A DNA stretch of 64,000 nucleotides from an uncultured Pseudomonadales bacterium (GTDB taxonomy: Bacteria > Patescibacteriota > Microgenomatia > UBA1400 > Chazhemtobacteraceae), in assembly GCA_964618725.1 (NCBI GenBank), contig CAZUBK010000005.1, positions 11,569 through 75,568 of the forward strand. The letters are read 5' to 3'. Within the stretch, counting starts at the first letter, position 1, and each line of letters begins with the position of its first letter. Positions 1 to 64,000 of the stretch are shown one piece after another. A program made the position numbers and the translations under genes. The notes under the pieces were generated by a model that saw only the letters and a program-made list of their open reading frames with translations, was not told the origin of the DNA and did no database searches.

Positions 1-1
1 A

Positions 2-151
2 GTTACCTCAACCGGCAAGATTCTTCGCCGAACTCCAGAGATGCGCCATCTTCGTCGCAACAAAACCAAAAAGCAAATTCGCCGCTACCGTCATTATGTC
101 CAAGTCCCTAAGGCTCTGGCTAAAAAAATTAGACGAATGCTCGGTATCTAA
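2..151 (+). CDS. rpmI: 50S ribosomal protein L35, 3' part (5' end outside window)
   Basis: In-frame translation gives a basic K/R-rich tail (...RRNKTKKQIRRYRHYV...KKIRRMLGI) that ends at TAA 149-151. It lies directly upstream of rplT, the usual infC-rpmI-rplT order. Confidence 0.55.
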   Translation, partial: VTSTGKILRRTPEMRHLRRNKTKKQIRRYRHYVQVPKALAKKIRRMLGI

Positions 152-174
152 AAATCAATCATTAAATTCTCAAC

Positions 175-528
175 ATGCCACGAATAAAAACCGGACCAAC
201 CAGAAGAGCTAAGCACAAGAAGATCCTAACTGCCACCAAAGGCTATCGAATGACCAAAAGCCGTCTGATTAAAGTAGCCAAGGAAGCCGTACTCCATGCT
301 GGAGAATACGCTTTTTCCGGACGAAAGAAAAGAAAACAGGACTTCCGCAAACTCTGGATCATCAGAATCAACGCCGCCCTTAATAGCATTGAAGGTGCTC
401 CTAAGTATTCTCGATTTATCAAAGCCCTCTCGGACAAAAAAATTCTTCTCGACCGTAAGGTTCTCGCCCACTTCGCCGCCAAACAACCCTCTATTTTTCA
501 CAGTATCGTGAAGCAAGTAGATAAATAA
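175..528 (+). CDS. rplT: 50S ribosomal protein L20
   Basis: The 117-aa ORF starts MPRIKTGPTRRAKHKKILTATKGY, the typical bL20 N-terminus, and has conserved bL20 length. Confidence 0.9.
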   Translation: MPRIKTGPTRRAKHKKILTATKGYRMTKSRLIKVAKEAVLHAGEYAFSGRKKRKQDFRKLWIIRINAALNSIEGAPKYSRFIKALSDKKILLDRKVLAHFAAKQPSIFHSIVKQVDK

Positions 529-554
529 TCTATTCTCTGCTAAATTTAACCGAT

Positions 555-1040
555 ATGCCTCTCTTAAAGCACGAAATCAATTCACTGACTGAATTCCTCA
601 TCTCCAATCGACTAGCTACTATTGCCACTATTTCCCCCAACAATAAACCTCAGACCGCCCTCGTCTACTATATTTTTGACCAACCCAGTCGTAATATTTA
701 TATCCTCACCTACCAAAATAGTCGTAAATTAAAAAACCTAAGCATGAATTCAAGTATCGCCTTCCAAATTAGCCAAGAAGTCGAACCTAAAATCGTCCAA
801 ATTGACGGCGAGGCCACAGTTGTCAACGATCTTGCCCTCCAAACAGATATCATCAGTCGTCTTCCTCAAGTAGCAAACGCCAACCCAGCCTCAACTACCC
901 AACCTCCTCTTTTTTTTCTTTCCCATAAAAGCAATGTCGTCACCGTTAAGATAACCATTAACAGTTTCAAATATTCCGACTTTTCGCTTAACAAACCTTC
1001 AATTGTCACCGGAACTGGAAAAGACCTGAAAGGCAATTAA
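555..1040 (+). CDS. PNPOx-like FMN-binding split-barrel family protein (general stress protein 26-like)
   Basis: The 161-aa ORF carries a pattern (LTEFLISNRLATIATIS...NIYILTYQNSRKLKNL..SSIAF) that resembles the pyridoxamine 5'-phosphate oxidase-like fold. Confidence 0.4.
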   Translation: MPLLKHEINSLTEFLISNRLATIATISPNNKPQTALVYYIFDQPSRNIYILTYQNSRKLKNLSMNSSIAFQISQEVEPKIVQIDGEATVVNDLALQTDIISRLPQVANANPASTTQPPLFFLSHKSNVVTVKITINSFKYSDFSLNKPSIVTGTGKDLKGN

Positions 1041-1051
1041 TTATAACTACA

Positions 1052-2059
1052 ATGGAACTCCAGGAACTAGTTACTCAACTAAAACAGGAAGTTACTAAAA
1101 CACCTAGTAGGCAACAATTAGATCAGCTTCAAATAAAGTATCTTGGCCGTCAAGGTCTCCTCAACCAAATAATCAAAGCACTAAGTAAAGATGGGCTGAA
1201 AACTCAGGGTCACTTGATCAAGTTAACTAAGGAATCTCTCCAGAACCTACTCAACCAACGTCTAACTCAAATTAATCTTAATCTAAGTTCTCAAGCTGCC
1301 GACGTCACTATTCCAGGTATTCTTCCTCCAATTGGCCATCTTCATTTGATTACAAAAGCTATTGAAGAAATTAGCGAGATCTTTTTGTCATTGGGTTTTG
1401 TCAGACGCCGCTATCCCGAAATTGAAACCGACTGGTACTATGCGCAAGGCTTAAACATCCCCAAAGATCACCCTGCCCGTGATGATCAAGAAACTTTCTA
1501 TATCAATGACTCAGTAGTCCTAACAGCCCACACTAGTAACGGTCAACTTCGAGAGATGGAGCTAATGAAACATCCTCCCATCAAAATGATCAATATCGGC
1601 AAGACCTACCGTCGCCAAGCCAGCAACACTCACTCACCTATGTTTCATCAGTTTGAGGGATTACTGATCGACAAGGACATTAACATCACCCATCTTATTG
1701 CCATTAGTAATCACTTCGTTAAGAATTACTTCGGATCAGATCGCGAGATCCGCCTCCGCCCTCATCATTTCCAATTTACCGAACCTTCTTTTGAAGTCGA
1801 CATTAACTGTCATTTGTGTAAGGGTAGGGGAGAGATCGAGGGAGAAAAGTGCAGGGTTTGCAAATCCGGCTGGCTTGAACTCGGGGGAGCCGGTATGGTT
1901 CATCCAACTGTACTTAAAAACGGCAGTCTCGATCCAAACAAATATTCTGGTTGTGCCTTCGGTTGGGGAGTCGAACGCGTCATCATGATGAAACATTCCA
2001 TCACTGACAATCTTCGTGATCTTTACTCTGTCGATTTACGCTTCTTAAACCAATCATAG
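1052..2059 (+). CDS. pheS: phenylalanyl-tRNA synthetase alpha subunit
   Basis: The 335-aa ORF has class II core motifs (FQFTEPSFEVD, GWGVERVIMM) and a zinc-knuckle CHLCKG...CRVCK. It is followed by pheT. Confidence 0.9.
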   Translation: MELQELVTQLKQEVTKTPSRQQLDQLQIKYLGRQGLLNQIIKALSKDGLKTQGHLIKLTKESLQNLLNQRLTQINLNLSSQAADVTIPGILPPIGHLHLITKAIEEISEIFLSLGFVRRRYPEIETDWYYAQGLNIPKDHPARDDQETFYINDSVVLTAHTSNGQLREMELMKHPPIKMINIGKTYRRQASNTHSPMFHQFEGLLIDKDINITHLIAISNHFVKNYFGSDREIRLRPHHFQFTEPSFEVDINCHLCKGRGEIEGEKCRVCKSGWLELGGAGMVHPTVLKNGSLDPNKYSGCAFGWGVERVIMMKHSITDNLRDLYSVDLRFLNQS

Positions 2060-2072
2060 ATCTCGCACTAAA

Positions 2073-4058
2073 ATGGATATCAAACTTACCCACACTCTTC
2101 TTTCTGACTATCTTAAAACCTCCGCCACACCTCAAGAGATAGCTGACTCATTGTCACTTTGTGGTCCTACTGTCGATCGCCTACACAAAATCGAATCCGA
2201 AACCATCTACGATATCGAAATCATTACCAACCGAATCGATTCCGCCAGTGCTTTCGGTGTCGCCCGTGAAGCAGCCGCCATCCTCCCCCAATTCGACCAT
2301 CAAACCAAACTGATAAACAATCCACAGCAACTTTCATTAAATGATCTGGGTGACTTACCTGATAACCCGCCTGTTACAGTCCAGATTCTTGACCAAAGTC
2401 TCATACCTCGTTTTACCGCCATCGCTCTGGAAATCGAGATCAAACCCTCTCCAACCCGCACTAAGAAACTTCTCGAACACGTGAACCAACGTCCCCTCAA
2501 CAATATCATCGACGTTACCAATGAATTGACGCTTCGTTTCGGCCAACCCACACACGTCTTTGACCTAGACAAAATCAAGGGAAATCTTATGAAACTGCGC
2601 CAAAGCAAGAAGGGTGAGACGATTACTACTCTGGATGGTAAAATCCACACTCTCAAAGGCGGTGACATTATCATTGAAGACGGCAGCGGTAACCTCATCG
2701 ACCTGTGTGGTATCATGGGTGGGATTTTGAGTGCAGTCGATCAATCAACCAAACGGATCCTTTTCTTTGTTCAAAACTATGATGGAAAAAGAATTCGTAG
2801 AACCTCGCTCTACACCCAACAAAGGACCCTTGCCGCCCAAATCTTTGAGAAATCTCCCGATCCAGAAATGGTTCTCCCCACCTTACTTGCCGGAGTCAAT
2901 CTCTTCCGACAACATGCTAATGCCAAAATTATCAGCAACCTCATTGACATTTACCCTAACCCTCCTAAAACAAAAATCCTTAAGTTAAATATTCACTGGC
3001 TAACTAAGTTTATCGGCATCGATATCCCCTCCAAACAAGTAGAACAGATCCTGTCCACACTCGGCTTTGAAACCAAAATTATAGATAAAACTGCCACAGT
3101 CACTGTTCCAACTTGGCGTCTTCATGATATCTCAATCAAAGAAGATCTGGCCGAAGAAATCGCCCGCGTGATCGGCTACTTCCGCCTTCCCTCGGTTCTC
3201 CCCCCCACCACACTGCCTCAAACTCAAACAGATCCGCTCCTTAAGTATGAGTTGGTGGCAAGAAAGTATCTTTCTCATTTGGGCTTTACTGAAATATATA
3301 ACTATGCCTTAACCGGAAAACAACTTTTCGAGAAAACAAATCTCTCCGTTCCAAACATAAAAGTCAACAATCCTCTGTCGAGAGATTTTGAATACATGCG
3401 TACTTCACTTCTTCCTAGTCTTCTTTTTGATCTTGAGCAAAATACGGGAAAAGCTGAACCACCCTTTCGTCTATTCGAACTGAGTAATATCTATCTTCCT
3501 CAAAACGACAGTCTCCTCCCTCAAGAGATATCTACCTTGGCTCTAGTCACACAAGGTCTCGATTTTTTAACCACCAAAGGATATATTGAGGCCCTCTTCA
3601 GCTCACTTCATCTGCCCGTCGACTTTAGCCCGCTTAAACGCGATATTCCTCCTTTTATAGCTCCGCAATCAGCTGAAATAACTATCGCAAATCAAGTGGT
3701 AGGCCATATTGGACCAGTGATGCCTAAAGTGGCTGACCAATTTCAACTTAATTCCTGTATTATCGCCGAGCTTAATTTTCAAAGCCTCTCTTCGTTAATC
3801 GATCCAATTCTCCATTTCAAAGCAATATCGGCATATCCTTCCATCCTGGCCGATCTCACCCTTAAATCAATCAAACCTGTAGGTCTTCTTCTCAAACAGC
3901 TACAATTTTCCCACCCACAGCTTACTGCAGTGACCTATCTTGACTCCTATCAAAACAAACATACCTTCAGACTAGAATTCACTAGTTTCACTGACAACCT
4001 CACCAAAGACTTTGTCGAAGTGGCCAAAGACCAAATAGTCGAGAATCTTAAATTGTAA
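2073..4058 (+). CDS. pheT: phenylalanyl-tRNA synthetase beta subunit (short form)
   Basis: The 661-aa ORF sits immediately downstream of pheS and has B3/4-like and B5-like segments. It is shorter than the roughly 800-aa classical PheT. Confidence 0.8.
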   Translation: MDIKLTHTLLSDYLKTSATPQEIADSLSLCGPTVDRLHKIESETIYDIEIITNRIDSASAFGVAREAAAILPQFDHQTKLINNPQQLSLNDLGDLPDNPPVTVQILDQSLIPRFTAIALEIEIKPSPTRTKKLLEHVNQRPLNNIIDVTNELTLRFGQPTHVFDLDKIKGNLMKLRQSKKGETITTLDGKIHTLKGGDIIIEDGSGNLIDLCGIMGGILSAVDQSTKRILFFVQNYDGKRIRRTSLYTQQRTLAAQIFEKSPDPEMVLPTLLAGVNLFRQHANAKIISNLIDIYPNPPKTKILKLNIHWLTKFIGIDIPSKQVEQILSTLGFETKIIDKTATVTVPTWRLHDISIKEDLAEEIARVIGYFRLPSVLPPTTLPQTQTDPLLKYELVARKYLSHLGFTEIYNYALTGKQLFEKTNLSVPNIKVNNPLSRDFEYMRTSLLPSLLFDLEQNTGKAEPPFRLFELSNIYLPQNDSLLPQEISTLALVTQGLDFLTTKGYIEALFSSLHLPVDFSPLKRDIPPFIAPQSAEITIANQVVGHIGPVMPKVADQFQLNSCIIAELNFQSLSSLIDPILHFKAISAYPSILADLTLKSIKPVGLLLKQLQFSHPQLTAVTYLDSYQNKHTFRLEFTSFTDNLTKDFVEVAKDQIVENLKL

Positions 4059-4061
4059 ATT

Positions 4062-6644
4062 TCAAGGAATCAAAGTAGGATTAGGCGTTGGAGTTGGAGT
4101 TGACACCACTGCTTCCTGATTAACACCAAAAGTGACAGTCGCTTCATTCTCAATCCCCGCTGAGTTTCTTGCCTTCACCTTTAATTCATAAACTCCATTT
4201 TCAAGAACAAAAGATCTCTCATAAGGCGGCGTGTCAAAGCGATGCTCTCTACTCCCATTCAGATATACGTCTACCCACTCAATTTTCTCGTTTGAGGCAA
4301 CTGACACTTTGATTTTAACTTCATTACCTTCGATCCTACTGCTACTAGTCGGTTCTTCTATTTTAATTCCAATGCTCTTGGTATCACCGCAATACTCCAT
4401 TGGTGGATGAAATTTGTCATCAGTCTGCTCCGACAACCATCGATCTATTGTTTTTTGCCACAAGTTATCCGCTGTCAATGGATCTTCCTCTCTCACATAG
4501 ATGTATTCGGCTCTATCAAAATTGTTTTCCGCAATCTGGACCTTATTTGCCAACTTAGTCGGATCTCCAGGACAAACCTCTATTTTGCGATGAATTGGAT
4601 CATCAGCCGTCGGCAACGTCCCTTTTACCACCCATTCCTTATAACTTGGAAAATCATCATGAGCCTGGTACCCCGAAACCAGATCCAAATCTACCTGTTC
4701 AACTCCACCAGGTTGCTCAAACTCCTGATCTCCAAAAGCCGTTATCACTTCAAGAATCTGACGTCGCCAGATAGGGGAAGCCCCCGACACTCCTGAAGCC
4801 ACCTGTTTCATCTGACTATTATCATTGTTTCCCACCCAGACCCCTACCACCATTTTTCTCGTCCAACCCACAGCCCAATTATCTCGTCTATCATTTGTCG
4901 TTCCCGTCTTCACCGCTACGTTACGCCCCGATAGATTAAGTAAACTATTTGGCCCGAATGTCAAAAGCCTCGCCTTATTGTCTGACAAAATCGAATTAAT
5001 CAAGAACGCCGATTGTTCACTCAAGATTCTCTTTTTACCCGATTGCTTATGTTCAAAAAGAGTCTTCCCGTTTTTATCCTCAACCCGCAAGATACTTACC
5101 GGTTCTACTTTAAACCCCGAATTTGCAAAACTCGCATAAGCCGACGTCATATCCAAAAGTCTCACCTCACCCCCTCCCAGAGTTAGCGACAAACCAATGC
5201 GTCTTAAGTTTTCGTTTGTCGGCTCTAGAGTGGTTAAACCCATCTCGTATGCCATCTTCAAAGTATCCCTGACCCCAACTAATGCCAGCAATTTTACCGC
5301 CGGAATGTTGAGTGAGCTACCCAAAGCTTCTCTTAAGTGTACCAATCCATGTTCTTTACCGTCATAGTTCTCTGGCACATAAAACGGCTTCTCTGGATCC
5401 CCAGTAGGAAACTCTGTTACCACATCGGCTATCACTCGTCCCGGCCACATACCCTTCTCAAATGCCGTCACATATGTTACCGGTTTTATTGACGACCCAG
5501 GTTGTCTGGAACTCAAAGCTACATTGACTTGACCATCTCCTTCTTTATCAAAAAAGTCTTTTGATCCAACCATACTCAAAATCTCTCCCGTTTCGACATC
5601 AATTATCACACTCGACCCATTTGTAATATGATGACTCTCAACCACTTTTTCTATTTCCTCAGCCACAATCTGTTGAGCTTTGTCTTGTAACTCCCAATCA
5701 ATAGAGGTTGTCACTTTAAGGCCCCCTCCTGCCACCAACTCCTCCCCATACATCTCGTTCAGCTTATCTCGCACATACATTACAAAATGAGGCGCTTTAA
5801 TCGTTGACCCAGCAGGTCTAAAGCTTGCTCCTGCCAATTCAGACAATACTTGTTTTTCCTGCACCGGAGTAATATATCCATCTTCCCGCATCCTCCTTGC
5901 CACATCTGTCGCTCTATTAACATAGGCCAACGGATCCTTGCCATACGGGCTATATCTACTTGGAGCTTGAGGCATACCGGCTAGAATGATTGACTCCGTT
6001 AAATTCAGTTCCTCTGGTTTCTTACTAAAGTATTGCTCGGCTGCCGAAGCAATTCCCCAGGCGGTACCACCATATGGCGCTTCATTCAAATACATTTGTA
6101 GGATCTCATCCTTGGTAAACTTTCTCTCAATCTGAACCGCCAGAACTAGTTCTTTTACCTTTCTCGAAAGACGTCTCTCGCTCGTCAACAAGACATTTTT
6201 CACCAGCTGCTGAGTTAAAGTTGACCCTCCAATTATTCTTTGCCTAAACACAACATTCTTCAATATCCTAAGAAAGGCTAATGGATCAAAACCTTGGTGT
6301 TTGTAGAAATCCTTATCCTCAATCGAAATAGTCGCTTGCTTAAGTGGAGCCGGAATCTGATCTAGTGGAGTAAATGTCCGATTCTCATCCTCATAGACAT
6401 CGAAAAGCACTGTCTCTCCAGTCCGATCAAGAATCTGAGTCGAAAATCCCTCCTTTCGTTGAATCGAATTAGGATCAGGCAAATCCCTGGAATACCAAAC
6501 GAAGGCAACTGTGGACAGAACGGTTCCCCCAAGCAATCCGAAAAAAACCAATTTCGCCAAGCTTGCCATGCTCAATCTTCCAAACACTCCCATTATTCCT
6601 GATCCTCTCCTTCTCTGCCGACCCAAACGTCCAAAACGACTCAT
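4062..6644 (-). CDS. class A penicillin-binding protein (transglycosylase/transpeptidase, PBP1A-like) with C-terminal extension
   Basis: The 860-aa ORF has an N-terminal TM anchor, GT51 motifs (QILDRTGE..., TLTQQLVKN), a transpeptidase S-x-x-K region and a beta-rich C-terminal tail. Confidence 0.8.
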   Translation of the reverse strand: MSRFGRLGRQRRRGSGIMGVFGRLSMASLAKLVFFGLLGGTVLSTVAFVWYSRDLPDPNSIQRKEGFSTQILDRTGETVLFDVYEDENRTFTPLDQIPAPLKQATISIEDKDFYKHQGFDPLAFLRILKNVVFRQRIIGGSTLTQQLVKNVLLTSERRLSRKVKELVLAVQIERKFTKDEILQMYLNEAPYGGTAWGIASAAEQYFSKKPEELNLTESIILAGMPQAPSRYSPYGKDPLAYVNRATDVARRMREDGYITPVQEKQVLSELAGASFRPAGSTIKAPHFVMYVRDKLNEMYGEELVAGGGLKVTTSIDWELQDKAQQIVAEEIEKVVESHHITNGSSVIIDVETGEILSMVGSKDFFDKEGDGQVNVALSSRQPGSSIKPVTYVTAFEKGMWPGRVIADVVTEFPTGDPEKPFYVPENYDGKEHGLVHLREALGSSLNIPAVKLLALVGVRDTLKMAYEMGLTTLEPTNENLRRIGLSLTLGGGEVRLLDMTSAYASFANSGFKVEPVSILRVEDKNGKTLFEHKQSGKKRILSEQSAFLINSILSDNKARLLTFGPNSLLNLSGRNVAVKTGTTNDRRDNWAVGWTRKMVVGVWVGNNDNSQMKQVASGVSGASPIWRRQILEVITAFGDQEFEQPGGVEQVDLDLVSGYQAHDDFPSYKEWVVKGTLPTADDPIHRKIEVCPGDPTKLANKVQIAENNFDRAEYIYVREEDPLTADNLWQKTIDRWLSEQTDDKFHPPMEYCGDTKSIGIKIEEPTSSSRIEGNEVKIKVSVASNEKIEWVDVYLNGSREHRFDTPPYERSFVLENGVYELKVKARNSAGIENEATVTFGVNQEAVVSTPTPTPNPTLIP

Positions 6645-6691
6645 TACTTCATTCTACCACCTCATTCCCACCAAAGTGGTACAATTTACCC

Positions 6692-7867
6692 ATGAATGAT
6701 CAATTAAGTGATCTCCTGACTCGTGGCGTTGCCAACATTATTCCTTCGGCAGAAGCCCTTAATACCCGTCTTCATTCCCTTCCTAAACTTAATGTCTACT
6801 TTGGTATTGATCCTACTTCCACCAATATTCATTTAGGTCATGCCTTTCCCTTAAGAAAACTTCAAACTCTTCTCGATCTGAACCACAATATTACCTTTCT
6901 CATCGGTGACTTCACCGCCCTAGTAGGGGATACTTCCGACAAAGAATCAGAAAGACCCATTCTAACCCCGCAAGAAATAGAGAGTAATTTTAAAACCTAC
7001 AAAACTCAAGCTGAGAAGTTCTTAGACTTTTCCAAAGTCAAAGTTGTTCACAACAGCGAATGGTTATCTGAACTTACTTTTAAAGAATTAATTCACTTAA
7101 CTCAGCAATTCTCCCTTAATGACTTTATCGGTCGCGAGCTCATTAAGAAACGTCTTGACACCGGCAAACATATCCGCCTCGACGAAACTCTATACCCTCT
7201 TATGCAAGGATACGATTCATATATTCTGGATGCAGATCTCCAACTCGGTGGCACTGATCAAACCTTCAACATGCAAGCCGGCCGAACTCTTCTTAAAAAT
7301 CTCAAACACAAAGAGTCCTTTATTATCGCCAACGAATTCTTAACCGGTATTGATGGAAGAAAAATGAGCAAATCCTGGGGAAATGCCATTTTGTTAACCG
7401 ATACTCCAGAGGATATCTATGGGAAAATAATGTCTATCAAAGATGAGCTCATCACCGAATACTTCACTCTCGCCACCAATATTTCTTTAACGGAAATTGA
7501 CCAAATCAAAAAGACTCTCAAAGAAGGCTATCTTAAACCATTAGAAGCTAAAAAGAGACTTGCCCTCCAAGTCACTCAAGAACTTCATAATGAGGTCCTC
7601 GCCAAACAGGCGGAGGACCACTTTGAAAGTCTTTACCAAAAAAACAAACCGGAGGAACTAAGTTGGAACGGACCACGAGTTCTCACTTCACTTGCTACCA
7701 CTAATATCCTCGCTCCAAGCTTAAGTAATTCAGAAGCTAAACGACTTATCACTCAAGGCTCCTTCAAGTTCAATGGAGAAAAGATCACCGACCCCACCAT
7801 GCTAATCTCACTCAAATCAGGAACAGTTCTCAGCCTGGGTAAACATATTTTGAAACAGATAAAGTAA
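6692..7867 (+). CDS. tyrS: tyrosyl-tRNA synthetase
   Basis: The protein has HIGH-like HLGH and a KMSKS motif (KMSKSWGNAI) plus a C-terminal S4-like domain. The start was moved to the internal Met (MNDQLSDLL) to avoid overlap with the convergent PBP gene. Confidence 0.88.
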   Translation: MNDQLSDLLTRGVANIIPSAEALNTRLHSLPKLNVYFGIDPTSTNIHLGHAFPLRKLQTLLDLNHNITFLIGDFTALVGDTSDKESERPILTPQEIESNFKTYKTQAEKFLDFSKVKVVHNSEWLSELTFKELIHLTQQFSLNDFIGRELIKKRLDTGKHIRLDETLYPLMQGYDSYILDADLQLGGTDQTFNMQAGRTLLKNLKHKESFIIANEFLTGIDGRKMSKSWGNAILLTDTPEDIYGKIMSIKDELITEYFTLATNISLTEIDQIKKTLKEGYLKPLEAKKRLALQVTQELHNEVLAKQAEDHFESLYQKNKPEELSWNGPRVLTSLATTNILAPSLSNSEAKRLITQGSFKFNGEKITDPTMLISLKSGTVLSLGKHILKQIK

Positions 7868-7973
7868 ATGTACCTCAGTAAAAGACAACGCCGCCTTTTC
7901 TCTGTTATCATCTTCATTTCTTCTCTCGCCCTCCTCATATCTTCCTTACTCCCCATGTTTCTCTCCTTGTAGA

Positions 7974-9989
7974 TTGATCTCCATGGAAATCAACAATCCC
8001 ATCACCTTTCTTCCCGGAGTAGGGGACTCTTTTGCCAAAAGGCTCGAGAAACTCAACATTCACACCATTCAGGATCTACTGAAACACTTTCCCACTCGCT
8101 ACGACGACCTGAGTAAAATCTCAACCATTAGCCAACTTGCCCCAGACCGAGTTGCCTGCATCAAGGCCAAAATAATCAATTTTCAAAACATAAAAACCAA
8201 ATCGTCCTTAACTCTTCAAAAGGCAACTCTAGAAGACGCAACAGGAGAAACCGTCGCCACTTGGTTCAACCAACCCTTTCTAAACTCCGTTATAAAGAGA
8301 GGGGATGAATTTTTTTTCGCCGGTAAAGTTACTCAATTTAGAAACCAGTTTGCCTTAACCAGTCCTGACTTTGAGCCTGTTAGAGAAGTTCCTCTCCATA
8401 CCGGTCGAATCATCCCTATCTACAACGAAACCAGAGGCATCAGCAGTAAATGGCTCCGAAACAAAATCTATTTCATTCTGAATTGTCTTAAAATAGAAGA
8501 TCCCATCTCCGACTCTCTTCTCCCCACTGACTTCTATTCTCAAAATCAAAGTCTCCAACAAATCCATTTCCCTGATACGCTAGCCCACCAACAACAAGCA
8601 GAGAAGCGCCTGGCCTTTAATGAGCTACTCGCCATCAACCTCAAGTCAGAGCTAACTAAAAAAAACTGGCAAAAAAGAATCGCCCTTCCAATAAAGATAG
8701 ATTCAGTGCTCCATAAACAATTTCTCAACTCACTTCCTTTTTTACTTACTCCTGACCAAAAAAAAACAATTAAACATATCTCTCTCGACATCCAAAAGAC
8801 CATCCCTATGAATCGACTCCTTCAAGGTGAGGTCGGCTCTGGTAAAACAGTTGTTGCCGCCGCCGCTGCCTTACATACACTCAAACACGGTCTTATGGTA
8901 GTCCTCATCGCCCCAACACAAGTCCTTGCCAACCAACATTTTGAAACTCTTACAACTTTCCTTAAGCCTTTTTGCATCTCTCCACTTCTGTTAACTGGTC
9001 AAACTAGTAAAAATACCTCTCTTGACACATCTCCTTTTATCATCGGTACCCATGCCATCCTCTATCGATCAAAATTAAACAAATATCCCAACCTAGGCCT
9101 CGTCATTATCGACGAACAACATCGTTTTGGTGTCCTAGAACGCTCCCATTTCCTCAATTCAGAGACTACTCCTCATATCTTAACCATGAGTGCCACTCCT
9201 ATTCCTCGAACAATTGCACTTTCCCAGTATGGACATTTAAAAATCAGTAATATCAAGACATTCCCCACCGGTCGGAAAAAAATCAAAACCTTTGTCGTCC
9301 CGGACCAAAAAAGACAAAAGGCTTACGAATGGATTCAAAACCAGATTAAGACCGGCCAACAAGCCTTCATCGTCTGTCCGTTTATTAAGATATCTCAACA
9401 CGAAACGCTCAAGGGCGTCAAAGCCGCCACCTCTGAATTCAAAAGACTCCAACTCATCTTTCCTAAGCTCAAACTCGCTCTCCTCCATGGCCGCCTCGAC
9501 GCCAAAAGCAAAGACCAAGTTCTCACTGATTTCAAAAACAAAAGGAGTGATATACTTGTCACCACTCCGGTCATCGAAGTCGGCATCGATATCAAAAACG
9601 CTACCATAATGGTCATCGAAGATGCATCTCGTTTTGGCCTGGCTCAGCTCCACCAACTAAGAGGACGTGTTGGTCGCGGAGAGAAACAATCATACTGTTT
9701 CCTTTTTAGCCAAGAGAGTGACTCTCTTCCTCGTCTCAAATTACTTGAAAAACACCACAACGGACTCAAGCTTTCTTTACTCGATCTCAAACTACGCGGA
9801 GCCGGACAACTTTTTGGTACATCCCAAAGCGGCCATCTCGATACTCAATTTGATTATTTTTGGGACAAAACTCTTTCTCAACTCAGCGTGCGCATATCCC
9901 ATAAAGTTACAAACGACAATCCTCTTCTGGCTAAAGAAATCCTAGAGCAACTAGATCCCCAACTTGCAAATTTAGACGGCTTGAACTAA
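7974..9989 (+). CDS. recG: ATP-dependent DNA helicase RecG
   Basis: The 671-aa ORF has a wedge domain followed by SF2 helicase motifs (GEVGSGKT, DEQHRFG, QLRGRVGRG). Confidence 0.88.
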   Translation: MISMEINNPITFLPGVGDSFAKRLEKLNIHTIQDLLKHFPTRYDDLSKISTISQLAPDRVACIKAKIINFQNIKTKSSLTLQKATLEDATGETVATWFNQPFLNSVIKRGDEFFFAGKVTQFRNQFALTSPDFEPVREVPLHTGRIIPIYNETRGISSKWLRNKIYFILNCLKIEDPISDSLLPTDFYSQNQSLQQIHFPDTLAHQQQAEKRLAFNELLAINLKSELTKKNWQKRIALPIKIDSVLHKQFLNSLPFLLTPDQKKTIKHISLDIQKTIPMNRLLQGEVGSGKTVVAAAAALHTLKHGLMVVLIAPTQVLANQHFETLTTFLKPFCISPLLLTGQTSKNTSLDTSPFIIGTHAILYRSKLNKYPNLGLVIIDEQHRFGVLERSHFLNSETTPHILTMSATPIPRTIALSQYGHLKISNIKTFPTGRKKIKTFVVPDQKRQKAYEWIQNQIKTGQQAFIVCPFIKISQHETLKGVKAATSEFKRLQLIFPKLKLALLHGRLDAKSKDQVLTDFKNKRSDILVTTPVIEVGIDIKNATIMVIEDASRFGLAQLHQLRGRVGRGEKQSYCFLFSQESDSLPRLKLLEKHHNGLKLSLLDLKLRGAGQLFGTSQSGHLDTQFDYFWDKTLSQLSVRISHKVTNDNPLLAKEILEQLDPQLANLDGLN

Positions 9990-10027
9990 AATAATCCTAA
10001 ATCTTTATTTTTTATCTATTTCTTTTC

Positions 10028-10177
10028 ATGGCACCACTACCTAAAAGAAGACACTCAACCAGAAGAGGAGGCAAACGTTGGGCAGCCAAAATTGAACAAT
10101 TCAAAAGAAGTATTCTCAATCTTGATCTGTTGAGCAACAAGAACAAACATCTTCGCTCAATTACTTCTAACAAGTAA
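10028..10177 (+). CDS. rpmF: small basic protein, probable ribosomal protein bL32
   Basis: A 49-codon ORF absent from the track (MAPLPKRRHSTRRGGKRW...NKHLRSITSNK). Its N-terminal PKRR.S.RR motif and the KHLR..IT motif near its C-terminus resemble bL32. No obvious RBS. Confidence 0.45.
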   Translation: MAPLPKRRHSTRRGGKRWAAKIEQFKRSILNLDLLSNKNKHLRSITSNK

Positions 10178-10189
10178 AACTTTACTCAC

Positions 10190-10564
10190 TTGAAGACCGC
10201 ACACGACCCCCGCCACATTCGACGCATTCTCGCCGTCAAAGCCCTTTTCGCTAAGTCCTTTGAACCAGATCAGGAAACCGAATCGCAACTGGCCGTTAAG
10301 ATCCACAATGATCTTGAGAAGATAGATCAGATTGTCTCACAATGTGCTCCAGAGTGGCCACTTTCTCAAATCAATCGTCTGGATCTTTGCGTCCTCCGTC
10401 TCGCTATTTACGAACTCCTTCACAAACAAAATACTCCACCCAAAGTTATCATCGACGAGGCTATCGAAATTGGAAAAAGATACGGCAGCGCCTCATCTGG
10501 TTCCTTTATCAATGGCGTTCTCGCCTCCGCCCTCAAGGCAACCAAACGTGAGGCCAATCTCTAA
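10190..10564 (+). CDS. nusB: transcription antitermination factor NusB
   Basis: The 124-aa ORF has a NusB-like helical pattern (RRILAVKALFA...DEAIEIGKRYGS...FINGVL). It has a TTG start and sits just upstream of rnc. Confidence 0.75.
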   Translation: MKTAHDPRHIRRILAVKALFAKSFEPDQETESQLAVKIHNDLEKIDQIVSQCAPEWPLSQINRLDLCVLRLAIYELLHKQNTPPKVIIDEAIEIGKRYGSASSGSFINGVLASALKATKREANL

Positions 10565-10566
10565 CT

Positions 10567-11274
10567 ATGACAACCTCTGATTCCCTGGAAGAACTACTTC
10601 ACTATCATTTTCTCAACACCTCCCTTCTGGAGAAGGCGCTTACTCATCGTTCTTTTCTCAATGAATCGGAAGTCCTCGAAAGTAATGAGCGACTCGAATT
10701 TCTTGGCGATGCAGTTCTTGAACTAATCATCTCGCAGTATCTCTATGAAAACCGTCCCAAGGACCAGGAAGGCATCCTCACTGCCGCTCGCTCTGCCATA
10801 GTCAGAACCGAAACTCTCGCCCAAGTCGCCAGTACCCTCAGATTGGGCGAATTCCTCAAAATGAGTAAGGGTGAAGAAAAGACTGGTGGTCGCACCAATA
10901 TCTCACTCCTTGCCAATACTACTGAAAGCATTATTGGCGCCCTATATCTCGACGGCGGTATAAAAGTTGCACAAAACTTCATCGCCCAACATCTCCTCCC
11001 CCTAGCTCAATCAATTATTGAAGGCAATAATTTCAAGGATGCCAAAAGTCTCCTTCAAGAAAAAGTTCAAGAGTTAGGCTTTAGTAGCCCTATTTACAAA
11101 ACAATCTCCGAATCAGGTCCTGACCACAATAAGATCTTTAAAGTCGCCGTCTTCATCGAAAATCAGCAATTGTCGGAAGGTCTGGGAAGAAATAAACAAA
11201 CCGCTCAACAGGAAGCAGCCAAACTGGCCCTTTTAGTTTACACTCAAAAACTTGCAGTCAAAGCTAAAAATTGA
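10567..11274 (+). CDS. rnc: ribonuclease III
   Basis: The 235-aa ORF has the RNase III signature ERLEFLGDAVLEL and a C-terminal dsRBD. Confidence 0.9.
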   Translation: MTTSDSLEELLHYHFLNTSLLEKALTHRSFLNESEVLESNERLEFLGDAVLELIISQYLYENRPKDQEGILTAARSAIVRTETLAQVASTLRLGEFLKMSKGEEKTGGRTNISLLANTTESIIGALYLDGGIKVAQNFIAQHLLPLAQSIIEGNNFKDAKSLLQEKVQELGFSSPIYKTISESGPDHNKIFKVAVFIENQQLSEGLGRNKQTAQQEAAKLALLVYTQKLAVKAKN

Positions 11275-11309
11275 TAAAATAACTTTTACAGGACAATTAA
11301 CTCTCGAAT

Positions 11310-11543
11310 ATGCTAAAAATCAAACTTTCACGCACTGGTCGCAAACACCAAGCTCTCTTTAGAGTTGTCGTTTCTGAAGCGCGATCCAAGGCTGTTGGTA
11401 AAAACGTCGACACGTTAGGTTCCTATAATCCATCCGATCCTCAAAACCAATTATTAATTGACCACACGCGATACACCCAATGGTTAGAAAAAGGTGCGCA
11501 ACCGACTCAAACCATTAGGCAGCTAATCGCAAGAATTAAATGA
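11310..11543 (+). CDS. rpsP: 30S ribosomal protein S16
   Basis: The 77-aa ORF starts MLKIKLSRTGRKHQALFRVVV, a typical bS16 opening. Confidence 0.9.
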   Translation: MLKIKLSRTGRKHQALFRVVVSEARSKAVGKNVDTLGSYNPSDPQNQLLIDHTRYTQWLEKGAQPTQTIRQLIARIK

Positions 11544-11881
11544 AACAGCTACTTGAATACATCGTCCCCAATATCGTTAACCATCCAGGAGATGTAGAAA
11601 TCAATGAAACCCATGATGGTGACACAATCGTTCTAACCATCAAAGTCAATCCAGAAGACACAGGGCGCGTCATCGGCAAGGCCGGAAAAGTTATCAAGGC
11701 CATTCGCCAAATAGCGAGGATAATAGCCATTAAGCAAGGTGTTCGCGTCAATATCGACGTCCTAGATGGTCAAAGCAAAGGTCAAGCAGAGAATTTCTCT
11801 CAATCGGAAACAACTCCAACAGAAGAAGTTGAAGAAGTCTCAACCGAACCACAAACTATTGAGCCTGACGAAGAATCATAA
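11540..11881 (+). CDS. KH-domain RNA-binding protein (KhpA/YlqC-like)
   Basis: The 113-aa ORF has a GxxG KH motif (VIGKAGKVIKAIRQIA) and an acidic C-terminal tail. It follows rpsP as in many bacteria. Confidence 0.7.
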   Translation: MKQLLEYIVPNIVNHPGDVEINETHDGDTIVLTIKVNPEDTGRVIGKAGKVIKAIRQIARIIAIKQGVRVNIDVLDGQSKGQAENFSQSETTPTEEVEEVSTEPQTIEPDEES

Positions 11882-12643
11882 ACCGAATAAATTCTCTTTG
11901 CCTTTTGGCACTTCAATGATCGTTGGCACCTCAAATCGGGCATAAAGACCCAGTTCTTCTGCCAATGATAGGTGTGTACTAGTAAAAGGTCTTAGTATCT
12001 CAGCTTGATTGAATTCACGCTCGAAAGGGAGATAGTATGCCACCAGTTCTAAAGCTAATTCTGAGATTTGCCCTTCACTTCCTTCAATAGATTTGATTCC
12101 CAAGTTCTTTATTTGCTTAAGCGGTAAGGAGGTATCTACTAGCTGCAGAAAAGAAGTCACTAAAGTAGAACTCCCGGTCACCGATAACTCTATTTCAATT
12201 TCATTATTACTTTTTACTTGAGGCTCACTTACCTGAGTATAAATCTCCCCCGGCTTAAGACTGTAATCCGTCACCTCCACTCCAATGCTTTTTGCCAAAT
12301 TCACCAGACTAGACAAAACCAAACCTACATCCTTATCAGGTAGAATGACATCCTCTAAAACGTATTGGTATTTCTTTGCATTTTGTAATTGAAAAGTCTC
12401 CAATAACTCCACTTTCGCGGCCAAACCAAGCACTGTTTCTCGTTCTTTCTTCAGATTACTCCGCATCACCCCAAAGTCTTGCCAACTCGGCCGCAAAAAG
12501 ACAAAACCTGTCAAGCCAAGCAAAGTCACCTCAAGTACCAAAACAAATAACCACTTCACCAACCCAGGATCAGCACCGAAATCAACATCAACACCAAACA
12601 ACTTTATAGTAGTCTTCTTCGTCATTTTCTTATTTTTTTCCAT
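11876..12643 (-). CDS. type IV pilus assembly protein PilO-like
   Basis: The 255-aa ORF has a single N-terminal TM, then a coiled-coil and a periplasmic domain. It is positioned after pilM and pilN. Confidence 0.5.
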   Translation of the reverse strand: MEKNKKMTKKTTIKLFGVDVDFGADPGLVKWLFVLVLEVTLLGLTGFVFLRPSWQDFGVMRSNLKKERETVLGLAAKVELLETFQLQNAKKYQYVLEDVILPDKDVGLVLSSLVNLAKSIGVEVTDYSLKPGEIYTQVSEPQVKSNNEIEIELSVTGSSTLVTSFLQLVDTSLPLKQIKNLGIKSIEGSEGQISELALELVAYYLPFEREFNQAEILRPFTSTHLSLAEELGLYARFEVPTIIEVPKGKENLFGL

Positions 12644-13193
12644 CGCTTTGAGTCATCATTTGTAACTCGAGATCATATAGATACTGACCATCTAAGTCTC
12701 TTGATACAGACTTCAATATGACATCTCCAAATTTACTATCTCCCTGACCTATTCTTGAGAAACTTTCCACCGAATTAGTAAATGCATGTACATTTACCGC
12801 TCTTAACTGTAGTAACACTCCACTATCCAAAAACCGTAAATCAGAGACAAAACTATCTGTAGACAATCTAGAATATATCTCTTGCAACATTACTCTAAAG
12901 TCCTTTCTTTCTGCCATAATCTTATCACTCATTGAGATTATTACACCAAAGCGTCGATACAGACTCTCCGACTCTTTCAAACCTTCCAGTTGATCCATAA
13001 CCAGAAGTCTTCGCTGACTCCACACTTTGATTTGTTGATTAACAATAAAAAACCAACTGAAGAAACCTATGATAATCGTAATAAAAGCGACCAAAACAAT
13101 CTGAACAATTGATCTAACCAACATCACTCGCCGATTAACCAAGGCAGACTCAACTACTGAAACTGGTAACAGGTTAACTCTATTCAAAGCCAT
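12630..13193 (-). CDS. type IV pilus assembly protein PilN-like
   Basis: The 187-aa ORF starts with NLLP and has a TM segment, the PilN/fimbrial-assembly pattern. Its stop overlaps the pilM start. Confidence 0.55.
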   Translation of the reverse strand: MALNRVNLLPVSVVESALVNRRVMLVRSIVQIVLVAFITIIIGFFSWFFIVNQQIKVWSQRRLLVMDQLEGLKESESLYRRFGVIISMSDKIMAERKDFRVMLQEIYSRLSTDSFVSDLRFLDSGVLLQLRAVNVHAFTNSVESFSRIGQGDSKFGDVILKSVSRDLDGQYLYDLELQMMTQSDGKK

Positions 13194-13194
13194 T

Positions 13195-14193
13195 CTAAGA
13201 TCTCAAGGTCGCTCCCACCGCCGCCGTATATATCACCGAAACAGCCGGAGTTTCCTTAACTTTCAAATTCTTTAATGGATCACCCATAGATATCTCCATG
13301 CCTGTCTTTGTCGACAAGTACACCAACAGTCCCGGCAATAAAGCCCCACCTCCAGTCAAAACTATTCTTGTTAATCTCTCACCCTTGAACTGTTGTTGAT
13401 AGTAACTTTGAACTCTTCTAATTTCTCCTACTAATCCTTCCAATACCGGTGCCATCACCATAGGAAGCCTATTTTCCAATACTCCTGTCTTTACTCCATA
13501 GGTCCTCTTGTATTCTTCTGCTTGAGGAAGTGAAAGCTGTAATGACTGACTGATTGCTCGAGTTAGAGCTACACCTCCACTATTTAACTTAGAAACGAAC
13601 AAAAGCTTACCAGCCCGAGATACTCCTAGACTTATACTCGATGCTCCCAAAGCCGCCACCATCAAAGCACTCGACTCTTTATCAGAATAGACCGCCCGCA
13701 TACTCGCCAGTAACTCTGGTTCGATACTTACCGGCTCTAAATTGAGTGAAGTTAAGACATCTGTTAATCTCTGAATCATCATCTTACTTGCTGCAACCAA
13801 CAGGACACTCATTTTCTCCGTTCCGGTTTTTCTACTTGGTCGATCCAGAACTTCCCAAGACAACTCGACATCCTTTAGTGGCACTGGAACATATTGTTCT
13901 GCTTCCCACTTTAAGGCACTCGCTAACTCGGTATCAGACAAAACAGGTAAATTGATTACCGAACTATATACTACGCTGTCCGAGACTACCAATGCCACCT
14001 TCTTTCCTTCAAATACAACTTGACCCACCGCCTTTTTCAGTGCTTCAGCTAGTAAAGTCACCTCCCTATCCGCTTCTAAATTTAATTTTCCTAAAGGATT
14101 AACCACCATAGTGCTCGACTTGAGCACCCCACCCCCTTCCTTCACCAATTTGATCAAACTTGTTCCCAAATCAATTGCTTGTACGGCAGGCAT
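13195..14193 (-). CDS. pilM: type IV pilus assembly ATPase-like protein PilM
   Basis: The 332-aa ORF has an actin-like ATPase fold pattern (IDLGTSLIKLV..., SISLGVS). Confidence 0.7.
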   Translation of the reverse strand: MPAVQAIDLGTSLIKLVKEGGGVLKSSTMVVNPLGKLNLEADREVTLLAEALKKAVGQVVFEGKKVALVVSDSVVYSSVINLPVLSDTELASALKWEAEQYVPVPLKDVELSWEVLDRPSRKTGTEKMSVLLVAASKMMIQRLTDVLTSLNLEPVSIEPELLASMRAVYSDKESSALMVAALGASSISLGVSRAGKLLFVSKLNSGGVALTRAISQSLQLSLPQAEEYKRTYGVKTGVLENRLPMVMAPVLEGLVGEIRRVQSYYQQQFKGERLTRIVLTGGGALLPGLLVYLSTKTGMEISMGDPLKNLKVKETPAVSVIYTAAVGATLRS

Positions 14194-14224
14194 AAATCCA
14201 TCATAACATCTTGCCGCGATTCAG

Positions 14225-15019
14225 TTACTTGACCAATTCCCCTCCTGAATACAATGCCGCATCGAACACTAAAGGCAAAGTCGACTCAGTCCTAATCGCC
14301 TCAACCTTTCTTACTACACCCTGAGCGGTTTCTGCCTCAGAGACAATCCTTCTATATGGATTCACTCCAAAAGTCCTTCCCGCACTCGGCTTCACGGCTA
14401 TCCGTTGTTGGTTATACAGTACCCTGACTCGAACATAGTAATCTCTATTTGTAAGGCCAATCACCTCTCTCCCCATAAAAGTGAATCCTTGATACGTACC
14501 TGCATTTCTGGTTGATAAAGAAAAGCCATTTTCCGCTACCCTCGCATTGTCTGTGTCAAAGGCATAATGAATCGCTTCGTAGTTGCCATTGTCTATTTTC
14601 CTATACCTAATGACCTCAATCGCTCCTACCGGCAATTCCTTTTGATCATTTGCGTCTCCCCAATAGATTTCGATCTCTCCAGGTCTGGCCGTTGAGTCTA
14701 CTATGTTGACTTCCACTACTTCGCCAGGAACGATATCTTCTGCCGTCACAAATCCATTAATGCCTTCCGCCTGTGAACTTACTGTGTAGGTTGTCCCTTC
14801 CAAAGTCTGTACGCCTCCACCCGTCAAAGTCTTTAACTCTTCTTCAATTCCTGCCTCTGCCACCCTTAAAGCCTGTGACGATTCCTCATCAATATCGACC
14901 ACCCGAAGGTTTGTTATCACCCCCCCTACTGCCGATAGAACTACCGCCGAGACTACCGTCAAAATCAAGATCAGAAGTAAAGCTACTTGGCCAGAGCAAT
15001 GTCGTCTCATGCCTTTCAT
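14225..15019 (-). CDS. pilus-associated protein with N-terminal TM (PilX-like), function uncertain
   Basis: The 264-aa ORF has a hydrophobic N-terminus without a G-F-T-L-I-E prepilin motif. It lies between the pilMNO genes and the minor pilin operon. Confidence 0.3.
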   Translation of the reverse strand: MKGMRRHCSGQVALLLILILTVVSAVVLSAVGGVITNLRVVDIDEESSQALRVAEAGIEEELKTLTGGGVQTLEGTTYTVSSQAEGINGFVTAEDIVPGEVVEVNIVDSTARPGEIEIYWGDANDQKELPVGAIEVIRYRKIDNGNYEAIHYAFDTDNARVAENGFSLSTRNAGTYQGFTFMGREVIGLTNRDYYVRVRVLYNQQRIAVKPSAGRTFGVNPYRRIVSEAETAQGVVRKVEAIRTESTLPLVFDAALYSGGELVK

Positions 15020-15028
15020 TGTATATCA

Positions 15029-15526
15029 TCAATAATTTCGCAAACCAACTATACTAGTGTAACTTCGCTCAGTCGAGAGCTCCCCTCCACTCATGAACTC
15101 AGCCGTTAAATTAATGGTTATTTGGTCCGGCGCTCCTGCTTGCCTTGTGCAAATAAACTCCAGATCTAAGATGGAGATACTTGACGCACTTATCTCACTT
15201 CCATTGGAAGCAACCGCCCCCTCCGCCGTCAAACCAAAAAGTGTCGTCCCACCATCGAATCCTAATATCGACAAGGTCGCCCCAGTGGCAGGACACTCTC
15301 CTCCACCTACAGCAAGAACCGTTCTTGAATTTCGAATATGCCTCTCTAAAATGTTCATCACCAAGACAACATTTTGTTCCAATTCTTTATATGATTCCGT
15401 TTTGCTTGTTCCTCTAAGTGCCCGATAAAATAAACCCACTCCCGCCACACTCAATGTCCCCACTACAGCAACAACCACCATTAATTCAATCAGGGTAAAA
15501 CCTCCAGATCTTATTTTCATGCTCAT
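15029..15526 (-). CDS. prepilin-type N-terminal cleavage/methylation domain protein (minor pilin)
   Basis: The N-terminus is ...SGGFTLIELMVVVAVVG, a class III signal peptide. Its stop overlaps the next gene by 4 nt. Confidence 0.7.
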   Translation of the reverse strand: MSMKIRSGGFTLIELMVVVAVVGTLSVAGVGLFYRALRGTSKTESYKELEQNVVLVMNILERHIRNSRTVLAVGGGECPATGATLSILGFDGGTTLFGLTAEGAVASNGSEISASSISILDLEFICTRQAGAPDQITINLTAEFMSGGELSTERSYTSIVGLRNY

Positions 15527-15927
15527 CTTTTAGTTAATATTGTATTTTGCTCTACGGTGTAGGTAACATTGCCATCTATCCAGGTCACCACTACATCAAC
15601 TTTAATTACACCAGCCGCTCTCACTGTATATGTTGTCGTAATGGTAAATCCCGGAGGTGTTTCATCTGTCTTTCGCAACTCCCGCTCCCCCAAATTGAAA
15701 AACCCTTCAGGATCAACGTTTTTCTCTTGGCGCACCTCCTCCATTTCTTTATCCGCCAACAATCTCGCATAGCCTCTTTCCTGACTAACCCGGGCCGCCT
15801 TAAGACCAAAGGTTGCTCCAGCCACCACACCCACCAAAGCCACACTCAATATCCCAATCGCTATTATCACTTCAATAAGGGACTGGCCATGACTCTTCAT
15901 TTTATAACTAAGACTATTCATTAACAT
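15523..15927 (-). CDS. prepilin-type minor pilin (PilV-like)
   Basis: The N-terminus is ...HGQSLIEVIIAIGIL, a pilin-like signal. Confidence 0.6.
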   Translation of the reverse strand: MLMNSLSYKMKSHGQSLIEVIIAIGILSVALVGVVAGATFGLKAARVSQERGYARLLADKEMEEVRQEKNVDPEGFFNLGERELRKTDETPPGFTITTTYTVRAAGVIKVDVVVTWIDGNVTYTVEQNTILTKR

Positions 15928-16469
15928 GTTCCCTGTACTTCACAATCCGGAGGCGGAGTGGGAGTTCTACCTTGAGTTGGCGTCGGTGTAGGCAAAGCTA
16001 TCGAAACAGGACACTCTTCTGACGACTCAATCGGCTGACTAACTGAACCAGCTGACGTTATCGCAACTGAATATAGATACTTCCCCCCACATACTTCCAC
16101 AGTCAAAGGCGTCGCTCCACCCTCTAAGACACCGAAACTTACCTCAACTGGATCCACCACCTTTCCCTCTAACAGCACTTGTCGACCTACGGGAGAACCA
16201 CCACTACATATCGCCGTACTAGTGATAGTACTATCTCTTAAACTCACTTTGTATCCTTGCATCGGAAAGTTGCCACACTCCGCCGGCTTATCTCCCGCAA
16301 TCGCTCTCCTTTGGGCCAGCCGTAACTCGTCGACCACCTTTTTAGCCTCTCTCAAAGCCAATCTCTGTTCTCTGAAACCAGTAAATGCCACCAATCCACC
16401 CCCAGTCAGCAACGCTAAAATGGATACTACCAACATCAATTCTATCAACGTAAAGCCTTTGTACATCAT
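15921..16469 (-). CDS. prepilin-type minor pilin/pseudopilin
   Basis: The N-terminus is MMYKGFTLIELMLVVSIL. Confidence 0.7.
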   Translation of the reverse strand: MMYKGFTLIELMLVVSILALLTGGGLVAFTGFREQRLALREAKKVVDELRLAQRRAIAGDKPAECGNFPMQGYKVSLRDSTITSTAICSGGSPVGRQVLLEGKVVDPVEVSFGVLEGGATPLTVEVCGGKYLYSVAITSAGSVSQPIESSEECPVSIALPTPTPTQGRTPTPPPDCEVQGTC

Positions 16470-16933
16470 GGGCTAGTAAAACAACAAGGGTTAACCGTTC
16501 CAGTCGCACATTGGGTAACATCCTCCAAGTTCCCACACAAAACATATTGTGTGGCAGCTTGATAGGCATAGACATATCTATAAATAGCACTACCTCCTGC
16601 CGACTGTCCATCTTTAGGATCTTTCGGTAGGGGATTTAGATATGTATTAGTCCCACAAACCAAACCTGACGAAGGATTGCTAAAGTTTATGCTCAACGGG
16701 TAACTGCCTTCTTCGGACCGGCAAAGCTCAAGGGCCGCCCTAACTTGCTCAAGATCCGACAACCTTTTTGCGTCTCTCGATCTCTTGCTCACCGATTGAT
16801 ACGACACCACCGCAATCGTCGTCAAAATCGCGATAATCGTTACCACCACCAATATCTCAATAAAAGTAAAGCCTCGAGGCCTCTGGCCGAAGATCCTGAA
16901 GCGAAGTGAAGGATTAGTATTCGTTTTTTTCAC
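16466..16933 (-). CDS. prepilin-type pilin
   Basis: Motif RGFTFIEILVVVTIIAIL. The ORF-track start at 16981 would overlap the upstream pilin gene by 52 nt. A GTG whose last two bases overlap the upstream TGA stop (GTGA) gives a coupled start at 16933. Confidence 0.65.
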   Translation of the reverse strand: MKKTNTNPSLRFRIFGQRPRGFTFIEILVVVTIIAILTTIAVVSYQSVSKRSRDAKRLSDLEQVRAALELCRSEEGSYPLSINFSNPSSGLVCGTNTYLNPLPKDPKDGQSAGGSAIYRYVYAYQAATQYVLCGNLEDVTQCATGTVNPCCFTSP

Positions 16934-17391
16934 TGTTGATTCTGTACACAAAAGTAATCTCTGTTGCCACTCCCTGTCCAAGTACAGCTTGAGGCCGACC
17001 GACCATATCCGTTGCCGGTGTTTACTGCTTCAAGTTGAACACAAACACAAAAACTCGTCCCACTACTACTACAGAACGCCCCTGAACCACCACTTCTATT
17101 GTTCCCTGAAGAAACATATTGAAAACCAAATTTTGGGTCCACCGGAGCTCCACCAATTAGATAAGTCTCATAACCTGTGCAATACTGAGTCGTCGGATAT
17201 GTACTGTTAGTTGCTGCATAGAACTGCTCCAAGGCCTTGCTAATTGCCTGTAAGTCTCCTCTTCTTTTACTGTCTCTTCCTCTCGCCTGTGCCGAAGTAA
17301 ATGCCGTAGATGCGATCGCTACCAGTATACCAATTATTCCTATCACCACCAATAACTCCAATAAAGTAAAGGCGTTTTTTCTATTCTTCAT
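16930..17391 (-). CDS. prepilin-type pilin
   Basis: The N-terminus is MKNRKNAFTLLELLVVIGIIGIL. Confidence 0.75.
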   Translation of the reverse strand: MKNRKNAFTLLELLVVIGIIGILVAIASTAFTSAQARGRDSKRRGDLQAISKALEQFYAATNSTYPTTQYCTGYETYLIGGAPVDPKFGFQYVSSGNNRSGGSGAFCSSSGTSFCVCVQLEAVNTGNGYGRSASSCTWTGSGNRDYFCVQNQQ

Positions 17392-17417
17392 AAACTAATA
17401 CTACCAATTTCTACTCC

Positions 17418-17849
17418 TTACGGCGCATTCAGTGTGTAACTGTAACCAGTAGTACAAATATTGGTCGTATCTTTCTCAGGATCTTCTCCATTCTCCAGAC
17501 AAGTCACTAACGCGTACTCTAAAGTATCTGATACATTCCTTGTATATGAATAATCCGTCCAGGCACTGGGAGTCACCCTGTATGTAGGATCTGAAGGCAA
17601 CTCTTTAAGATAATTTCCAGTTATTAAATCTGTCTTCCAGGTTGCCGTTGCTGGATATGTTTGAGGTATGTGATCGTTTTTGTATACTTCCAACGTATTT
17701 TGAATCGTTTTCAAATCCGACTTTCTTTGTACATCGCGTGCACGCTCCCGCGCATCCTGAAAATTAACCGTTGCCAAAGCCGTCAGCACCCCAATGATTG
17801 CAATCACTATCATTAACTCAATCAAGGTAAAAGCATTAGGTTTTCTCAT
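17418..17849 (-). CDS. prepilin-type pilin
   Basis: The N-terminus is MRKPNAFTLIELMIVIAIIGVL. Confidence 0.75.
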   Translation of the reverse strand: MRKPNAFTLIELMIVIAIIGVLTALATVNFQDARERARDVQRKSDLKTIQNTLEVYKNDHIPQTYPATATWKTDLITGNYLKELPSDPTYRVTPSAWTDYSYTRNVSDTLEYALVTCLENGEDPEKDTTNICTTGYSYTLNAP

Positions 17850-17852
17850 CTG

Positions 17853-18395
17853 TTACGGACAATTACTATTATAGTCTAAAGCAGGGCTTAGGGTTACGTT
17901 GGCACTACTTACCCCATAGTTACACTCAGAACTGTCATCGGTACACAAAAGTCCATAGCCCTCTTGATTAGCTTGAGGATCCCTCTCATTTTCCAAACGA
18001 GTATAGATCTGATAACTCTTACCATCAGTACTCGCTGTATACATAAAAGACCGATCTGATACTGGGTCTTTGGGTAAGGCACTCATGTATATTCTGCTAC
18101 CAAAAGAAAACGGCTCACCCCATAGACAAACTGATCCACCACACCCGACTATCTCTCCTCCACACGAATCGGGATATCTACCCTTGTCTAACAAGTAAGA
18201 CTCAAGTGCTTTGGTTACCTGATTCAAACCTGCCTTTCTCTGTGTATCACGACCCTTCTTCAAACTGGCGATATAGTTAGTAAATCCAACTGTTGAAAGA
18301 ATTCCCATAATCGTTATTGCCAGCAACAACTCAATCATTGTAAATCCAAAGCAACAACGACGTCCTGAACATAGTGAAGGGTCTCTTCTCCCCAT
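17853..18395 (-). CDS. prepilin-type pilin with long leader
   Basis: Motif ...CCFGFTMIELLLAITIMGIL after a 17-aa leader. Confidence 0.65.
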   Translation of the reverse strand: MGRRDPSLCSGRRCCFGFTMIELLLAITIMGILSTVGFTNYIASLKKGRDTQRKAGLNQVTKALESYLLDKGRYPDSCGGEIVGCGGSVCLWGEPFSFGSRIYMSALPKDPVSDRSFMYTASTDGKSYQIYTRLENERDPQANQEGYGLLCTDDSSECNYGVSSANVTLSPALDYNSNCP

Positions 18396-18401
18396 ATAAG
18401 A

Positions 18402-19205
18402 TTAGAGTACCATATTCCAATACCAAGCCCACATTACTCCTCCCCATAAAAGCGATACCACTGTCCCCATCACCAGAAATGGACCAAACGGCACAACCTG
18501 ATTCATTTTTCTCTTCTTCATCATCAACATGCATACTCCCATCAAAGAACCCAAAACAAAAGCCAAGAAAACTGCCACAAGTAACCGCTGACCTCCCAAA
18601 AGCAACCCGAGCGCCGGAGCAAATTTAACATCCCCCAAACCAAATCCTCTCTTCTTAGTAATCAAATACAATCCCAGAAAAAATCCTGCCAACAGTCCTC
18701 CTGCAATCACCGAATTCACAAGATCCTCCGCTCGCATTTGATCCGTCCAGACTAGACCAAGTCTATAGACCAGTACCCAAATTAACAAACCAACCGATAG
18801 AAAATCAGGGATCACCATATACAACAGGTCAAATACCAGTATAGCTAAAAGCATCATTCCCACTAATAACCAAAAAATAGGTTGTATCCAGACAAAAGGC
18901 TCCTGTACCAGAAAGAAGAAGCCTCGTCCAACAAAAAACCACCAAACAAACAAAACACCGGTCATAAACTCAACCAAGGGATATTGCCAGGAAATCTTTT
19001 TCCTACAATGAGCACAACGACCCTTCAACAAGAAAAAAGAGAGTAGGGGAATGTTGTGTTTCCAGTCCACCTGTTTTTTACAGTTATCACAATAGGATCT
19101 ACCCCGAAAAGGAGAGTCACCATACATCGTCCTATAAACTACCACATTCAGAAAACTTCCGATCGATGCTCCCAACACGAACAAAAGTAGTATCAGCCAA
19201 AACAT
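18402..19205 (-). CDS. pilD: prepilin peptidase (A24 family)
   Basis: The 267-aa polytopic ORF has a zinc-binding CxxC...CxxC pair (CDNCKK...CAHCRK) and a conserved catalytic-region pattern. Confidence 0.85.
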   Translation of the reverse strand: MFWLILLLFVLGASIGSFLNVVVYRTMYGDSPFRGRSYCDNCKKQVDWKHNIPLLSFFLLKGRCAHCRKKISWQYPLVEFMTGVLFVWWFFVGRGFFFLVQEPFVWIQPIFWLLVGMMLLAILVFDLLYMVIPDFLSVGLLIWVLVYRLGLVWTDQMRAEDLVNSVIAGGLLAGFFLGLYLITKKRGFGLGDVKFAPALGLLLGGQRLLVAVFLAFVLGSLMGVCMLMMKKRKMNQVVPFGPFLVMGTVVSLLWGGVMWAWYWNMVL

Positions 19206-19283
19206 TGCCTAAATATATCACCTATACATGAAAAAAGGAGGTTTCCCTCCTTTTTTCTACTTTCAATTCTCTTCTCCCAACCT

Positions 19284-19835
19284 CTATTTAGCACACCAGA
19301 AACACGTTGTTCCAGTCGAAAGACCTGCTTTCAGCGTTGCAGTACAACTAGAGCTGTTGTCTGCGCCAACTTGAGTAAACTTGGTCGCCTCATCATTGAA
19401 CTGCGACTTACTCTCAGGACTAAAACATACTACCGCTGTCGAGGTACCAGCCGAGGATATATAGACTTTACCGGCTGCTGCAGTACCCAAACCCGATTCA
19501 AAGCCGGTTTTCAACTCACCATCGTTAACCAGCGCTGTGGTACAACCACTAGTGCCCATTGCTGTCACAGTCACACCAGCCGCCATTGCAGCAGCAGTTT
19601 GGGTACAACCCGAACCAGTGGTATTCCATGGCAAAGAACCATGAGAAGCATAGTAGCGAATAAGCGCGTTGTGGTACTCAATCGCCGCATTCTTAGTATT
19701 TGTATCCCGACCCTTTTTCAATTGCTCAAACGGATCCACCGCGGCTAGTAGTCCTGCCGCCAAAATTCCCAACACACCGATAACAATCAAAAGCTCTACT
19801 AGTGTAAAACCTTTAGATGAGGCAGAAGATTTCAT
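19284..19835 (-). CDS. type IV pilin (probable major pilin)
   Basis: The N-terminus is MKSSASSKGFTLVELLIVIGVLGILAAGLL. It has a Thr/Gly/Ala-rich globular domain and a C-terminal Cys pair (CFWC) that could form a disulfide. It is the first pilin after pilC. Confidence 0.75.
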   Translation of the reverse strand: MKSSASSKGFTLVELLIVIGVLGILAAGLLAAVDPFEQLKKGRDTNTKNAAIEYHNALIRYYASHGSLPWNTTGSGCTQTAAAMAAGVTVTAMGTSGCTTALVNDGELKTGFESGLGTAAAGKVYISSAGTSTAVVCFSPESKSQFNDEATKFTQVGADNSSSCTATLKAGLSTGTTCFWCAK

Positions 19836-19880
19836 GTTTTTAAAGAAAATTAATAATGATCTTTATCTCATTGTCACTGT

Positions 19881-21083
19881 CTAGAACTGACTTGTCAAGT
19901 TATATATCGGCATGATTACCGCCATAACCAGAAACCCTACTCCCACACCCATGACCACCATGATTAGTGGCTCTATCGCCGTGGTGAGAGTCTTTACTGC
20001 CACTTCGCTTTCCTGTTCAAAATAATCTGATAATTTGGCCAAGATTTCATCCACCTTGCCCGTTTGTTCACCCACCGCAATCATCTGAGGAATAATCGGC
20101 GGAAACAGCTCTACGCCCGCCAATATCACTCCAAGCGGCTGTCCTTTTTCCACCTTATCTGCCGCTTCCAAGATTCGCGCCTTGTAAATCCGACTTCCTA
20201 CTCCTTCTGCCACAATTCTAAGTGAGTTAAGAATTGATATTCCTGAACCAACCAATAATCCCAATGTTCGCGTAAATTCAGTCAGAACAACTTTTGTCTT
20301 TAACGGACCAATGACCGGCAACCTAAATAGCGTTTCTTCAATCACTACAGACCCAACCTCTGTTCTTGCCCACTTGCCAAAGAAATATCCGCCAACCCCA
20401 AGACTAAGCAACCCCAAGTACCAAAACTTAACCATAAAATCGCTCGTTCCAATCAACACCTTAGTCGGCCAAGGTAGCTCTGCTCCAAAGTCCTTATACA
20501 TCGCAGTCATCTTAGGTACCACAAAAATCATCATAACGACTGATACCAAAACCATACCCGTCAAGATAATTGCCGGATAAACCAACGCCCCTCTCGTCTT
20601 GTTCCTAAAATCCCGTTGTTTCTCCATTGTCGTCGCCAAACGCTTTAAAACGTCTTCAAGTACTCCCGCCGTTTCTCCCGCCTTAACCAAAGCAATGTAA
20701 ATATCTGGGAAAACGCCTTCCACCCCCCTTAAGGCTTCTGTCAAACTCACCCCCTCCTCAACTGCCGCCAAGATCTTCTCGACAATCCGACTCATTGCCG
20801 GCGGACTTTGAACTTTTAAAATCGATAGCGATTCTGTCAGCGGCAGCCCTGCCGCAATCATTGTTGCTAGTTGTCTCGTAAAATTCACCAGGTCATCTGT
20901 TTTTACTCTTTGAAATCTTAGCAGTAACGACTGTATCTCGGTCTCTTTCTCTTCATTTATATCTATGATCACCAAACGTCTATTTCTAAGTAATCTAATT
21001 GCCTGCTCCTTAGAAAAAGCCTCCACCTCACCAACCACCATTCTACTCTGTTCATCTTTTACCTTATAAGTAAACTTCTGCAT
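19881..21083 (-). CDS. pilC: type IV pilus inner-membrane platform protein PilC (GspF family)
   Basis: The 400-aa ORF has two T2SS-F repeats, each with TM helices. Confidence 0.85.
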   Translation of the reverse strand: MQKFTYKVKDEQSRMVVGEVEAFSKEQAIRLLRNRRLVIIDINEEKETEIQSLLLRFQRVKTDDLVNFTRQLATMIAAGLPLTESLSILKVQSPPAMSRIVEKILAAVEEGVSLTEALRGVEGVFPDIYIALVKAGETAGVLEDVLKRLATTMEKQRDFRNKTRGALVYPAIILTGMVLVSVVMMIFVVPKMTAMYKDFGAELPWPTKVLIGTSDFMVKFWYLGLLSLGVGGYFFGKWARTEVGSVVIEETLFRLPVIGPLKTKVVLTEFTRTLGLLVGSGISILNSLRIVAEGVGSRIYKARILEAADKVEKGQPLGVILAGVELFPPIIPQMIAVGEQTGKVDEILAKLSDYFEQESEVAVKTLTTAIEPLIMVVMGVGVGFLVMAVIMPIYNLTSQF

Positions 21084-21087
21084 ATTA

Positions 21088-22146
21088 CTAAGCCCTTTTA
21101 ATTAAGCGGATAAGATCGGCCGGGTGCAAACTATGTTCCCTAGCTTTCTCAACATCTATCACTCCCTGATTAACCCAATACGCCAGAGACGACTCAAGTG
21201 ACATCATTCCCATTTCCGAAGAAGTCTGAATCACGCTATCAATCTGGTGCGTTTTACCTTCCCGAACCAATGTCCGAATCGCCGGGGTCGCCACCAAGAT
21301 CTCTGCCGCCGGCACTCGACCACCATTGATTGCCGGTACCAACCTTAATGAGACAATCCCCTCTAACGCATTGGCTAATTGCAACCTCACTTGTGCCTGC
21401 TGTTCTTCCCCAAAGCTATCCACTATACGATCAATCGTTTGAGCGGCACTATTAGTGTGAAGCGTGCTAAAAACCAAATGTCCCGTCTCTGCCACTGTTA
21501 GCGCCGACTGCATCGTTATCGGATCCCGCATCTCTCCTACTAATACCACATCCGGATCCTCACGAAGTACCGCTCTCAATGCCGCCTCCCAACTGAGAGT
21601 GTCAGATCCTAACTCCCGCTGAGAAAAAATCGATTTCTTGTTTGCAAATACAAATTCCACCGGATCCTCAATGGTCACAATATGCGTCGTCCTCGTCTCA
21701 TTGATTTCCCCCAGAGTCGCCGCAATTGCTGATGTCTTTCCTTGTCCAGTCGGACCGGTAAACAAAATAAACCCCTGCCTCAATGTCGCAAACTTATGAC
21801 AGATCTTCGGTAGACGAAGCTCTTCAATGGTGGGTATCTTTTCCTGAATCGTCCTCAGATCAAGTCCCACCGTCTGTTTTTGAAAATAGGCATTTGCTCT
21901 AAATCGTCCCACTCCAGGCAAAGCAATGGAAAAATCTAACTCTTTCGTCCTCAGCAGGATATCCTTTTGTTCCGGTCGCAGAATCCCCCAAATCAAGGCC
22001 TGGGCCATATTTCCATCCAGAACAGGTAGATTAGGTACTGCCCGCAGTTGACCATCAACTCTAACCGTCGGTGCCACCCCCGCCACAATGTGTAGATCCG
22101 AAGCTTTCATCTCAAACGTCAGCTTCATTAGTTCCACCAAAGTCAT
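21088..22146 (-). CDS. pilT: twitching-motility retraction ATPase PilT
   Basis: The 352-aa ORF has Walker A (GPTGQGKTS), Asp box and His box, with PilT-like length. Confidence 0.85.
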   Translation of the reverse strand: MTLVELMKLTFEMKASDLHIVAGVAPTVRVDGQLRAVPNLPVLDGNMAQALIWGILRPEQKDILLRTKELDFSIALPGVGRFRANAYFQKQTVGLDLRTIQEKIPTIEELRLPKICHKFATLRQGFILFTGPTGQGKTSAIAATLGEINETRTTHIVTIEDPVEFVFANKKSIFSQRELGSDTLSWEAALRAVLREDPDVVLVGEMRDPITMQSALTVAETGHLVFSTLHTNSAAQTIDRIVDSFGEEQQAQVRLQLANALEGIVSLRLVPAINGGRVPAAEILVATPAIRTLVREGKTHQIDSVIQTSSEMGMMSLESSLAYWVNQGVIDVEKAREHSLHPADLIRLIKRA

Positions 22147-22165
22147 TTTAAATCCTAATTTCTAA

Positions 22166-24001
22166 TCATGATTCTCCTTCGCCCACCTGCGCCACTCTTA
22201 GTACTTCATCAAGCGTCGTAATCCCCTCCAATGTTTTAATGTAACCGTCCTGTTTCATCAACACCATTCCCTCGGTAACCGCCTGTTTCTCGATTTCCGA
22301 CGCCGCCGCCCGTTCCATAATCAACCGTCCAATTTTTGAACTTACCGACATCACTTCATAGATTCCAATTCTACCTTTATAACCACTTCCTCCACACTCT
22401 TTACAAGACCCACCCCGTCCTCTGAAAAGAAGTATTTCTACATTCTGCTTCGCTGCCATTTCCACCAACTCCGGCCGACTCGCTTTCCAAGCCTCATACA
22501 AGGCCCCCAAGACACTCTTGATATCTTCAATAACGCTTACCTCAGGCAAATAAGTTTCTTTACAAACCGTACAGATCTTTCTTACCACACGTTGAGCCAT
22601 CACCGCCGTAATTGAAGATGCTAACAAATAGGGTTCCGCCTTCATATCTAGTAGCCTCGGTAGTGCCCCAGCTGCACTATTTGTGTGTAGGGTAGAGAAG
22701 ACCAGGTGTCCCGTCAATGCCGCTTGAACCGCCAAATCGGCCGTCTCTTCGTCACGAATCTCTCCCACCATAATGATATTTGGATCTTGGCGCAAAAAGC
22801 TTCTCAGACCAGTCGCAAAGGTTAGTCCTGCCTGAGGGTTAATTTGTACTTGATTCACTCCCTCTAATTGATACTCAACCGGATCCTCAAGCGTTACGAT
22901 GTTTACCCGAGTCGTATTGGCTACTGTCAACACTGAATACAAGGTTGTTGTCTTTCCCGATCCAGTCGGCCCCGTCACCAAAACGATTCCGTGTGGTACT
23001 AAAATTGCCTCCTGGAAAATAGCCAAGGCCTTGCCCCTAAGTCCTAATTCCGCCAATGATGGTGCTTTCTGTGCCTTGGGAAGTAACCGCATCACAATCT
23101 TCTCACCATTTACTGTCGGCAAGGAAGAAACGCGCAAATCGACTTCTATTTCTCCCACCACAAAATTAAACCGCCCATCCTGAGGAAGTCGTTTCTCATC
23201 TATCTTCATCCCCGACAAAATCTTAATTCTACTGACCACCGCTTCATGAACTGTTTTAGGCAAAACCAATTTCTCCTGCAAAATACCATCAATTCGATAT
23301 CTTATCCTCGTTCGCATTTCTTGTGGCTCAATATGAACATCAGACGCTCTAGCTTTAATGGCAAACTCTAAAATTGTGCTCACGATCTTAGCCACCGGCG
23401 CTTCTTTAATCACTTCTCCCAAACTTTTACTGTCCAAAGTTTTCACTCCGCCAGTTATCACCCCACCTTCTCTAAGCGCTTCGGTTACTTCCCCAGACAA
23501 ACTCTCGGTATATCGTTGATCGATTACTGAACGCAAGTCAGTTGGCGCCGCCGTAAATGGCTTAACCTTCATTTGTGACTTAGTCTCCACGAAATCGGTT
23601 ACCGTCAAGTCCGCCGGATTGGCCATCGCCACCGACAAAATCTTATTTACCTTATCTACCGCAAAGGGTAGTACCTGGTAACGTTTAGCCACTGGTTCGG
23701 GAATCAAACCGATTGCTTCTGGCGAAACTCCTGCTTGATTAACATCAATAAAAGGAATCCCCATCACCTCGGCTTTGGCCTCATAAATTATCGACTCGAG
23801 AGCATAGTTGTGTTCAAGGATGACCTGTTCAACCGCCACTCCTCGGTTAATAGCCTCAAGTCTCGCCTTGTCATACTGTTCCTTACTAATCTTGCCATCC
23901 AAGAGTAAAATCCCTTCCACAGTGTCCCGAGTCAACAGAGTACCATTCGTTGGCGGTGTTTGGGTGTTCGCATTGGTGGCCATAGGGGCAGACTGGTCCA
24001 T
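22166..24001 (-). CDS. pilB: type IV pilus assembly ATPase PilB (GspE family)
   Basis: The 611-aa ORF has an N-terminal GSPII_E_N domain, Walker A (GPTGSGKTT), a tetracysteine motif (CTVCK...CKECGGSGY) and a His box. Confidence 0.85.
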   Translation of the reverse strand: MDQSAPMATNANTQTPPTNGTLLTRDTVEGILLLDGKISKEQYDKARLEAINRGVAVEQVILEHNYALESIIYEAKAEVMGIPFIDVNQAGVSPEAIGLIPEPVAKRYQVLPFAVDKVNKILSVAMANPADLTVTDFVETKSQMKVKPFTAAPTDLRSVIDQRYTESLSGEVTEALREGGVITGGVKTLDSKSLGEVIKEAPVAKIVSTILEFAIKARASDVHIEPQEMRTRIRYRIDGILQEKLVLPKTVHEAVVSRIKILSGMKIDEKRLPQDGRFNFVVGEIEVDLRVSSLPTVNGEKIVMRLLPKAQKAPSLAELGLRGKALAIFQEAILVPHGIVLVTGPTGSGKTTTLYSVLTVANTTRVNIVTLEDPVEYQLEGVNQVQINPQAGLTFATGLRSFLRQDPNIIMVGEIRDEETADLAVQAALTGHLVFSTLHTNSAAGALPRLLDMKAEPYLLASSITAVMAQRVVRKICTVCKETYLPEVSVIEDIKSVLGALYEAWKASRPELVEMAAKQNVEILLFRGRGGSCKECGGSGYKGRIGIYEVMSVSSKIGRLIMERAAASEIEKQAVTEGMVLMKQDGYIKTLEGITTLDEVLRVAQVGEGES

Positions 24002-24046
24002 ACAACGAGTCTAGCAAATACGAACAAATGAGTATACTGGGCTCTA

Positions 24047-24679
24047 ATGCTTACCCTTCTTATTACCGGTGCCAACCCCAAAGACAGAATTAACCTGGCT
24101 TTAAACCATCAACCCAATTCTCCTCACATCCTCGATGGCAGTATTGATCCTATCACCATCGAACAAGTTCGCCTCTTCCAGAAAGATCTGGCTCTCAGTC
24201 ACACCGACAGTACTACTCGCTTCGCCTTCATTCTTGAAGCTCAGAGTCTCACTCTTCCCTCTCAGCAAGCCCTCCTCAAGATCCTCGAAGAACCCCCCAC
24301 TAATACTCAATTCATTCTTACCTCATCTAAAGCCAGTTGCCTACTGCCTACGATTGTCTCTCGGTGCCAAGTCAGACGCTTAAACATGCTAACTAATCTT
24401 GGCGAAACGGAGATAAACATCACCAAGGATATTCTGAGGCAAGTAAACACCCTTCCCCATGCATCACTTGTTACTCTCGCCGAGAGTCTAGTTAAAAATC
24501 AGGATCAACTGACCAACCTTCTCCTACTTCTCAAACAATCACTTCACGACCACCCCACTCCAAAAAGAGCCATCGCCCTCAAACTTATCAACACCTGTCT
24601 CTTGGACCTCACTACCAATATTCAACCCCAACTCGCGATAGAGAATCTTCTTTTCCATCTCAAAGCACTCACTCACTGA
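24047..24679 (+). CDS. holB: DNA polymerase III delta-prime subunit-like (short clamp-loader subunit)
   Basis: The 210-aa ORF has ALLKILEEPP and TIVSRCQ motifs (sensor-1 and SRC). It has no Walker A and is much shorter than classical HolB. Confidence 0.5.
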   Translation: MLTLLITGANPKDRINLALNHQPNSPHILDGSIDPITIEQVRLFQKDLALSHTDSTTRFAFILEAQSLTLPSQQALLKILEEPPTNTQFILTSSKASCLLPTIVSRCQVRRLNMLTNLGETEINITKDILRQVNTLPHASLVTLAESLVKNQDQLTNLLLLLKQSLHDHPTPKRAIALKLINTCLLDLTTNIQPQLAIENLLFHLKALTH

Positions 24680-24718
24680 ACACCAACCTCCCAAAGGTAA
24701 GAACTCTCCAAAATACTG

Positions 24719-26729
<2,011 letters not shown>

Positions 26730-26756
26730 CAACCTATACTAATTAACACCACAAAA

Positions 26757-27686
26757 ATGAAACACTACATAATCGGTCATCAAAAACCAGACGCCGACTC
26801 CACCATCGCCGCCATTTCCTTAACTGATTACTTCCATCAAGTAGGAGATGATACCGCCACCGCTGTCATTTGTGATCCAATCAACCCTGAAACTACTTTT
26901 ATTTTCCAAAAGTTCAGTGTCTCTACTCCTCCACCTCTCATCGCAAATCAGATTGCCACGGAGGACCGAATCGTCTTAGTCGATCATAACGAAGAAGACC
27001 AGCGACTACCAAATATAAATCCCGATCAGATCACTGGCATTGTTGACCACCATAAGGCAAATATTAACTTTAGTCATCCCATTACTATCGATATCAAACC
27101 CTGGGGCTCCACCAACACCATCATTTATTTCAAGTTCAAAAACAAAAATCTTCAAGTGGATCAGAAACTCGCATCTCTCATGCTTTGTGCCATCCTCTCT
27201 GATACTGTTGGTCTCAAGTCATCCACTACAACTGAAAAAGATAAACAAGCAGTTACCGAATTAGCCACCTTGGCGGGCATTAATGATATCGATAATCTGA
27301 CTTTAGAAATCTTCAAAGCTAAGTCAAATATTTCTTCACTTACCCCTGAGCAAATCGTCGAAAATGACTATAAAATCTTTGATTTTGCTAGGAAAACCTT
27401 CATCGGCCAACTCGAGACTGTCGAACAAGATGAGGTACTTAACCGGAAAAAAGAACTTCTAGAGGCCATGCAAGAGATTAAGCAGCAACAGGGAGTACAG
27501 CTTCTTTTCTTAGCGATTACTGATATCTTAAAAATAAATACCAAGCTTCTTATTCTCGGCAACGAGGAAAAAGGTATTGCGCAAAAAGCCTTTAGCGGCA
27601 TTGCTACAGACAACGTTCTCGATATCGGAGCCAAACTCTCACGCAAAAAAGATATTGCCCCCCCCATTGAAGAAGCATTGAAATAA
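26757..27686 (+). CDS. DHH-family phosphoesterase (family II inorganic pyrophosphatase-like)
   Basis: The 309-aa ORF has motifs [15 protein letters not shown] and GIVDHH, the DHH N-terminal signature. The C-terminal DHHA2 match is weaker. Confidence 0.5.
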
Positions 27687-27687
27687 T

Positions 27688-30369
27688 ATGGACGAAGATC
27701 AAAACAAACTACCAGATACACAAGACGCCACAACAGAAGCAGCTTCTGAAATGGGGGAGTTGGCTCCTGTTCTGAAAGTCGGAGAAGACTTCCAAAGCGA
27801 GTTTGGTATTATCCGCCCCGTCAACATCGTAGAAGAAGTCGAGAAATCATATTTGGATTACGCCATGAGCGTCATCGTCTCCCGCGCCCTTCCCGATGTC
27901 CGCGACGGCCTAAAGCCCGTTCACCGCCGCATCCTTTATGCTATGCATGAAGCCGGCATCATTCACAGTGCACCAACTAAAAAGTCTGCCCGCGTCGTCG
28001 GAGACGTTATGGGTAAGTATCACCCACACGGCGATGCTCCCGTCTATGATGCCCTCGTTCGTCTCGCCCAAAGCTTCTCTATGCGTTATCCCCTCATCGA
28101 CGGCCAAGGTAACTTCGGCAGTATCGACGGTGATCCTCCCGCCGCCATGCGTTACACCGAAGCCCGTCTTAGCAAAATCGCCGCCGAGCTCTTAAGCGAT
28201 CTCGACAAAGAAACCGTCGAATTCGCCGACAACTTCGACGCCTCACTTAAAGAACCAACCGTTTTACCCGCCATGTTACCAAACCTCCTTCTCATGGGTT
28301 CCGATGGTATCGCCGTTGGCATGGCAACTAAGATGCCTCCTCATAATCTAAAAGAAGTCACCGCCGCCCTCGTTGAGCTGATTCAAAAAGGCAGCTCTCC
28401 CATTAATGAGGAACTAAAGGGGCTTCTCAAGGATCCAGAAACCGATGATCCCAAAATTCTCGTCGGCGAATTTGAGTCCACGGCTACACTTGAAGACCTT
28501 CTGACCCATATTAAAGGACCCGATTTCCCCACCGGAGCCGAGATCTTCGACAAGAACGCCATCAAAGAAATGTACGCCACTGGCAAGGGCAAGATCATGA
28601 TCCGCGCCGTCACTGAAATCATTGAACATAAAAGCCGCTTTGCCATCAGAGTCACCCAATTGCCTTACCAAGTAAACAAAGCCAATCTCATTGCCAAGAT
28701 TGCCGATCTCCACCGCCAGAAAAAAATCGAAGGCATCTCTGACCTCCGCGATGAATCCGACCGTCAAGGGCTAACCATCATGATTGAGCTCAAAAAAGAC
28801 GCTCGCCCCCAGCAAGTCCTCAATAATCTCTTTAAGCATACCGATCTTCAGACTTCATTCCCCGCCAATTTCGTTGCCCTTGATCCCACTCTTACTCCAC
28901 GACTTATGACCCTCAAGCAAATTGCCAACGAATATGTCAAACACCGCCAACTCGTCGTTGTCCGAAGAAGCCAATACGAGCTTAAGGCGGCTAAAGCCCG
29001 CGCCCATATTCTACAAGGTCTACTTAAGGCTCTTGACATCATTGATGAAGTCATCGACACCATCAGAAAGAGCCAGAGCACCGACGATGCCAAAAAGAAC
29101 TTAGTCAGCAAGTTTGGCTTCAGCGAAATCCAGGCTCAAGCTATCCTTGACATGCAGTTACGCAAACTCGCTGCCCTTGAACGTCAAAAAATCCAGGATG
29201 AATACAACGAGTTAATGAAACGAATTGACTTCCTCATTGCCCTCATTAATAACACCGGCAAGATCCTCAATACCATCATTGAAGAACTCAAACTCCTCGC
29301 CGAAAAATATGGTGACAACCGTCGTACCAAAGTCCATCCCAATGCCATCGGCGAATTCAGCGAAGAAGAACTAATCACCGCTGAAGAAACCATTGTCACC
29401 CTAACCAAAACCGGCTATATCAAGCGCATGCCACCCTCTACCTTCCGTTCTCAACGCCGCGGTGGCAAGGGCGTCTCAGGTATGAGTAAAAAGGACGAGG
29501 ACGAAATATACCTTCTCACCTCTGCCAATACCCATGATAATCTTCTCGTCTTCACTAGTAAGGGTAAGGTTTTCAAACTTCGTGTCTGGGAACTCCCTGA
29601 AGGCAGCCGTACCAGCAAAGGTCAGGCGATTATCAATCTTCTTAACATCGAACAAGGCGAGACAATCAGAGCTCTACTACCTCTTCCCGACAAACTAGAA
29701 AAGATTAAGGACGAATACTTCTTCTTCACGTCCAAAAAAGGACTAGTTAAACGAACCAAAGTCTCCGACTTCGCCAACATAAAGAGTAACGGTCTTATTG
29801 CCATTAAGTTAGCCTCCGGCGACGAACTCGTCTGGACCAATCAGACCGGGGGAGTAGACCATATCCTCTTAGTCACCCACGAAGGTAAAAGTATTCACTT
29901 CCCCGAGACCGACGTCCGTCCCACTGGTCGTGACACCATGGGAGTCAGGGGGATCATGCTGACTAGAGAAGACTTCGTTATTACCATGGAGTGCTTCTCT
30001 CCACACGTTGAAACACCCGCCGACAAGAGAAAGAAGTTCTTCCGTAATATCCTTGTCATCACCCAGAAAGGCCTCGGCAAGCGCACCCCCCTCGATGAAT
30101 ACCCAGTCCAGAAACGTGGCGGTCAAGGTGTCAAAGTCTCCGAGACGACTGATAAAACCGGTAAAATAGCCGCCGCCCTTCTTGTCAACCAAAATACCGA
30201 TGAAATCATCATCACTACCAAACAAGCCCAAGCCATCAAGTTACCAGTCAAAAACATCCCCATCCTTAAACGACCTACCCAAGGCGTTATTTTAATGCGC
30301 TTTGCCAAGCCAAGCGACATCGTCACCGCTGTAGCAGCCCTCGACAAGGAAGAGGAGGAGAGAAAGTGA
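27688..30369 (+). CDS. gyrA: DNA gyrase subunit A
   Basis: The 893-aa ORF has the active-site Tyr region ([10 protein letters not shown]), a QRDR-like segment ([17 protein letters not shown]) and C-terminal beta-pinwheel repeats. Confidence 0.9.
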
Positions 30370-30391
30370 TCTTAAGGCCTCAATGTGCTTG

Positions 30392-30420
30392 ACAGAATAA
30401 ATCCCATAAGATATAATTGG
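30392..30420 (+). promoter_or_regulatory. exact consensus sigma70 promoter TTGACA-17-TATAAT
   Basis: Read directly: ttgaca gaataaatcccataaga tataat, with AAGGAG and an ATG 30 nt downstream. Confidence 0.5.
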
Positions 30421-30451
30421 CTCAAATTGCACAACCACATAAGGAGACCGA

Positions 30452-30607
30452 ATGAGCGACCAACCTCAAGATCTTCCCGAGCTCTCATCAAAAACCCATC
30501 CATTTATGCACTACATCCGACATCGCCTCCCAGTCTGTCTTTATTTGTCTAGGAACATTATCTCCCGATTCCATGATTACCTTCAATTCACCATAGTTTT
30601 GTTGTAA
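30452..30607 (+). CDS. hypothetical 51-aa ORF, antisense to the 3' end of the convergent hypothetical gene
   Basis: AAGGAG sits 5 nt before ATG 30452. The ORF (MSDQPQDLPELSSKTHPFMHYIRHRLPVCLYLSRNIISRFHDYLQFTIVLL) follows the consensus promoter. Whether it is a protein or only an antisense RNA cannot be decided from sequence. Confidence 0.25.
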   Translation: MSDQPQDLPELSSKTHPFMHYIRHRLPVCLYLSRNIISRFHDYLQFTIVLL

Positions 30608-31429
30608 GTATCTTATTGTCATGTACAACATCGCTCTGGCTGGATCACTTAAGACAGAAGGTGTCTCTCCCTCTATCTCACCCAAACCTTCTTCAGCATC
30701 TAAAATGAATTCCTCCTCACCCTTATCTGAATAGACCACCACATTTTCAATCCACAACTCTATCGGCAATACCTCTCGCTCCTGGCTTTTCCAAATGAAT
30801 CCTTCAAGGATAGCTTCCTCTCCATCCGGCAGACTCAAATCGACGTAAACATATCCCGCCCCTTTTTCCATCCAGTCAGTTGGCAGATCAATATTGATCT
30901 TTAAACCACCTGCCAAATCAGCTTTTCCCGTATCATAGAACTGATCCATTTTGCTCTCACCCACACTCTTCTTTATATTCTCTATCTCTTTGTCTTCACC
31001 ATTAATTGGATCAGACCCGCCGATTATTATCTGTGAGTAACCCATTTCAAGGAGTAACCAAGCCGTCATATGAAGAGCATCCATGTGGTAATCCTCAGCC
31101 TTGACTCCTATCTTGGTATCTCGATATTTCCATTCTTGAACAAAATCTCCTTTTTCATCGTAAACCATGGCGTCTGTACCAGCCACATCACCTAGTTGAA
31201 TCCTCGCCGTAATTGCTCCAGTCTTGTCAACTGAGACAATCTCCACCATTGTTTTAAATCTCGACAACTCTCTCCCAGATCTTTCGTCTTTAAGGACCAA
31301 AACAAAATCAGAATCGACCACATGTTCTCGACATTTATACAAACCCTCCACTCTCATCCCGTCCCATTTTCCCGTCATGCAAGTCACATATCGTAAAATC
31401 CCTTCAGCTGTTCTTTCCCATTCTTTCAT
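30488..31429 (-). CDS. hypothetical cytoplasmic protein (313 aa), adjacent to integrase
   Basis: A long acidic ORF with no recognisable motifs. Confidence 0.5.
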   Translation of the reverse strand: MKEWERTAEGILRYVTCMTGKWDGMRVEGLYKCREHVVDSDFVLVLKDERSGRELSRFKTMVEIVSVDKTGAITARIQLGDVAGTDAMVYDEKGDFVQEWKYRDTKIGVKAEDYHMDALHMTAWLLLEMGYSQIIIGGSDPINGEDKEIENIKKSVGESKMDQFYDTGKADLAGGLKINIDLPTDWMEKGAGYVYVDLSLPDGEEAILEGFIWKSQEREVLPIELWIENVVVYSDKGEEEFILDAEEGLGEIEGETPSVLSDPARAMLYMTIRYLQQNYGELKVIMESGDNVPRQIKTDWEAMSDVVHKWMGF

Positions 31430-31665
31430 TTGCCGTTAACTTACACCCAAAGCTCTCCTCTGTAAAGTAGGGGAGAGTCAAACAATTTAGCCTCAAATAC
31501 CCCATAGAAATTCTATTTACCAAAATCTCGTGCTTAATCAAAAATAATCAAAAAGATATCTATCACGATTACAAACTGCCACCCAAAGACAATCAAAAAG
31601 CAAGTTACCACCCTCATTCTGGAGTAGACGCACAAAACCCGAAGTAGAGTAGAGAAGCCTTTTTT

Positions 31666-32670
31666 TCATCCATGGAACTTCTCATGAACTTTCTTTAGTT
31701 GCGGATTCGTCAAGTGCGTATACACCTGAGTTGTACTCACATTCTTATGCCCCAAAAACTCCTGTACCGAACGTAGATCGGCCCCATTTTGCAGTAACCC
31801 TGTGGCAAAAGAATGTCGTAATACGTGCGGACTGACTCGAATCGGTAGCCCAGCCCTTTTGGAATACTTGTTAACCAGATGCTGTACCGCCCTCACCGAC
31901 AATCTCATACTCTCTCCGCTCGTTACCACCCGATTACTCTCTCTCACCCGGTACTTGATCCACAAGGGTTTCCAGGTATCTTCTCGGCTGTCTAGATACC
32001 GCCTTAACCATTCCGCCGCCCGCTGACTCAAGAATACTACTCTAATCTTTCTTCCCTTCCCCACCACACTAAATTCCCTCGTTTTGAAATCAATGTCTTC
32101 CACATCTAGTTTAACCAACTCACTTACTCGAAGTCCCGTGCTAAACAATACCTCCAGAATGGCTTTATCTCTAAGCCCTTCTGGCTTAGAGATAATTGGC
32201 ATTGATAAAAGCCTCTCCACCTGTTCTCGACTCAAGAAACGGATCCTCCGACTCTCACCTTTTGGTAAATCTATTTTCTCGGCACTGAGTGTCTTTACTC
32301 CCTTTCTATTTAAGTACTTCAAAAATGCCCGAAGTGAGATAATGTAATAGCTTTGAGTTGTCCGTGACAATGTCTGACCTTTCTCGTCGGCAAAACGACT
32401 CAAAAACAACCTATATCCCCGAACCATCTCACTCGTTAGCCGCTGGATATACTCCTGACCATAGTTCTTCTCGAACCACCTACGGAACCTTCCTAAATAA
32501 AACCCATAGTTACGAATTGTATATTTAGAGTAGTTTTTCTCCACTTCAAGGAATGACAGATATCTCTTGATCAGCCTTTCCAAACTCAAATCCTCAATAT
32601 TTTTTTTAGTCACAAGCTCTTCTTTTTCCTGCCTCCCTAGCCAGGGTAGGGGAGAGAGACAAAAAAACAA
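31666..32670 (-). CDS. tyrosine site-specific recombinase/integrase (XerC/XerD-like)
   Basis: The C-terminal catalytic motifs are HVLRHSFATGLL...GHKNVSTTQVYTHL (R..H-x-x-R..Y) with an N-terminal SAM-like domain. The true start may be GTG at 32613, where a weak RBS is present. Confidence 0.85.
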   Translation of the reverse strand: MFFCLSPLPWLGRQEKEELVTKKNIEDLSLERLIKRYLSFLEVEKNYSKYTIRNYGFYLGRFRRWFEKNYGQEYIQRLTSEMVRGYRLFLSRFADEKGQTLSRTTQSYYIISLRAFLKYLNRKGVKTLSAEKIDLPKGESRRIRFLSREQVERLLSMPIISKPEGLRDKAILEVLFSTGLRVSELVKLDVEDIDFKTREFSVVGKGRKIRVVFLSQRAAEWLRRYLDSREDTWKPLWIKYRVRESNRVVTSGESMRLSVRAVQHLVNKYSKRAGLPIRVSPHVLRHSFATGLLQNGADLRSVQEFLGHKNVSTTQVYTHLTNPQLKKVHEKFHG

Positions 32671-32997
32671 AAAATCTAGTCTAATTATTATCTAATCTAC
32701 CTTCATACAATCACTAGTCCCAAAACATGTCAACTTTGTGCGACACACTCTTTGACTTTGGGTCTCTCTCTAAAAGGAAAACGACTTACTTGGGTATATT
32801 TCATGGTCAAGATCAAGACCCCACGATGCCCCTAGAAAGCTTTTTGAGCCATCTCAAGCTATGTTGGGGAGTCCTAAGAGATAAATCTGGGTACATCAAG
32901 CCAAAGGGGGAGTAACCACATCTTCGGGTTAATGTACAAAAGCCATCAGAAACAACAAGACAGGAAGATGCCCAAAGAAACGAAGAGAATACGTCGG

Positions 32998-33031
32998 CCC
33001 GAAAAGACCGAAAACTTTTCGGGTTTCTATT
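32998..33031 (+). terminator. intrinsic terminator-like hairpin (9-bp stem cccgaaaag/cttttcggg) followed by a T-run
   Basis: Read directly. No annotated plus-strand gene lies upstream. Confidence 0.45.
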
Positions 33032-33450
33032 CAACTCAACCGTGAACGATATCTAGTGGTCTTCTCCACCACCACGTATTTTGTATTGCGTACAATATCT
33101 CTTTTACGACATAAAAAGTATCATTCATCCCACCGGCCACGGTAGAGTAGGGCGCTTGTCTCTTAGCCATAAATATCAGATAGCTACTTAGACCTCGTTT
33201 TTCTCTTCCAAATTAATTAATTCATTTCTATACTCTAGGTCTTGAGACCATATCAATCAGTATCATTGTTTCATCTATCAAGAAGCATCTCTTCTCTCCC
33301 CTGGACAGATCTAGCTACATTTCCTCCTTTACAGCCTCGGTCCGGCCTCAATCAAACAGTGTCAATCACCCCAATGACCAATTTCGTGAAAACTTTGCCT
33401 TTTCTGTGAAAATTGCGCCACTTCTCTACTCTGGGTCATAGATCCTGCTC

Positions 33451-34272
33451 TTATCTCCAACTCGTGATGTAAAAACTAACCAACAAAACCACTATTGCTA
33501 CTGCGACGTATTCATTTATCTGATTCTTAAACAACCGACCCACTAGATGCTGCTCTGCTAAACCCAACATCACATATAAACTAGTGATCAGAACCAGCGC
33601 CCCTGTCAGGGCCCGAAGCGGCCACAGACTCAACGTCATCCCAATCTCTGCACAAATCAAGGCAATCACAAACGAATAAACTATTATCTTTCTGGATAAT
33701 CCTTCCTTTAGTTGCATCGACCAGTTACCCTGCACCGATAAAAGAAAACTTAGGACACTAACTGTTAGGCCCATCGCCCACCAAGACAAGCGAAACGAAA
33801 AAATTGCCTGAAACAAAAAAACTCCTACAATAAGTGTCAACAAGAAACCTGCCGTATGAGCCGCTCTGAGCAACTGAATTGTTCTGATCGCTGCCACACT
33901 AAAGATGTTCTCAGTCAGATATAAAGCATAGAGTCCCACACTAAATCCCAACCAAAACACCATCTTTATCAAATTAGCCAGAAGCAATGCCACCTCTGTC
34001 TCGAATCTTATACCGAAAATCCTCGGTAAAGCTGCCGGCAGAAACAAACTAAACAGACCTGCACCCAAAGTAAATAAAACAGGCAGAATCAAAACCGTAA
34101 ACCACTCAACTCCTTTCAAATCCTCAAACAAAACCCACGCCGAAATAAGATAAGATGCGACTGAAAGAGCCAAAATTGCCTGTATTCTGTGTTCCGGTAA
34201 AATGAACTGAGTCGTCCACAAGGTCACCGCCAAAAAAAGACTTGCAAGAACATACTTCATTCGCTTGCTCAT
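33451..34272 (-). CDS. polytopic membrane protein, unknown function
   Basis: The 273-aa ORF has about 8 hydrophobic helices. Confidence 0.5.
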   Translation of the reverse strand: MSKRMKYVLASLFLAVTLWTTQFILPEHRIQAILALSVASYLISAWVLFEDLKGVEWFTVLILPVLFTLGAGLFSLFLPAALPRIFGIRFETEVALLLANLIKMVFWLGFSVGLYALYLTENIFSVAAIRTIQLLRAAHTAGFLLTLIVGVFLFQAIFSFRLSWWAMGLTVSVLSFLLSVQGNWSMQLKEGLSRKIIVYSFVIALICAEIGMTLSLWPLRALTGALVLITSLYVMLGLAEQHLVGRLFKNQINEYVAVAIVVLLVSFYITSWR

Positions 34273-34312
34273 GTGCCCATTCTATACCAAGATTGCGGTA
34301 CTCCGCCACCAA

Positions 34313-34837
34313 TCAAGCCAGATTAGTCCACACCTCAACTACATCATCCAGTTCGTCTAATTGATCAAGTAAAATCTCTACTTTTTCTTTACTCCCGTCA
34401 GGCAAGGTTATCCTAGGGATCGGCTGGATATGCTTAAGATAAGTTACCGAACCAGGACCCCCAATACTTCCACCCGCCTTCTCCATTAGGTTTCTCACAT
34501 CAGACCCCGTCCTATTTCGATTGTCTGTCACACAGGAAACTATCATCCCCACGCCAAATGGTCCATAGCCCTCGTAAGACACCTCCTCAAGCCTCCCCCC
34601 TTCCCCCTTACCTAGTCCCCTTTCTATCGCACGTCGCACATTGTCATTGGGCATATTCGCCTGCCTGGCCTTATCAACATACAATCGTAAACTAGGGTTA
34701 GAATTAGGGTCCCCATTCCCTCCTTGTTGAACTGCTATGGTTATCTGCTTCGCCAATTTAGTAAATACCTTTCCCTTCTTGGCATCAGTGATTGCTTTCT
34801 TGTGCTTAATTGTTGACCATTTGCTATGTCCCGACAT
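34313..34837 (-). CDS. YebC/PmpR-family transcriptional regulator (short form)
   Basis: MSGHSKWSTIKHKKA...VSCVTDNRNRTGSDVR matches the YebC N-terminal and central domains. At 174 aa it is shorter than the usual roughly 240. Confidence 0.8.
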   Translation of the reverse strand: MSGHSKWSTIKHKKAITDAKKGKVFTKLAKQITIAVQQGGNGDPNSNPSLRLYVDKARQANMPNDNVRRAIERGLGKGEGGRLEEVSYEGYGPFGVGMIVSCVTDNRNRTGSDVRNLMEKAGGSIGGPGSVTYLKHIQPIPRITLPDGSKEKVEILLDQLDELDDVVEVWTNLA

Positions 34838-35035
34838 GAAGTCATTGTACCACCAGGCATAAGTTTGGGCCGCGATACTCGCGGCCCAAAAATTACTTCA
34901 GGTGACTAACATACCCGGGGCGCTGCGCCCGCTCATAAAATCGCTTTGCCACCTTGCGGCGACGTGCCAGGTAGGCTTCCTGCCAACCCTTCTTCAAAAT
35001 AACCTTCACTTCACGCCTCCGTTGGGAAAGATTAA
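34838..35035 (-). promoter_or_regulatory. GC-rich 5' leader of yebC-family gene with two strong hairpins (gggcgc/gcgccc and gggccgcg/cgcggccc)
   Basis: The leader lies between a consensus promoter and the yebC start. Its local GC is far above the surroundings and it holds a perfect 8-bp GC stem. Confidence 0.4.
34893..35009 (-). CDS. possible 38-codon upstream ORF (leader peptide) rich in Arg/Lys
   Basis: GGAGG sits 6 nt before GTG 35009. The peptide is VKVILKKGWQEAYLARRRKVAKRFYERAQRPGYVSHLK. Its stop codon abuts the 8-bp GC hairpin. Confidence 0.2.
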   Translation of the reverse strand: MKVILKKGWQEAYLARRRKVAKRFYERAQRPGYVSHLK

Positions 35036-35041
35036 TATGAC

Positions 35042-35070
35042 CATAATAGCAGAAAAACAACTGTTTGTCA
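35042..35070 (-). promoter_or_regulatory. near-consensus sigma70 promoter TTGACA-17-TATTAT reading toward yebC
   Basis: Read directly from the reverse complement of 35042-35070. Confidence 0.5.
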
Positions 35071-35100
35071 AGACTATGGGTTTTGCTACTCTCCCTGCTC

Positions 35101-35129
35101 CTTGACTCTGGCTGTCACATACATTAAAT
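35101..35129 (+). promoter_or_regulatory. sigma70-like promoter TTGACT-17-TAAATT for the TPR gene (very short leader)
   Basis: Read directly. The ATG lies 11 nt after the -10. Confidence 0.35.
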
Positions 35130-35140
35130 TTGCCTAAGTT

Positions 35141-35848
35141 ATGAACCAAAGCCTTCCAGAGCTCAACCAAGCCGCCATCCATGCTTCCCTTACCCAACAA
35201 TGGGCCGCCGCAATTGATCTTAACCTTCACATAGTCCAATTAGATCCCACAAACATCTCTGCCCTTAACCGTCTTGCCAAAGCGTACGAAGAGACTGGCG
35301 AGATAGATAAAGCCCTTAAGTCGTACAACAAAGTTATCAAAATTGACAAGTACAACCGCATCGCCTTAAACAACATCGCTCGCCTTCAAAATCTTAAAAA
35401 ATCGCCCCACAAAGCCTCTTCCGGCCAATCATCTAACTTCAGCTTTATTGAAGAGCCTGGTAAAACCAAAACTGTCTTTTTAACTAAACTCGCTTCCAAC
35501 CAGACCCTCTCCAATCTACGCACTTCTCAACTGATTCACCTCAAAACCAGTAAACGTCGCATCAGTGCCTCCACCCAAGATGGGACCTTTGTTGGTTATC
35601 TGCCCGACGACCTATCCACTCACCTTACCCGTTTAATCAAACTCGGTAATGTCTACGAAGCCGCCATCAAAAACGCCACCAAAGAAGGCATTGAGATTTT
35701 TATCCGCGAAACCAAGAGAAGCAGTCGGCTCAAAGGCTTGCCCTCATTCTCCCTTAAAGATACACAAAAGTATTATCAGTTCCTCCCCACAGAACCCCTT
35801 TCTGAAGTCCCTTTGGAAATCATTGATAGCGAGTCAGAGTCTGTCTAA
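35141..35848 (+). CDS. TPR-repeat-containing hypothetical protein
   Basis: The N-terminal 100 aa have TPR-like helix pairs (ALNRLAKAYEETGEIDKALKSYNKVIKID). Confidence 0.45.
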   Translation: MNQSLPELNQAAIHASLTQQWAAAIDLNLHIVQLDPTNISALNRLAKAYEETGEIDKALKSYNKVIKIDKYNRIALNNIARLQNLKKSPHKASSGQSSNFSFIEEPGKTKTVFLTKLASNQTLSNLRTSQLIHLKTSKRRISASTQDGTFVGYLPDDLSTHLTRLIKLGNVYEAAIKNATKEGIEIFIRETKRSSRLKGLPSFSLKDTQKYYQFLPTEPLSEVPLEIIDSESESV

Positions 35849-35852
35849 ACCA

Positions 35853-36770
35853 CTAACGATAATACTCACCCCATTTCTTACCCAACACCACAGTTGCTTG
35901 AAACATTTCGCCTTCCGAAACCTCTTTCTTGCAATCTAGTTTCTCTTCAAACCATCTCACCATAATCTCTTCAGTATCCTTTTCCCCCACCTTCACCAAA
36001 CACCACCCTTCTCCTGGATCAGCCTTTTCTATCCGTGCTGTCAGCCCACCAACCGCCAAAATCATTCTTTCTGCCAATGATGCTGTTTGTGCCATTCCGC
36101 TTCGATCATTCACAATAATTCTTAATCGACTAGCCAGGATCTTTTCATTGATAAATTCCTGACGAATCTTCTCTAATCTCTCTGGGTTTACCACTATCGT
36201 CTCACTACCGTCCGGCAGTGTCTTTGTCTCCCCCAACTTGGCAGACAACTCAATTTCCCTGTATTGATCCTCGCGCAAAGAAGTTAAGAACCAAGCTAGC
36301 CTCAGCCTATCGACCAATGGCAAATCTGTTACCACTGGCCTCAGAAACAGTCGTGGCTCAACTTTATCTTTATCTACTACATGTAGTAATCCATCTACTT
36401 TTACACCAAAGAAACTCTCCACCGTCGTTTTTGTCGTCATGATTGCTCGTCCTTCGCCTTCTCCAAATTTCCATATCGAACCCGCTTTAAGCATCCCTTC
36501 CATCCCCACCACCGGCATCATCATATTTCTAGGAATTCTCATCGTTACCACTTGTTTTGCGACCGGATTAATTACTACCAAACTCAAATCATCTCCCACC
36601 AGAACAACTAAATAGTTGAAGTCCCGACTCCAGAGCGACCGGATCTGTGAGATACCCAAAAGTACCAACAAACAAAGAAGAAGAACCAACAGTCCTCGTG
36701 CCACAAATCGCCAGTTTTTCTCCTTTACTTTTCTGTCCATGACACGCTCTGATAATCCTTCCTCCATCAT
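35853..36770 (-). CDS. LytR-CpsA-Psr (LCP) family protein-like
   Basis: The 305-aa ORF has an N-terminal TM and a pattern (LVVLVGDD..., TMRIPRNMM) that resembles the LCP domain. Confidence 0.4.
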   Translation of the reverse strand: MMEEGLSERVMDRKVKEKNWRFVARGLLVLLLCLLVLLGISQIRSLWSRDFNYLVVLVGDDLSLVVINPVAKQVVTMRIPRNMMMPVVGMEGMLKAGSIWKFGEGEGRAIMTTKTTVESFFGVKVDGLLHVVDKDKVEPRLFLRPVVTDLPLVDRLRLAWFLTSLREDQYREIELSAKLGETKTLPDGSETIVVNPERLEKIRQEFINEKILASRLRIIVNDRSGMAQTASLAERMILAVGGLTARIEKADPGEGWCLVKVGEKDTEEIMVRWFEEKLDCKKEVSEGEMFQATVVLGKKWGEYYR

Positions 36771-36785
36771 CCCACTCTACCAAAT

Positions 36786-37910
36786 TTACTCTCTCATTTG
36801 CTCAGTCAAAGACACAATAAATCTCACATTATGTATACTCGCCAGACGATAATACAAAAGCTCCTTGTTCATATATAAATGTCGCAGATACCCCCGAGAA
36901 TAACCGGCCATACACGTCGCACAGTCACAGCCCTCCATGATTATTTTTCTATCTAGTCTCCATTCATTGCGACTGATAACCAACCTGCCTTTATTAAATT
37001 CCGATTCAAAAACAAATCCTTTCTCCCTATTTCCTATCAACTTACCACTAAACAAAGCACCGTTCCGCGCTAGTCTTGTCGGCCCAACACAATCAAACAT
37101 GTCAACTCCGCTCGTCACCAATGCAACTATGTTTGCCGGATCTCTCCCTGCTCCCATTGCGTAAAAGGGTTTCTTTGAATCTAAAAAGGGCTTTACCCAA
37201 CCGATCTGTTCCACTGTCTTTTTCATATCATATCCAACACTCTCACCCCCAATCGCCACCCCCGGCAGATCCTGCTCCTCAACAAATCTGGCTGACTCTT
37301 CCCGTAATTTCCTATAATCCCCCCCCTGAATGATTCCAAACAACGACTGTTGTCCCGCCTTTCTCAACCACTCTTCTTTAGATCTAATTAACCAACGATG
37401 CGTCCGCTTAAGGGCCAGTCTACTGTAACTTTCATCGGTCATCGGCGTACACTCGTCAAAAGCCATAATGATATCTGCTCCCAAAGCTCGTTGAATCCGA
37501 ATTGAACTTTCCGCGTTCATCCGCAATTGACTTCCATCAAGATGTGATCGAAAAACTACTCCTTCATCATCAATCTTGACATTTTTTCCCAAACTAAATA
37601 CTTGGAATCCTCCCGAATCTGTCAAAGTTGGTCTATCCCAGTTCATAAATCGACTCACGCCACCCATTTCCTCAACCACTTTCTCACCAGGACGAAGATG
37701 TAAATGATAAGTATTCCCCAGCACGATCTCTACCCCACAACTCAGTAAATCCTCCGCAGACAAACTCTTGACGCTACCTGCCGTTGCCACCGCCATGAAT
37801 ACCGGTGTCTTCACCTGCCCTCGAGGTAAAAATAACTCTCCCACCCTGCCCGACCTATCATCTTTGAGTAACTTAAACTTCAACATCGATCGGCAGTAAC
37901 TTTCTAACAA
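36786..37910 (-). CDS. tgt: queuine tRNA-ribosyltransferase
   Basis: The 374-aa ORF has the substrate pocket DSGGFQ and zinc ligands CDCATC...H. Confidence 0.9.
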   Translation of the reverse strand: MLESYCRSMLKFKLLKDDRSGRVGELFLPRGQVKTPVFMAVATAGSVKSLSAEDLLSCGVEIVLGNTYHLHLRPGEKVVEEMGGVSRFMNWDRPTLTDSGGFQVFSLGKNVKIDDEGVVFRSHLDGSQLRMNAESSIRIQRALGADIIMAFDECTPMTDESYSRLALKRTHRWLIRSKEEWLRKAGQQSLFGIIQGGDYRKLREESARFVEEQDLPGVAIGGESVGYDMKKTVEQIGWVKPFLDSKKPFYAMGAGRDPANIVALVTSGVDMFDCVGPTRLARNGALFSGKLIGNREKGFVFESEFNKGRLVISRNEWRLDRKIIMEGCDCATCMAGYSRGYLRHLYMNKELLYYRLASIHNVRFIVSLTEQMRE

Positions 37911-38622
37911 GTCTTTCTAAATCCTCCGCTAGTGGCGCCTTAAATTTGACCCTCTCCCCCGTCACCGGATGTGTCAACTCAAGCATTTCCGCATGCAATG
38001 CGTGCCTACCCAGCACTCTCTTGTCTTCCGCAAGCTTCCTTTTTATCAAATACTTGCTGTCACTTACTAGAGGATGTCCTAGATGTGCCATGTGGACTCG
38101 AATCTGATGTGTCCTTCCCGTCACGGGAAATAATCTCACTAAAGACCATACCTCCCCACCCAAAGACCGGGCAGGAGACAAATAGTAACCCACCACCTCC
38201 CATGCTGTTTCTGCCATCTTGCCCTCATATCCTACTGCCCATCTCCTTCGATCCACCCTGTCTCGTGTTAATGGCAACTTAATCGTTCCCCTCTTCGGCT
38301 CCAATTTCCCATGAACAAGCGCCAGGTATTGCTTCTTTACTTCCCTTTCCTTAAATTGACGCATTAACTCCATTAACACCCCTGTAGACTTGGCCAAGAC
38401 CAGGCAACCACTTGTCTCTTTATCTAGTCGATGTGCCAATCCTGACCTAGCTGACAACTCATCATCCACTTTAAACGATGGTCTAAGACCTAGATGTTCA
38501 AATGCCAAATCTGCTACCGTTTCACCGCTAGTCGTGGTCGCCCGGTTGACTGTAATCCCCGCCGGTTTATTTATCACCCACAACGACCCATCCTCATAAA
38601 GAGTTGTTAGCTTTAGTTTCAT
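37873..38622 (-). CDS. RluA-family pseudouridine synthase
   Basis: The catalytic motif HRLDKETSGCLVLAK is present. Confidence 0.8.
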   Translation of the reverse strand: MKLKLTTLYEDGSLWVINKPAGITVNRATTTSGETVADLAFEHLGLRPSFKVDDELSARSGLAHRLDKETSGCLVLAKSTGVLMELMRQFKEREVKKQYLALVHGKLEPKRGTIKLPLTRDRVDRRRWAVGYEGKMAETAWEVVGYYLSPARSLGGEVWSLVRLFPVTGRTHQIRVHMAHLGHPLVSDSKYLIKRKLAEDKRVLGRHALHAEMLELTHPVTGERVKFKAPLAEDLERLVRKLLPIDVEV

Positions 38623-39007
38623 TTTTTGTGATCTCCCGCCAAATAATTAAGCATACTGCTATAGTCAGATATATATCGGCTACATTAAACCACAAACCTA
38701 CCCCTGGTAGCCAGAGCCAATCTGTAACCGTTCCAAAAACTATTCGATCCCCCAAGTTCCCCACTCCACCCGCAATTAATAAAGTCTTCTCCCACTCTGA
38801 CAATGTTTTAAAGAACAAAGATAATAAAAGCAGTCCAAATAGAGTCAGAACCAAACCATAATTCGAAAACATCCCAAATCCAACCCCCTGATTAACAAAA
38901 ATCGGAAATCCTTTCCTCGCCACAAGCGTACTCACCCACCCCAAGGATACTAAAAAAAAGACCCATCTATTTACCCTGCTTTTCTTTAAGTTTCTCACAA
39001 CTGACAC
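38594..39007 (-). CDS. lspA: lipoprotein signal peptidase (signal peptidase II)
   Basis: The 137-aa ORF has 4 TM segments and motifs GGVGNLGDR and FNVADIYL. Confidence 0.8.
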   Translation of the reverse strand: MSVVRNLKKSRVNRWVFFLVSLGWVSTLVARKGFPIFVNQGVGFGMFSNYGLVLTLFGLLLLSLFFKTLSEWEKTLLIAGGVGNLGDRIVFGTVTDWLWLPGVGLWFNVADIYLTIAVCLIIWREITKNETKANNSL

Positions 39008-39350
39008 AAAACTCCGCCGTTGGATTAATTGCCAATCTGTCCGTATCTATCATCCTCCCACAATTAGCGCACACCCCATATCTACCCACTTTGATCCTCG
39101 TTAATGCTTTTCGAATATTAATCAATGCTTTGTCAACCTCTACCCTTATTATCGACACTCGCTCGTGACCGATTAACTCCGCTACCTCAGTGTCTACTGC
39201 TGCATTATCCATTTCCCGATCAGTCATCTTAAACGGATCTTCTTTCTCTAACCTCTTTTTTTGCTGTCTTAATCTTTTTTCCTCACCTAAAAGATAACTA
39301 GCCACTGGCTCGAGCAATTTAGCTGGAAATTTAATTACGGGTTTTAGCAT
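38967..39350 (-). CDS. DksA/TraR-family C4 zinc-finger protein
   Basis: The C-terminus is CANCGRMID...EFCVSCEK, preceded by a coiled-coil. Confidence 0.6.
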   Translation of the reverse strand: MLKPVIKFPAKLLEPVASYLLGEEKRLRQQKKRLEKEDPFKMTDREMDNAAVDTEVAELIGHERVSIIRVEVDKALINIRKALTRIKVGRYGVCANCGRMIDTDRLAINPTAEFCVSCEKLKEKQGK

Positions 39351-39402
39351 ATTTCTTAAAGTCTCAATCAGTCTACAAGATCCTACTCCTTAAGGAAAGA
39401 CC

Positions 39403-40206
39403 TCACTTTTTCTTTCTAAAAGGCATCTGTAACAGCTTTAGATCATTAAGAAAAGTCCTCCCCGACCTAATGTATATGCCACTCATTCCGAAAACAAGGC
39501 TAGATATTGCAAAGACTCGCTTCACCATCAGTTCCACACCTCCTTGATACCCAAAGCTGCTTACAAAAAATACTATGCCGATAAGAGCCATAAACATAAA
39601 CCACAGAAAACCGCTTTTAGCTGTACTTTTACCTGCCCTGTACCACTCGATTGTCTTATACTTCGGCTCCAGTTTCCAAAGCCATAAAAAAACTAACAGT
39701 AAACCTACTGCCTCGAACAATTGAATTGGCAAAACCCTTCCTTCTGCTCCCACCATCAAAACTCCAATTAAACTCGGCTTCCCTAAGCCTGTCCCATTCA
39801 ACAAAGCCGCTATCCTTCCCACCACTAAACCCAACCCCCCCCCCAAAGCAGCAATGTCTAACCAAACGAATACATCCCGCCTTTTCTGCCAACATAAAAA
39901 AACTAAGATTGCCACCCCTCCCAACAAACTACCCCACATCGACAAACCAGTATATTGCGTGAACCAAATCCACTTAAGCGGACTCATCCCAAATGAAGCG
40001 GAATGTTCAATTAGATACACCACCCTTGCTCCCACCAATCCTCCAAATATCACCAAAAGAAAGCTATCAAAAAATTCTCTATCATCAATATGATACTCAA
40101 CAATCTTCTTCCAACTTACAAACAATCCCAAGACACAAGCAAGCACTAGTAAAAATCCAAAGCTATAGATAGTAACAACACCCAACTGAAAAACTACTGG
40201 CCACAT
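39403..40206 (-). CDS. lgt: prolipoprotein diacylglyceryl transferase
   Basis: The 267-aa polytopic ORF has a Lgt-like N-terminus and a G-rich signature region (GGLVGARV...). It forms an lgt-dksA-lspA run. Confidence 0.8.
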   Translation of the reverse strand: MWPVVFQLGVVTIYSFGFLLVLACVLGLFVSWKKIVEYHIDDREFFDSFLLVIFGGLVGARVVYLIEHSASFGMSPLKWIWFTQYTGLSMWGSLLGGVAILVFLCWQKRRDVFVWLDIAALGGGLGLVVGRIAALLNGTGLGKPSLIGVLMVGAEGRVLPIQLFEAVGLLLVFLWLWKLEPKYKTIEWYRAGKSTAKSGFLWFMFMALIGIVFFVSSFGYQGGVELMVKRVFAISSLVFGMSGIYIRSGRTFLNDLKLLQMPFRKKK

Positions 40207-40259
40207 AACTAGTTCAATATATCACAAAGCTTCTAGCTCAAATAATATATACTTATACA

Positions 40260-40706
40260 ATGCTCTCTATCGCCCATGGCCCCACCGGAGCCCTTATTGC
40301 TACCAAAGTCAGTAACCCCCTTATCTCCATTCCACTCATCCTCGCCTCTCATTTTCTCGAGGACAAGATCCCTCATTGGGATGTTGGCCAGGGTCTTACC
40401 AAAAAAACCAAATCAAAAAAAAGCGCCTTCTTTCAAGAGCTACTCATCGATTTTCCCACTTCACTCCTTTTTGTCTACTTTCTTTTTCAATACGGCCGCC
40501 CTTTTTCTTTCACCCCCTGGCTAGGCTGGTTCTTTGGTCTCCTCCCCGATTTTCTCGAGTTTCCCCGCAATTTTCTCGGTGGCCAACCCTTTTTTCTTAA
40601 ACCACTTAATCGATTCCATCACAACTTTCATCACTCCACTTCCAATAAGCTCATTGGGCTTATTCCTCAAATCATTCTCCTCATAGTCATCTATTTTCTG
40701 AGATAG
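40260..40706 (+). CDS. hypothetical membrane-associated protein
   Basis: The 148-aa ORF has a His-rich C-terminus (HHNFHH). Confidence 0.3.
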   Translation: MLSIAHGPTGALIATKVSNPLISIPLILASHFLEDKIPHWDVGQGLTKKTKSKKSAFFQELLIDFPTSLLFVYFLFQYGRPFSFTPWLGWFFGLLPDFLEFPRNFLGGQPFFLKPLNRFHHNFHHSTSNKLIGLIPQIILLIVIYFLR

Positions 40707-40710
40707 TCTT

Positions 40711-41280
40711 TCATTCATTCACCCTCATTGTGTATTCTCCCGTTGTCGTATTGACCTTGATCCTATCTCCTTCCTTGACAAACAAAGGTACTTGGACCGT
40801 CAAACCACTGAAGGTCGTTGCTGGCTTGTAGATATTCGTCGCACTATTTCCCTTTACCCAGGGTTCCGTCTCAGCAATCATCAGTACAACTGAAGGTGGC
40901 ACCTCCACTCCAATAATCTTCTCATCCCAAAACTGCATCCAAGCATTTTCTCCCTCCACTAGGTACTTCAAATCATCTCCCAAGACCTCTCTACCAATCT
41001 CTAATTGTTCATAAGTTCTCGGATCCATGAAATATACCTTCACTCCATCGCTGTATAGATATTGCATCTCCTTTTTCTCAAGCGCCACCTGTTCTACCCG
41101 GTTCCCCGATAGATATGATTTTGTCACAATTGACCCAGTCAATAAATTCTTTGCCTTTACCTTAATATTGGCACTCCCTCTACCAATTTTGCTGAAGTCA
41201 TATTTCATTACCTTAAATAGCTCTCCCCCTTCTTCAAAAGTAACACCTACTTTTAGTTTGTTTACATCAACGGCTGACAT
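40711..41280 (-). CDS. efp: elongation factor P
   Basis: The ORF has the KOW-like region (LKVGVTFEEGGELFKVMKYDFSKIGRGSANIKVKAKNL) and EF-P domains II and III. The start was set at the internal Met that gives the canonical roughly 190 aa. Confidence 0.85.
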   Translation of the reverse strand: MSAVDVNKLKVGVTFEEGGELFKVMKYDFSKIGRGSANIKVKAKNLLTGSIVTKSYLSGNRVEQVALEKKEMQYLYSDGVKVYFMDPRTYEQLEIGREVLGDDLKYLVEGENAWMQFWDEKIIGVEVPPSVVLMIAETEPWVKGNSATNIYKPATTFSGLTVQVPLFVKEGDRIKVNTTTGEYTMRVNE

Positions 41281-41477
41281 ATCTGTTTCATATTTGTAAT
41301 CTGTGCCTGGAGTGGGAGTCGGACCCACATGGAGTTGCCCCCATAGGTTTTTGAGACCTACGCGTATACCAGTTCCGCCATCCAGGCATGCAGTTATTCT
41401 ACCACCTTCCCTTTTTACCCTCCTCATGATATTATAAGCTATAGTTCTTTGAACATGACAAGATTGGAGATCGTAAA

Positions 41478-41996
41478 TTGGCTGCTACGTTGCGTCAGCT
41501 GTATCAAGACCTCGACGAATTCCCCGCCGCCCTGCTTATTATCATTATCTTTCTGAGCGGACTCGCCAGTCGTGGCGTCAGTTACATCCTTTTTAAGGCC
41601 GACATTCCCGTTTTTGATCAAGCGATAGCCATCTCCTCTATGTTTGCTTCTTCCTTCAGTCTAACGCTATTTCTTTTAGGTGCGGCATTCATGGAAGAAT
41701 TTATCTTCCGTGTCGGGAGCTATAATCTGGTCTCGCTCCTTCACAAGATCTTCAAAGCTCGATATCTCCCATATTGGCTCGTCATAGGGATTACAGTGTC
41801 TTTTCTCTTTGGCATTCTCCACACCAATTACCCACTCCACTTTCGTGTGATACAGGGTCTTACCGGCCTTCTCCTCTTTGCCATTTATACCAAGTCGAGC
41901 CAGGCTTTCGGACAACCTATCGCTTTTGTCCTGACTTCCCTGATCCATTTCTCCTTTAACTTCAGCGCCTTTCTTCTCTTCTTTCTCGTCAGCTAA
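41478..41996 (+). CDS. CPBP-family intramembrane metalloprotease (CAAX protease/Abi-like)
   Basis: The motifs EEFIFR and FGILH...HFSFN sit in TM segments. Confidence 0.6.
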   Translation: MAATLRQLYQDLDEFPAALLIIIIFLSGLASRGVSYILFKADIPVFDQAIAISSMFASSFSLTLFLLGAAFMEEFIFRVGSYNLVSLLHKIFKARYLPYWLVIGITVSFLFGILHTNYPLHFRVIQGLTGLLLFAIYTKSSQAFGQPIAFVLTSLIHFSFNFSAFLLFFLVS

Positions 41997-42024
41997 CCAC
42001 TCACCCCCGTTTCCCCCGGGGGTT

Positions 42025-43341
42025 TTATGTAGCTCTTCCCTTATCTACCCCGTAAAACTTAATCCTGTCACCTCTGAATTGTAGATCCAATGATCGCAAT
42101 GGTCCGTTTCTATGCTTTGCAATATTTAATTTATAATCTTGCAAATTACTATCATCTTCCCTATACAAAAGCATCACCACGTCCGCATCTTGTTCAATGC
42201 TGCCCGACTCGCGTAGATCCGACAATTGCGGTACCTTGGTTCCACGCTGTTCAAATTGTCGCGATAACTGCGCCAATGCCAGTACTGGCACCTTAAGCTC
42301 CCTTGCCATGTTCTTAAGTCCTTGTGACACCGCTCCAACCTCCTGCACACGACTATCATACTTACCATTCCCTACCGCTAACTGGAGATAGTCGACTACG
42401 ATTAGTTTCACCCCCGTCTCCATCTGAAGTCGCCTCGCTTTGGTCCTCATTTCTAAAATAGAGATACCTGGCGTATCATCGATGTACATCGGACTATCGG
42501 CCAGTATTCCCATTGCTTCAGATAGTCGGGTGAATTCATCATCCTTGAGATTCCCCGTCTTCATCTTCCAAGCATCAATATTGGCCTGCCCCACCAACAT
42601 CCTGTCTACCAACTCTGCCACACTCATTTCCAAAGAAAAGAACCCTACGGGTATTTTTTTGTCCACCGCCGCATATTGCGCAATGTTCAAACCCAAACTC
42701 GTTTTCCCCACTCCAGGCCTCGCTGCCAAAATGAGCAGGTTGCTGTCTTGCATTCCAGATAAAGCATCATCAAGATCCTTAATTCCCGTCGTCACCCCCC
42801 TGACTCCCCCACCCGATCGATGCAACTCGTCTAATCGATCAAAGCTCTCCGATAATCCCGCCTTGATATGCATAAAACCCTTCTTGATATTTCGCTGACT
42901 CAAAGAAAAAACCGATTGTTCTGCCTTATCCAGTACTCCCTCTATTTCAGATGCCTCATCAAAAGCCATCTCAGCAATCTCTGACGCCGCAGAAATCATC
43001 TGCCGCTTGATGAAGTGACCTTTAACGATCTTGGCATATCCCGCCACATGTGCCGCCGTTGGCACGCAGTTAACCAACTCCGTCAGATACGAAATTCCTC
43101 CCACCTGTTTTAGATCCTTATTTTTCTTTAGCCACTCTCCCACTGTCACCACGTCAATGGGCTCCCTTCCTTCATACAAAGCCCTCATTGCCTTATAAAT
43201 CGACTGATGTGCATCCTTATAAAACATCTCCGACTCCAAAATCTCTGCCACTTCAATCATCGCATCCCTTGATAAAAGCAGCGCTCCCAAAACCGATCTT
43301 TCAGCGTCTAACGAACTTGGAGGTACTTTCATTAAAGACAT
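42025..43341 (-). CDS. dnaB: replicative DNA helicase DnaB
   Basis: The 438-aa ORF has Walker A (ARPGVGKTSL), a RecA-like C-terminal domain and a DnaB N-terminal domain. Confidence 0.9.
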   Translation of the reverse strand: MSLMKVPPSSLDAERSVLGALLLSRDAMIEVAEILESEMFYKDAHQSIYKAMRALYEGREPIDVVTVGEWLKKNKDLKQVGGISYLTELVNCVPTAAHVAGYAKIVKGHFIKRQMISAASEIAEMAFDEASEIEGVLDKAEQSVFSLSQRNIKKGFMHIKAGLSESFDRLDELHRSGGGVRGVTTGIKDLDDALSGMQDSNLLILAARPGVGKTSLGLNIAQYAAVDKKIPVGFFSLEMSVAELVDRMLVGQANIDAWKMKTGNLKDDEFTRLSEAMGILADSPMYIDDTPGISILEMRTKARRLQMETGVKLIVVDYLQLAVGNGKYDSRVQEVGAVSQGLKNMARELKVPVLALAQLSRQFEQRGTKVPQLSDLRESGSIEQDADVVMLLYREDDSNLQDYKLNIAKHRNGPLRSLDLQFRGDRIKFYGVDKGRAT

Positions 43342-43367
43342 ATGCCGATTGTAACACCCTAAAAATC

Positions 43368-44027
43368 CTAACTTTCCAGTACGACAATCTCCATTTCCTC
43401 AGGCAAACTCATCTTCATCAAAGTCAACTTTTCCAACCTCTTTACCTCCCCAAATCCTGACTTTTCCAAAAACTCATCCACCGTCACCATTTGGTCAAAT
43501 GAAGCCCCCATAGACGGCCTTTTGTAATGCATTGGCACCACAACCGAAGGGCTTAGTGCATTAATTGTTTCCACCGCCAAACGTGGCCCAATCGTAAACG
43601 TTCCTCCAACCGGAACCAGTAAAACGTCTATCTGACCAACACGCTCAATCTGTTTATCCGACAACTCATGGCCCAAATCACCCAGATGGCAGACAATTAC
43701 TCCGTCAATTTGTATCGTAAAAATTACATTTTCACCTCTCTCTTCCCCTTTCTTATCATCATGTTGACTTCTAATCCCAATTACCCCTACCCCACCGATC
43801 TCGTACTCTCCCGGCCTACTTATCACAAAAGGTTCCGCTCTATTCTCCGTTCCCTTTACTTGATTCACCTGATTATGATCCAGATGTTGATGTGATACCG
43901 TCACTATCTCAGCAGTCACCTTAGGAAAAGGCAACCCCACCATCTTAGAATCAAACGGATCCGTCACCACACTCATTCCCTTACCCTTAAGTCTAAAGCT
44001 GCTGTGTCCTAGGTACTTTATTTCCAT
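43368..44027 (-). CDS. metallo-beta-lactamase-fold hydrolase (UPF0173-like)
   Basis: HxHxDH-like motif SHQHLDHN. Confidence 0.6.
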   Translation of the reverse strand: MEIKYLGHSSFRLKGKGMSVVTDPFDSKMVGLPFPKVTAEIVTVSHQHLDHNQVNQVKGTENRAEPFVISRPGEYEIGGVGVIGIRSQHDDKKGEERGENVIFTIQIDGVIVCHLGDLGHELSDKQIERVGQIDVLLVPVGGTFTIGPRLAVETINALSPSVVVPMHYKRPSMGASFDQMVTVDEFLEKSGFGEVKRLEKLTLMKMSLPEEMEIVVLES

Positions 44028-44099
44028 ATCCTGATCTTACCATAGCAACTCGGATCAGAAAATTGAAAATCTCTCTCCACTTTGGTATCCTCCTGACAC

Positions 44100-44528
44100 A
44101 TGCGTAAAGAAATCATCCTCGCCATTATTATTGGTCTGGTTTTTGGCCTTATCATCACTTTTGGTATCTATTTTGCCAATCGCTCCACTTCTGCACTAAA
44201 TAATCAGGACCAAGCCATAATCACTCCTACTCCCTCCCCCACAATACAAGACAACCTCCTCTCCCTCACCTCCCTTTCGGATGGAGATATCTTTAGTGAT
44301 TCTGTGGCCACCATTTCCGGAAGTATCAAAGATGGAGTAACTCTCGTCATTATTTCTGAAAACAATGAACTCTTTATCACTCCCAAAAATAAGCGTTTCT
44401 CGGAAGAAATAATGCTTGTTCCCGGCGCTAATCTCATCCAAATTACTGCTCTGTCTCGCGACAATCAGCGTCAAGAAGTATTCTTAAACTTGGTTTATAC
44501 CAATGCTCAATTAGACACCGATAAATGA
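44100..44528 (+). CDS. hypothetical secreted/membrane-anchored protein
   Basis: It has an N-terminal TM and is coupled (4-nt overlap) to the next secreted ORF. Confidence 0.4.
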   Translation: MRKEIILAIIIGLVFGLIITFGIYFANRSTSALNNQDQAIITPTPSPTIQDNLLSLTSLSDGDIFSDSVATISGSIKDGVTLVIISENNELFITPKNKRFSEEIMLVPGANLIQITALSRDNQRQEVFLNLVYTNAQLDTDK

Positions 44529-45319
44529 ATAAACTAACTACCCTTATTCTCTCTTTAGTCTTTTTTCTTAGCCTCTCTTTCTCTATCTCATTTGCCCAGG
44601 ACGACGCCAGCTCTTCAGGCACGAACTTACAAGAAATCCAAAAGTCTCTTCAAGAAAGAATTAAAAAAGCGATTAAGGGCGAAAATACAGAATCTCCTCA
44701 ACTTAAAGCCTTTGTCGGCACTATTTCCTCAATTGCGGAAAACACTATTGCCCTGACCACCAATCAACAGCAAACCAAACACGCCTCGATTTCCACTAAC
44801 ACACAACTCTTACGAGACAACAAACCCGTCAAGCTAGATTCCTTGAAAATCGGTGAAGGCATCATTGCCATGGGTCTCACCACCGATTTCCAAACACAAG
44901 ACTCACTCCGTATTGTCTTGTTTGAACCTACTGAACCTACTTCCTCTCGCCGCGTTGTCCTTGGTACCATCACCAAACTCGACTCCAAAAAACAAGAGCT
45001 CACTCTATCTACGACATCCTCCACCCCTCTTATTCTTGGCTATACTTCCAAATCCAGCTTTCTTGATTCTACTCTAAATAAAATCAAGCTTTCCTCGCTT
45101 GAAGAAGGCAATCTCATTATTGCCATCATCAGTACTAATCTCAAAAAAGACACCAACACCCTACTCAAGCTTCTCAATACCGGACAGACTCAGATTCTCC
45201 CTTCTTCACCCACTAGTGGTAACTGTGGAGATGGCGTCTGTCAAAACATCGTTTGCCAAGGCATCGGTTGCCCCAAGGAAGAAACTCCCGAAACCTGCCC
45301 CGTCGACTGTACTCAGTAA
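44525..45319 (+). CDS. hypothetical secreted protein with C-terminal Cys-rich motif
   Basis: It has a signal peptide and the C-terminus GNCGDGVCQNIVCQGIGCPKEETPETCPVDC. Confidence 0.4.
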   Translation: MNKLTTLILSLVFFLSLSFSISFAQDDASSSGTNLQEIQKSLQERIKKAIKGENTESPQLKAFVGTISSIAENTIALTTNQQQTKHASISTNTQLLRDNKPVKLDSLKIGEGIIAMGLTTDFQTQDSLRIVLFEPTEPTSSRRVVLGTITKLDSKKQELTLSTTSSTPLILGYTSKSSFLDSTLNKIKLSSLEEGNLIIAIISTNLKKDTNTLLKLLNTGQTQILPSSPTSGNCGDGVCQNIVCQGIGCPKEETPETCPVDCTQ

Positions 45320-45343
45320 GCCTAGAGCTGTTACAATCATCAC

Positions 45344-46645
45344 ATGAAGAACATATCAAACCTACCATCCAAAGGAACATATGATTGGTACCCGAAAGAA
45401 TTGGCCGTCCGCAAATACATATTCGACACCTGGAGGTCAGTTTGCCAAAGCTTCGGCTATCAAGAATATCTCACTCCACTTGTAGAATCAGCCGATCTAT
45501 ACAGAGCCAAATCTGGTGAAGATGTGGGTGGTTCAGAGTTGACTGTTTTCCAAGATCGCGGCGGCCGAGACCTAGCCATTCGCCCCGAAATGACTCCATC
45601 AGTCACTAGACTCATCTCCAGAATCTATCAAGACACACCTAAACCAATTCGTTACTTTTCCATTGCCAACTTCTACAGAAATGAAAAACCTCAACGTGGC
45701 AGAAACCGCGAGTTCTGGCAACTAAACTTTGACATTTTCGGTAGCCACTCATTACTTGCAGATCTCGAGGTCCTACAAATGGCGCTTGAGATTATGCTCG
45801 CCTTCAACCCTCCAAAGAACTCATTCATGCTTAACCTTAATAACAGAAAGCTAATTGAAGCTGTACTTCCTCAAGTAGATCCTTCTGTCAGAGTTGAGGT
45901 GATAAGAACGCTAGACAAAGAAGAAAAGCTTTCAGAGACAGATTTCAAAACTCGCCTGAAAGATCTTGGTCTCACTGATGAGCAAATCTTTGACTTGTAT
46001 CTCTTCATCACAAGCGATTCTGCCAAAGAACTGATTCAAAAGCTACCAAAACTTGCACAAAACGAGGGGTATCTTGAATCAATACAGCTAATAGAGCAAC
46101 TTAAAACACTTGGATATTCCGATTGGGTCCAATTCCGACCTAACGTCATTCGCGGTTTCGATTACTACGACGGAATGGTTTTTGAGGTTTTCGACAAAAA
46201 TCCATTAAACTCAAGATCCCTTTTTGGAGGGGGGCGATATAACGGTCTAGCTAGTATCTTTGGCTCACAATCCTTTCCTGCCGTTGGTTGTGCACCTGGC
46301 GATGAAACGACCAAACTTTTTCTTGAAAGCTGGAATCTGATTCCCAACCTCACACCTATTCCCACAAAAGTCCTGGTCACCATTTTCTCTCCCAACCTCC
46401 AAGGTGACTCGCTCAAACTTGCCAATACACTTCGCCAAAAAGGCATTAACACCGAGCTTTTTCCCAACCCAGAAGAAAAAATTGATAAACAACTAAAATA
46501 CGCAGACAAAAACGAGATTCCCTACGTCGCCATTCTCGGCGAGGAAGAGGTTAAAACGGGCACTGTCGTCCTCAAGGACATGCGCACCCGAGAACAAAAA
46601 ACTCTTCTTCCAACAGAGCTCCTCGCCAGTCTTCAAATCCGCTAA
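45344..46645 (+). CDS. hisS: histidyl-tRNA synthetase
   Basis: Class II motifs (AIRPEMTPSVTR, FRNEKPQRGRNREFWQ, GGGRYNGL) and an anticodon-binding domain are present. Confidence 0.9.
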   Translation: MKNISNLPSKGTYDWYPKELAVRKYIFDTWRSVCQSFGYQEYLTPLVESADLYRAKSGEDVGGSELTVFQDRGGRDLAIRPEMTPSVTRLISRIYQDTPKPIRYFSIANFYRNEKPQRGRNREFWQLNFDIFGSHSLLADLEVLQMALEIMLAFNPPKNSFMLNLNNRKLIEAVLPQVDPSVRVEVIRTLDKEEKLSETDFKTRLKDLGLTDEQIFDLYLFITSDSAKELIQKLPKLAQNEGYLESIQLIEQLKTLGYSDWVQFRPNVIRGFDYYDGMVFEVFDKNPLNSRSLFGGGRYNGLASIFGSQSFPAVGCAPGDETTKLFLESWNLIPNLTPIPTKVLVTIFSPNLQGDSLKLANTLRQKGINTELFPNPEEKIDKQLKYADKNEIPYVAILGEEEVKTGTVVLKDMRTREQKTLLPTELLASLQIR

Positions 46646-46654
46646 ACTTATCCT

Positions 46655-47575
46655 GTGCCTGCCAAACATCAATCACGCTATCTCGGATATCTCGCCCTCC
46701 TCGGAAACACCATACTCTGGGGATTGGCCATTCCCATCGTCAAAAAGGGCTTTGATGGAGGTCTTTCTCCCACCTTTTTCCTTCTCTCTCGCTTTTATCT
46801 CGCCATCCTTTTCTCCCTACCCATCGTCTACGCCCTTAAAAACAGAACTAATACAAAAAAAACTTTCAAACAGTTCCTCCCCGTCCTTCTAATTGAGTTT
46901 CTCGGCAATGCCCTCGCTCTTTTCTTTCTTTATGAAGGAGTCAAACAAACTAGTGCCGTCGAAAGCTCTCTCATTGCTTCCGCCTGGCCCATTTTCACTG
47001 TACTCGGTGGTGTTTTCTTTCTCAAAGAAAAAGAACAAAAGCACGAAGTCCTTGGTCTATCTCTCGCTCTTGTCGGTACTTTTCTCCTCGTCGGCCGCCC
47101 CCTTCTCACCAACCACAGCAGCGGTAGCAGTCTCACCGGTAATTTCCTCGTCCTCGCCCACGATATTACCACCGCCACTTACACCCTTCTCGCCAAGCGT
47201 TTTTACAAATCCCTCAATCTCTGGACCGTTTCTCATCTAAGCTTTTGGGGCGGAGCCGTTAGTTTCACCACCCTTTTCATTATTCAGGGTCATTCCCTCT
47301 CTAATCAACTCAACTCAATTTTCCTGAATCCTAGTCCCTGGCCACTTCTCTCCATCCTTTATATGGCTATCTTTGGCTCAATCGTCGGCCTAACTCTTTA
47401 TCTCATCGGTCAAAACAAAATCGAGGCCTCCGAGGCCTCACTTTTCACCTATCTCCAACCCATTATCGCTATCCCCGCCTCCATCTTCCTTCTCTCTGAA
47501 ACTATCCAACCACTTGAGATTCTCGCCATCGTCATTACTATCTTAGGCGTCTACATCGCCGAAAAACGAACTTAA
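46655..47575 (+). CDS. EamA/DMT-family transporter
   Basis: It has ten predicted TM helices in two EamA-like halves. Confidence 0.6.
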   Translation: MPAKHQSRYLGYLALLGNTILWGLAIPIVKKGFDGGLSPTFFLLSRFYLAILFSLPIVYALKNRTNTKKTFKQFLPVLLIEFLGNALALFFLYEGVKQTSAVESSLIASAWPIFTVLGGVFFLKEKEQKHEVLGLSLALVGTFLLVGRPLLTNHSSGSSLTGNFLVLAHDITTATYTLLAKRFYKSLNLWTVSHLSFWGGAVSFTTLFIIQGHSLSNQLNSIFLNPSPWPLLSILYMAIFGSIVGLTLYLIGQNKIEASEASLFTYLQPIIAIPASIFLLSETIQPLEILAIVITILGVYIAEKRT

Positions 47576-47605
47576 CCTTTCTTTTTCAGCCACACTCATG
47601 ATAAA

Positions 47606-47911
47606 ATGAATACGATGAAATCCCAAATCCATCCCAACTCATATCAAGATACCATAGTTACCTGCGCTTGCGGTAATACTTTTACTACCTCCTCAACCCA
47701 AAAGGAGATAAAAGTCGATATCTGTAGCAACTGCCACCCCTTCTACACCGGCGAACAACGCTTTGTCGATACTCAGGGCCAGGTCGAGAAATTCCGTCTC
47801 AAGATGGAAGCCGCCAGCGGCTACCAACCGAAAAAAAGAAGTAACAATAACGTTGATACCTACGTTTCTCCCAAATCTCTTAAAGAAATGCTTTCTGTTA
47901 AGAAGGCCTAG
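47606..47911 (+). CDS. rpmE: 50S ribosomal protein L31 with C-terminal extension
   Basis: The N-terminus is [21 protein letters not shown]...[12 protein letters not shown], the bL31 zinc ribbon. Confidence 0.85.
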
Positions 47912-47959
47912 ACTTCCCTTTCTCTCCACTCCCTACATTTTAGAGAGTACACTCAATCC

Positions 47960-48880
47960 ATGGATACATATCTCACCAAACAAATCGACGATCTGAAACA
48001 AAAGGTCGAAGAAAATCGATTACTCTTAGCCGATCCAACCCTTCAAACCTTGGCCAAAGAGGAAATTAATCGCCTGACGAAAGAAATAGACGCTCTCACC
48101 CTCTCCCTTAATCAAATCAGTAACGTCGAGTCAATCGGTCTGAAAGACGATCCCTTTCCTCGCTCGTCTGCCACTATCGAGATTCGTGCCGCCGCCGGCG
48201 GTGATGAAGCTAAGATCTTTGGCAAGGACTTACTTGAGATGTATGTTCGTTTCGCCAATCTTATCGGTTTCAAAGTTGATCAAATTGATGAAGGCATCGT
48301 CAAAATCACCGGCAAATCTACCGATCCCTCTTGGAAACTCTTCCCTTATAACACCTTCAAATATGAAGCCGGGGTTCATCGCGTTCAACGTGTCCCCACT
48401 ACCGAATCTGCCGGCAGAATCCATACCTCTACTGCCACTGTTGCCGTCTTGCCTGAAATCTCTCCTCGTCAAGTTGAAGTCAAAGACACTGATCTAGAAT
48501 GGGCCTTCTCTCGTGCCGGCGGTCCAGGCGGACAAAACGTCAACAAAGTTAGTACTGCCGTTCGCTTAACCTACAAACCAACTGGCGAAGTCATTGCTGT
48601 TCGAGAGGAACGCTACCAGCAACAGAACAAAGAAATAGCACTTGAGCTACTCCGTCAACGCCTCTGGGAACGCGAACAAGAAAACTCGCTCAATCAAATA
48701 AAGGAAAATCGTGCTAACGCTGTTGGCACCGGCCAACGTGCCGAAAAGATACGAACCTACAACTTTCCTCAAAATCGCCTCACCGATCATCGAATCAGGA
48801 AATCCTGGTACTCCCTAGACAGAATCATCCAAGGTAATCTCAAAGAAGTCATCCAAACCGTCCACGAACAAAAAGACTAA
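47960..48880 (+). CDS. prfA: peptide chain release factor 1 (short form)
   Basis: It has the GGQ motif ([12 protein letters not shown]) and the PxT-type tripeptide region ([13 protein letters not shown]). It is 306 aa. Confidence 0.75.
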
Positions 48881-50038
48881 TCAATCCTCACTCTCTTCTA
48901 GTACTGCCTTTACTTCAATCTCCTTCCCCTCTCTCCAAAGTTTCATTTCCAATATCTCCCCCACTTTTTTCTGATTAATAATCGATACCAAACCATCCTC
49001 AACATCCTTCAACTCCTTTCCATCCGCCTCAAGAAGGATGTCTCCTAATCTGATTTTTGCTTTTGCCGCTGGTGAAGTCTTCAATACCGCTTCTACGTAT
49101 GCTCCTTGTGGCACATCATTAAGTATTGCCGTTTCCTGATTAATCATTCTGTATCTTACTCCTAGGAATGGCCTGCTAAATCTCCCGGTTGTCTCAAAGT
49201 TGTCAAGGGACGTTTTAAGCTCATTTATTGGTATTGCAAATCCTATGTTTTGCCCATTCCCTGATACCGCCACATTGATTCCGATCACCTGCCCAGCTGA
49301 GTTAAGAAGCGGCCCCCCAGAATTGCCCAAATTAATTGCTGCGTCAGTTTGTATCACATTGTCTAACCTCTCAGAATTAAATACATCTCCCGCTGTGATT
49401 CCTCTTCCCAAACCCGAAATGACTCCAGTTGTTACCGTCTGGCGAAACTCACCCAACGCCGTCCCAATCGCAATCACAAACTGCCCCGCCTTTAACTGAT
49501 TCGAGTCACCCAACTCAAGTGGCGACAGATCCTCTCCACCCTCTATCTGAAGTATTGCCAAATCATTAAGTGGATCTCGATAGATCTTTTCCACTACATA
49601 CTCTTTATCATCTTCTCCTATCACCTTGTAAGTTACCTCCCTATCAACCACTACATGTTTGTTTGTGATCACCAATCCTCCCTCAATAACAAAACCGGTC
49701 GCGATGTCATGTTGAACCAAACTCATCTCGCCCTCTGGCACATTCATCATCCCAAAGGGGCCAAAAGTGATCTCGGAAGTCCCTTCTTCAGAGACTGAGG
49801 CAATCGTCACCACCGACGGACTAGCTCTCTCAACTACTTCTACTACTACTCCTTCTTCCTTAAGAATCTTTTGTGTCACCAAATTATCCTTCCCATCAGG
49901 CAATCTGAATCCCCCCACTCCCAAACCAAGAACGTAATCTAGCGGTCTAATGACAAACAACCGGTCAGCGATTGCCCCACCTATTGCACTAAAAAGCACT
50001 AAAATAGATACCCCCAACCCAAGAAGAAAGTTCTTCAT
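48881..50038 (-). CDS. HtrA/DegP-family serine protease with PDZ domain
   Basis: It has the catalytic GNSGGPL, a signal anchor and a C-terminal PDZ domain. Confidence 0.85.
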   Translation of the reverse strand: MKNFLLGLGVSILVLFSAIGGAIADRLFVIRPLDYVLGLGVGGFRLPDGKDNLVTQKILKEEGVVVEVVERASPSVVTIASVSEEGTSEITFGPFGMMNVPEGEMSLVQHDIATGFVIEGGLVITNKHVVVDREVTYKVIGEDDKEYVVEKIYRDPLNDLAILQIEGGEDLSPLELGDSNQLKAGQFVIAIGTALGEFRQTVTTGVISGLGRGITAGDVFNSERLDNVIQTDAAINLGNSGGPLLNSAGQVIGINVAVSGNGQNIGFAIPINELKTSLDNFETTGRFSRPFLGVRYRMINQETAILNDVPQGAYVEAVLKTSPAAKAKIRLGDILLEADGKELKDVEDGLVSIINQKKVGEILEMKLWREGKEIEVKAVLEESED

Positions 50039-50055
50039 GAACTAAATATAACTAC

Positions 50056-50424
50056 TTACTCAGCGATCTTCAACCCAAGCTCAGCCGCAGATTCTTTATT
50101 CTCAGTACTCCAGATTACCTGACCTCGCTCACTAACAATTACTTCGCCCTCATCAATAATATCCTCAACGCTACTAGGCCTTTCCTCCCCATAAATGTAC
50201 AGGTTTCCATCTCTAGTACGAAGATATTTACCTTCCATCTCGTCACCATTTAGGTGTTCCAAATGACCCATCCCCTGCCGCAATCGTCTGATCGCCACTC
50301 TCAAATCCTCAGCTGTCACCTTTTCCCCCTCATTCCCTAATCCAAGAATCAAGACTTCTCCACCCTCTCCAACACGTTCCCAACGAAATAACGGTGTCTC
50401 TAAACCCATTCTTTGTTCTGTCAT
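50056..50424 (-). CDS. hypothetical protein
   Basis: A 122-aa acidic ORF with no motif. Confidence 0.3.
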   Translation of the reverse strand: MTEQRMGLETPLFRWERVGEGGEVLILGLGNEGEKVTAEDLRVAIRRLRQGMGHLEHLNGDEMEGKYLRTRDGNLYIYGEERPSSVEDIIDEGEVIVSERGQVIWSTENKESAAELGLKIAE

Positions 50425-50460
50425 ATTTTGATGAAATCACTTTGAACCATCAAAGTCAAT

Positions 50461-51735
50461 CTACTGCAATTCCTCTATGGCCCTAATCAGTTGCGTATCC
50501 ACGCTCGCGTCAGCCGACGAGGTCGACTGCTTTACTTCCACATCCGGCATCAGTCCTTCCTTGTGAATATTCTTCCCACTCGGTAACAACCATTTCGCTA
50601 TCGTCACATGTAGTCCTGCCCCTCCAGGTAAGTCTTGTGCCTCTTGTACTGTACCTTTACCAAAAGTCTTCTCACCGATTAATTTCACTTTAAGTTGATC
50701 CCGTAGCGCTCCCGCCAATATCTCTGAGGCCGAGGCCGAGCCACGATTAACCAACACCACAAACTTCTTTCCAATCAGTTTCCCTTTATGGTTAACAGTA
50801 AAAGTCTCTGTTTCATATTTTCCTTGTTGTTTCACCACTACCCCACTGGGAATAAACTCGGACGCCAAATCGATTGCTCGTTGCAAGAAACCACCCGGAT
50901 TATTTCTCAAATCTAGGACGATACCCGACAGACCTTTCCGAGCCAATATCTTGTCTATCGACTGCTGCCACTCCTCCGCCGTCTTCTCTCCAAATCGAAT
51001 CACCCTAAGATGAGCAAACTTAGCCGTTTCACTCTCTTTACCTCCTTCGTCAACAAACTTGATCTCAACCGAGGGCACCACAATAATGTCTCTGACTAAG
51101 CTAACTTCAAATGCTCCCCCGTTCCCCTCTCGAAAAATTGTTAAAACTACCTCGCTCCCCTTCGGACCTCGTATTATATTCACCGCCTCCTGAAGATTCA
51201 TTCCCTCCGTATCTATATCAACATTCTTCTTTACATCCTTAATGTGTAATATCAAATCTCCTGCTTTCAATCCCGCTTTATCCGCCGGCAACCCCGGCAA
51301 AGGCGACATCACCCCCAACGTCTTGTCAATGTAACCAAGTTGGATTCCCACCCCAGCAAATTCGCCTGCCAAGTCCTCTCTACTCTGCTTGTTTTCCGTC
51401 GGTGGTAAGAATGACGTATAAGGATCATCCAAGGCCGCTGTCATACCTCCAATCGCTCCATATACCATCTTCTGAGAGTCAAGCGCCTCAGCATCAAGAT
51501 AATCCGCCTCCAATCGATCCCAAACTTTCCAAAACAAATCAAAATCAACCCGTCTGCCGTTCGGAGTCTCTTTGTTTACAATGGTCTGCAAAGTAGACAA
51601 CTTTGTCCTCGCCTTTACCTCTCCGGCTCTCACTCCCCCCAAAAAACCGCCAATACCAAAGACAGTCGCAACCAACATAACCAGAAGTACCTGTCTAACT
51701 TTTTTCAAGCTTATTTTCTTAGTTTCCACAGTCAT
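50461..51735 (-). CDS. carboxyl-terminal processing protease (S41 family)
   Basis: It has a PDZ domain and the S41 catalytic region (NPGGFLQ, GASASASEILAG). Confidence 0.8.
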   Translation of the reverse strand: MTVETKKISLKKVRQVLLVMLVATVFGIGGFLGGVRAGEVKARTKLSTLQTIVNKETPNGRRVDFDLFWKVWDRLEADYLDAEALDSQKMVYGAIGGMTAALDDPYTSFLPPTENKQSREDLAGEFAGVGIQLGYIDKTLGVMSPLPGLPADKAGLKAGDLILHIKDVKKNVDIDTEGMNLQEAVNIIRGPKGSEVVLTIFREGNGGAFEVSLVRDIIVVPSVEIKFVDEGGKESETAKFAHLRVIRFGEKTAEEWQQSIDKILARKGLSGIVLDLRNNPGGFLQRAIDLASEFIPSGVVVKQQGKYETETFTVNHKGKLIGKKFVVLVNRGSASASEILAGALRDQLKVKLIGEKTFGKGTVQEAQDLPGGAGLHVTIAKWLLPSGKNIHKEGLMPDVEVKQSTSSADASVDTQLIRAIEELQ

Positions 51736-51770
51736 TCATTGTATATAAAACAACCGTACAAATACAACCT

Positions 51771-53558
51771 TTACGGAGCCACTTCCTGCCAGATGATCTT
51801 GGGTATCTTCATCGCCGCTGGCGCGTTAACCACAAAGTCGGGCCTAAATATAAAGTATTCACTCGACTCAGTATTATTGACATCTCCCCTATCCCTCTCC
51901 AAAGATATCGCCTCCCAACCAACAAAAGTTCCCTCTCCTCTGAATCTTTGATCCGTCGCTGTATCCCCAGTAGAAGCCACCGTGATCACGTTCGCTACGT
52001 ATACTCCCTCCGCCCGCGTCACATTGGCTTGAAAAGTTACTGTCCCCGACGCGATTATCGCTAAGTACCCCCCCATTGCCACATCGGTATTCCCCGTCAC
52101 CGTCACATCTCCATTGTGTAAAACCACAATCTTATCGGTATTTCCCACCGCCCAACTCCCGTCAATTATAAGATCTCCACTACTTTTGTACAAAAAGTCA
52201 CTACTCCCTGTCGGCTTACCCATCCCATTCCAATCTACTCGATTAAGCGACGCAGTTCTCGCATAATAGTAGCCATAGTCAAATGCCCTCCCCGTATATC
52301 CGCTCGACACCTTCCAACCGTCTTTACTCACAACAGCATTCGCTGCAGTCCCTAAATCGATTGTCCCGGCTGAATAAACCAAGCCTGACATACCGCTGTT
52401 GTCTCCCCTTTGAACCACCAATGGCGTCTTGTCTCCGCCCGCGTAGCTATTACAAGTAGCTCGATTCCCTGAAAAACTACAAGCCGCCGGAATCTCACTC
52501 ACCACTCTGCTTTTTCCATAGATATCTCCACCTTCCGCCTGGAACCAACCACTACCCGACCGCGATAAGCCGATATTTCTTATCTCTTCCTCCCCCTGAT
52601 TGTTTAAAGTAATCGTGTCAATCGATCCGCTACACAGAAGTTTCTGTTGATATGTTATTGCCCCCGTATCGTAACTCAATCGATAGGTCTCAGGTACCGG
52701 CAAGCCCCCGATATCAAACCGTCCATTTGCCGTTGTTACTTCTGTATACGTCCCTATATGGTTTTGCAACGCCGTCAATGTCACCACTACTCCTTCTATC
52801 TTCGGCCGATTGTCTCGATCAGCACATCTAGCACCTCCAGAAGCGTCAAAGAACTGCCCCCTGATATTTCCCTTGCAATTTTGGGTTCCTTGACAAACAT
52901 TACTTCGCGTAAAAGTAGCCGCCTTACAAGAAGTCCATTTATCGTCTACGTCCGAACATCTACCATCACATCCATCCGATCCACCGCACTGCGGCTTGTT
53001 CCTACCAGGACAATTCGGCACACAGCCAGAACTGCTCCCGGTACTACTTCCCCCACCACAGGCAGCCGCGTCATAACATCCTCCCGGACTCAAACATACC
53101 GGATTATTGCCCAATCCCGCACAATCAGCATTCCCGTTAGCCGGATCACACGCCGATCCACACCCCGGACCGCCAGACGAAGATGAAGTCGATCCTCCAG
53201 AGGAAGTTGAGCCACCAGATGAAGTTGATCCACCAGAAGACGTAGAACCGCCCGATGAAGTTGATCCACCCGACGATGACCCGCCGCAAGAAAAAGGAAG
53301 TTCGCCCAAACCAGTGCAAGAACTAGTCATACAATACTGAATATTCGGCTCTCTAGTACCACACGGTTCACAATTAGATCTTTCCTGCCAACAACAGGGC
53401 GGATCACCTCCATCATTACATGGCATAGGATTACTACCACACACAGATCTACTGCACACCCAATAACTTTCTGCTCGTACTTTCGATACCGACCACTGCC
53501 ACACCAATAATACAAGAACAAATACAGGTAGAGAAACCAGCAGACGTCTTTTATTCAT
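51771..53558 (-). CDS. large secreted Cys-rich protein with (SGGSTS)n linker and beta-rich C-terminal domain
   Basis: It has a signal peptide, an N-terminal module with more than 30 Cys, five tandem SGGSTS repeats and a carboxypeptidase-regulatory-like stretch (RFDIGGLPVPETYRLSY). Confidence 0.5.
   Translation of the reverse strand: MNKRRLLVSLPVFVLVLLVWQWSVSKVRAESYWVCSRSVCGSNPMPCNDGGDPPCCWQERSNCEPCGTREPNIQYCMTSSCTGLGELPFSCGGSSSGGSTSSGGSTSSGGSTSSGGSTSSGGSTSSSSGGPGCGSACDPANGNADCAGLGNNPVCLSPGGCYDAAACGGGSSTGSSSGCVPNCPGRNKPQCGGSDGCDGRCSDVDDKWTSCKAATFTRSNVCQGTQNCKGNIRGQFFDASGGARCADRDNRPKIEGVVVTLTALQNHIGTYTEVTTANGRFDIGGLPVPETYRLSYDTGAITYQQKLLCSGSIDTITLNNQGEEEIRNIGLSRSGSGWFQAEGGDIYGKSRVVSEIPAACSFSGNRATCNSYAGGDKTPLVVQRGDNSGMSGLVYSAGTIDLGTAANAVVSKDGWKVSSGYTGRAFDYGYYYARTASLNRVDWNGMGKPTGSSDFLYKSSGDLIIDGSWAVGNTDKIVVLHNGDVTVTGNTDVAMGGYLAIIASGTVTFQANVTRAEGVYVANVITVASTGDTATDQRFRGEGTFVGWEAISLERDRGDVNNTESSEYFIFRPDFVVNAPAAMKIPKIIWQEVAP
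53183..53272. repeat. five imperfect 18-bp tandem repeats encoding (SGGSTS)n
   Basis: Read directly: gatgaagtYgatccacca-like units. Confidence 0.6.
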
Positions 53559-54181
53559 CTTTTTCCACCTAAAGTAATGCTTAGAACAGAATTTGCTCTA
53601 GCATCGTATCTAATTTTCAATAAATCACCATACTTCACTACACTATAAAAAAGTTCTTTCTGTAAGCTACTTGACGTCAACAAATACTTATTCTTCAATC
53701 TTGAAATCGAGACCCCTCGAGACGCCTCTATCTTTTCTACATAACCTTGATCAATCAATACACCTAATCGTTGTTCGAAATATGTTAACTGATCAATTGA
53801 GGTTAAAATTCCTATACTGAATTTCGTCTCTGAACTCAATCTAAATCGAGAAATTAGTTTTTGGCCTTTCACCACTAACACCCTATCTGGTGTAATACCA
53901 AGCAAAATTACATTTGCATTACGAATGTTTTCATCCACGGTAACTCCTCTCTGATCCACTAATGCTGCGTCGTAAAACACACTAATACCAAAATCACAAG
54001 GAATTGTCTTTTCTCTCTCACAAAGCCAATCTCCAAACCATGCCCCGATAATTAAATATGTCTGCGTGAAATAAATCAACAGAACAAGCACCACAAGAGG
54101 AACTACAAAAAAAAGAAACCAGAATCTTCTCATAAAATCACTCACACTCCTAATATCCCACATTCTCAGAATTCCCGTCAA
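53555..54181 (-). CDS. hypothetical membrane-anchored protein
   Basis: It has an N-terminal TM and is coupled (4-nt overlap) to the Cys-rich protein gene. The annotated start lies inside a terminator hairpin, so the real start is probably the internal Met near 54133. Confidence 0.4.
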   Translation of the reverse strand: MTGILRMWDIRSVSDFMRRFWFLFFVVPLVVLVLLIYFTQTYLIIGAWFGDWLCEREKTIPCDFGISVFYDAALVDQRGVTVDENIRNANVILLGITPDRVLVVKGQKLISRFRLSSETKFSIGILTSIDQLTYFEQRLGVLIDQGYVEKIEASRGVSISRLKNKYLLTSSSLQKELFYSVVKYGDLLKIRYDARANSVLSITLGGKR

Positions 54182-54186
54182 CCAAT

Positions 54187-54216
54187 CATTAACGTAAAAT
54201 CGCGTCTGCTGAAGCA
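54187..54216 (-). terminator. 13-bp perfect inverted repeat (aaatcgcgtctgc tgaa gcagacgcgattt), terminator of the GC-rich gene
   Basis: Read directly. It is followed by a U-run on the minus strand. Confidence 0.5.
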
Positions 54217-54231
54217 GACGCGATTTAACTT

Positions 54232-54657
54232 TTAAGACCCATCTGGATCCTCCTTTAGAAGGTTATCCAGAAAGGTATCCCTTTCTTCATCGTTGGCAAA
54301 CGGAGGTCTTGCCGGCGGCGGAAGGGTTTCCCGAGGATCTTGATCGACACTCGGCCACGGCAAGGTGCAACGCACCAAAAACGCCCTCGCCTCTTCCTCT
54401 TCCATTCCCTCAGCAGTTAGCTGAGAGAGCGTCAATTCGTACCGCTGAGAGGGATTCTCCCCCTCTTGAATCCATCGACACAACTCATCCGATGCGACGG
54501 AACTCGCCTCAAATGCACTCGATTGAGGCATCTGGGAAGCGGCGACATTCTCACTCTTCGGCGAGAAAATCGTCACGACTACCAACACGACAAAAACGAT
54601 CAGTGCCTTCATGAGACACCTCCTTTGTAAGGAACGAATACCTGCACTATACCCCAT
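54232..54657 (-). CDS. small secreted Pro/Glu-rich hypothetical protein, GC-rich gene
   Basis: The signal peptide MKALIVFVVLVV suggests a probable start near 54612. The gene is clearly GC-richer than its neighbours. Confidence 0.4.
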   Translation of the reverse strand: MGYSAGIRSLQRRCLMKALIVFVVLVVVTIFSPKSENVAASQMPQSSAFEASSVASDELCRWIQEGENPSQRYELTLSQLTAEGMEEEEARAFLVRCTLPWPSVDQDPRETLPPPARPPFANDEERDTFLDNLLKEDPDGS

Positions 54658-54707
54658 ATCCCCCCGTTTGTCAAGCTATCGGCCACACTCTCCTCCTTTT
54701 CAAGGTA

Positions 54708-54730
54708 CAAAAAACCGCCTCAGGGGCGGT
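54708..54730 (-). terminator. intrinsic terminator (accgcc/ggcggt stem plus T6) after the AsnB-like gene
   Basis: Read directly. Confidence 0.55.
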
Positions 54731-54823
54731 TAAGGAAGCTTCCCTTTGGGGGCCGCTAGGTCCAAGTCGGACAACAGCTGAGGCTTCTTATATCTCATAC
54801 TCAAACTAGCATAACACCTCCTG

Positions 54824-56461
54824 TCAACTTGAAAAGTTCAACACAACATCATTCTTCTGCAAAAACCACTCTAATTTGATGAGTGTCTCTAGTGCAATTG
54901 CCACATTAGGTTCCTTGAATATCTGACCATTAGGATCATCAAGCATATCTTGTATTTGATTAGGATCAATCAATCCCGTTGAAACCAAGACAGAGTTCTT
55001 CAAGACTTCATCGATTAATGGTCGTTGATTTATCGCAAAATTTACAAATGTGTGCTCAGGACTTCCCTTTTTAGGAATAAACATTTCCTCTACAAAAATG
55101 TCCTTCATTTCTTTCATCAGCTCCAATTTCAAATCCCATTTCTTTTTTCCTAGCACTTCAGGCATATTCTTACCCAGAGCAATTAACCTAGTATCCAAAA
55201 AAGGATTCATAAAGCGCAGTCCATAAGAGTTATACTGTTCTTGAGAACTTGCCTTAGCTATTACCCCAGACTCGGAAATTATTGTTGGATAGGAACTCCT
55301 TTTATTATATCTGTCCTCATCCAAAAATATCTCGATCCCTTTTGAAGTAAATAGCGCTTGTGTACCAAACTTCTTGAGAGTGTTGACTTCCATAAAATAG
55401 TTGTACTGTTTGTTGAATCTTAGAAACAAATCCATACCTTTCAACATATATGCCTCATCACCACCCTCGCCACCAAAATTAATACGAACCCCATTTCTCT
55501 TCAACAATCCAAGGTGCACCTGTTGTTCATGCATGGCAATCTGATACGGATCATCTACCGACCACTTCTCTGAATAGTTAGAATCACGTAGTTGAGGCTT
55601 CTTGGCATCAACTGATTTCAATTTCAAACCATGTCTATCCGTAAACTTCTTTACAACCTCAATATTTGTTTCATCTACCATCAAATCCGAGTAGCGTGAA
55701 TAACAAGTAAATGCATTAGGACCAGCAACCTGTGCTAAACAATAAGCAATTAAGGTGCAGTCAAAACCAGAAGAAACATCACACCCAATTTCAACTCCCT
55801 TAGGAATTTTTGACCAACGTTGCCTGACAATTTCAGTCACAGCTTTAATCCAATCGATAGAAAAATCTTTTAAGGACGAATATTTCAAGTCCTCAAGAGA
55901 ATTAAGGTAGCCTTCGATATCAAGCAGTGTCTTAATCCTATATGAAGATGGATTATCGAAATTAAATACAACTACGGAACCTGCGGGGACTACCTTAATC
56001 TGTTGTATTAAGGTTTTCTCAGTCATGTGCCATGTCCAAAGCAAACCTGTCAGTATCCCATCTAAATCACCTATCAACTTTTGGCTTCCTTTAACTTCAT
56101 TTTTTACTTTCGAAAAATTAGTTGAAAAAATTATCGAACCCTGAAGAATTGAAAAATAGCATGCAAAACTAAAAAATTGGTCCACGCAGACAGAAAGAGT
56201 CCTATTTTGTTTATCAAACATAAACAAAATAAATTCGCTATTGCTATTCACAATTCGTCGAAACCCATTTGTCTGTACTTCTAATAACAAATCTTTTTCA
56301 TGTAACAAATTTTCATAACAAACAAAATATCCAGTCAACAAATACCGATCATTTTCTTGTCGAATCCTGATTGGTACTCTTATATCAGGTAATTGGACAG
56401 TAGAAAACAAGCCCTCAACGGCGAAAGGCAGGTCTAGTTTTATACAAAAATCGTTATTCAT
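54824..56461 (-). CDS. asparagine synthetase (AsnB) family protein lacking the N-terminal glutaminase Cys; lasso-cyclase/beta-lactam-synthetase-like amide ligase
   Basis: It has a PP-loop-like motif (DVSSGFDCTLIAYCLA, compare SGGLDS) and an AsnB synthetase motif (NFGGEGGDEAYMLKG). The N-terminus is MNNDFC, not MCG. The gene is AT-rich and overlaps the upstream 86-aa ORF by 8 nt. Confidence 0.65.
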   Translation of the reverse strand: MNNDFCIKLDLPFAVEGLFSTVQLPDIRVPIRIRQENDRYLLTGYFVCYENLLHEKDLLLEVQTNGFRRIVNSNSEFILFMFDKQNRTLSVCVDQFFSFACYFSILQGSIIFSTNFSKVKNEVKGSQKLIGDLDGILTGLLWTWHMTEKTLIQQIKVVPAGSVVVFNFDNPSSYRIKTLLDIEGYLNSLEDLKYSSLKDFSIDWIKAVTEIVRQRWSKIPKGVEIGCDVSSGFDCTLIAYCLAQVAGPNAFTCYSRYSDLMVDETNIEVVKKFTDRHGLKLKSVDAKKPQLRDSNYSEKWSVDDPYQIAMHEQQVHLGLLKRNGVRINFGGEGGDEAYMLKGMDLFLRFNKQYNYFMEVNTLKKFGTQALFTSKGIEIFLDEDRYNKRSSYPTIISESGVIAKASSQEQYNSYGLRFMNPFLDTRLIALGKNMPEVLGKKKWDLKLELMKEMKDIFVEEMFIPKKGSPEHTFVNFAINQRPLIDEVLKNSVLVSTGLIDPNQIQDMLDDPNGQIFKEPNVAIALETLIKLEWFLQKNDVVLNFSS

Positions 56462-56714
56462 TGGTATGTAAAATATTTCTGTCCACTAATTTAGTAAGGA
56501 TTTCTTCCAATCCATCAACGTCATTCCTAAAAAAAACTTGCAACTGTTTTTCATCCACCGGTTGATTTTCAAATATGTATTTTAAAAGTTGATACTCTAA
56601 TGGTCTAATCGCAACAACATCGTCAGACTTGAAATCATAAGCAATCGTATAATAATCATTTTTTTTATCGGTATCTAAAAAAATTATGGCGTCCTTATTT
56701 ACTAAATAGGTCAT
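56454..56714 (-). CDS. small (86 aa) winged-helix-like protein, possibly a PqqD-like RiPP recognition element
   Basis: Only size and position argue for this, together with a C-terminal helix pattern (LEEILTKLVDRNIL). There is no strong motif. Confidence 0.3.
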   Translation of the reverse strand: MTYLVNKDAIIFLDTDKKNDYYTIAYDFKSDDVVAIRPLEYQLLKYIFENQPVDEKQLQVFFRNDVDGLEEILTKLVDRNILHTNE

Positions 56715-56738
56715 TTTTACTCAAAATTAGTCTCTTGA

Positions 56739-56758
56739 GGGGCGGCTTACGCCGCCCC
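56739..56758 (-). promoter_or_regulatory. strong GC hairpin (ggggcggc ttac gccgcccc) between the small peptide gene and the downstream genes
   Basis: Read directly. No U-run follows on the minus strand, so it is more likely an attenuator or stability element. Confidence 0.4.
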
Positions 56759-56767
56759 GATTTACAA

Positions 56768-56914
56768 TTACGATTGCCTTGAATTGGGGTTTTGATCACT
56801 ACCACCATTCTTTGCTCTCGATATCTCACTCATTTTACCTAAAACTTCAACTTTTGGCTCGCTCTTCTCCATTTCGATCTTCTGCTCAACTATTTTTTCG
56901 ATTTGACTTGCCAC
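56768..56914 (-). CDS. 48-codon peptide gene (candidate RiPP precursor)
   Basis: AAAGGAGG sits 8 nt before GTG 56914. The peptide is VASQIEKIVEQKIEMEKSEPKVEVLGKMSEISRAKNGGSDQNPNSRQS, with TAA at 56768-56770. It is not in the ORF track (too short). Confidence 0.3.
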   Translation of the reverse strand: MASQIEKIVEQKIEMEKSEPKVEVLGKMSEISRAKNGGSDQNPNSRQS

Positions 56915-56942
56915 AATACTCACCTCCTTTCACACAATCGTA

Positions 56943-56965
56943 CAAAACCGCCAATAAAGGCGGTC
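56943..56965 (-). terminator. terminator-like hairpin (accgcc aataaa ggcggt plus U4) after rpsR
   Basis: Read directly. Confidence 0.45.
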
Positions 56966-57064
56966 GTAAGAACCAAAAAAATCCTTCACCAGCTAGAAAT
57001 ACAGAACAATCCGATTTCATTGAGTAAAATATAACACCTCCCGTCAACTCTAAACTCTCAACTT

Positions 57065-57292
57065 CTAGATAAACCTCATCATCGCCAAGTGTCTGGCCCG
57101 CTTTATTGAGATCGCCACCCTTCTCTGATGCTTCTCACACACTCCGGTCACAAAACGAGAGATAATTCTCCCCTTACCCGAAAGATACTTACTCAAAGTC
57201 TCAGTCTCTTTGTAATCCGGCTCCTTTTTGTTTACACAAAAATAACAAGGCTCTTTAGACCGTCTAATTTTTTTCTTTACTGGTTGTGCCAT
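57065..57292 (-). CDS. rpsR: 30S ribosomal protein S18
   Basis: CYFC...KEPDYK...LSKYLS.KGRI...TGVCEKHQRRVAISIKRARHLA. Confidence 0.9.
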   Translation of the reverse strand: MAQPVKKKIRRSKEPCYFCVNKKEPDYKETETLSKYLSGKGRIISRFVTGVCEKHQRRVAISIKRARHLAMMRFI

Positions 57293-57326
57293 CGTTACTG
57301 TTCTTGATTTCTAATAATTAAGCTCG

Positions 57327-57827
57327 TTAAAAAGGAATATCATCAGCCACTTCTTCGGCTAGATCTCTTTCTTCTTTCTTTTCCGGTTTCTCCTCAATAT
57401 CCGAGAGCTCCGCCTTAACTTCGTCTTCTATGACAGAAGCCACTGGAGTAGAAGTTATCTCCGTCCCAAATTCCTCACCTTGACCCGGTTTACCCGGACC
57501 AAAGGCAATCATCTCTTCAATCACCACTTCAGTCGTCCGTCGCTCTACACTATCCTGTCCCGTCCAGGTTCTCGTCGACATTCGACCCTCTACATAAATC
57601 TTTCTCCCTTTGTAAAGTAGTTGTGAGCAAATCTCCGCCAACTTGTTCCAAGCCACCAAATTATGAAACTCCACATCCTCCTGTCGCTGGCCCGACTGAT
57701 CAGCCCACTCCCGGTTTGTTGCCAATCCGAAAGAACAAACTGGTGTCCCCTGTGGCGTGTATCTAAGTTCAGGGTCTCGTGTCAAATTACCAATCAACAA
57801 CACCTTGTTCAAGCTTCTGGCTGCCAT
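57327..57827 (-). CDS. ssb: single-stranded DNA-binding protein
   Basis: It has an OB fold (NKVLLIGNLTRDPELRYTPQG) and an acidic tail ending DDIPF. Confidence 0.9.
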   Translation of the reverse strand: MAARSLNKVLLIGNLTRDPELRYTPQGTPVCSFGLATNREWADQSGQRQEDVEFHNLVAWNKLAEICSQLLYKGRKIYVEGRMSTRTWTGQDSVERRTTEVVIEEMIAFGPGKPGQGEEFGTEITSTPVASVIEDEVKAELSDIEEKPEKKEERDLAEEVADDIPF

Positions 57828-57829
57828 AT

Positions 57830-58114
57830 TTATTTGGTACTCTTGATAACTAATAAATGTCGTAAAACACTTTCCGTCTGTTTTAACCTTATTCCCAAAT
57901 CAGACACTTCTTTAGGCTTCAATTGCAAATCAAAGAGAATATAAGCCCCTCTGGACATCTTCTTGATTGGATATGTCAATTCCCGTACTCCCCAAAAATC
58001 AAAAGTTTTTATCTCCCCACCTGTTTTCTGAAGTAATCCTTCCAAAAGGACCTTAGCCCCTTCCTCAGTAGTATCTTCGGGCAAGACTAAAGTTAGTTCG
58101 TAAATCTTATCCAT
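57830..58114 (-). CDS. rpsF: 30S ribosomal protein S6
   Basis: YELTLVL...GEIKTFDFWGVRELTYPIKK; rpsF-ssb-rpsR order. Confidence 0.85.
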   Translation of the reverse strand: MDKIYELTLVLPEDTTEEGAKVLLEGLLQKTGGEIKTFDFWGVRELTYPIKKMSRGAYILFDLQLKPKEVSDLGIRLKQTESVLRHLLVIKSTK

Positions 58115-58198
58115 AAATTTTACTTAATTCTGGCTAATTATACCAAGACAATAATCCGAAAGCAATTACAGCAACTATTTTGTACTACACTTAAAATA

Positions 58199-59890
58199 AT
58201 GCCGAAAAAGTATACTTCAAGACTCCCCTTCTGGTTGGGTATTTTTACCATCTTACTTCTCACTTTCTATTTTAGCATTGGCATTACCCGCTACTTTTTC
58301 TTCGGTTCACACGACGGCGACTACAACCTTATTCGTGCCTTCACTGCCCTGCTAGCCTTCAAAGAAGGCCAGTTTCCTCTTTTCTGGACTGGCACCCTCA
58401 ACCAACTTTGTGGCGCTCCCCTCCCTACCACCCATTATCCTCTCCTCAGTTATCTCGCAATTCTTGTAGCTCAAGTCATTCCTCTCCCTCTTCCTCGAAT
58501 TATTACCTACATCTTCGCCACCTCACTCCCTCTTGGCGGACTTGGTATGTACTTGCTTTTTTCTCGTCACAGTAAATCTGTCTTCACTTCATTTGTCGGT
58601 GCCACCCTTTACTCTCTCTCCCCCTACTTTTTTGTCAACCTTTACGTTCGCGGTACTACCGAAGTTTTCGGCTACGCCCTCGCTCCCTGGATTTTTCTCC
58701 TTATTAATCTCGTCTTCCAATCTACTCTCTTCTTTCCCCTGCTTGTCCTTATCTGGTTGCTCTTTATTCTCTCCCACAATCTCGTCTTTCTTTTTTTTCT
58801 TCCTTTCATCCTCCTCTATCTCTTCTGTCTCAGCCGAAAACATAAAACCTCGTCCCTTGGTTTATTGATTCTTCTCGTTTTCTCTCTGACCGCCTCCTTT
58901 TTCTGGCTCCCCGCTCTAGTCTTTCAACCCCTACTTCAACTTAGTATCACCCCCGCCATAGATTACCAACAACACTTTCCCTCCCTTAGACAACTCCTTT
59001 ATTCCCCTTGGGGCTTCTTCTATCAGACTGCCTCCCCCTCTAACAAGTACCCTTCCGGTATCAACTTCTCGCTGGGAATCGCTCAGTGGCTTCTTCTCGC
59101 CATCACCGTTATTTCCCTTAAACTGAAACCATACCGCCGTCTCAAATTATCGTTACTCGCTCTAACTCTCCTCACCATCTTTTTTATTTCGTATCCCTCC
59201 CGTTTTTTGTGGAACAGTTTTACTCCCCTTCAAATTATTCAGTTCCCCTGGCGACTTCTTGGGCTTGCCATTTTTTTCATTAGCGTCCTAACCGTCATTA
59301 CTCTCTCCTCCCTCCCCAAGTCATTAAGAATCATCGTCGGCATCCTTCTCCTTTCTTTCGCCATTATCGGCAATCGTAATCACCACCTGCCGACCCCACT
59401 CATGGATGAAAGCTTTTATCACAATCTCAACTACCACCCCGTTCGCTATACCACTACCACCATCGCTGACGAAGTCATCCACAAGAACTCACTCAGAGCC
59501 TGTAAGGCTTCTGATCCCTTCGTCACTGGCTCGTCGATCCAAGGCTCCTCCGCCGAGATCAAAGAAAGCTCCGGCCAAATTTCTTATTCTTCCTCCAAAC
59601 AAACAGATCACGACCTTGCCCTCCGTTTAATGTACTTCCCCGGCATCTATCGCTTTCAGGTTAACAACCAGCCCATTTCGGAATACAGCGAAAGTCAAGG
59701 TCTAGTTCTCCTAAAAGACGTCTCTTCCCAAAAAGGTCTCAATCAAATCAGTTGGACCATCCACCCCACTCCCACCCATCGCCTCGCCTATCTCCTCACC
59801 CTCGTCGGTTTCGCCCTCACTCTTATCTATCCCATTATCCGACTTCTCAACCAAGCAAAACTCTCAAGAAAAACTAAGTCCCAATCATAA
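58199..59890 (+). CDS. large polytopic membrane protein (possible GT-C-type glycosyltransferase), function uncertain
   Basis: The 563-aa ORF has more than 12 hydrophobic helices and a large C-terminal soluble domain. Confidence 0.4.
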   Translation: MPKKYTSRLPFWLGIFTILLLTFYFSIGITRYFFFGSHDGDYNLIRAFTALLAFKEGQFPLFWTGTLNQLCGAPLPTTHYPLLSYLAILVAQVIPLPLPRIITYIFATSLPLGGLGMYLLFSRHSKSVFTSFVGATLYSLSPYFFVNLYVRGTTEVFGYALAPWIFLLINLVFQSTLFFPLLVLIWLLFILSHNLVFLFFLPFILLYLFCLSRKHKTSSLGLLILLVFSLTASFFWLPALVFQPLLQLSITPAIDYQQHFPSLRQLLYSPWGFFYQTASPSNKYPSGINFSLGIAQWLLLAITVISLKLKPYRRLKLSLLALTLLTIFFISYPSRFLWNSFTPLQIIQFPWRLLGLAIFFISVLTVITLSSLPKSLRIIVGILLLSFAIIGNRNHHLPTPLMDESFYHNLNYHPVRYTTTTIADEVIHKNSLRACKASDPFVTGSSIQGSSAEIKESSGQISYSSSKQTDHDLALRLMYFPGIYRFQVNNQPISEYSESQGLVLLKDVSSQKGLNQISWTIHPTPTHRLAYLLTLVGFALTLIYPIIRLLNQAKLSRKTKSQS

Positions 59891-61004
59891 ATTCCACGAT
59901 ATCCCCTTCCTTCATCACATATTCTTTCCCTTCCAACCTCATCTTTCCCTTTTCAGCACAACCCTTCCACCCGTTAAGCTCCACAAAATCGTCATAATCA
60001 CAGACTTTTGCCTTGATAAACTTCTTTTCAAAATCAGTATGGATTACCCCCGCGGCATTAGGCGCCTTGGCGCCCTTTTTCACCGTCCAAGCCCGCACCT
60101 CTTTCTCCCCCGCCGTCAAAAAACTCATCAACCCAAGTTTGCCGTATGCCAATCTGATCAATCGATCCAACCCCGATTCTGATATTTCATATTCAGAAAG
60201 TAACTCTCTAGCCGCCTCTTTTCCGAGCCCAGCCAACTCACTCTCCAGTTTTGCGTTCAGGGCCACTATTGGCATCCCCAAACTTTTTCCTAGCTCTTCT
60301 TCAATCTTATTCCCCTCTAGCATCTGTCCCTCACTTATATTCACCACTCCTACTTCGTCCTTCATTGTCAGCAAAAACAGACTCTCTACATACTCCAACT
60401 CTTTTCCAGCCATTGCCAGGCTTTTCGCCAACTTGCCCTCATTCAGGTGATCCAATAATCTTCTCCAAAAAGCTATCCACTCTCCACCCATCTTTTTCAC
60501 CACCCCCTCCTGTTTTTGCACCGTCTCTAAGTCTTTTAGAATTAACTCAGCAACAACCACATTGTAATCACTTGTCGGTTCAGTTGCTCCTTCCCTTAGA
60601 ATTTCACCATCCTCAAAGTATCTCAATACATGACAAATCAAGTCAACTTCTCTAATTGATGCCAAGAATTTATTTCCCAGTCCCTCACCACTCGCCGCTC
60701 CCTTAACCAATCCGGCAATATCAATGAATTCTACCGTCGCTGGCACAACGGGGGGTTTTTCCCATGTCTTTCCAAACGTAGTGCCTGTCATTCCGAGCGA
60801 AGTCGAGAAATCCCTTTTAGTAATCACGTCAACCAAAATTTCCAATCGCTCATCAGGTACGGGAACAATCCCAATATTCGGCTCAATTGTGGCAAAGGGG
60901 TAATTAGCCGCCAATGCCTGCTGTTTACCCAGTAACGCATTAAAAAGCGTACTCTTCCCTACATTAGGCAGTCCTACTATTCCAATCTTTAGTCCCATTT
61001 TCAT
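59874..61004 (-). CDS. ychF: ribosome-binding ATPase YchF (Obg-family)
   Basis: It has GLPNVGKSTLFNAL, ANYPFATIEPN and a C-terminal TGS domain. Confidence 0.9.
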   Translation of the reverse strand: MKMGLKIGIVGLPNVGKSTLFNALLGKQQALAANYPFATIEPNIGIVPVPDERLEILVDVITKRDFSTSLGMTGTTFGKTWEKPPVVPATVEFIDIAGLVKGAASGEGLGNKFLASIREVDLICHVLRYFEDGEILREGATEPTSDYNVVVAELILKDLETVQKQEGVVKKMGGEWIAFWRRLLDHLNEGKLAKSLAMAGKELEYVESLFLLTMKDEVGVVNISEGQMLEGNKIEEELGKSLGMPIVALNAKLESELAGLGKEAARELLSEYEISESGLDRLIRLAYGKLGLMSFLTAGEKEVRAWTVKKGAKAPNAAGVIHTDFEKKFIKAKVCDYDDFVELNGWKGCAEKGKMRLEGKEYVMKEGDIVEFMIGT

Positions 61005-61093
61005 AGAAACCCATTGACAATCATGTTATTATACTCCCAAATCTAACCGAAGACTGGCCGTATCGGTAAGCTGATCGAAAGATCTAGGTTCTT

Positions 61094-61116
61094 CCACCCC
61101 TTTGCGGGTGGTTTTT
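61094..61116 (+). terminator. terminator-like hairpin ccaccc cttt gc gggtgg plus T5 in an ORF-free region
   Basis: Read directly. Confidence 0.35.
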
Positions 61117-61238
61117 ATATTAAGTCTCAATGGGAAGAGTTGCGTTACATGCTATACTACAAATGCTCGAATACATCCGTATGGTTGGTGATCCAAATAG
61201 GATCTAGAGACAGCCCACCTCTTAGCAATGTGGGATAG

Positions 61239-61263
61239 CCAGGTCATAGACAACCTGGTTTTT
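61239..61263 (+). terminator. terminator-like hairpin ccaggt...acctgg plus T5 in an ORF-free region
   Basis: Read directly. Confidence 0.35.
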
Positions 61264-61433
61264 CTATATCTCCTTAATAATATTCCCTGCCTTGAATTTC
61301 TTAACCATTTCTAAAGCAAAACCATCCTTTTCATATACTTCCCTTAAAAATCCAGAAACTGATCTCGAACCGCTCTTCGCTCTTTGGCCAGGTTGCTGTA
61401 AAATAGTCCAAAGCACTTTACAAGGAGGCGATC

Positions 61434-61640
61434 ATGCACATTTTTCCGCTCAAACGACTCACAGCCATCCTCATCATTAGCACCATCAACCAAGCCCGTT
61501 TAGCCGGCCAAGAGTTACCTTTCACCTATCAAATCATCGGCATTCTAGATCAGGTCTTTGTAATCTGCCCAAATCAAGAATCTGTCATTACTTTCCTCCA
61601 AGTCTGGAAAATAATCCAACAAGCCAACCGCTTTTACTAA
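61434..61640 (+). CDS. hypothetical small protein (68 aa)
   Basis: A strong RBS AAGGAGG sits 5 nt before the ATG, and a 9-bp-stem hairpin follows. Confidence 0.45.
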   Translation: MHIFPLKRLTAILIISTINQARLAGQELPFTYQIIGILDQVFVICPNQESVITFLQVWKIIQQANRFY

Positions 61641-61642
61641 GT

Positions 61643-61666
61643 GAAGGGACCAATATCGGTCCCTTC
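61643..61666. terminator. hairpin gaagggacc aatatc ggtcccttc between convergent genes
   Basis: Read directly. Confidence 0.4.
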
Positions 61667-61701
61667 ACCCATTCTGTTTCAAGTCAACAAGAAAACTCTG
61701 T

Positions 61702-61893
61702 TCACTTCCCTTCCGGAATCACTAACCAGCAGATTAGATAGGGCACTAGACCGGGAATTCCACCAGGAATCAGAAGAAATACCCAAATAAGGCGCATTAC
61801 CGTCACATCTACCCCCATATAATCAGCCAATCCCCTACATACCCCAGCTATCTTCCTTCCTTTAACTGGTCTTACAAGTTTCCTGATTGCCAT
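61702..61893 (-). CDS. PspC-domain membrane protein
   Basis: IAGVCRGLADYMGVDVTVMRLIWVFLLI matches the PspC domain. Confidence 0.7.
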   Translation of the reverse strand: MAIRKLVRPVKGRKIAGVCRGLADYMGVDVTVMRLIWVFLLIPGGIPGLVPYLICWLVIPEGK

Positions 61894-61924
61894 ACCACCA
61901 ATATATCATTTTCTCTCTTTGCAA

Positions 61925-62371
61925 CTATCTCTTAGCTAATCCGTTCTCGATCAATATCTCTATCTGGTCCCCAATTATATTCTCCGGCAACTCTCCAAAT
62001 ATACCCACCCTTTCTCCCTCCCCATTCACCCCTGGCAATTCTTCGCTTGTCTCACACAGAAACAACATCCCGACAGGCCAACCCAGTCCTCCATCCTTGG
62101 CAATATTGGGATAATGAATATATCCCAGCAGTTTTTTCACCACTACTTTCACTCCCAACTCCTCTTCACCTATTCTCACCGCCGTCTCTTCCAGTCTCTC
62201 TCCCAAGTAGACCGTCCCGCCCGGAATATGCCACATATTCTTCCAACCGTCACTCTTTCGTAGCACCAACACAATCCCTCTTTCTGTCATCACCGCTATC
62301 TCTACATTCAACCTCGGCACCCTACTGTAAATCCCCTCAAACTCCTCCTTTGTCAGCGGTTTCTTTCGCAT
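61925..62371 (-). CDS. NUDIX hydrolase
   Basis: Nudix box GGTVYLGERLEETAVRIGEEELGV. Confidence 0.75.
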   Translation of the reverse strand: MRKKPLTKEEFEGIYSRVPRLNVEIAVMTERGIVLVLRKSDGWKNMWHIPGGTVYLGERLEETAVRIGEEELGVKVVVKKLLGYIHYPNIAKDGGLGWPVGMLFLCETSEELPGVNGEGERVGIFGELPENIIGDQIEILIENGLAKR

Positions 62372-62395
62372 AAGCCTCTATGATATATCATCCCC

Positions 62396-63076
62396 TTATC
62401 TCACCACCAACTTAATTCTCGCTCCATCCACCTTCACCGTTCCCCCACCACTACTCTTAACTTGAATGAAATACTGATTCTGTCCTCGCCAAATCGAGAC
62501 GTTCCCAGAATAAAAACTCGTTCTCACCGTATTAGTCATCGTTCTCTCACTCCCATCAACCGCCCGTCCATTAGTCGCGTCAAAAAGTCTTACATATGCC
62601 GTCCCCGACCCTCCCGGCATCTCAAGCCACCCCTCCCAAGAAGCAGACACCAGCTCTCCATAAAGTGACGTGTCTAACCACTTACTACTTGCCATACTGA
62701 CCCAATCTAACGTACTGTCCATTGTCCCCGCCGGTAAACTAACATACTCTGTTCTCGATATAGGAGTCGGTGTTGGCGCTTTAACCACTGTCTTAATCGG
62801 AGTTACCGTCGGAGTCGGAGTTGGTGTCACCGTTTTCTCGATTACTTGAGCAGGAGAGACTTCCTGAGTTTTTAATCTCGTCTCCACAATCCGTCCCACA
62901 CATTCCCTGTCACACCCCACTTCTCCCTCGATCACTTCCCGCGTATTTGTATTCGTCTCTGTCTGTCGCTTACTCACCAGATACCAATTAATGATCCCTA
63001 CATTTAGCAGCAACACTCCCAGCAGAATAAAGCCATATCTAACAAACCAAGTCCTCATACTCGCCAAGACTATCAT
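62396..63076 (-). CDS. hypothetical membrane-anchored secreted protein with TPTPT linker
   Basis: The start was moved to an internal Met (MIVLASMRTWFV plus TM). The track start at 63292 would overlap the divergent gene by 150 nt. Confidence 0.35.
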   Translation of the reverse strand: MIVLASMRTWFVRYGFILLGVLLLNVGIINWYLVSKRQTETNTNTREVIEGEVGCDRECVGRIVETRLKTQEVSPAQVIEKTVTPTPTPTVTPIKTVVKAPTPTPISRTEYVSLPAGTMDSTLDWVSMASSKWLDTSLYGELVSASWEGWLEMPGGSGTAYVRLFDATNGRAVDGSERTMTNTVRTSFYSGNVSIWRGQNQYFIQVKSSGGGTVKVDGARIKLVVR

Positions 63077-63139
63077 TCCTTTACTATATCGTTTTTTATC
63101 ATTCCATGTTACAATATATAGGACAAACAGGAGGTTCCT

Positions 63140-63526
63140 ATGACTCTTACTTCCGCCTTCACTTCGTACCTTGACCAACTCAAAAGCGATTTCAAAAAGT
63201 ACCGTCTTATTATTGTTCTTCCTCTCGTCTATTTTCTCTCTTTCTTCACCGGTTTCATCGCCGTCTGGCCTACCACCACCAATATTCCCCATTTGGCCCT
63301 TGTCGCCGCCGTTATTCTCTTAATTACCTTTCAGTGGCCGCTTTTTCTTAATTTCACAGTCTTCCCTTCAACTACATTCACAAGATCTACCACCCAATCC
63401 TGGCAACAAACTAAGAAACACTCTCCCAGAGTCCTCTCCGTTCTTACCATCCAATTACTCAATGCCTCCATCTCCGGACTCGGCTTCATTCTCGGTCTGA
63501 AACTCACCAGTTTACTCTTCCACTAG
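63140..63526 (+). CDS. hypothetical membrane protein (128 aa)
   Basis: AGGAGG sits 6 nt before the ATG, and three hydrophobic helices follow. Confidence 0.45.
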   Translation: MTLTSAFTSYLDQLKSDFKKYRLIIVLPLVYFLSFFTGFIAVWPTTTNIPHLALVAAVILLITFQWPLFLNFTVFPSTTFTRSTTQSWQQTKKHSPRVLSVLTIQLLNASISGLGFILGLKLTSLLFH

Positions 63527-63546
63527 CTCCCTCAGAACCGCCTCAT

Positions 63547-64000
63547 TTAGGCGGTTCTTTTTCTAATCTTCACCCCTTCTTCTGTATCCTCCACAGTATA
63601 CCCTCTCTTTTCAATCTCCTCTCGTACTTCATCAGCCTTCTGCCACTTCTTCTCTTTACGAAGCTCTTCCCGTCTCCCCACTAACTCCCGTATTTCTTTA
63701 GGTATCTCCTTTTTGACCACATCTTTAAGTCCAAGACTCAAAACCTCATCAAACTTAAGTAAGCTCGCCTTCTTGGCCGACTCAGGATATTCTGACTTGA
63801 TTAGTTCCCACATCACGGCCAATGCCTGAGGCATATTTAGATCGTCACTAATTGCCTCTTTGAATCGCCCCTCAAACTCGGCACATCCAATTTCTCCTTT
63901 TCCCCAATCACCCACCATTCGAATCAATTTGCGTCTTGCTTCTTTGGCCGCTGACAAAGCTTCCCAAGTAAAGTTAAGTTGCTTTCTGTAATGTCCTGTT
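63547..64000 (-). CDS. cysS: cysteinyl-tRNA synthetase, C-terminal part (5' end outside window)
   Basis: A DALR/anticodon-binding-like region (DDLNMPQALAVMWEL) with a C-terminal coiled-coil. The ORF continues to the window edge. Confidence 0.65.
   Translation of the reverse strand, partial: TGHYRKQLNFTWEALSAAKEARRKLIRMVGDWGKGEIGCAEFEGRFKEAISDDLNMPQALAVMWELIKSEYPESAKKASLLKFDEVLSLGLKDVVKKEIPKEIRELVGRREELRKEKKWQKADEVREEIEKRGYTVEDTEEGVKIRKRTA

Follow-up and report, generated by a model that had tools for sequence, protein, structure and literature searches.

A candidate small-ORF transcription unit precedes a predicted leaderless yebC gene in a Patescibacteria-type genome

Upstream of the yebC gene in the 64-kb stretch of DNA analysed here (the window), a 233-nt minus-strand region had been taken in the original prediction for a cis-regulatory leader. 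With modest confidence, we favour a different reading, namely an independent small-ORF cassette that occupies a lineage-variable slot and is followed by a leaderless promoter of yebC itself, with the cassette promoter P1 probably reading through somewhat. The supposed leader would constitute a separate transcription unit, lying between the divergent promoter of a TPR gene and P2, the own promoter of yebC. In such a unit, a strong sigma-70-type P1 would initiate RNA near position 35036, a 27-nt 5' UTR would carry a GGAGG ribosome-binding site, a basic and lineage-specific ORF of 38 codons would probably be translated and a very stable stem-loop beginning 2 nt past its stop would close the unit, with yebC being transcribed mainly from P2 into an mRNA that would begin with the A of the start codon. 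A unit of the same kind appears to occupy this slot in the three nearest lineages, with a conserved P1, an SD-led start and a canonical terminator, and with unrelated ORFs. We infer both transcription starts, the translation of the ORF and the read-through from the sequence. As the hairpin is not a canonical terminator, the unit may stay transcriptionally joined to yebC in the window genome.

The promoter P1 (35043-35077, minus strand) is composed of the upstream motif ATAGTC, the -35 hexamer TTGACA (35071-35066), a 17-nt spacer, a TGc extension with its TG at 35051-35050 and the -10 hexamer TATTAT (35048-35043), and hence the TTGACA-17-TATTAT promoter originally proposed on the minus strand is indeed present. 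In a consensus scan, P1 scored 11/12 with the TG extension, every other site between 33000 and 37000 reached 9/12 at most, and across the entire 64 kb no more than three, P1 among them, attain at least 11/12. Its hexamers, a spacing within 17 +/- 1 nt and its retention in relatives are those of a sigma-70-type promoter. As judged from a position and a quality that are conserved in the three nearest lineages, P1 is considered to be a real promoter. Its spacing predicts a start of transcription near A35036 and a 5' UTR of 27 nt (35010-35036, minus strand), in which GGAGG is located at 35020-35016, 6 nt before a GTG start codon. On the opposite strand, the divergent TPR-gene promoter TTGACT-17-TAAATT (35102-35130, plus strand; 9/12) precedes the TPR ATG at 35141. 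In alignment A1, its -35 hexamer (GTCAAG when read on the minus strand) does not vary, and compact relatives have it too; besides this promoter no antisense promoter was revealed in the region by the promoter scan. A GC content far above the average, also claimed for the leader, was borne out by a value of 0.567 for 34850-34999 as compared to the window mean of 0.443, which places this segment in the top 0.9% of 150-nt windows.

The downstream gene (34313-34837, minus strand) encodes a YebC/TACO1-family protein of the short form with 174 aa (Pfam TACO1_YebC_N, 1.1e-31; Transcrip_reg, 1.2e-23). Its start codon, the ATG at 34837, can be considered fixed, because the N-terminus MSGHSKWSTIKHKK is the canonical one of YebC. 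The Pfam model for the second and third domains is matched only partly, and best over positions 1-52 of 160. A length of 173-197 aa is shared by nearly all of the 120 closest homologues listed, and hence the short YebC is conserved in the group and does not represent a truncation. Beyond regulation, YebC-family proteins have come to be described as translation factors that relieve stalls at proline-rich stretches (PMC12234827, PMC11990639). The peptide encoded upstream, which contains one Pro and no Pro-Pro, revealed no tie to this proline-related function. Immediately in front of the gene, P2 contains an extended -10 element, TGgTACAAT (34844-34852, minus strand), located 6 nt before the ATG and without a recognisable -35 hexamer. 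Irrespective of the upstream sequence, 11 of 12 lineages have a TAnAAT box 6-7 nt in front of the yebC ATG; among them are six with a TPR-yebC spacer of 39-100 bp and two in which another, co-directional gene is located upstream. A spacing of 6 nt would place the transcription start on the A of the ATG, and a yebC mRNA made from P2 is thus predicted to be leaderless.

A -10 element positioned for a transcript start at the start codon is the signature of a leaderless gene, for example in Mycobacterium, and leaderless mRNA promoters are known from Deinococcus too. The yebC gene exhibits this placement and has no SD sequence. Within the window, TAnnnT is located 5-8 nt before a start codon in 35 of 64 long ORFs as compared to 5.5% of all ATGs, the TG-extended subset accounts for 14 of 64 as compared to 1.1% of all ATGs, and GGAGG is found in the SD zone of a single one of the 64. 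Examples of the leaderless build are found at 6644, 14193, 17391, 19205, 24001, 34272, 34837, 43341, 44027 and 45344. Overall, leaderless genes seem to prevail and SDs to be scarce in the genome, the leaderless build being the dominant architecture of what resembles a Patescibacteria genome. Literature searches on leaderless translation in Patescibacteria/CPR found nothing specific. The promoters of leaderless mRNAs in Mycobacterium tuberculosis have been described by Cortes et al. 2013, as far as that work is reported via PMC12641261. As a separate feature of the window, the GC skew is very strong and uniform over the 64 kb whatever the gene orientation (-0.16 to -0.47 in 2-kb windows, plus strand), and GGAGG is distributed unequally, with 153 occurrences on the minus strand and 18 on the plus strand.

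The small ORF (34893-35009, minus strand) starts with the GTG at 35009, ends with the TAA at 34895-34893 and, together with GGAGG 6 nt before its start, corresponds to the 38-codon frame of the original prediction. It would encode the very basic, Arg/Lys-rich peptide VKVILKKGWQEAYLARRRKVAKRFYERAQRPGYVSHLK (designated VKVILKKGWQEAYLAR... for short and recorded as P0001), which equals an NCBI-annotated 38-aa CDS. This peptide is an orphan. Only its self-match was recovered among 5.8 billion clustered proteins, no homologue besides itself was obtained when 1.84 billion representatives were scanned in full with HMMER, and comparisons with Pfam, NCBIfam and PDB sequences gave nothing significant, with the result that homologues elsewhere, as a conserved small-protein family would have, were not found in these collections. 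A second HMMER match (P0122) consists of seven tandem copies of VAPRFASRAQRPGY, with 14 residues matched and a repeat-inflated E-value, and was judged to be a chance match. Similarly, a PDB match to the nitroreductase 3gr3 over 20 residues (W.E.YL.RRRKV) had an E-value of 0.74 and received no support from the billion-scale searches. The likeness to ribosomal protein S21 that had been suggested for the peptide was not sustained, since no Pfam or NCBIfam match was obtained even at E = 10 and BLASTP against E. coli S21 aligned 12 residues in the wrong region with E = 3.8. The peptide also does not fit a type I toxin-antitoxin system, as it is basic and not hydrophobic.

For the window genome alone, the statistics do not set the 38-codon ORF apart from ORFs that arise by chance where the GC content is high. 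When the 303-nt intergenic region is shuffled, 47% of the shuffles contain an ORF of 38 codons or more, the codon score is equalled by 22% of spurious ORFs, and P(open) is 0.17 when the window is considered alone. GC3 amounts to 0.66 as compared to 0.45 in genes, and all six Arg codons are CGN, whereas genes use 49% AGR. GGAGG constitutes weaker evidence of translation here, because SD use is rare in the genome. An antisense ORF of 67 codons (34902-35105, plus strand) overlaps the small ORF and P1 in the same GC-rich stretch; it has neither promoter nor SD, is probably spurious and illustrates that open frames are cheap in such sequence. An alternative explanation accepts P1 as real and takes its product to be a short non-coding or functionless transcript, with the ORF as a by-product of the high GC content; selection would then act on the promoter activity, for example through effects of supercoiling or insulation on the divergent TPR and yebC promoters, or on a fast-evolving sRNA. 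The insignificance of the ORF when taken alone, the antisense frame over the same stretch, the atypical codon usage and the rarity of SD use are what such a transcript would lead one to expect, and the comparison with relatives given below bears on it from both sides.

For the leader, two strong hairpins had been claimed, of which one is exceptional, whereas the remainder folds no better than shuffled sequence. The exceptional stem-loop, TTTGGGCCGCGA-GTA-TCGCGGCCCAAA (34864-34890, minus strand), is a perfect 12+3+12 palindrome with a folding energy of -22.1 kcal/mol (z = -5.4), and none of 200 shuffles was as good. The GC stem anticipated about 30 nt before the yebC ATG was recovered as this perfect 12-bp stem, the GC part of which ends 29 nt before the ATG, and the ORF does end at its foot, as the stem starts 2 nt past the stop codon. 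The 5' UTR together with the ORF (35036-34893) folds at z = +0.23, with 109 of 200 shuffles as good. The z-score of the whole leader, -2.05, is due solely to the terminal hairpin, whose stem is retained in both the MFE and the centroid structure of the full leader. As a terminator, this stem-loop is probably poor in the window genome. On either strand, a T-run precedes the stem and an A-run comes after it, and the hairpin is followed by AAACTTATG, so that the GC-rich hairpin of an intrinsic terminator is present and the directly adjoining 3' U-tract is not; the terminator scan did not report it at 34890-34864. T-runs are present at the hairpins at 19230, 54197 and 63534 of the window, which represent canonical and often bidirectional terminators. 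Because the hairpin has no U-tract, some transcription from P1 likely continues into yebC, which points to a partial read-through. At the same time, a stop codon located 2 nt from the stem means that a terminating ribosome, with its known footprint, would open the 5' arm too. With read-through and the opening of the 5' arm combined, a weak form of the leader reading survives, limited to the window genome.

The same palindrome might also serve as a DNA operator, bound by a dimeric regulator of P2 over its -35 region, which would be compatible with any of the other readings. Its symmetry is perfect, its centre is located at -40 and its span reaches from -53 to -27 relative to the yebC ATG and predicted start, P2 has no recognisable -35 hexamer, and the polarity of the T-run and the A-run is wrong for a terminator in either direction. 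However, relatives carry unrelated terminator hairpins at this place and no similar palindrome. Copies of the hairpin were found neither elsewhere in the window nor in viral contigs, its uniqueness in the window argues against a regulon and no regulator candidate is evident, and we therefore consider an operator to be most improbable.

If the region were instead a cis-regulatory leader of yebC, P1 would be the main promoter of the gene and translation of the upstream ORF would control the hairpin, which would serve as an attenuator or riboswitch-like element, or as a site of pausing or processing. P1 transcripts probably do reach yebC past a hairpin without U-tract, the 5' arm would be melted by a ribosome terminating 2 nt away, and yebC could be translated from a long transcript, since operon-internal genes are evidently translated without SD. 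The searches for a known RNA nevertheless returned nothing that would support such a leader. With Rfam at gathering thresholds, tRNA-Leu at 41304-41387 was the only match in the whole window, a permissive scan of 34700-35200 yielded chance matches of 15.9 bits at most against cut-offs of 48-117, and no riboswitch, leader, sRNA or housekeeping-RNA family of Rfam reached its gathering threshold in the leader region. A structured cis-regulatory leader is further contradicted by the absence of excess folding outside the hairpin, by RNA structure and peptide that are both unconserved among relatives and by the fact that yebC has P2, the extended -10 of which is conserved 6-7 nt before the ATG. Attenuation by a leader peptide, which combines an intrinsic terminator with an antiterminator and leaves no promoter between leader and gene, is not what is found either. 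The U-tract is missing, no antiterminator pairing that competes with the -22 kcal/mol stem exists in the predicted ensemble, and P2, present in 11 of 12 lineages, separates the hairpin from yebC. In addition, six lineages with a spacer of 39-100 bp have no leader at all, and lineages that do carry the insert place a canonical terminator and the P2 box between ORF and yebC. A regulatory leader of yebC is thus regarded as very unlikely. Taken together, what remains of the original prediction is the promoter and an SD-led ORF that ends at a hairpin, as observed in four lineages, whereas the RNA family, the structure, the S21 likeness and the leader role are not supported.

Relatives were gathered via the YebC protein, by protein search and contig look-ups. 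In a species-level genome collection scanned with YebC, the best among the matches listed is a Collierbacteria MAG with 55% identity, and a metagenome scan with the TPR protein recovered distant relatives only. The gene order TPR - yebC - DUF5656 - integrase is kept in relatives, and an insert between TPR and yebC is found only in the window and its three nearest lineages, which share at least 75% YebC identity (84% for L085/L086, 79% for L087 and 75% for L088/L089). In six compact lineages, yebC is located 39-100 bp from the TPR gene and the leader is absent. Flanking direct repeats or other signs of a mobile element were not found around the insert. The flanking coding DNA of the three nearest lineages shows about 65-70% identity to that of the window, and when the insert was compared with the relatives by blastn, no alignment was obtained inside 35119-34838. 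In a MAFFT alignment, CTTGAC is invariant, with a good -10 element 17 nt downstream in L085, L087 and L088, and the sites equivalent to P1 score 11/12, 10/12 and 10/12, respectively. A CCyATAG motif immediately 5' of the -35 is common to the insert lineages, and the region of the transcription start is alike. An SD-like motif is present 6-8 nt before a start codon in all three, at about the same distance from P1, and opens ORFs of 89, 59 and 47 codons in L085, L087 and L088, respectively. These ORFs end 5-14 nt before a hairpin, which in the three relatives is a canonical terminator with a T-run, located between the small ORF and P2, the box of which follows the hairpin. For all four ORFs to remain open between an SD-led start and the hairpin, the joint chance amounts to about 2e-5.

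Among the four slot ORFs, compared as annotated and in all forward frames, no significant homology was detected (pairwise p > 0.08), and those of the relatives belong to no Pfam or NCBIfam family. The 89-aa ORF of L085, searched alone, is an orphan as well and contains clear transmembrane-like segments. The inserts of the relatives fold with z-scores of -1.4, +1.7 and -1.3, and, apart from its terminal hairpin, neither the excess folding nor the conserved or covarying structure of a generic structured cis-RNA was found in the leader. Hence the absence of conserved structure or ORF, named in the original prediction as what would refute it, applies to sequence and structure, whereas some ORF is always present. 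With regard to a non-coding or functionless P1 transcript, the orphan status of both the peptide and the L085 ORF and the promoter as the sole conserved part fit such a product. It is less readily reconciled with four lineages in which an SD-like motif and an ORF fill the space up to the hairpin at the above joint chance, with the transmembrane-like segments in L085, with the lack of the excess folding that a structured sRNA would show and with an identically built cassette at 54674 that encodes an obvious secreted protein. We therefore hold this explanation to be possible but unlikely.

Beyond yebC, between the DUF5656 and recombinase genes, a gap of about 780 nt (32671-33450) contains no credible ORFs, and no or few genes are called in the corresponding gaps of 845-1617 nt in all relatives examined. 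A dif-like core, ATGTCGTAAAA GAGATA TTGTACGCAAT (33112-33085, minus strand), precedes the tyrosine-recombinase gene (31666-32670) by about 400 nt and consists of 11-bp inverted arms with a 6-bp spacer. It is conserved in L088, L090, L092 and L093, and its arms change together (GTCGTA/TACGAC vs GTCGCA/TGCGAC). A single half-site, GTCGCACAAAGTTGAC (32744-32729, minus strand), overlaps a TTGACA that is found immediately 5' of the recombinase gene. As the GC skew keeps its sign at the dif-like site, this site may not mark the chromosome terminus. Other short conserved blocks of the gap are AAACCCGAA, which occurs twice, and GAAAGCyTTyTAGrGGCAT. Rfam gave no match on 32671-33450, and the gap may hold a non-coding RNA or a cluster of regulatory sites.

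The small-ORF cassette read from P1 has counterparts in the window. When the 64 kb were scanned for ORFs that have an SD before their start and a promoter upstream, exactly three units were obtained, which have in common TTGACA-17-TAnnnT, a distance of 33-34 nt between the -10 and the start codon and an SD located 6-8 nt ahead of the latter. Besides the unit with its -35 at 35071 (minus strand) and the 38-codon ORF, these are a cassette at 54674-54197 (minus strand, -35 at 54674), which encodes a 126-aa orphan protein with a signal peptide and ends with a canonical terminator, and one at 30389-30607 (plus strand, -35 at 30389) with a 51-codon ORF that extends, in antisense orientation, into the 3' end of a 313-aa gene (30488-31429). 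In the cassettes at 30389 and 54674 the SD is AAGGAG(G). P1 and the cassette at 54674 share ATAG(N)CTTGACAAAC, and ATAG(N0-2)CTTGAC occurs in the window at these two places only, as compared to 0.21 expected by chance. None of the three cassette ORFs has a Pfam family. As far as their build goes, P1 and its ORF seem to be one of a few units for orphan genes that have a leader and use an SD, in a genome that is leaderless otherwise.

A bolder extension, distinctly unlikely in our estimation, would have the slot be a conserved expression socket, in which promoter, start region, SD-led start and 3' hairpin are kept and the ORF is a different orphan each time. If that were true, the slot could be a place in which small proteins arise de novo or evolve very fast within a reduced genome of the Patescibacteria type or, alternatively, the transcription and translation of any sequence there could be what is selected, for example for tuning the neighbouring leaderless promoters, and the three SD-led cassettes would represent a separate expression class for accessory orphan genes. 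If the cassette reading is right, the region contains no new riboswitch or attenuator, yebC is a simple leaderless gene and an attractive wrong annotation is corrected. In evolutionary terms, a promoter and a translation start would be conserved across deep divergence, with the ORF driven by them replaced or no longer recognisable in every case. Two systems also seem to coexist in the genome, with core genes being leaderless and preceded by an extended -10, and a few orphans using a full-consensus promoter and an SD, which is of interest as the rules of promoter use and translation initiation are poorly known in Patescibacteria.

Compared with known systems, the peptide of the small ORF resembles bS21 in being short and Arg/Lys-rich and in having an RFYE string, but differs in matching neither the S21 profile nor its sequence significantly. 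Like the trp, his and pheA attenuators, the region has a short ORF that ends beside a strong hairpin upstream of a structural gene. Unlike in those systems, there is no U-tract, no antiterminator pairing and no run of regulatory codons related to what the downstream gene does, peptide and structure are not conserved, and a conserved promoter is placed between the hairpin and yebC. With the leaderless promoters of Mycobacterium tuberculosis and Deinococcus, yebC has in common a -10 that ends 6-7 nt before the start, the absence of SD and the genome-wide spread of this arrangement, whereas the predicted promoters of the window are often TGn-extended and have no -35 hexamer. The remaining comparison is with an ordinary small-protein gene composed of a sigma-70 promoter, an SD, a small ORF and a 3' stem-loop. 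From such a gene the unit departs in that its ORF is an orphan with atypical codons, its stem-loop lacks the U-tract and the ORF in the slot differs in every related lineage, yet it contains all four parts in canonical geometry, and two other cassettes of the window are built alike.

Follow-up and report, generated by a model that had tools for sequence, protein, structure and literature searches.

A conserved precursor peptide gene in an uncharacterised three-gene modification cassette of Patescibacteria

The question raised by this locus is whether a 48-codon open reading frame on the minus strand of the window, the latter being the entire 64,000-nucleotide stretch of DNA analysed here, encodes a precursor peptide, and, if so, what its two downstream neighbours might do to it. 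An earlier note, prepared from the letters of the sequence, had described the frame as a leader/core peptide placed ahead of modification-enzyme-like genes and had raised the possibility of a lasso peptide. The 48-residue ORF is a genuine conserved precursor peptide gene, and it belongs to a three-gene modification cassette. The cassette family is uncharacterised, and literature searches revealed no description of it. A second cassette was not found in the 64-kb window.

The precursor gene extends from 56768 to 56914 on the minus strand, and its translation was read as 48 amino acids followed by a stop codon (MASQIEKIVEQKIEMEKSEPKVEVLGKMSEISRAKNGGSDQNPNSRQS). A GTG start codon at 56914-56912 lies eight nucleotides past the Shine-Dalgarno sequence AAAGGAGG (56923..56930, minus strand), from which it is separated by the spacer TGAGTATT, and the frame closes with a TAA codon at 56770-56768. 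These features were read directly on the minus strand and are as the earlier note had given them. An alternative GTG at 56923 would lengthen the product to 51 amino acids, yet it overlaps the Shine-Dalgarno sequence of the precursor gene. Given that 121 ORFs of at least 30 amino acids occur in 14 kb, a 48-codon frame is by itself not unusual. What lifts it above chance is that it is a called gene with homologues in place, that pS greatly exceeds pN, and that the Shine-Dalgarno sequence and the hairpin recur at other loci. Indeed, NCBI/Logan assemblies already include the identical 48-residue peptide among their called genes (P0075), and thus the description of the peptide as "unlisted" was true only in a relative sense. 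The peptide has no match in Pfam or NCBIfam. An Rfam scan of positions 54500-58300 provided nothing credible, and a known RNA element at the precursor site was thereby ruled out.

[quoted passage not shown] At ∼40 of the ∼50 related loci, the homologous small ORF is found at the equivalent position, ahead of the genes for the RRE and the AS-like enzyme. The check proposed earlier, namely whether homologous small ORFs accompany AsnB-like genes in related genomes, was thus answered in the affirmative. Over the last 30 codons of the precursor gene, as compared among five relatives, pS is 0.5-1.0 whereas pN is 0.11-0.29. The synonymous sites are near saturation and nonsynonymous change is low, a pattern that, at the level of sequence comparison, indicates purifying selection. 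The gene families conserved around the locus are the AS-like enzyme (51 loci) and the RRE protein (45 loci), with no others. Neither a transporter gene nor an immunity gene is conserved in the gene neighbourhoods of the 51 loci. The cassette is known so far only from Patescibacteria, which are tiny, uncultured bacteria of the "candidate phyla radiation." Three of the loci, L018, L019, and L040, derive from groundwater of the Hainich H51 wells.

An 8-bp GC hairpin, GGGGCGGC-GTAA-GCCGCCCC (56739..56758, minus strand), lies between the precursor and RRE genes. It begins nine nucleotides past the precursor stop codon, within the 10 nucleotides previously claimed. The 76 nucleotides surrounding it display a minimum free energy of -25.9 kcal/mol (z = -4.3 versus shuffles). 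In a simple scan it was not scored as a canonical terminator, there being no U-run directly after it, and it is probably a transcript-stabilising or attenuating stem. Equivalent GC stems of other sequences occupy the same site in loci L001, L018, L019, L020, and L010, where a AAAGGAGGTG-type Shine-Dalgarno sequence is again positioned 6-8 nucleotides 5' of the start. On the other side of the precursor gene, between it and rpsR, a terminator-like hairpin was read directly (ACCGCC-TTTATT-GGCGGT followed by TTTTG; 56947..56964, minus strand). It marks the boundary between the cassette and the rpsF-ssb-rpsR operon, the genes of which were identified by Pfam. A tie of the peptide to this operon, or to the ribosome, was considered and judged to be coincidental: upstream neighbours vary between loci, the ribosomal-protein adjacency is not conserved, and the hairpin intervenes. 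A convincing candidate for the cassette promoter was not located. The cassette ends at an intrinsic-terminator-like hairpin identified by a terminator scan (AACCGCC-CCTGA-GGCGGTT followed by TTTTTG; 54713..54731, minus strand), and at many related loci it is followed by a convergently oriented gene. The end of the RRE gene and the start of the enzyme gene overlap by 8 nucleotides in the window. Where the RRE gene instead lies 3' of the enzyme gene, as in some clades, the overlap between the two called genes is 8-11 nucleotides.

The first of the two neighbours (56454..56714, minus strand) encodes an 86-residue protein that, according to its model, folds as an RRE. A protein search with it returned only four relatives, and the structural model, which was built from four sequences, has a pLDDT (AF2) of 78.6. 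The predicted fold is PqqD-like, with N-terminal β-strands followed by three α-helices. The top Foldseek matches are nearly all RRE domains (TM 0.6-0.7), including those of SuiB, TbiB1 (5v1v), a lasso B1 protein (6jx3), TigE, TruD, and MccB. The sequence profile matches wHTH domains in the PDB, and neither Pfam, PF05402 included, nor NCBIfam gave a match. As a separate observation, there are related sister clades that are leader-only (RRE-less).

The second neighbour (54824..56461, minus strand; PF00733, E = 1.3e-9) encodes a 545-residue two-domain AS-like adenylating enzyme without the glutaminase cysteine, and is a putative macrolactam synthetase. The AF2 model has a pLDDT of 90.6, and over its full length Foldseek matched it to TsnB9, β-lactam synthetase, carbapenam synthetase (CarA), and AsnB with E-values of ∼1e-17 to 1e-12. 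Of these, the hydroxyamidotransferase TsnB9 matched best. The two-domain AsnB fold, together with a PP-loop and an acidic motif, places the protein in the AS-like/PP-loop superfamily. Invariant within the family are Ser 230, Ser 231, Gly 232, and Asp 234 of the PP-loop (SSGxD), Gly 331, Gly 334, Asp 335, and Glu 336 (GxxGDE), and Lys 445. The enzyme begins with MNNDF, the consensus for the family being MNxxF, and no cysteine is conserved at the N-terminus; the glutaminase nucleophile is thus absent. This is the state observed for enzymes that form amides intramolecularly, such as the lasso cyclases and the β-lactam and carbapenam synthetases. Curated models fell far below their thresholds (TIGR01536, 46 bits versus a cut-off of 267; NF033561, 15.5 bits versus 300), and NF033535 was not reported at E ≤ 0.1. 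A search of the enzyme profile against PDB sequences yielded no match at E ≤ 0.01; when the limit was relaxed to E ≤ 10, the matches were confined to weak ones to PP-loop proteins. The family comprises 69 representatives at 50% identity, all from Patescibacteria where named, and forms a separate clade. Its nearest outgroups are uncharacterised AS-like proteins, true AsnB, and one protein that best matches the lasso cyclase model, albeit below the cut-off. With an RRE-fold protein and an AS-like enzyme devoid of the glutaminase cysteine, the earlier view of the downstream genes as modification-enzyme-like was well founded.

The proposed division of the peptide into leader and core is likewise reflected in its homologues. 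In an alignment of 33 precursors, leader conservation is confined to residues 19-31 (EPKVEVLGKMSEI; 56822..56860, minus strand). The consensus of this leader box is EPxxE(V/I)LG(K/N)(M/F)xE(V/I/L), and its counterpart in the Microgenomates-type subfamily is GLKELCS... The box is presumed to be the recognition sequence for the RRE protein. The core region extends from residue 34 to residue 48 (AKNGGSDQNPNSRQS; 56771..56815, minus strand) and contains Lys35 (56812-56810) and Asp40 (56797-56795). A K-x4-[D/E] motif followed by a tail of 7-10 residues is present in 55 of 58 distinct precursors. The core lysine occurs in all full-length precursors, and arginine never takes its place. The residue preceding it varies more than any later core position: among 55 peptides it is Ala in 32, Gly in nine, Val in five, Gln in three, Thr in two, and Leu, Phe, Ser, or Arg in one each, and in a sister clade it is Met, Phe, Leu, or Arg. 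The sister enzyme clades retain the lysine, with an aspartate at K+5 or K+6. When at least 12 divergent precursor lineages and several enzyme clades are compared, no core residue is universal except this lysine and the Asp/Glu at K+5/K+6, and cores free of glycine (KRVSYE, KMVSYE, KRMNID) still contain the pair. The C-termini differ in both residue and length, and the tails contain bulky or basic residues (Arg, Lys, Trp, His, Tyr). Such conservation, of a leader box plus a core pattern, is typical of RiPP precursors.

The mechanism that is tentatively favoured, with a confidence somewhat short of even, is formation of a side-chain isopeptide bond between Lys35 and Asp40 on the leader-bearing peptide. 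The leader box would be bound by the 86-residue RRE protein, the gene for which would be translationally coupled to that of the enzyme, and the RRE would present the leader-bearing peptide to the 545-residue AS-like protein. With its intact ATP/PP-loop site and no glutaminase nucleophile, the enzyme would adenylate the side-chain carboxylate of Asp40. The activated Asp40 would then be captured intramolecularly, most likely by the ε-amine of Lys35; as long as the leader remains in place, the nucleophile can only be a side-chain amine. The expected product would be a small K(i)-D(i+5) side-chain-to-side-chain isopeptide macrolactam with a mass loss of 18 Da, and ring formation would need no dedicated leader protease. 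The GC hairpin after the stop codon would probably serve to raise the precursor:enzyme transcript ratio. Judging from the alignments, a variable position 1 followed by an invariant lysine fits an N-terminal lasso ring no better than it does a crosslink between the side chains of Lys and Asp/Glu. On the other hand, we know of no AS-like enzyme that makes a Lys-Asp/Glu side-chain crosslink. In addition, positions 7 and 8, where the small pre-Lys residue in 42 of 55 peptides puts the Asp/Glu, are the canonical lasso ring sizes. A leader protease could also be encoded elsewhere in the genome, which counts against the Lys35-Asp40 model. The characterised RiPP AS-like enzymes without glutaminase function are lasso cyclases, and ∼3,500 of ∼3,800 RiPP-associated AS-like proteins are lasso-related (PMC13060819).

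With a probability likewise somewhat short of even, the cassette may represent the first member of a new RiPP class in which an RRE-guided AS-like enzyme crosslinks a lysine to an Asp/Glu side chain with the leader attached. Such a class would have arisen from, or in parallel to, the lasso cyclases and would be confined to the ultra-small Patescibacteria. To our knowledge, Lys-Asp/Glu side-chain crosslinking has thus far been known only from ATP-grasp ligases, and no ATP-grasp gene was observed among the conserved neighbours or the neighbours examined. If the Lys35-Asp40 model is correct, the cassette would share with the graspetides (microviridin-type) a side-chain Lys to Asp/Glu macrolactam formed on a leader-bearing precursor, and in both the crosslink partners would be the sole invariant core residues. 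The graspetides, however, employ an ATP-grasp ligase and an acyl-phosphate, whereas the cassette encodes an adenylate-forming AS-like PP-loop enzyme, and the class-defining ATP-grasp ligase was not found in any cassette locus. The likeness would then reflect convergence. If a Lys-Asp/Glu ring is indeed closed with the leader in place, this would widen the reaction scope of AS-like enzymes, open a convergent, adenylation-based route to graspetide-like macrolactams, and supply peptide engineering with a minimal cyclisation system of three genes and no protease.

The main rival to the Lys35-Asp40 model, although on balance unlikely, is a true lasso-type or branched-cyclic peptide in which an unlinked protease cuts before Ala34 (or Lys35). 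The new α-amine would be joined to Asp40, closing a ring of seven residues and leaving a tail of eight, which may be threaded. The canonical lasso system consists of a precursor A, an RRE B1, a transglutaminase-like protease B2, and an AS-like cyclase C, and three of these four components are present here (the precursor, a discrete RRE, and an AS-like enzyme without Cys2). Counted from Ala34, Asp40 is indeed residue 7 of the core, as first pointed out in the earlier note. The core start is not defined by any cleavage motif, and by the same count from the pre-Lys residue the Asp/Glu falls at position 7 in the main family and at position 8 in the sister clades and L050. The predominance of Ala, Gly, or Ser at the would-be position 1 and the bulky or basic tails are in keeping with a lasso peptide, and, compared over its full length, the RRE has the lasso B1 proteins TbiB1 (5v1v) and 6jx3 among its nearest structural neighbours (TM ∼0.68). 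Further points shared with the canonical system are an N-terminal leader joined to a short C-terminal core, the PqqD fold of the RRE, the ATP dependence of the enzyme, and a compact operon with the precursor gene first.

Against this reading stands the absence of B2. No B2 leader protease (PF13471) was found in the gene neighbourhoods of ∼50 loci, and neither the window ORFs downstream of the cassette nor ten same-strand neighbours at other loci contain a B2-type domain. Two downstream ORFs of 141 and 208 amino acids, without Pfam or NCBIfam matches, were rejected as B2 candidates on the basis of their hydrophobic, membrane-anchor-like N-terminal stretches and their lack of conservation at other loci. 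An M16 peptidase adjoins the cassette in merely three to four loci, and the S41 (CtpA-like) and HtrA-like proteases encoded 3-6 kb downstream in the window are not conserved near the cassette elsewhere; both were set aside as dedicated leader proteases. The would-be position 1 includes Val, Gln, Thr, Leu, Phe, and Arg, and in the sister clade Met, Phe, Leu, and Arg, and the invariant lysine is left unexplained. The enzyme and the RRE both lie under the curated lasso, PqqD, and HMM thresholds, the RRE gene is coupled to that of the cyclase instead of to one for a protease, and the cassette is so far limited to Patescibacteria. The leader signals likewise differ. Lasso leaders have a Gly-x5-Thr spacing, which places the glycine at -8. 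The sole echoes of lasso leader spacing occur in the window's own subfamily, which has a proline at -14, a hydrophobic side chain at -12, and a Gly(-8) paired with Ser(-2), and these speak against the Lys35-Asp40 model. The corresponding lasso positions are Pro(-14), Leu(-12), and Thr(-2) (PMC12070363), and lasso leader motifs also include the YxxP recognition sequence along with the threonine at -2 (PMC12710340). Among the 55 peptides, there is no YxxP motif and never a threonine at -2, which is occupied by Met (26), Ser (6), Val (6), Ala (6), Ile (5), Phe (2), Leu (2), Lys, and Asn. The lasso proposal of the earlier note thus finds partial support: a fixed-distance acid, an RRE-fold protein, and an AS-like enzyme are in place, whereas the B2 protease, the leader motifs, and the curated cyclase-model matches are lacking. 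If the product is nonetheless a true lasso, then its biosynthesis can use an unlinked protease and lasso peptides extend to the Patescibacteria.

Lasso pathways free of B proteins do exist: in the triculamin type, the AS-like cyclase works without B1 or B2 (PMC12070363). Cationic lasso peptides with a conserved Lys2 are also known (lariocidin, gelatinamin), and triculamin-type and class V cores are cationic with a lysine at position 2 and a glycine beside the ring-forming aspartate (PMC12070363, PMC11451635, PMC13178200). Triculamin, however, is protease-free solely owing to its N-terminal core, which precedes a C-terminal follower, and its cyclase lacks the N-terminal domain and any RRE partner. 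The cassette, in contrast, encodes an RRE and a two-domain enzyme of full length, and the leader of its precursor is N-terminal. The triculamin-type core motif is PGDG with an 8-residue ring, as opposed to K-x-G-G-x-D/E in the cassette, and the clostripain-like transpeptidase that makes the Lys2-to-C-terminus bond in class V (lariocidin, gelatinamin) is absent from the cassette. A triculamin- or lariocidin-like identity was therefore rejected, and the likeness is one of analogy only.

An improbable alternative to the Lys35-Asp40 crosslink is that the AS-like enzyme transfers a carboxylate (that of Asp40 or of the C-terminus) to an external amine such as ammonia, an amino acid, or a polyamine, leading to amidation, a nitrile, or a conjugate but no ring. 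TsrC, ScdTA, and PesC would be the models, and these enzymes, like the β-lactam and carbapenam synthetases, share with the cassette enzyme the superfamily and the predicted adenylation chemistry. Of the AS-like enzymes that close an amide intramolecularly with an inactive N-terminal domain, the β-lactam and carbapenam synthetases have been studied most, but their substrates are small molecules. In RiPP clusters, AS-like enzymes do amidate the C-terminus or form a nitrile, and ∼300 AS-like proteins associated with RiPPs are as yet uncharacterised (PMC13060819). In accordance with a transfer, TsnB9 is the closest structural match, and in the degraded-looking loci L014 and L052 the peptides stop four residues past the lysine, which brings the C-terminal carboxylate near the usual acid position. 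PesC, the nitrogen donor of which is L-glutamine or also ammonia (PMC13060819), acts, as do TsrC and ScdTA, on a C-terminal carboxylate. The cassette enzyme, by contrast, lacks the N-terminal cysteine required for glutamine use, has an RRE partner, and faces a peptide with a conserved internal acid. Furthermore, it is the C-termini that vary while the internal acid and lysine are fixed, amidation of Asp/Glu to Asn/Gln would be pointless since Asn and Gln can be encoded directly, and here, too, the invariant lysine goes unexplained. That the peptide is an unmodified regulatory or structural protein merely co-occurring with the two genes, or that the cassette is inactive, is very improbable: the lack of a family annotation and of a conserved transporter or immunity gene and the degraded appearance of some loci (RRE frameshifted in L017 and L028, enzyme split in L052) would allow it, but the precursor is tightly co-conserved with the RRE-fold protein and the adenylating enzyme, at identities of the enzyme from 27 to 75% and into the sister clades, it displays RiPP-like conservation and signs of purifying selection, and in two genomes a pair of cognate cassettes lies in tandem, each associated with a peptide type of its own.

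This cassette would escape the standard mining tools for lasso peptides and RiPPs, which require a B2 protease or curated HMM matches. The natural-product chemistry of the candidate phyla radiation is almost unexplored, and the short cationic products of the cassette may bear on the interaction of episymbionts with their hosts or competitors.

The precursor open reading frame (ORF) lies on the minus strand of the window, with its GTG start at 56914 and its TAA stop at 56770-56768, and its 48 codons specify MASQIEKIVEQKIEMEKSEPKVEVLGKMSEISRAKNGGSDQNPNSRQS. A Shine-Dalgarno (SD) sequence, AAAGGAGG (56930-56923, minus), is positioned 8 nt before the GTG, and a GC stem of 8 bp, capped by a GTAA loop (56758-56739, minus), lies nine nucleotides past the stop. 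Folding of the 76 nt around this stem yielded -25.9 kcal/mol (z = -4.3 versus shuffles); the stem was not scored as a canonical terminator by a simple scan because it has no U-run directly 3' of it. Further downstream lie the 86-aa gene (56714-56454, minus) and the 545-aa gene (56461-54824, minus), the start of which overlaps the former by 8 nt. Past these genes, the terminator scan flagged a terminator-like site at 54731-54713 (minus). What the earlier note had read from the sequence, namely the SD, the 8-nt spacer, the GTG, the 48-aa length, the GC hairpin, and the downstream genes, is correct throughout on the minus strand. Upstream, the cassette is preceded by rpsF, ssb, and rpsR, and ∼17 nt 5' of the SD lies a hairpin that resembles a terminator (56964-56947, minus). 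The stretch from rpsR to the SD (56931-57064, minus) yielded no convincing promoter of the sigma-70 type; read-through or an unrecognised CPR promoter are candidate routes of transcription.

ORFs of 48-codon size are common by chance. Four lines of evidence show that this one is a real gene. The same organism's assemblies, both NCBI and Logan, already contain the exact 48-aa protein as a called gene (database entry P0075). Fifty-four loci, each encoding a relative of the 545-aa protein, were fetched, and ∼40 of them contain a homologous small ORF of 37-62 codons directly 5' of a gene for a protein like a RiPP recognition element (RRE). The peptide, which the earlier note had likened to a leader and core, is thus conserved in homologous loci. 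Across five relatives, the last 30 codons show pS values of 0.5-1.0, with synonymous sites near saturation, and pN values of 0.11-0.29. The closest relatives retain a strong SD and a GC hairpin past the stop, the stem sequences of which differ. No family matching the peptide or the site was found in Pfam, NCBIfam, or Rfam. The finding is better supported than could have been known when that note was written.

A further 38 database peptides came from a profile search, for a precursor set of 58 distinct sequences, the counts of which are not phylogenetically independent. The N-terminal 15-25 residues are not conserved. The leader box that follows reads EPxxE(V/I)LG(K/N)(M/F)xE(V/I/L), or GLKELCS... 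in the Microgenomates-type subfamily, and the core starts 4-5 variable residues past it. In 55 of the 58 peptides the core consists of K-x4-[D/E] and then 7-10 residues; the exceptions are a truncated entry, a peptide whose acid lies at K+6, and an aberrant copy. The lysine is present in every full-length precursor, and arginine never takes its place. The preceding residue is Ala (32), Gly (9), Val (5), Gln (3), Thr (2), or Leu, Phe, Ser, and Arg (one each). Most lineages are Gly-rich at the ring-internal positions (KNGGSD, KRGGRE, KHGGPD), but KRVSYE, KMVSYE, and KRMNID lack glycine there. The cores are short and mostly cationic.

More distant enzyme clades were reached by profile search, and in each the small ORF beside the enzyme gene contains a lysine with an aspartate at K+5 or K+6. 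The sequences are ...KPVGRDDQGYRRD, ...KPVGWNDQGWRDEK, ...KPVGFQDQGFRHD, and ...KPKGWQDQGYRAEEGD in clades without an RRE gene, and ...GKPYSSGD... and ...TKFPGGD... in those with the RRE gene 3' of the enzyme gene. In one locus (L061) the small ORF lies 3' of the enzyme gene (...AKPKGTSDQGYCSD), and no RRE gene was identified there. The residue before the lysine is Arg, Phe, Met, or Leu in the clades without an RRE gene. The only universal features are therefore a single residue with an amine and a single one with a carboxylate, at near-constant spacing.

The 545-aa protein matches PF00733 weakly (E = 1.3e-9), and its TIGR01536 score is far under the cut-off. Its AF2 model is confident (pLDDT 90.6) and displays over its full length the two-domain asparagine-synthetase fold of TsnB9, β-lactam synthetase, carbapenam synthetase, and AsnB (Foldseek, E 4e-17 to 1e-12). 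Across 39 homologues there is no variation in the PP-loop S230-S231-G232-x-D234, the GxxGDE motif (331-336), or K445, and a cysteine after the initiator Met is absent from the protein and from this alignment. In AsnB terms, an intact PP-loop and no N-terminal cysteine leave carboxylate adenylation possible and glutamine hydrolysis not, a state shared by lasso cyclases and by β-lactam and carbapenam synthetases. The enzyme is thus predicted to be able to adenylate a carboxylate and unable to hydrolyse glutamine. Its family comprises 69 representatives at 50% identity among 1.84 billion proteins, and the named sources are all Patescibacteria (Collierbacteria, Microgenomates, Woesebacteria, and Blackburnbacteria). 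The nearest outgroups are uncharacterised asparagine-synthetase-like (AS-like) proteins of ∼540 aa, genuine AsnB, and one protein best matching a lasso cyclase model, below cut-off.

The 86-aa protein has no HMM match in Pfam or NCBIfam. Its model, from a shallow alignment of four sequences (pLDDT 78.6), shows N-terminal strands followed by three helices. The Foldseek neighbors are almost exclusively RREs (SuiB, TbiB1, lasso B1 6jx3, TigE, TruD, ThcOx, MccB, and McbB), with weak E-values (0.03-1) and TM values of 0.6-0.7 across the whole domain.

All-against-all ORF clustering revealed only two conserved protein families in the loci, the AS-like enzyme and the RRE protein, in 51 and 45 of them. 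The next gene is convergent in many loci, and ten same-strand neighbors carry unrelated domains or none. In ∼50 loci the cassette includes no transglutaminase-like B2 leader protease, no transporter, and no immunity gene, and M16 peptidases adjoin it in only 3-4. In the window, two proteases are encoded 3-6 kb downstream on the same strand (48881-51735, minus): a CtpA-like S41 C-terminal processing peptidase of 424 aa and a 385-aa trypsin/PDZ protease resembling HtrA. Each has an N-terminal hydrophobic segment. They are probably unrelated housekeeping proteases, since they are not conserved beside the cassette in other loci; they are the nearest candidates should leader removal be extracytoplasmic. 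A 595-aa predicted secreted protein (51771-53558, minus), which is Cys-rich in its N-terminal part and contains a (GGSTSS)n repeat, has a weak CarboxypepD_reg-like match only, and relatives near the cassette in just three other loci.

The 48-aa peptide is probably a RiPP precursor: the RRE protein would recognise its leader, and the AS-like enzyme would adenylate the conserved Asp/Glu of the core and turn it into an intrapeptide amide. As the nucleophile, the ε-amine of Lys 35 is tentatively favored, at somewhat below even probability. It is the lysine, not its predecessor, that stays fixed in at least 12 divergent lineages and in several enzyme clades, and arginine never replaces it, whereas the would-be lasso position 1 is the most variable of the region. 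A protease is linked in none of the ∼50 loci, and the translational coupling of the RRE and enzyme genes suggests a leader-bearing substrate, which would thus have no free α-amine at the core. Finally, two invariant partners in an otherwise variable core constitute the pattern of graspetides, in which two crosslink partners are invariant and the rest of the core varies. Product chemistry would be alike under the Lys 35 model; the cassette, however, lacks an ATP-grasp enzyme.

A true lasso or branched-cyclic product is a less likely outcome, albeit a serious one. Apart from the missing protease, the cassette works like a lasso system. If the core is taken to begin at Ala 34, as the earlier note supposed, Asp 40 falls at position 7, and counts of 7 or 8 from a mostly small residue would suit a lasso ring. 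The lasso label is only partly right; of the defining features tested, the cassette lacks B2 and Thr(-2)/YxxP and does not match the curated cyclase and PqqD models. RODEO heuristics reportedly include a Gly-x5-Thr leader spacing, and in the subfamily of the window a proline at -14, a hydrophobic side chain at -12, and the pair Gly(-8)/Ser(-2) echo lasso leader spacing. Lasso leader positions are Pro(-14), Leu(-12), and Thr(-2) (PMC12070363). Non-canonical lasso pathways are also known, as are cationic lasso peptides with Lys2, and the prior is strong, with ∼3,500 of ∼3,800 RiPP-associated AS-like proteins being lasso-related (PMC13060819). A lasso would, however, require an unlinked protease and leaves the invariance of the lysine unexplained. 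Amidation, nitrile, or conjugation chemistry is improbable given the missing Cys nucleophile and the variable C-termini, and a non-RiPP role of the small protein is highly improbable given its co-conservation with the RRE and enzyme genes.

No paper was found on this family, or on any B2-less RRE plus AS-like system in Patescibacteria; ∼300 uncharacterised RiPP-associated AS-like enzymes are mentioned in general terms (PMC13060819). There is a substantial, if less than even, chance that the cassette represents new crosslink chemistry for AS-like enzymes.

In a sister AS-like clade (∼541-551 aa) with no separate RRE gene, each enzyme gene is immediately preceded by a Lys-rich small ORF terminating in K-P-x-G-(aromatic or Arg)-x-D-Q-G-aromatic-R (L055:124-279, L058:2859-3011, L059:207-368, L060:232-375); these ORFs resemble a related precursor family, likewise uncharacterised. 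Further clades (L062:2806-4879, L063:45-2110) have the precursor gene first, then the enzyme gene, and last the RRE gene, which overlaps the enzyme stop; their cores are ...SGKPYSSGDANNINYPYAD and ...DTKFPGGDNARTQDATD. Two genomes each carry two different cassettes in tandem (L020:3515-7922, L001:4521-7165), the first with a type-1 peptide (...GKNGG[AG]D...) and the second with a type-2 peptide (...AKNGAGDKSGIYGH) and its own RRE. The second enzyme of L020 is 543 aa; in L001 the 700 nt available past RRE2 contain no second enzyme ORF. Just 3' of one cassette (L037:6112-8237) are a gene for a YcaO cyclodehydratase (PF02624, E = 1e-55) and an ORF similar to SagB-type nitroreductases, which suggest an adjoining second, azoline-type RiPP cluster.

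In Blackburnbacteria (L015:2953-4614, identical to L045:1953-3614), a precursor-like ...EPTVEMLGKIRELNVGKRMNIDRTRYVPLD is in frame, with no stop, with a 553-codon ORF containing Nudix-like, SagB/nitroreductase-like, and M16-peptidase-like segments; a natural fusion could explain this, as could a missing stop or an artefact of assembly. A tRNA-Ile(TAT) occupies the expected precursor place at L016:4515-4587, where no precursor is recognisable, and the RRE genes at L017:4724-5005 and L028:3743-4011 are split into two frames, which suggests decay or a precursor encoded elsewhere. In two distant, degraded-looking loci (L014:3185-3331, L052:431-604) the peptides stop four residues past the lysine (...EKMVSF, ...EKLVGH), placing the C-terminal carboxylate roughly where the Asp/Glu side chain lies in all other precursors.
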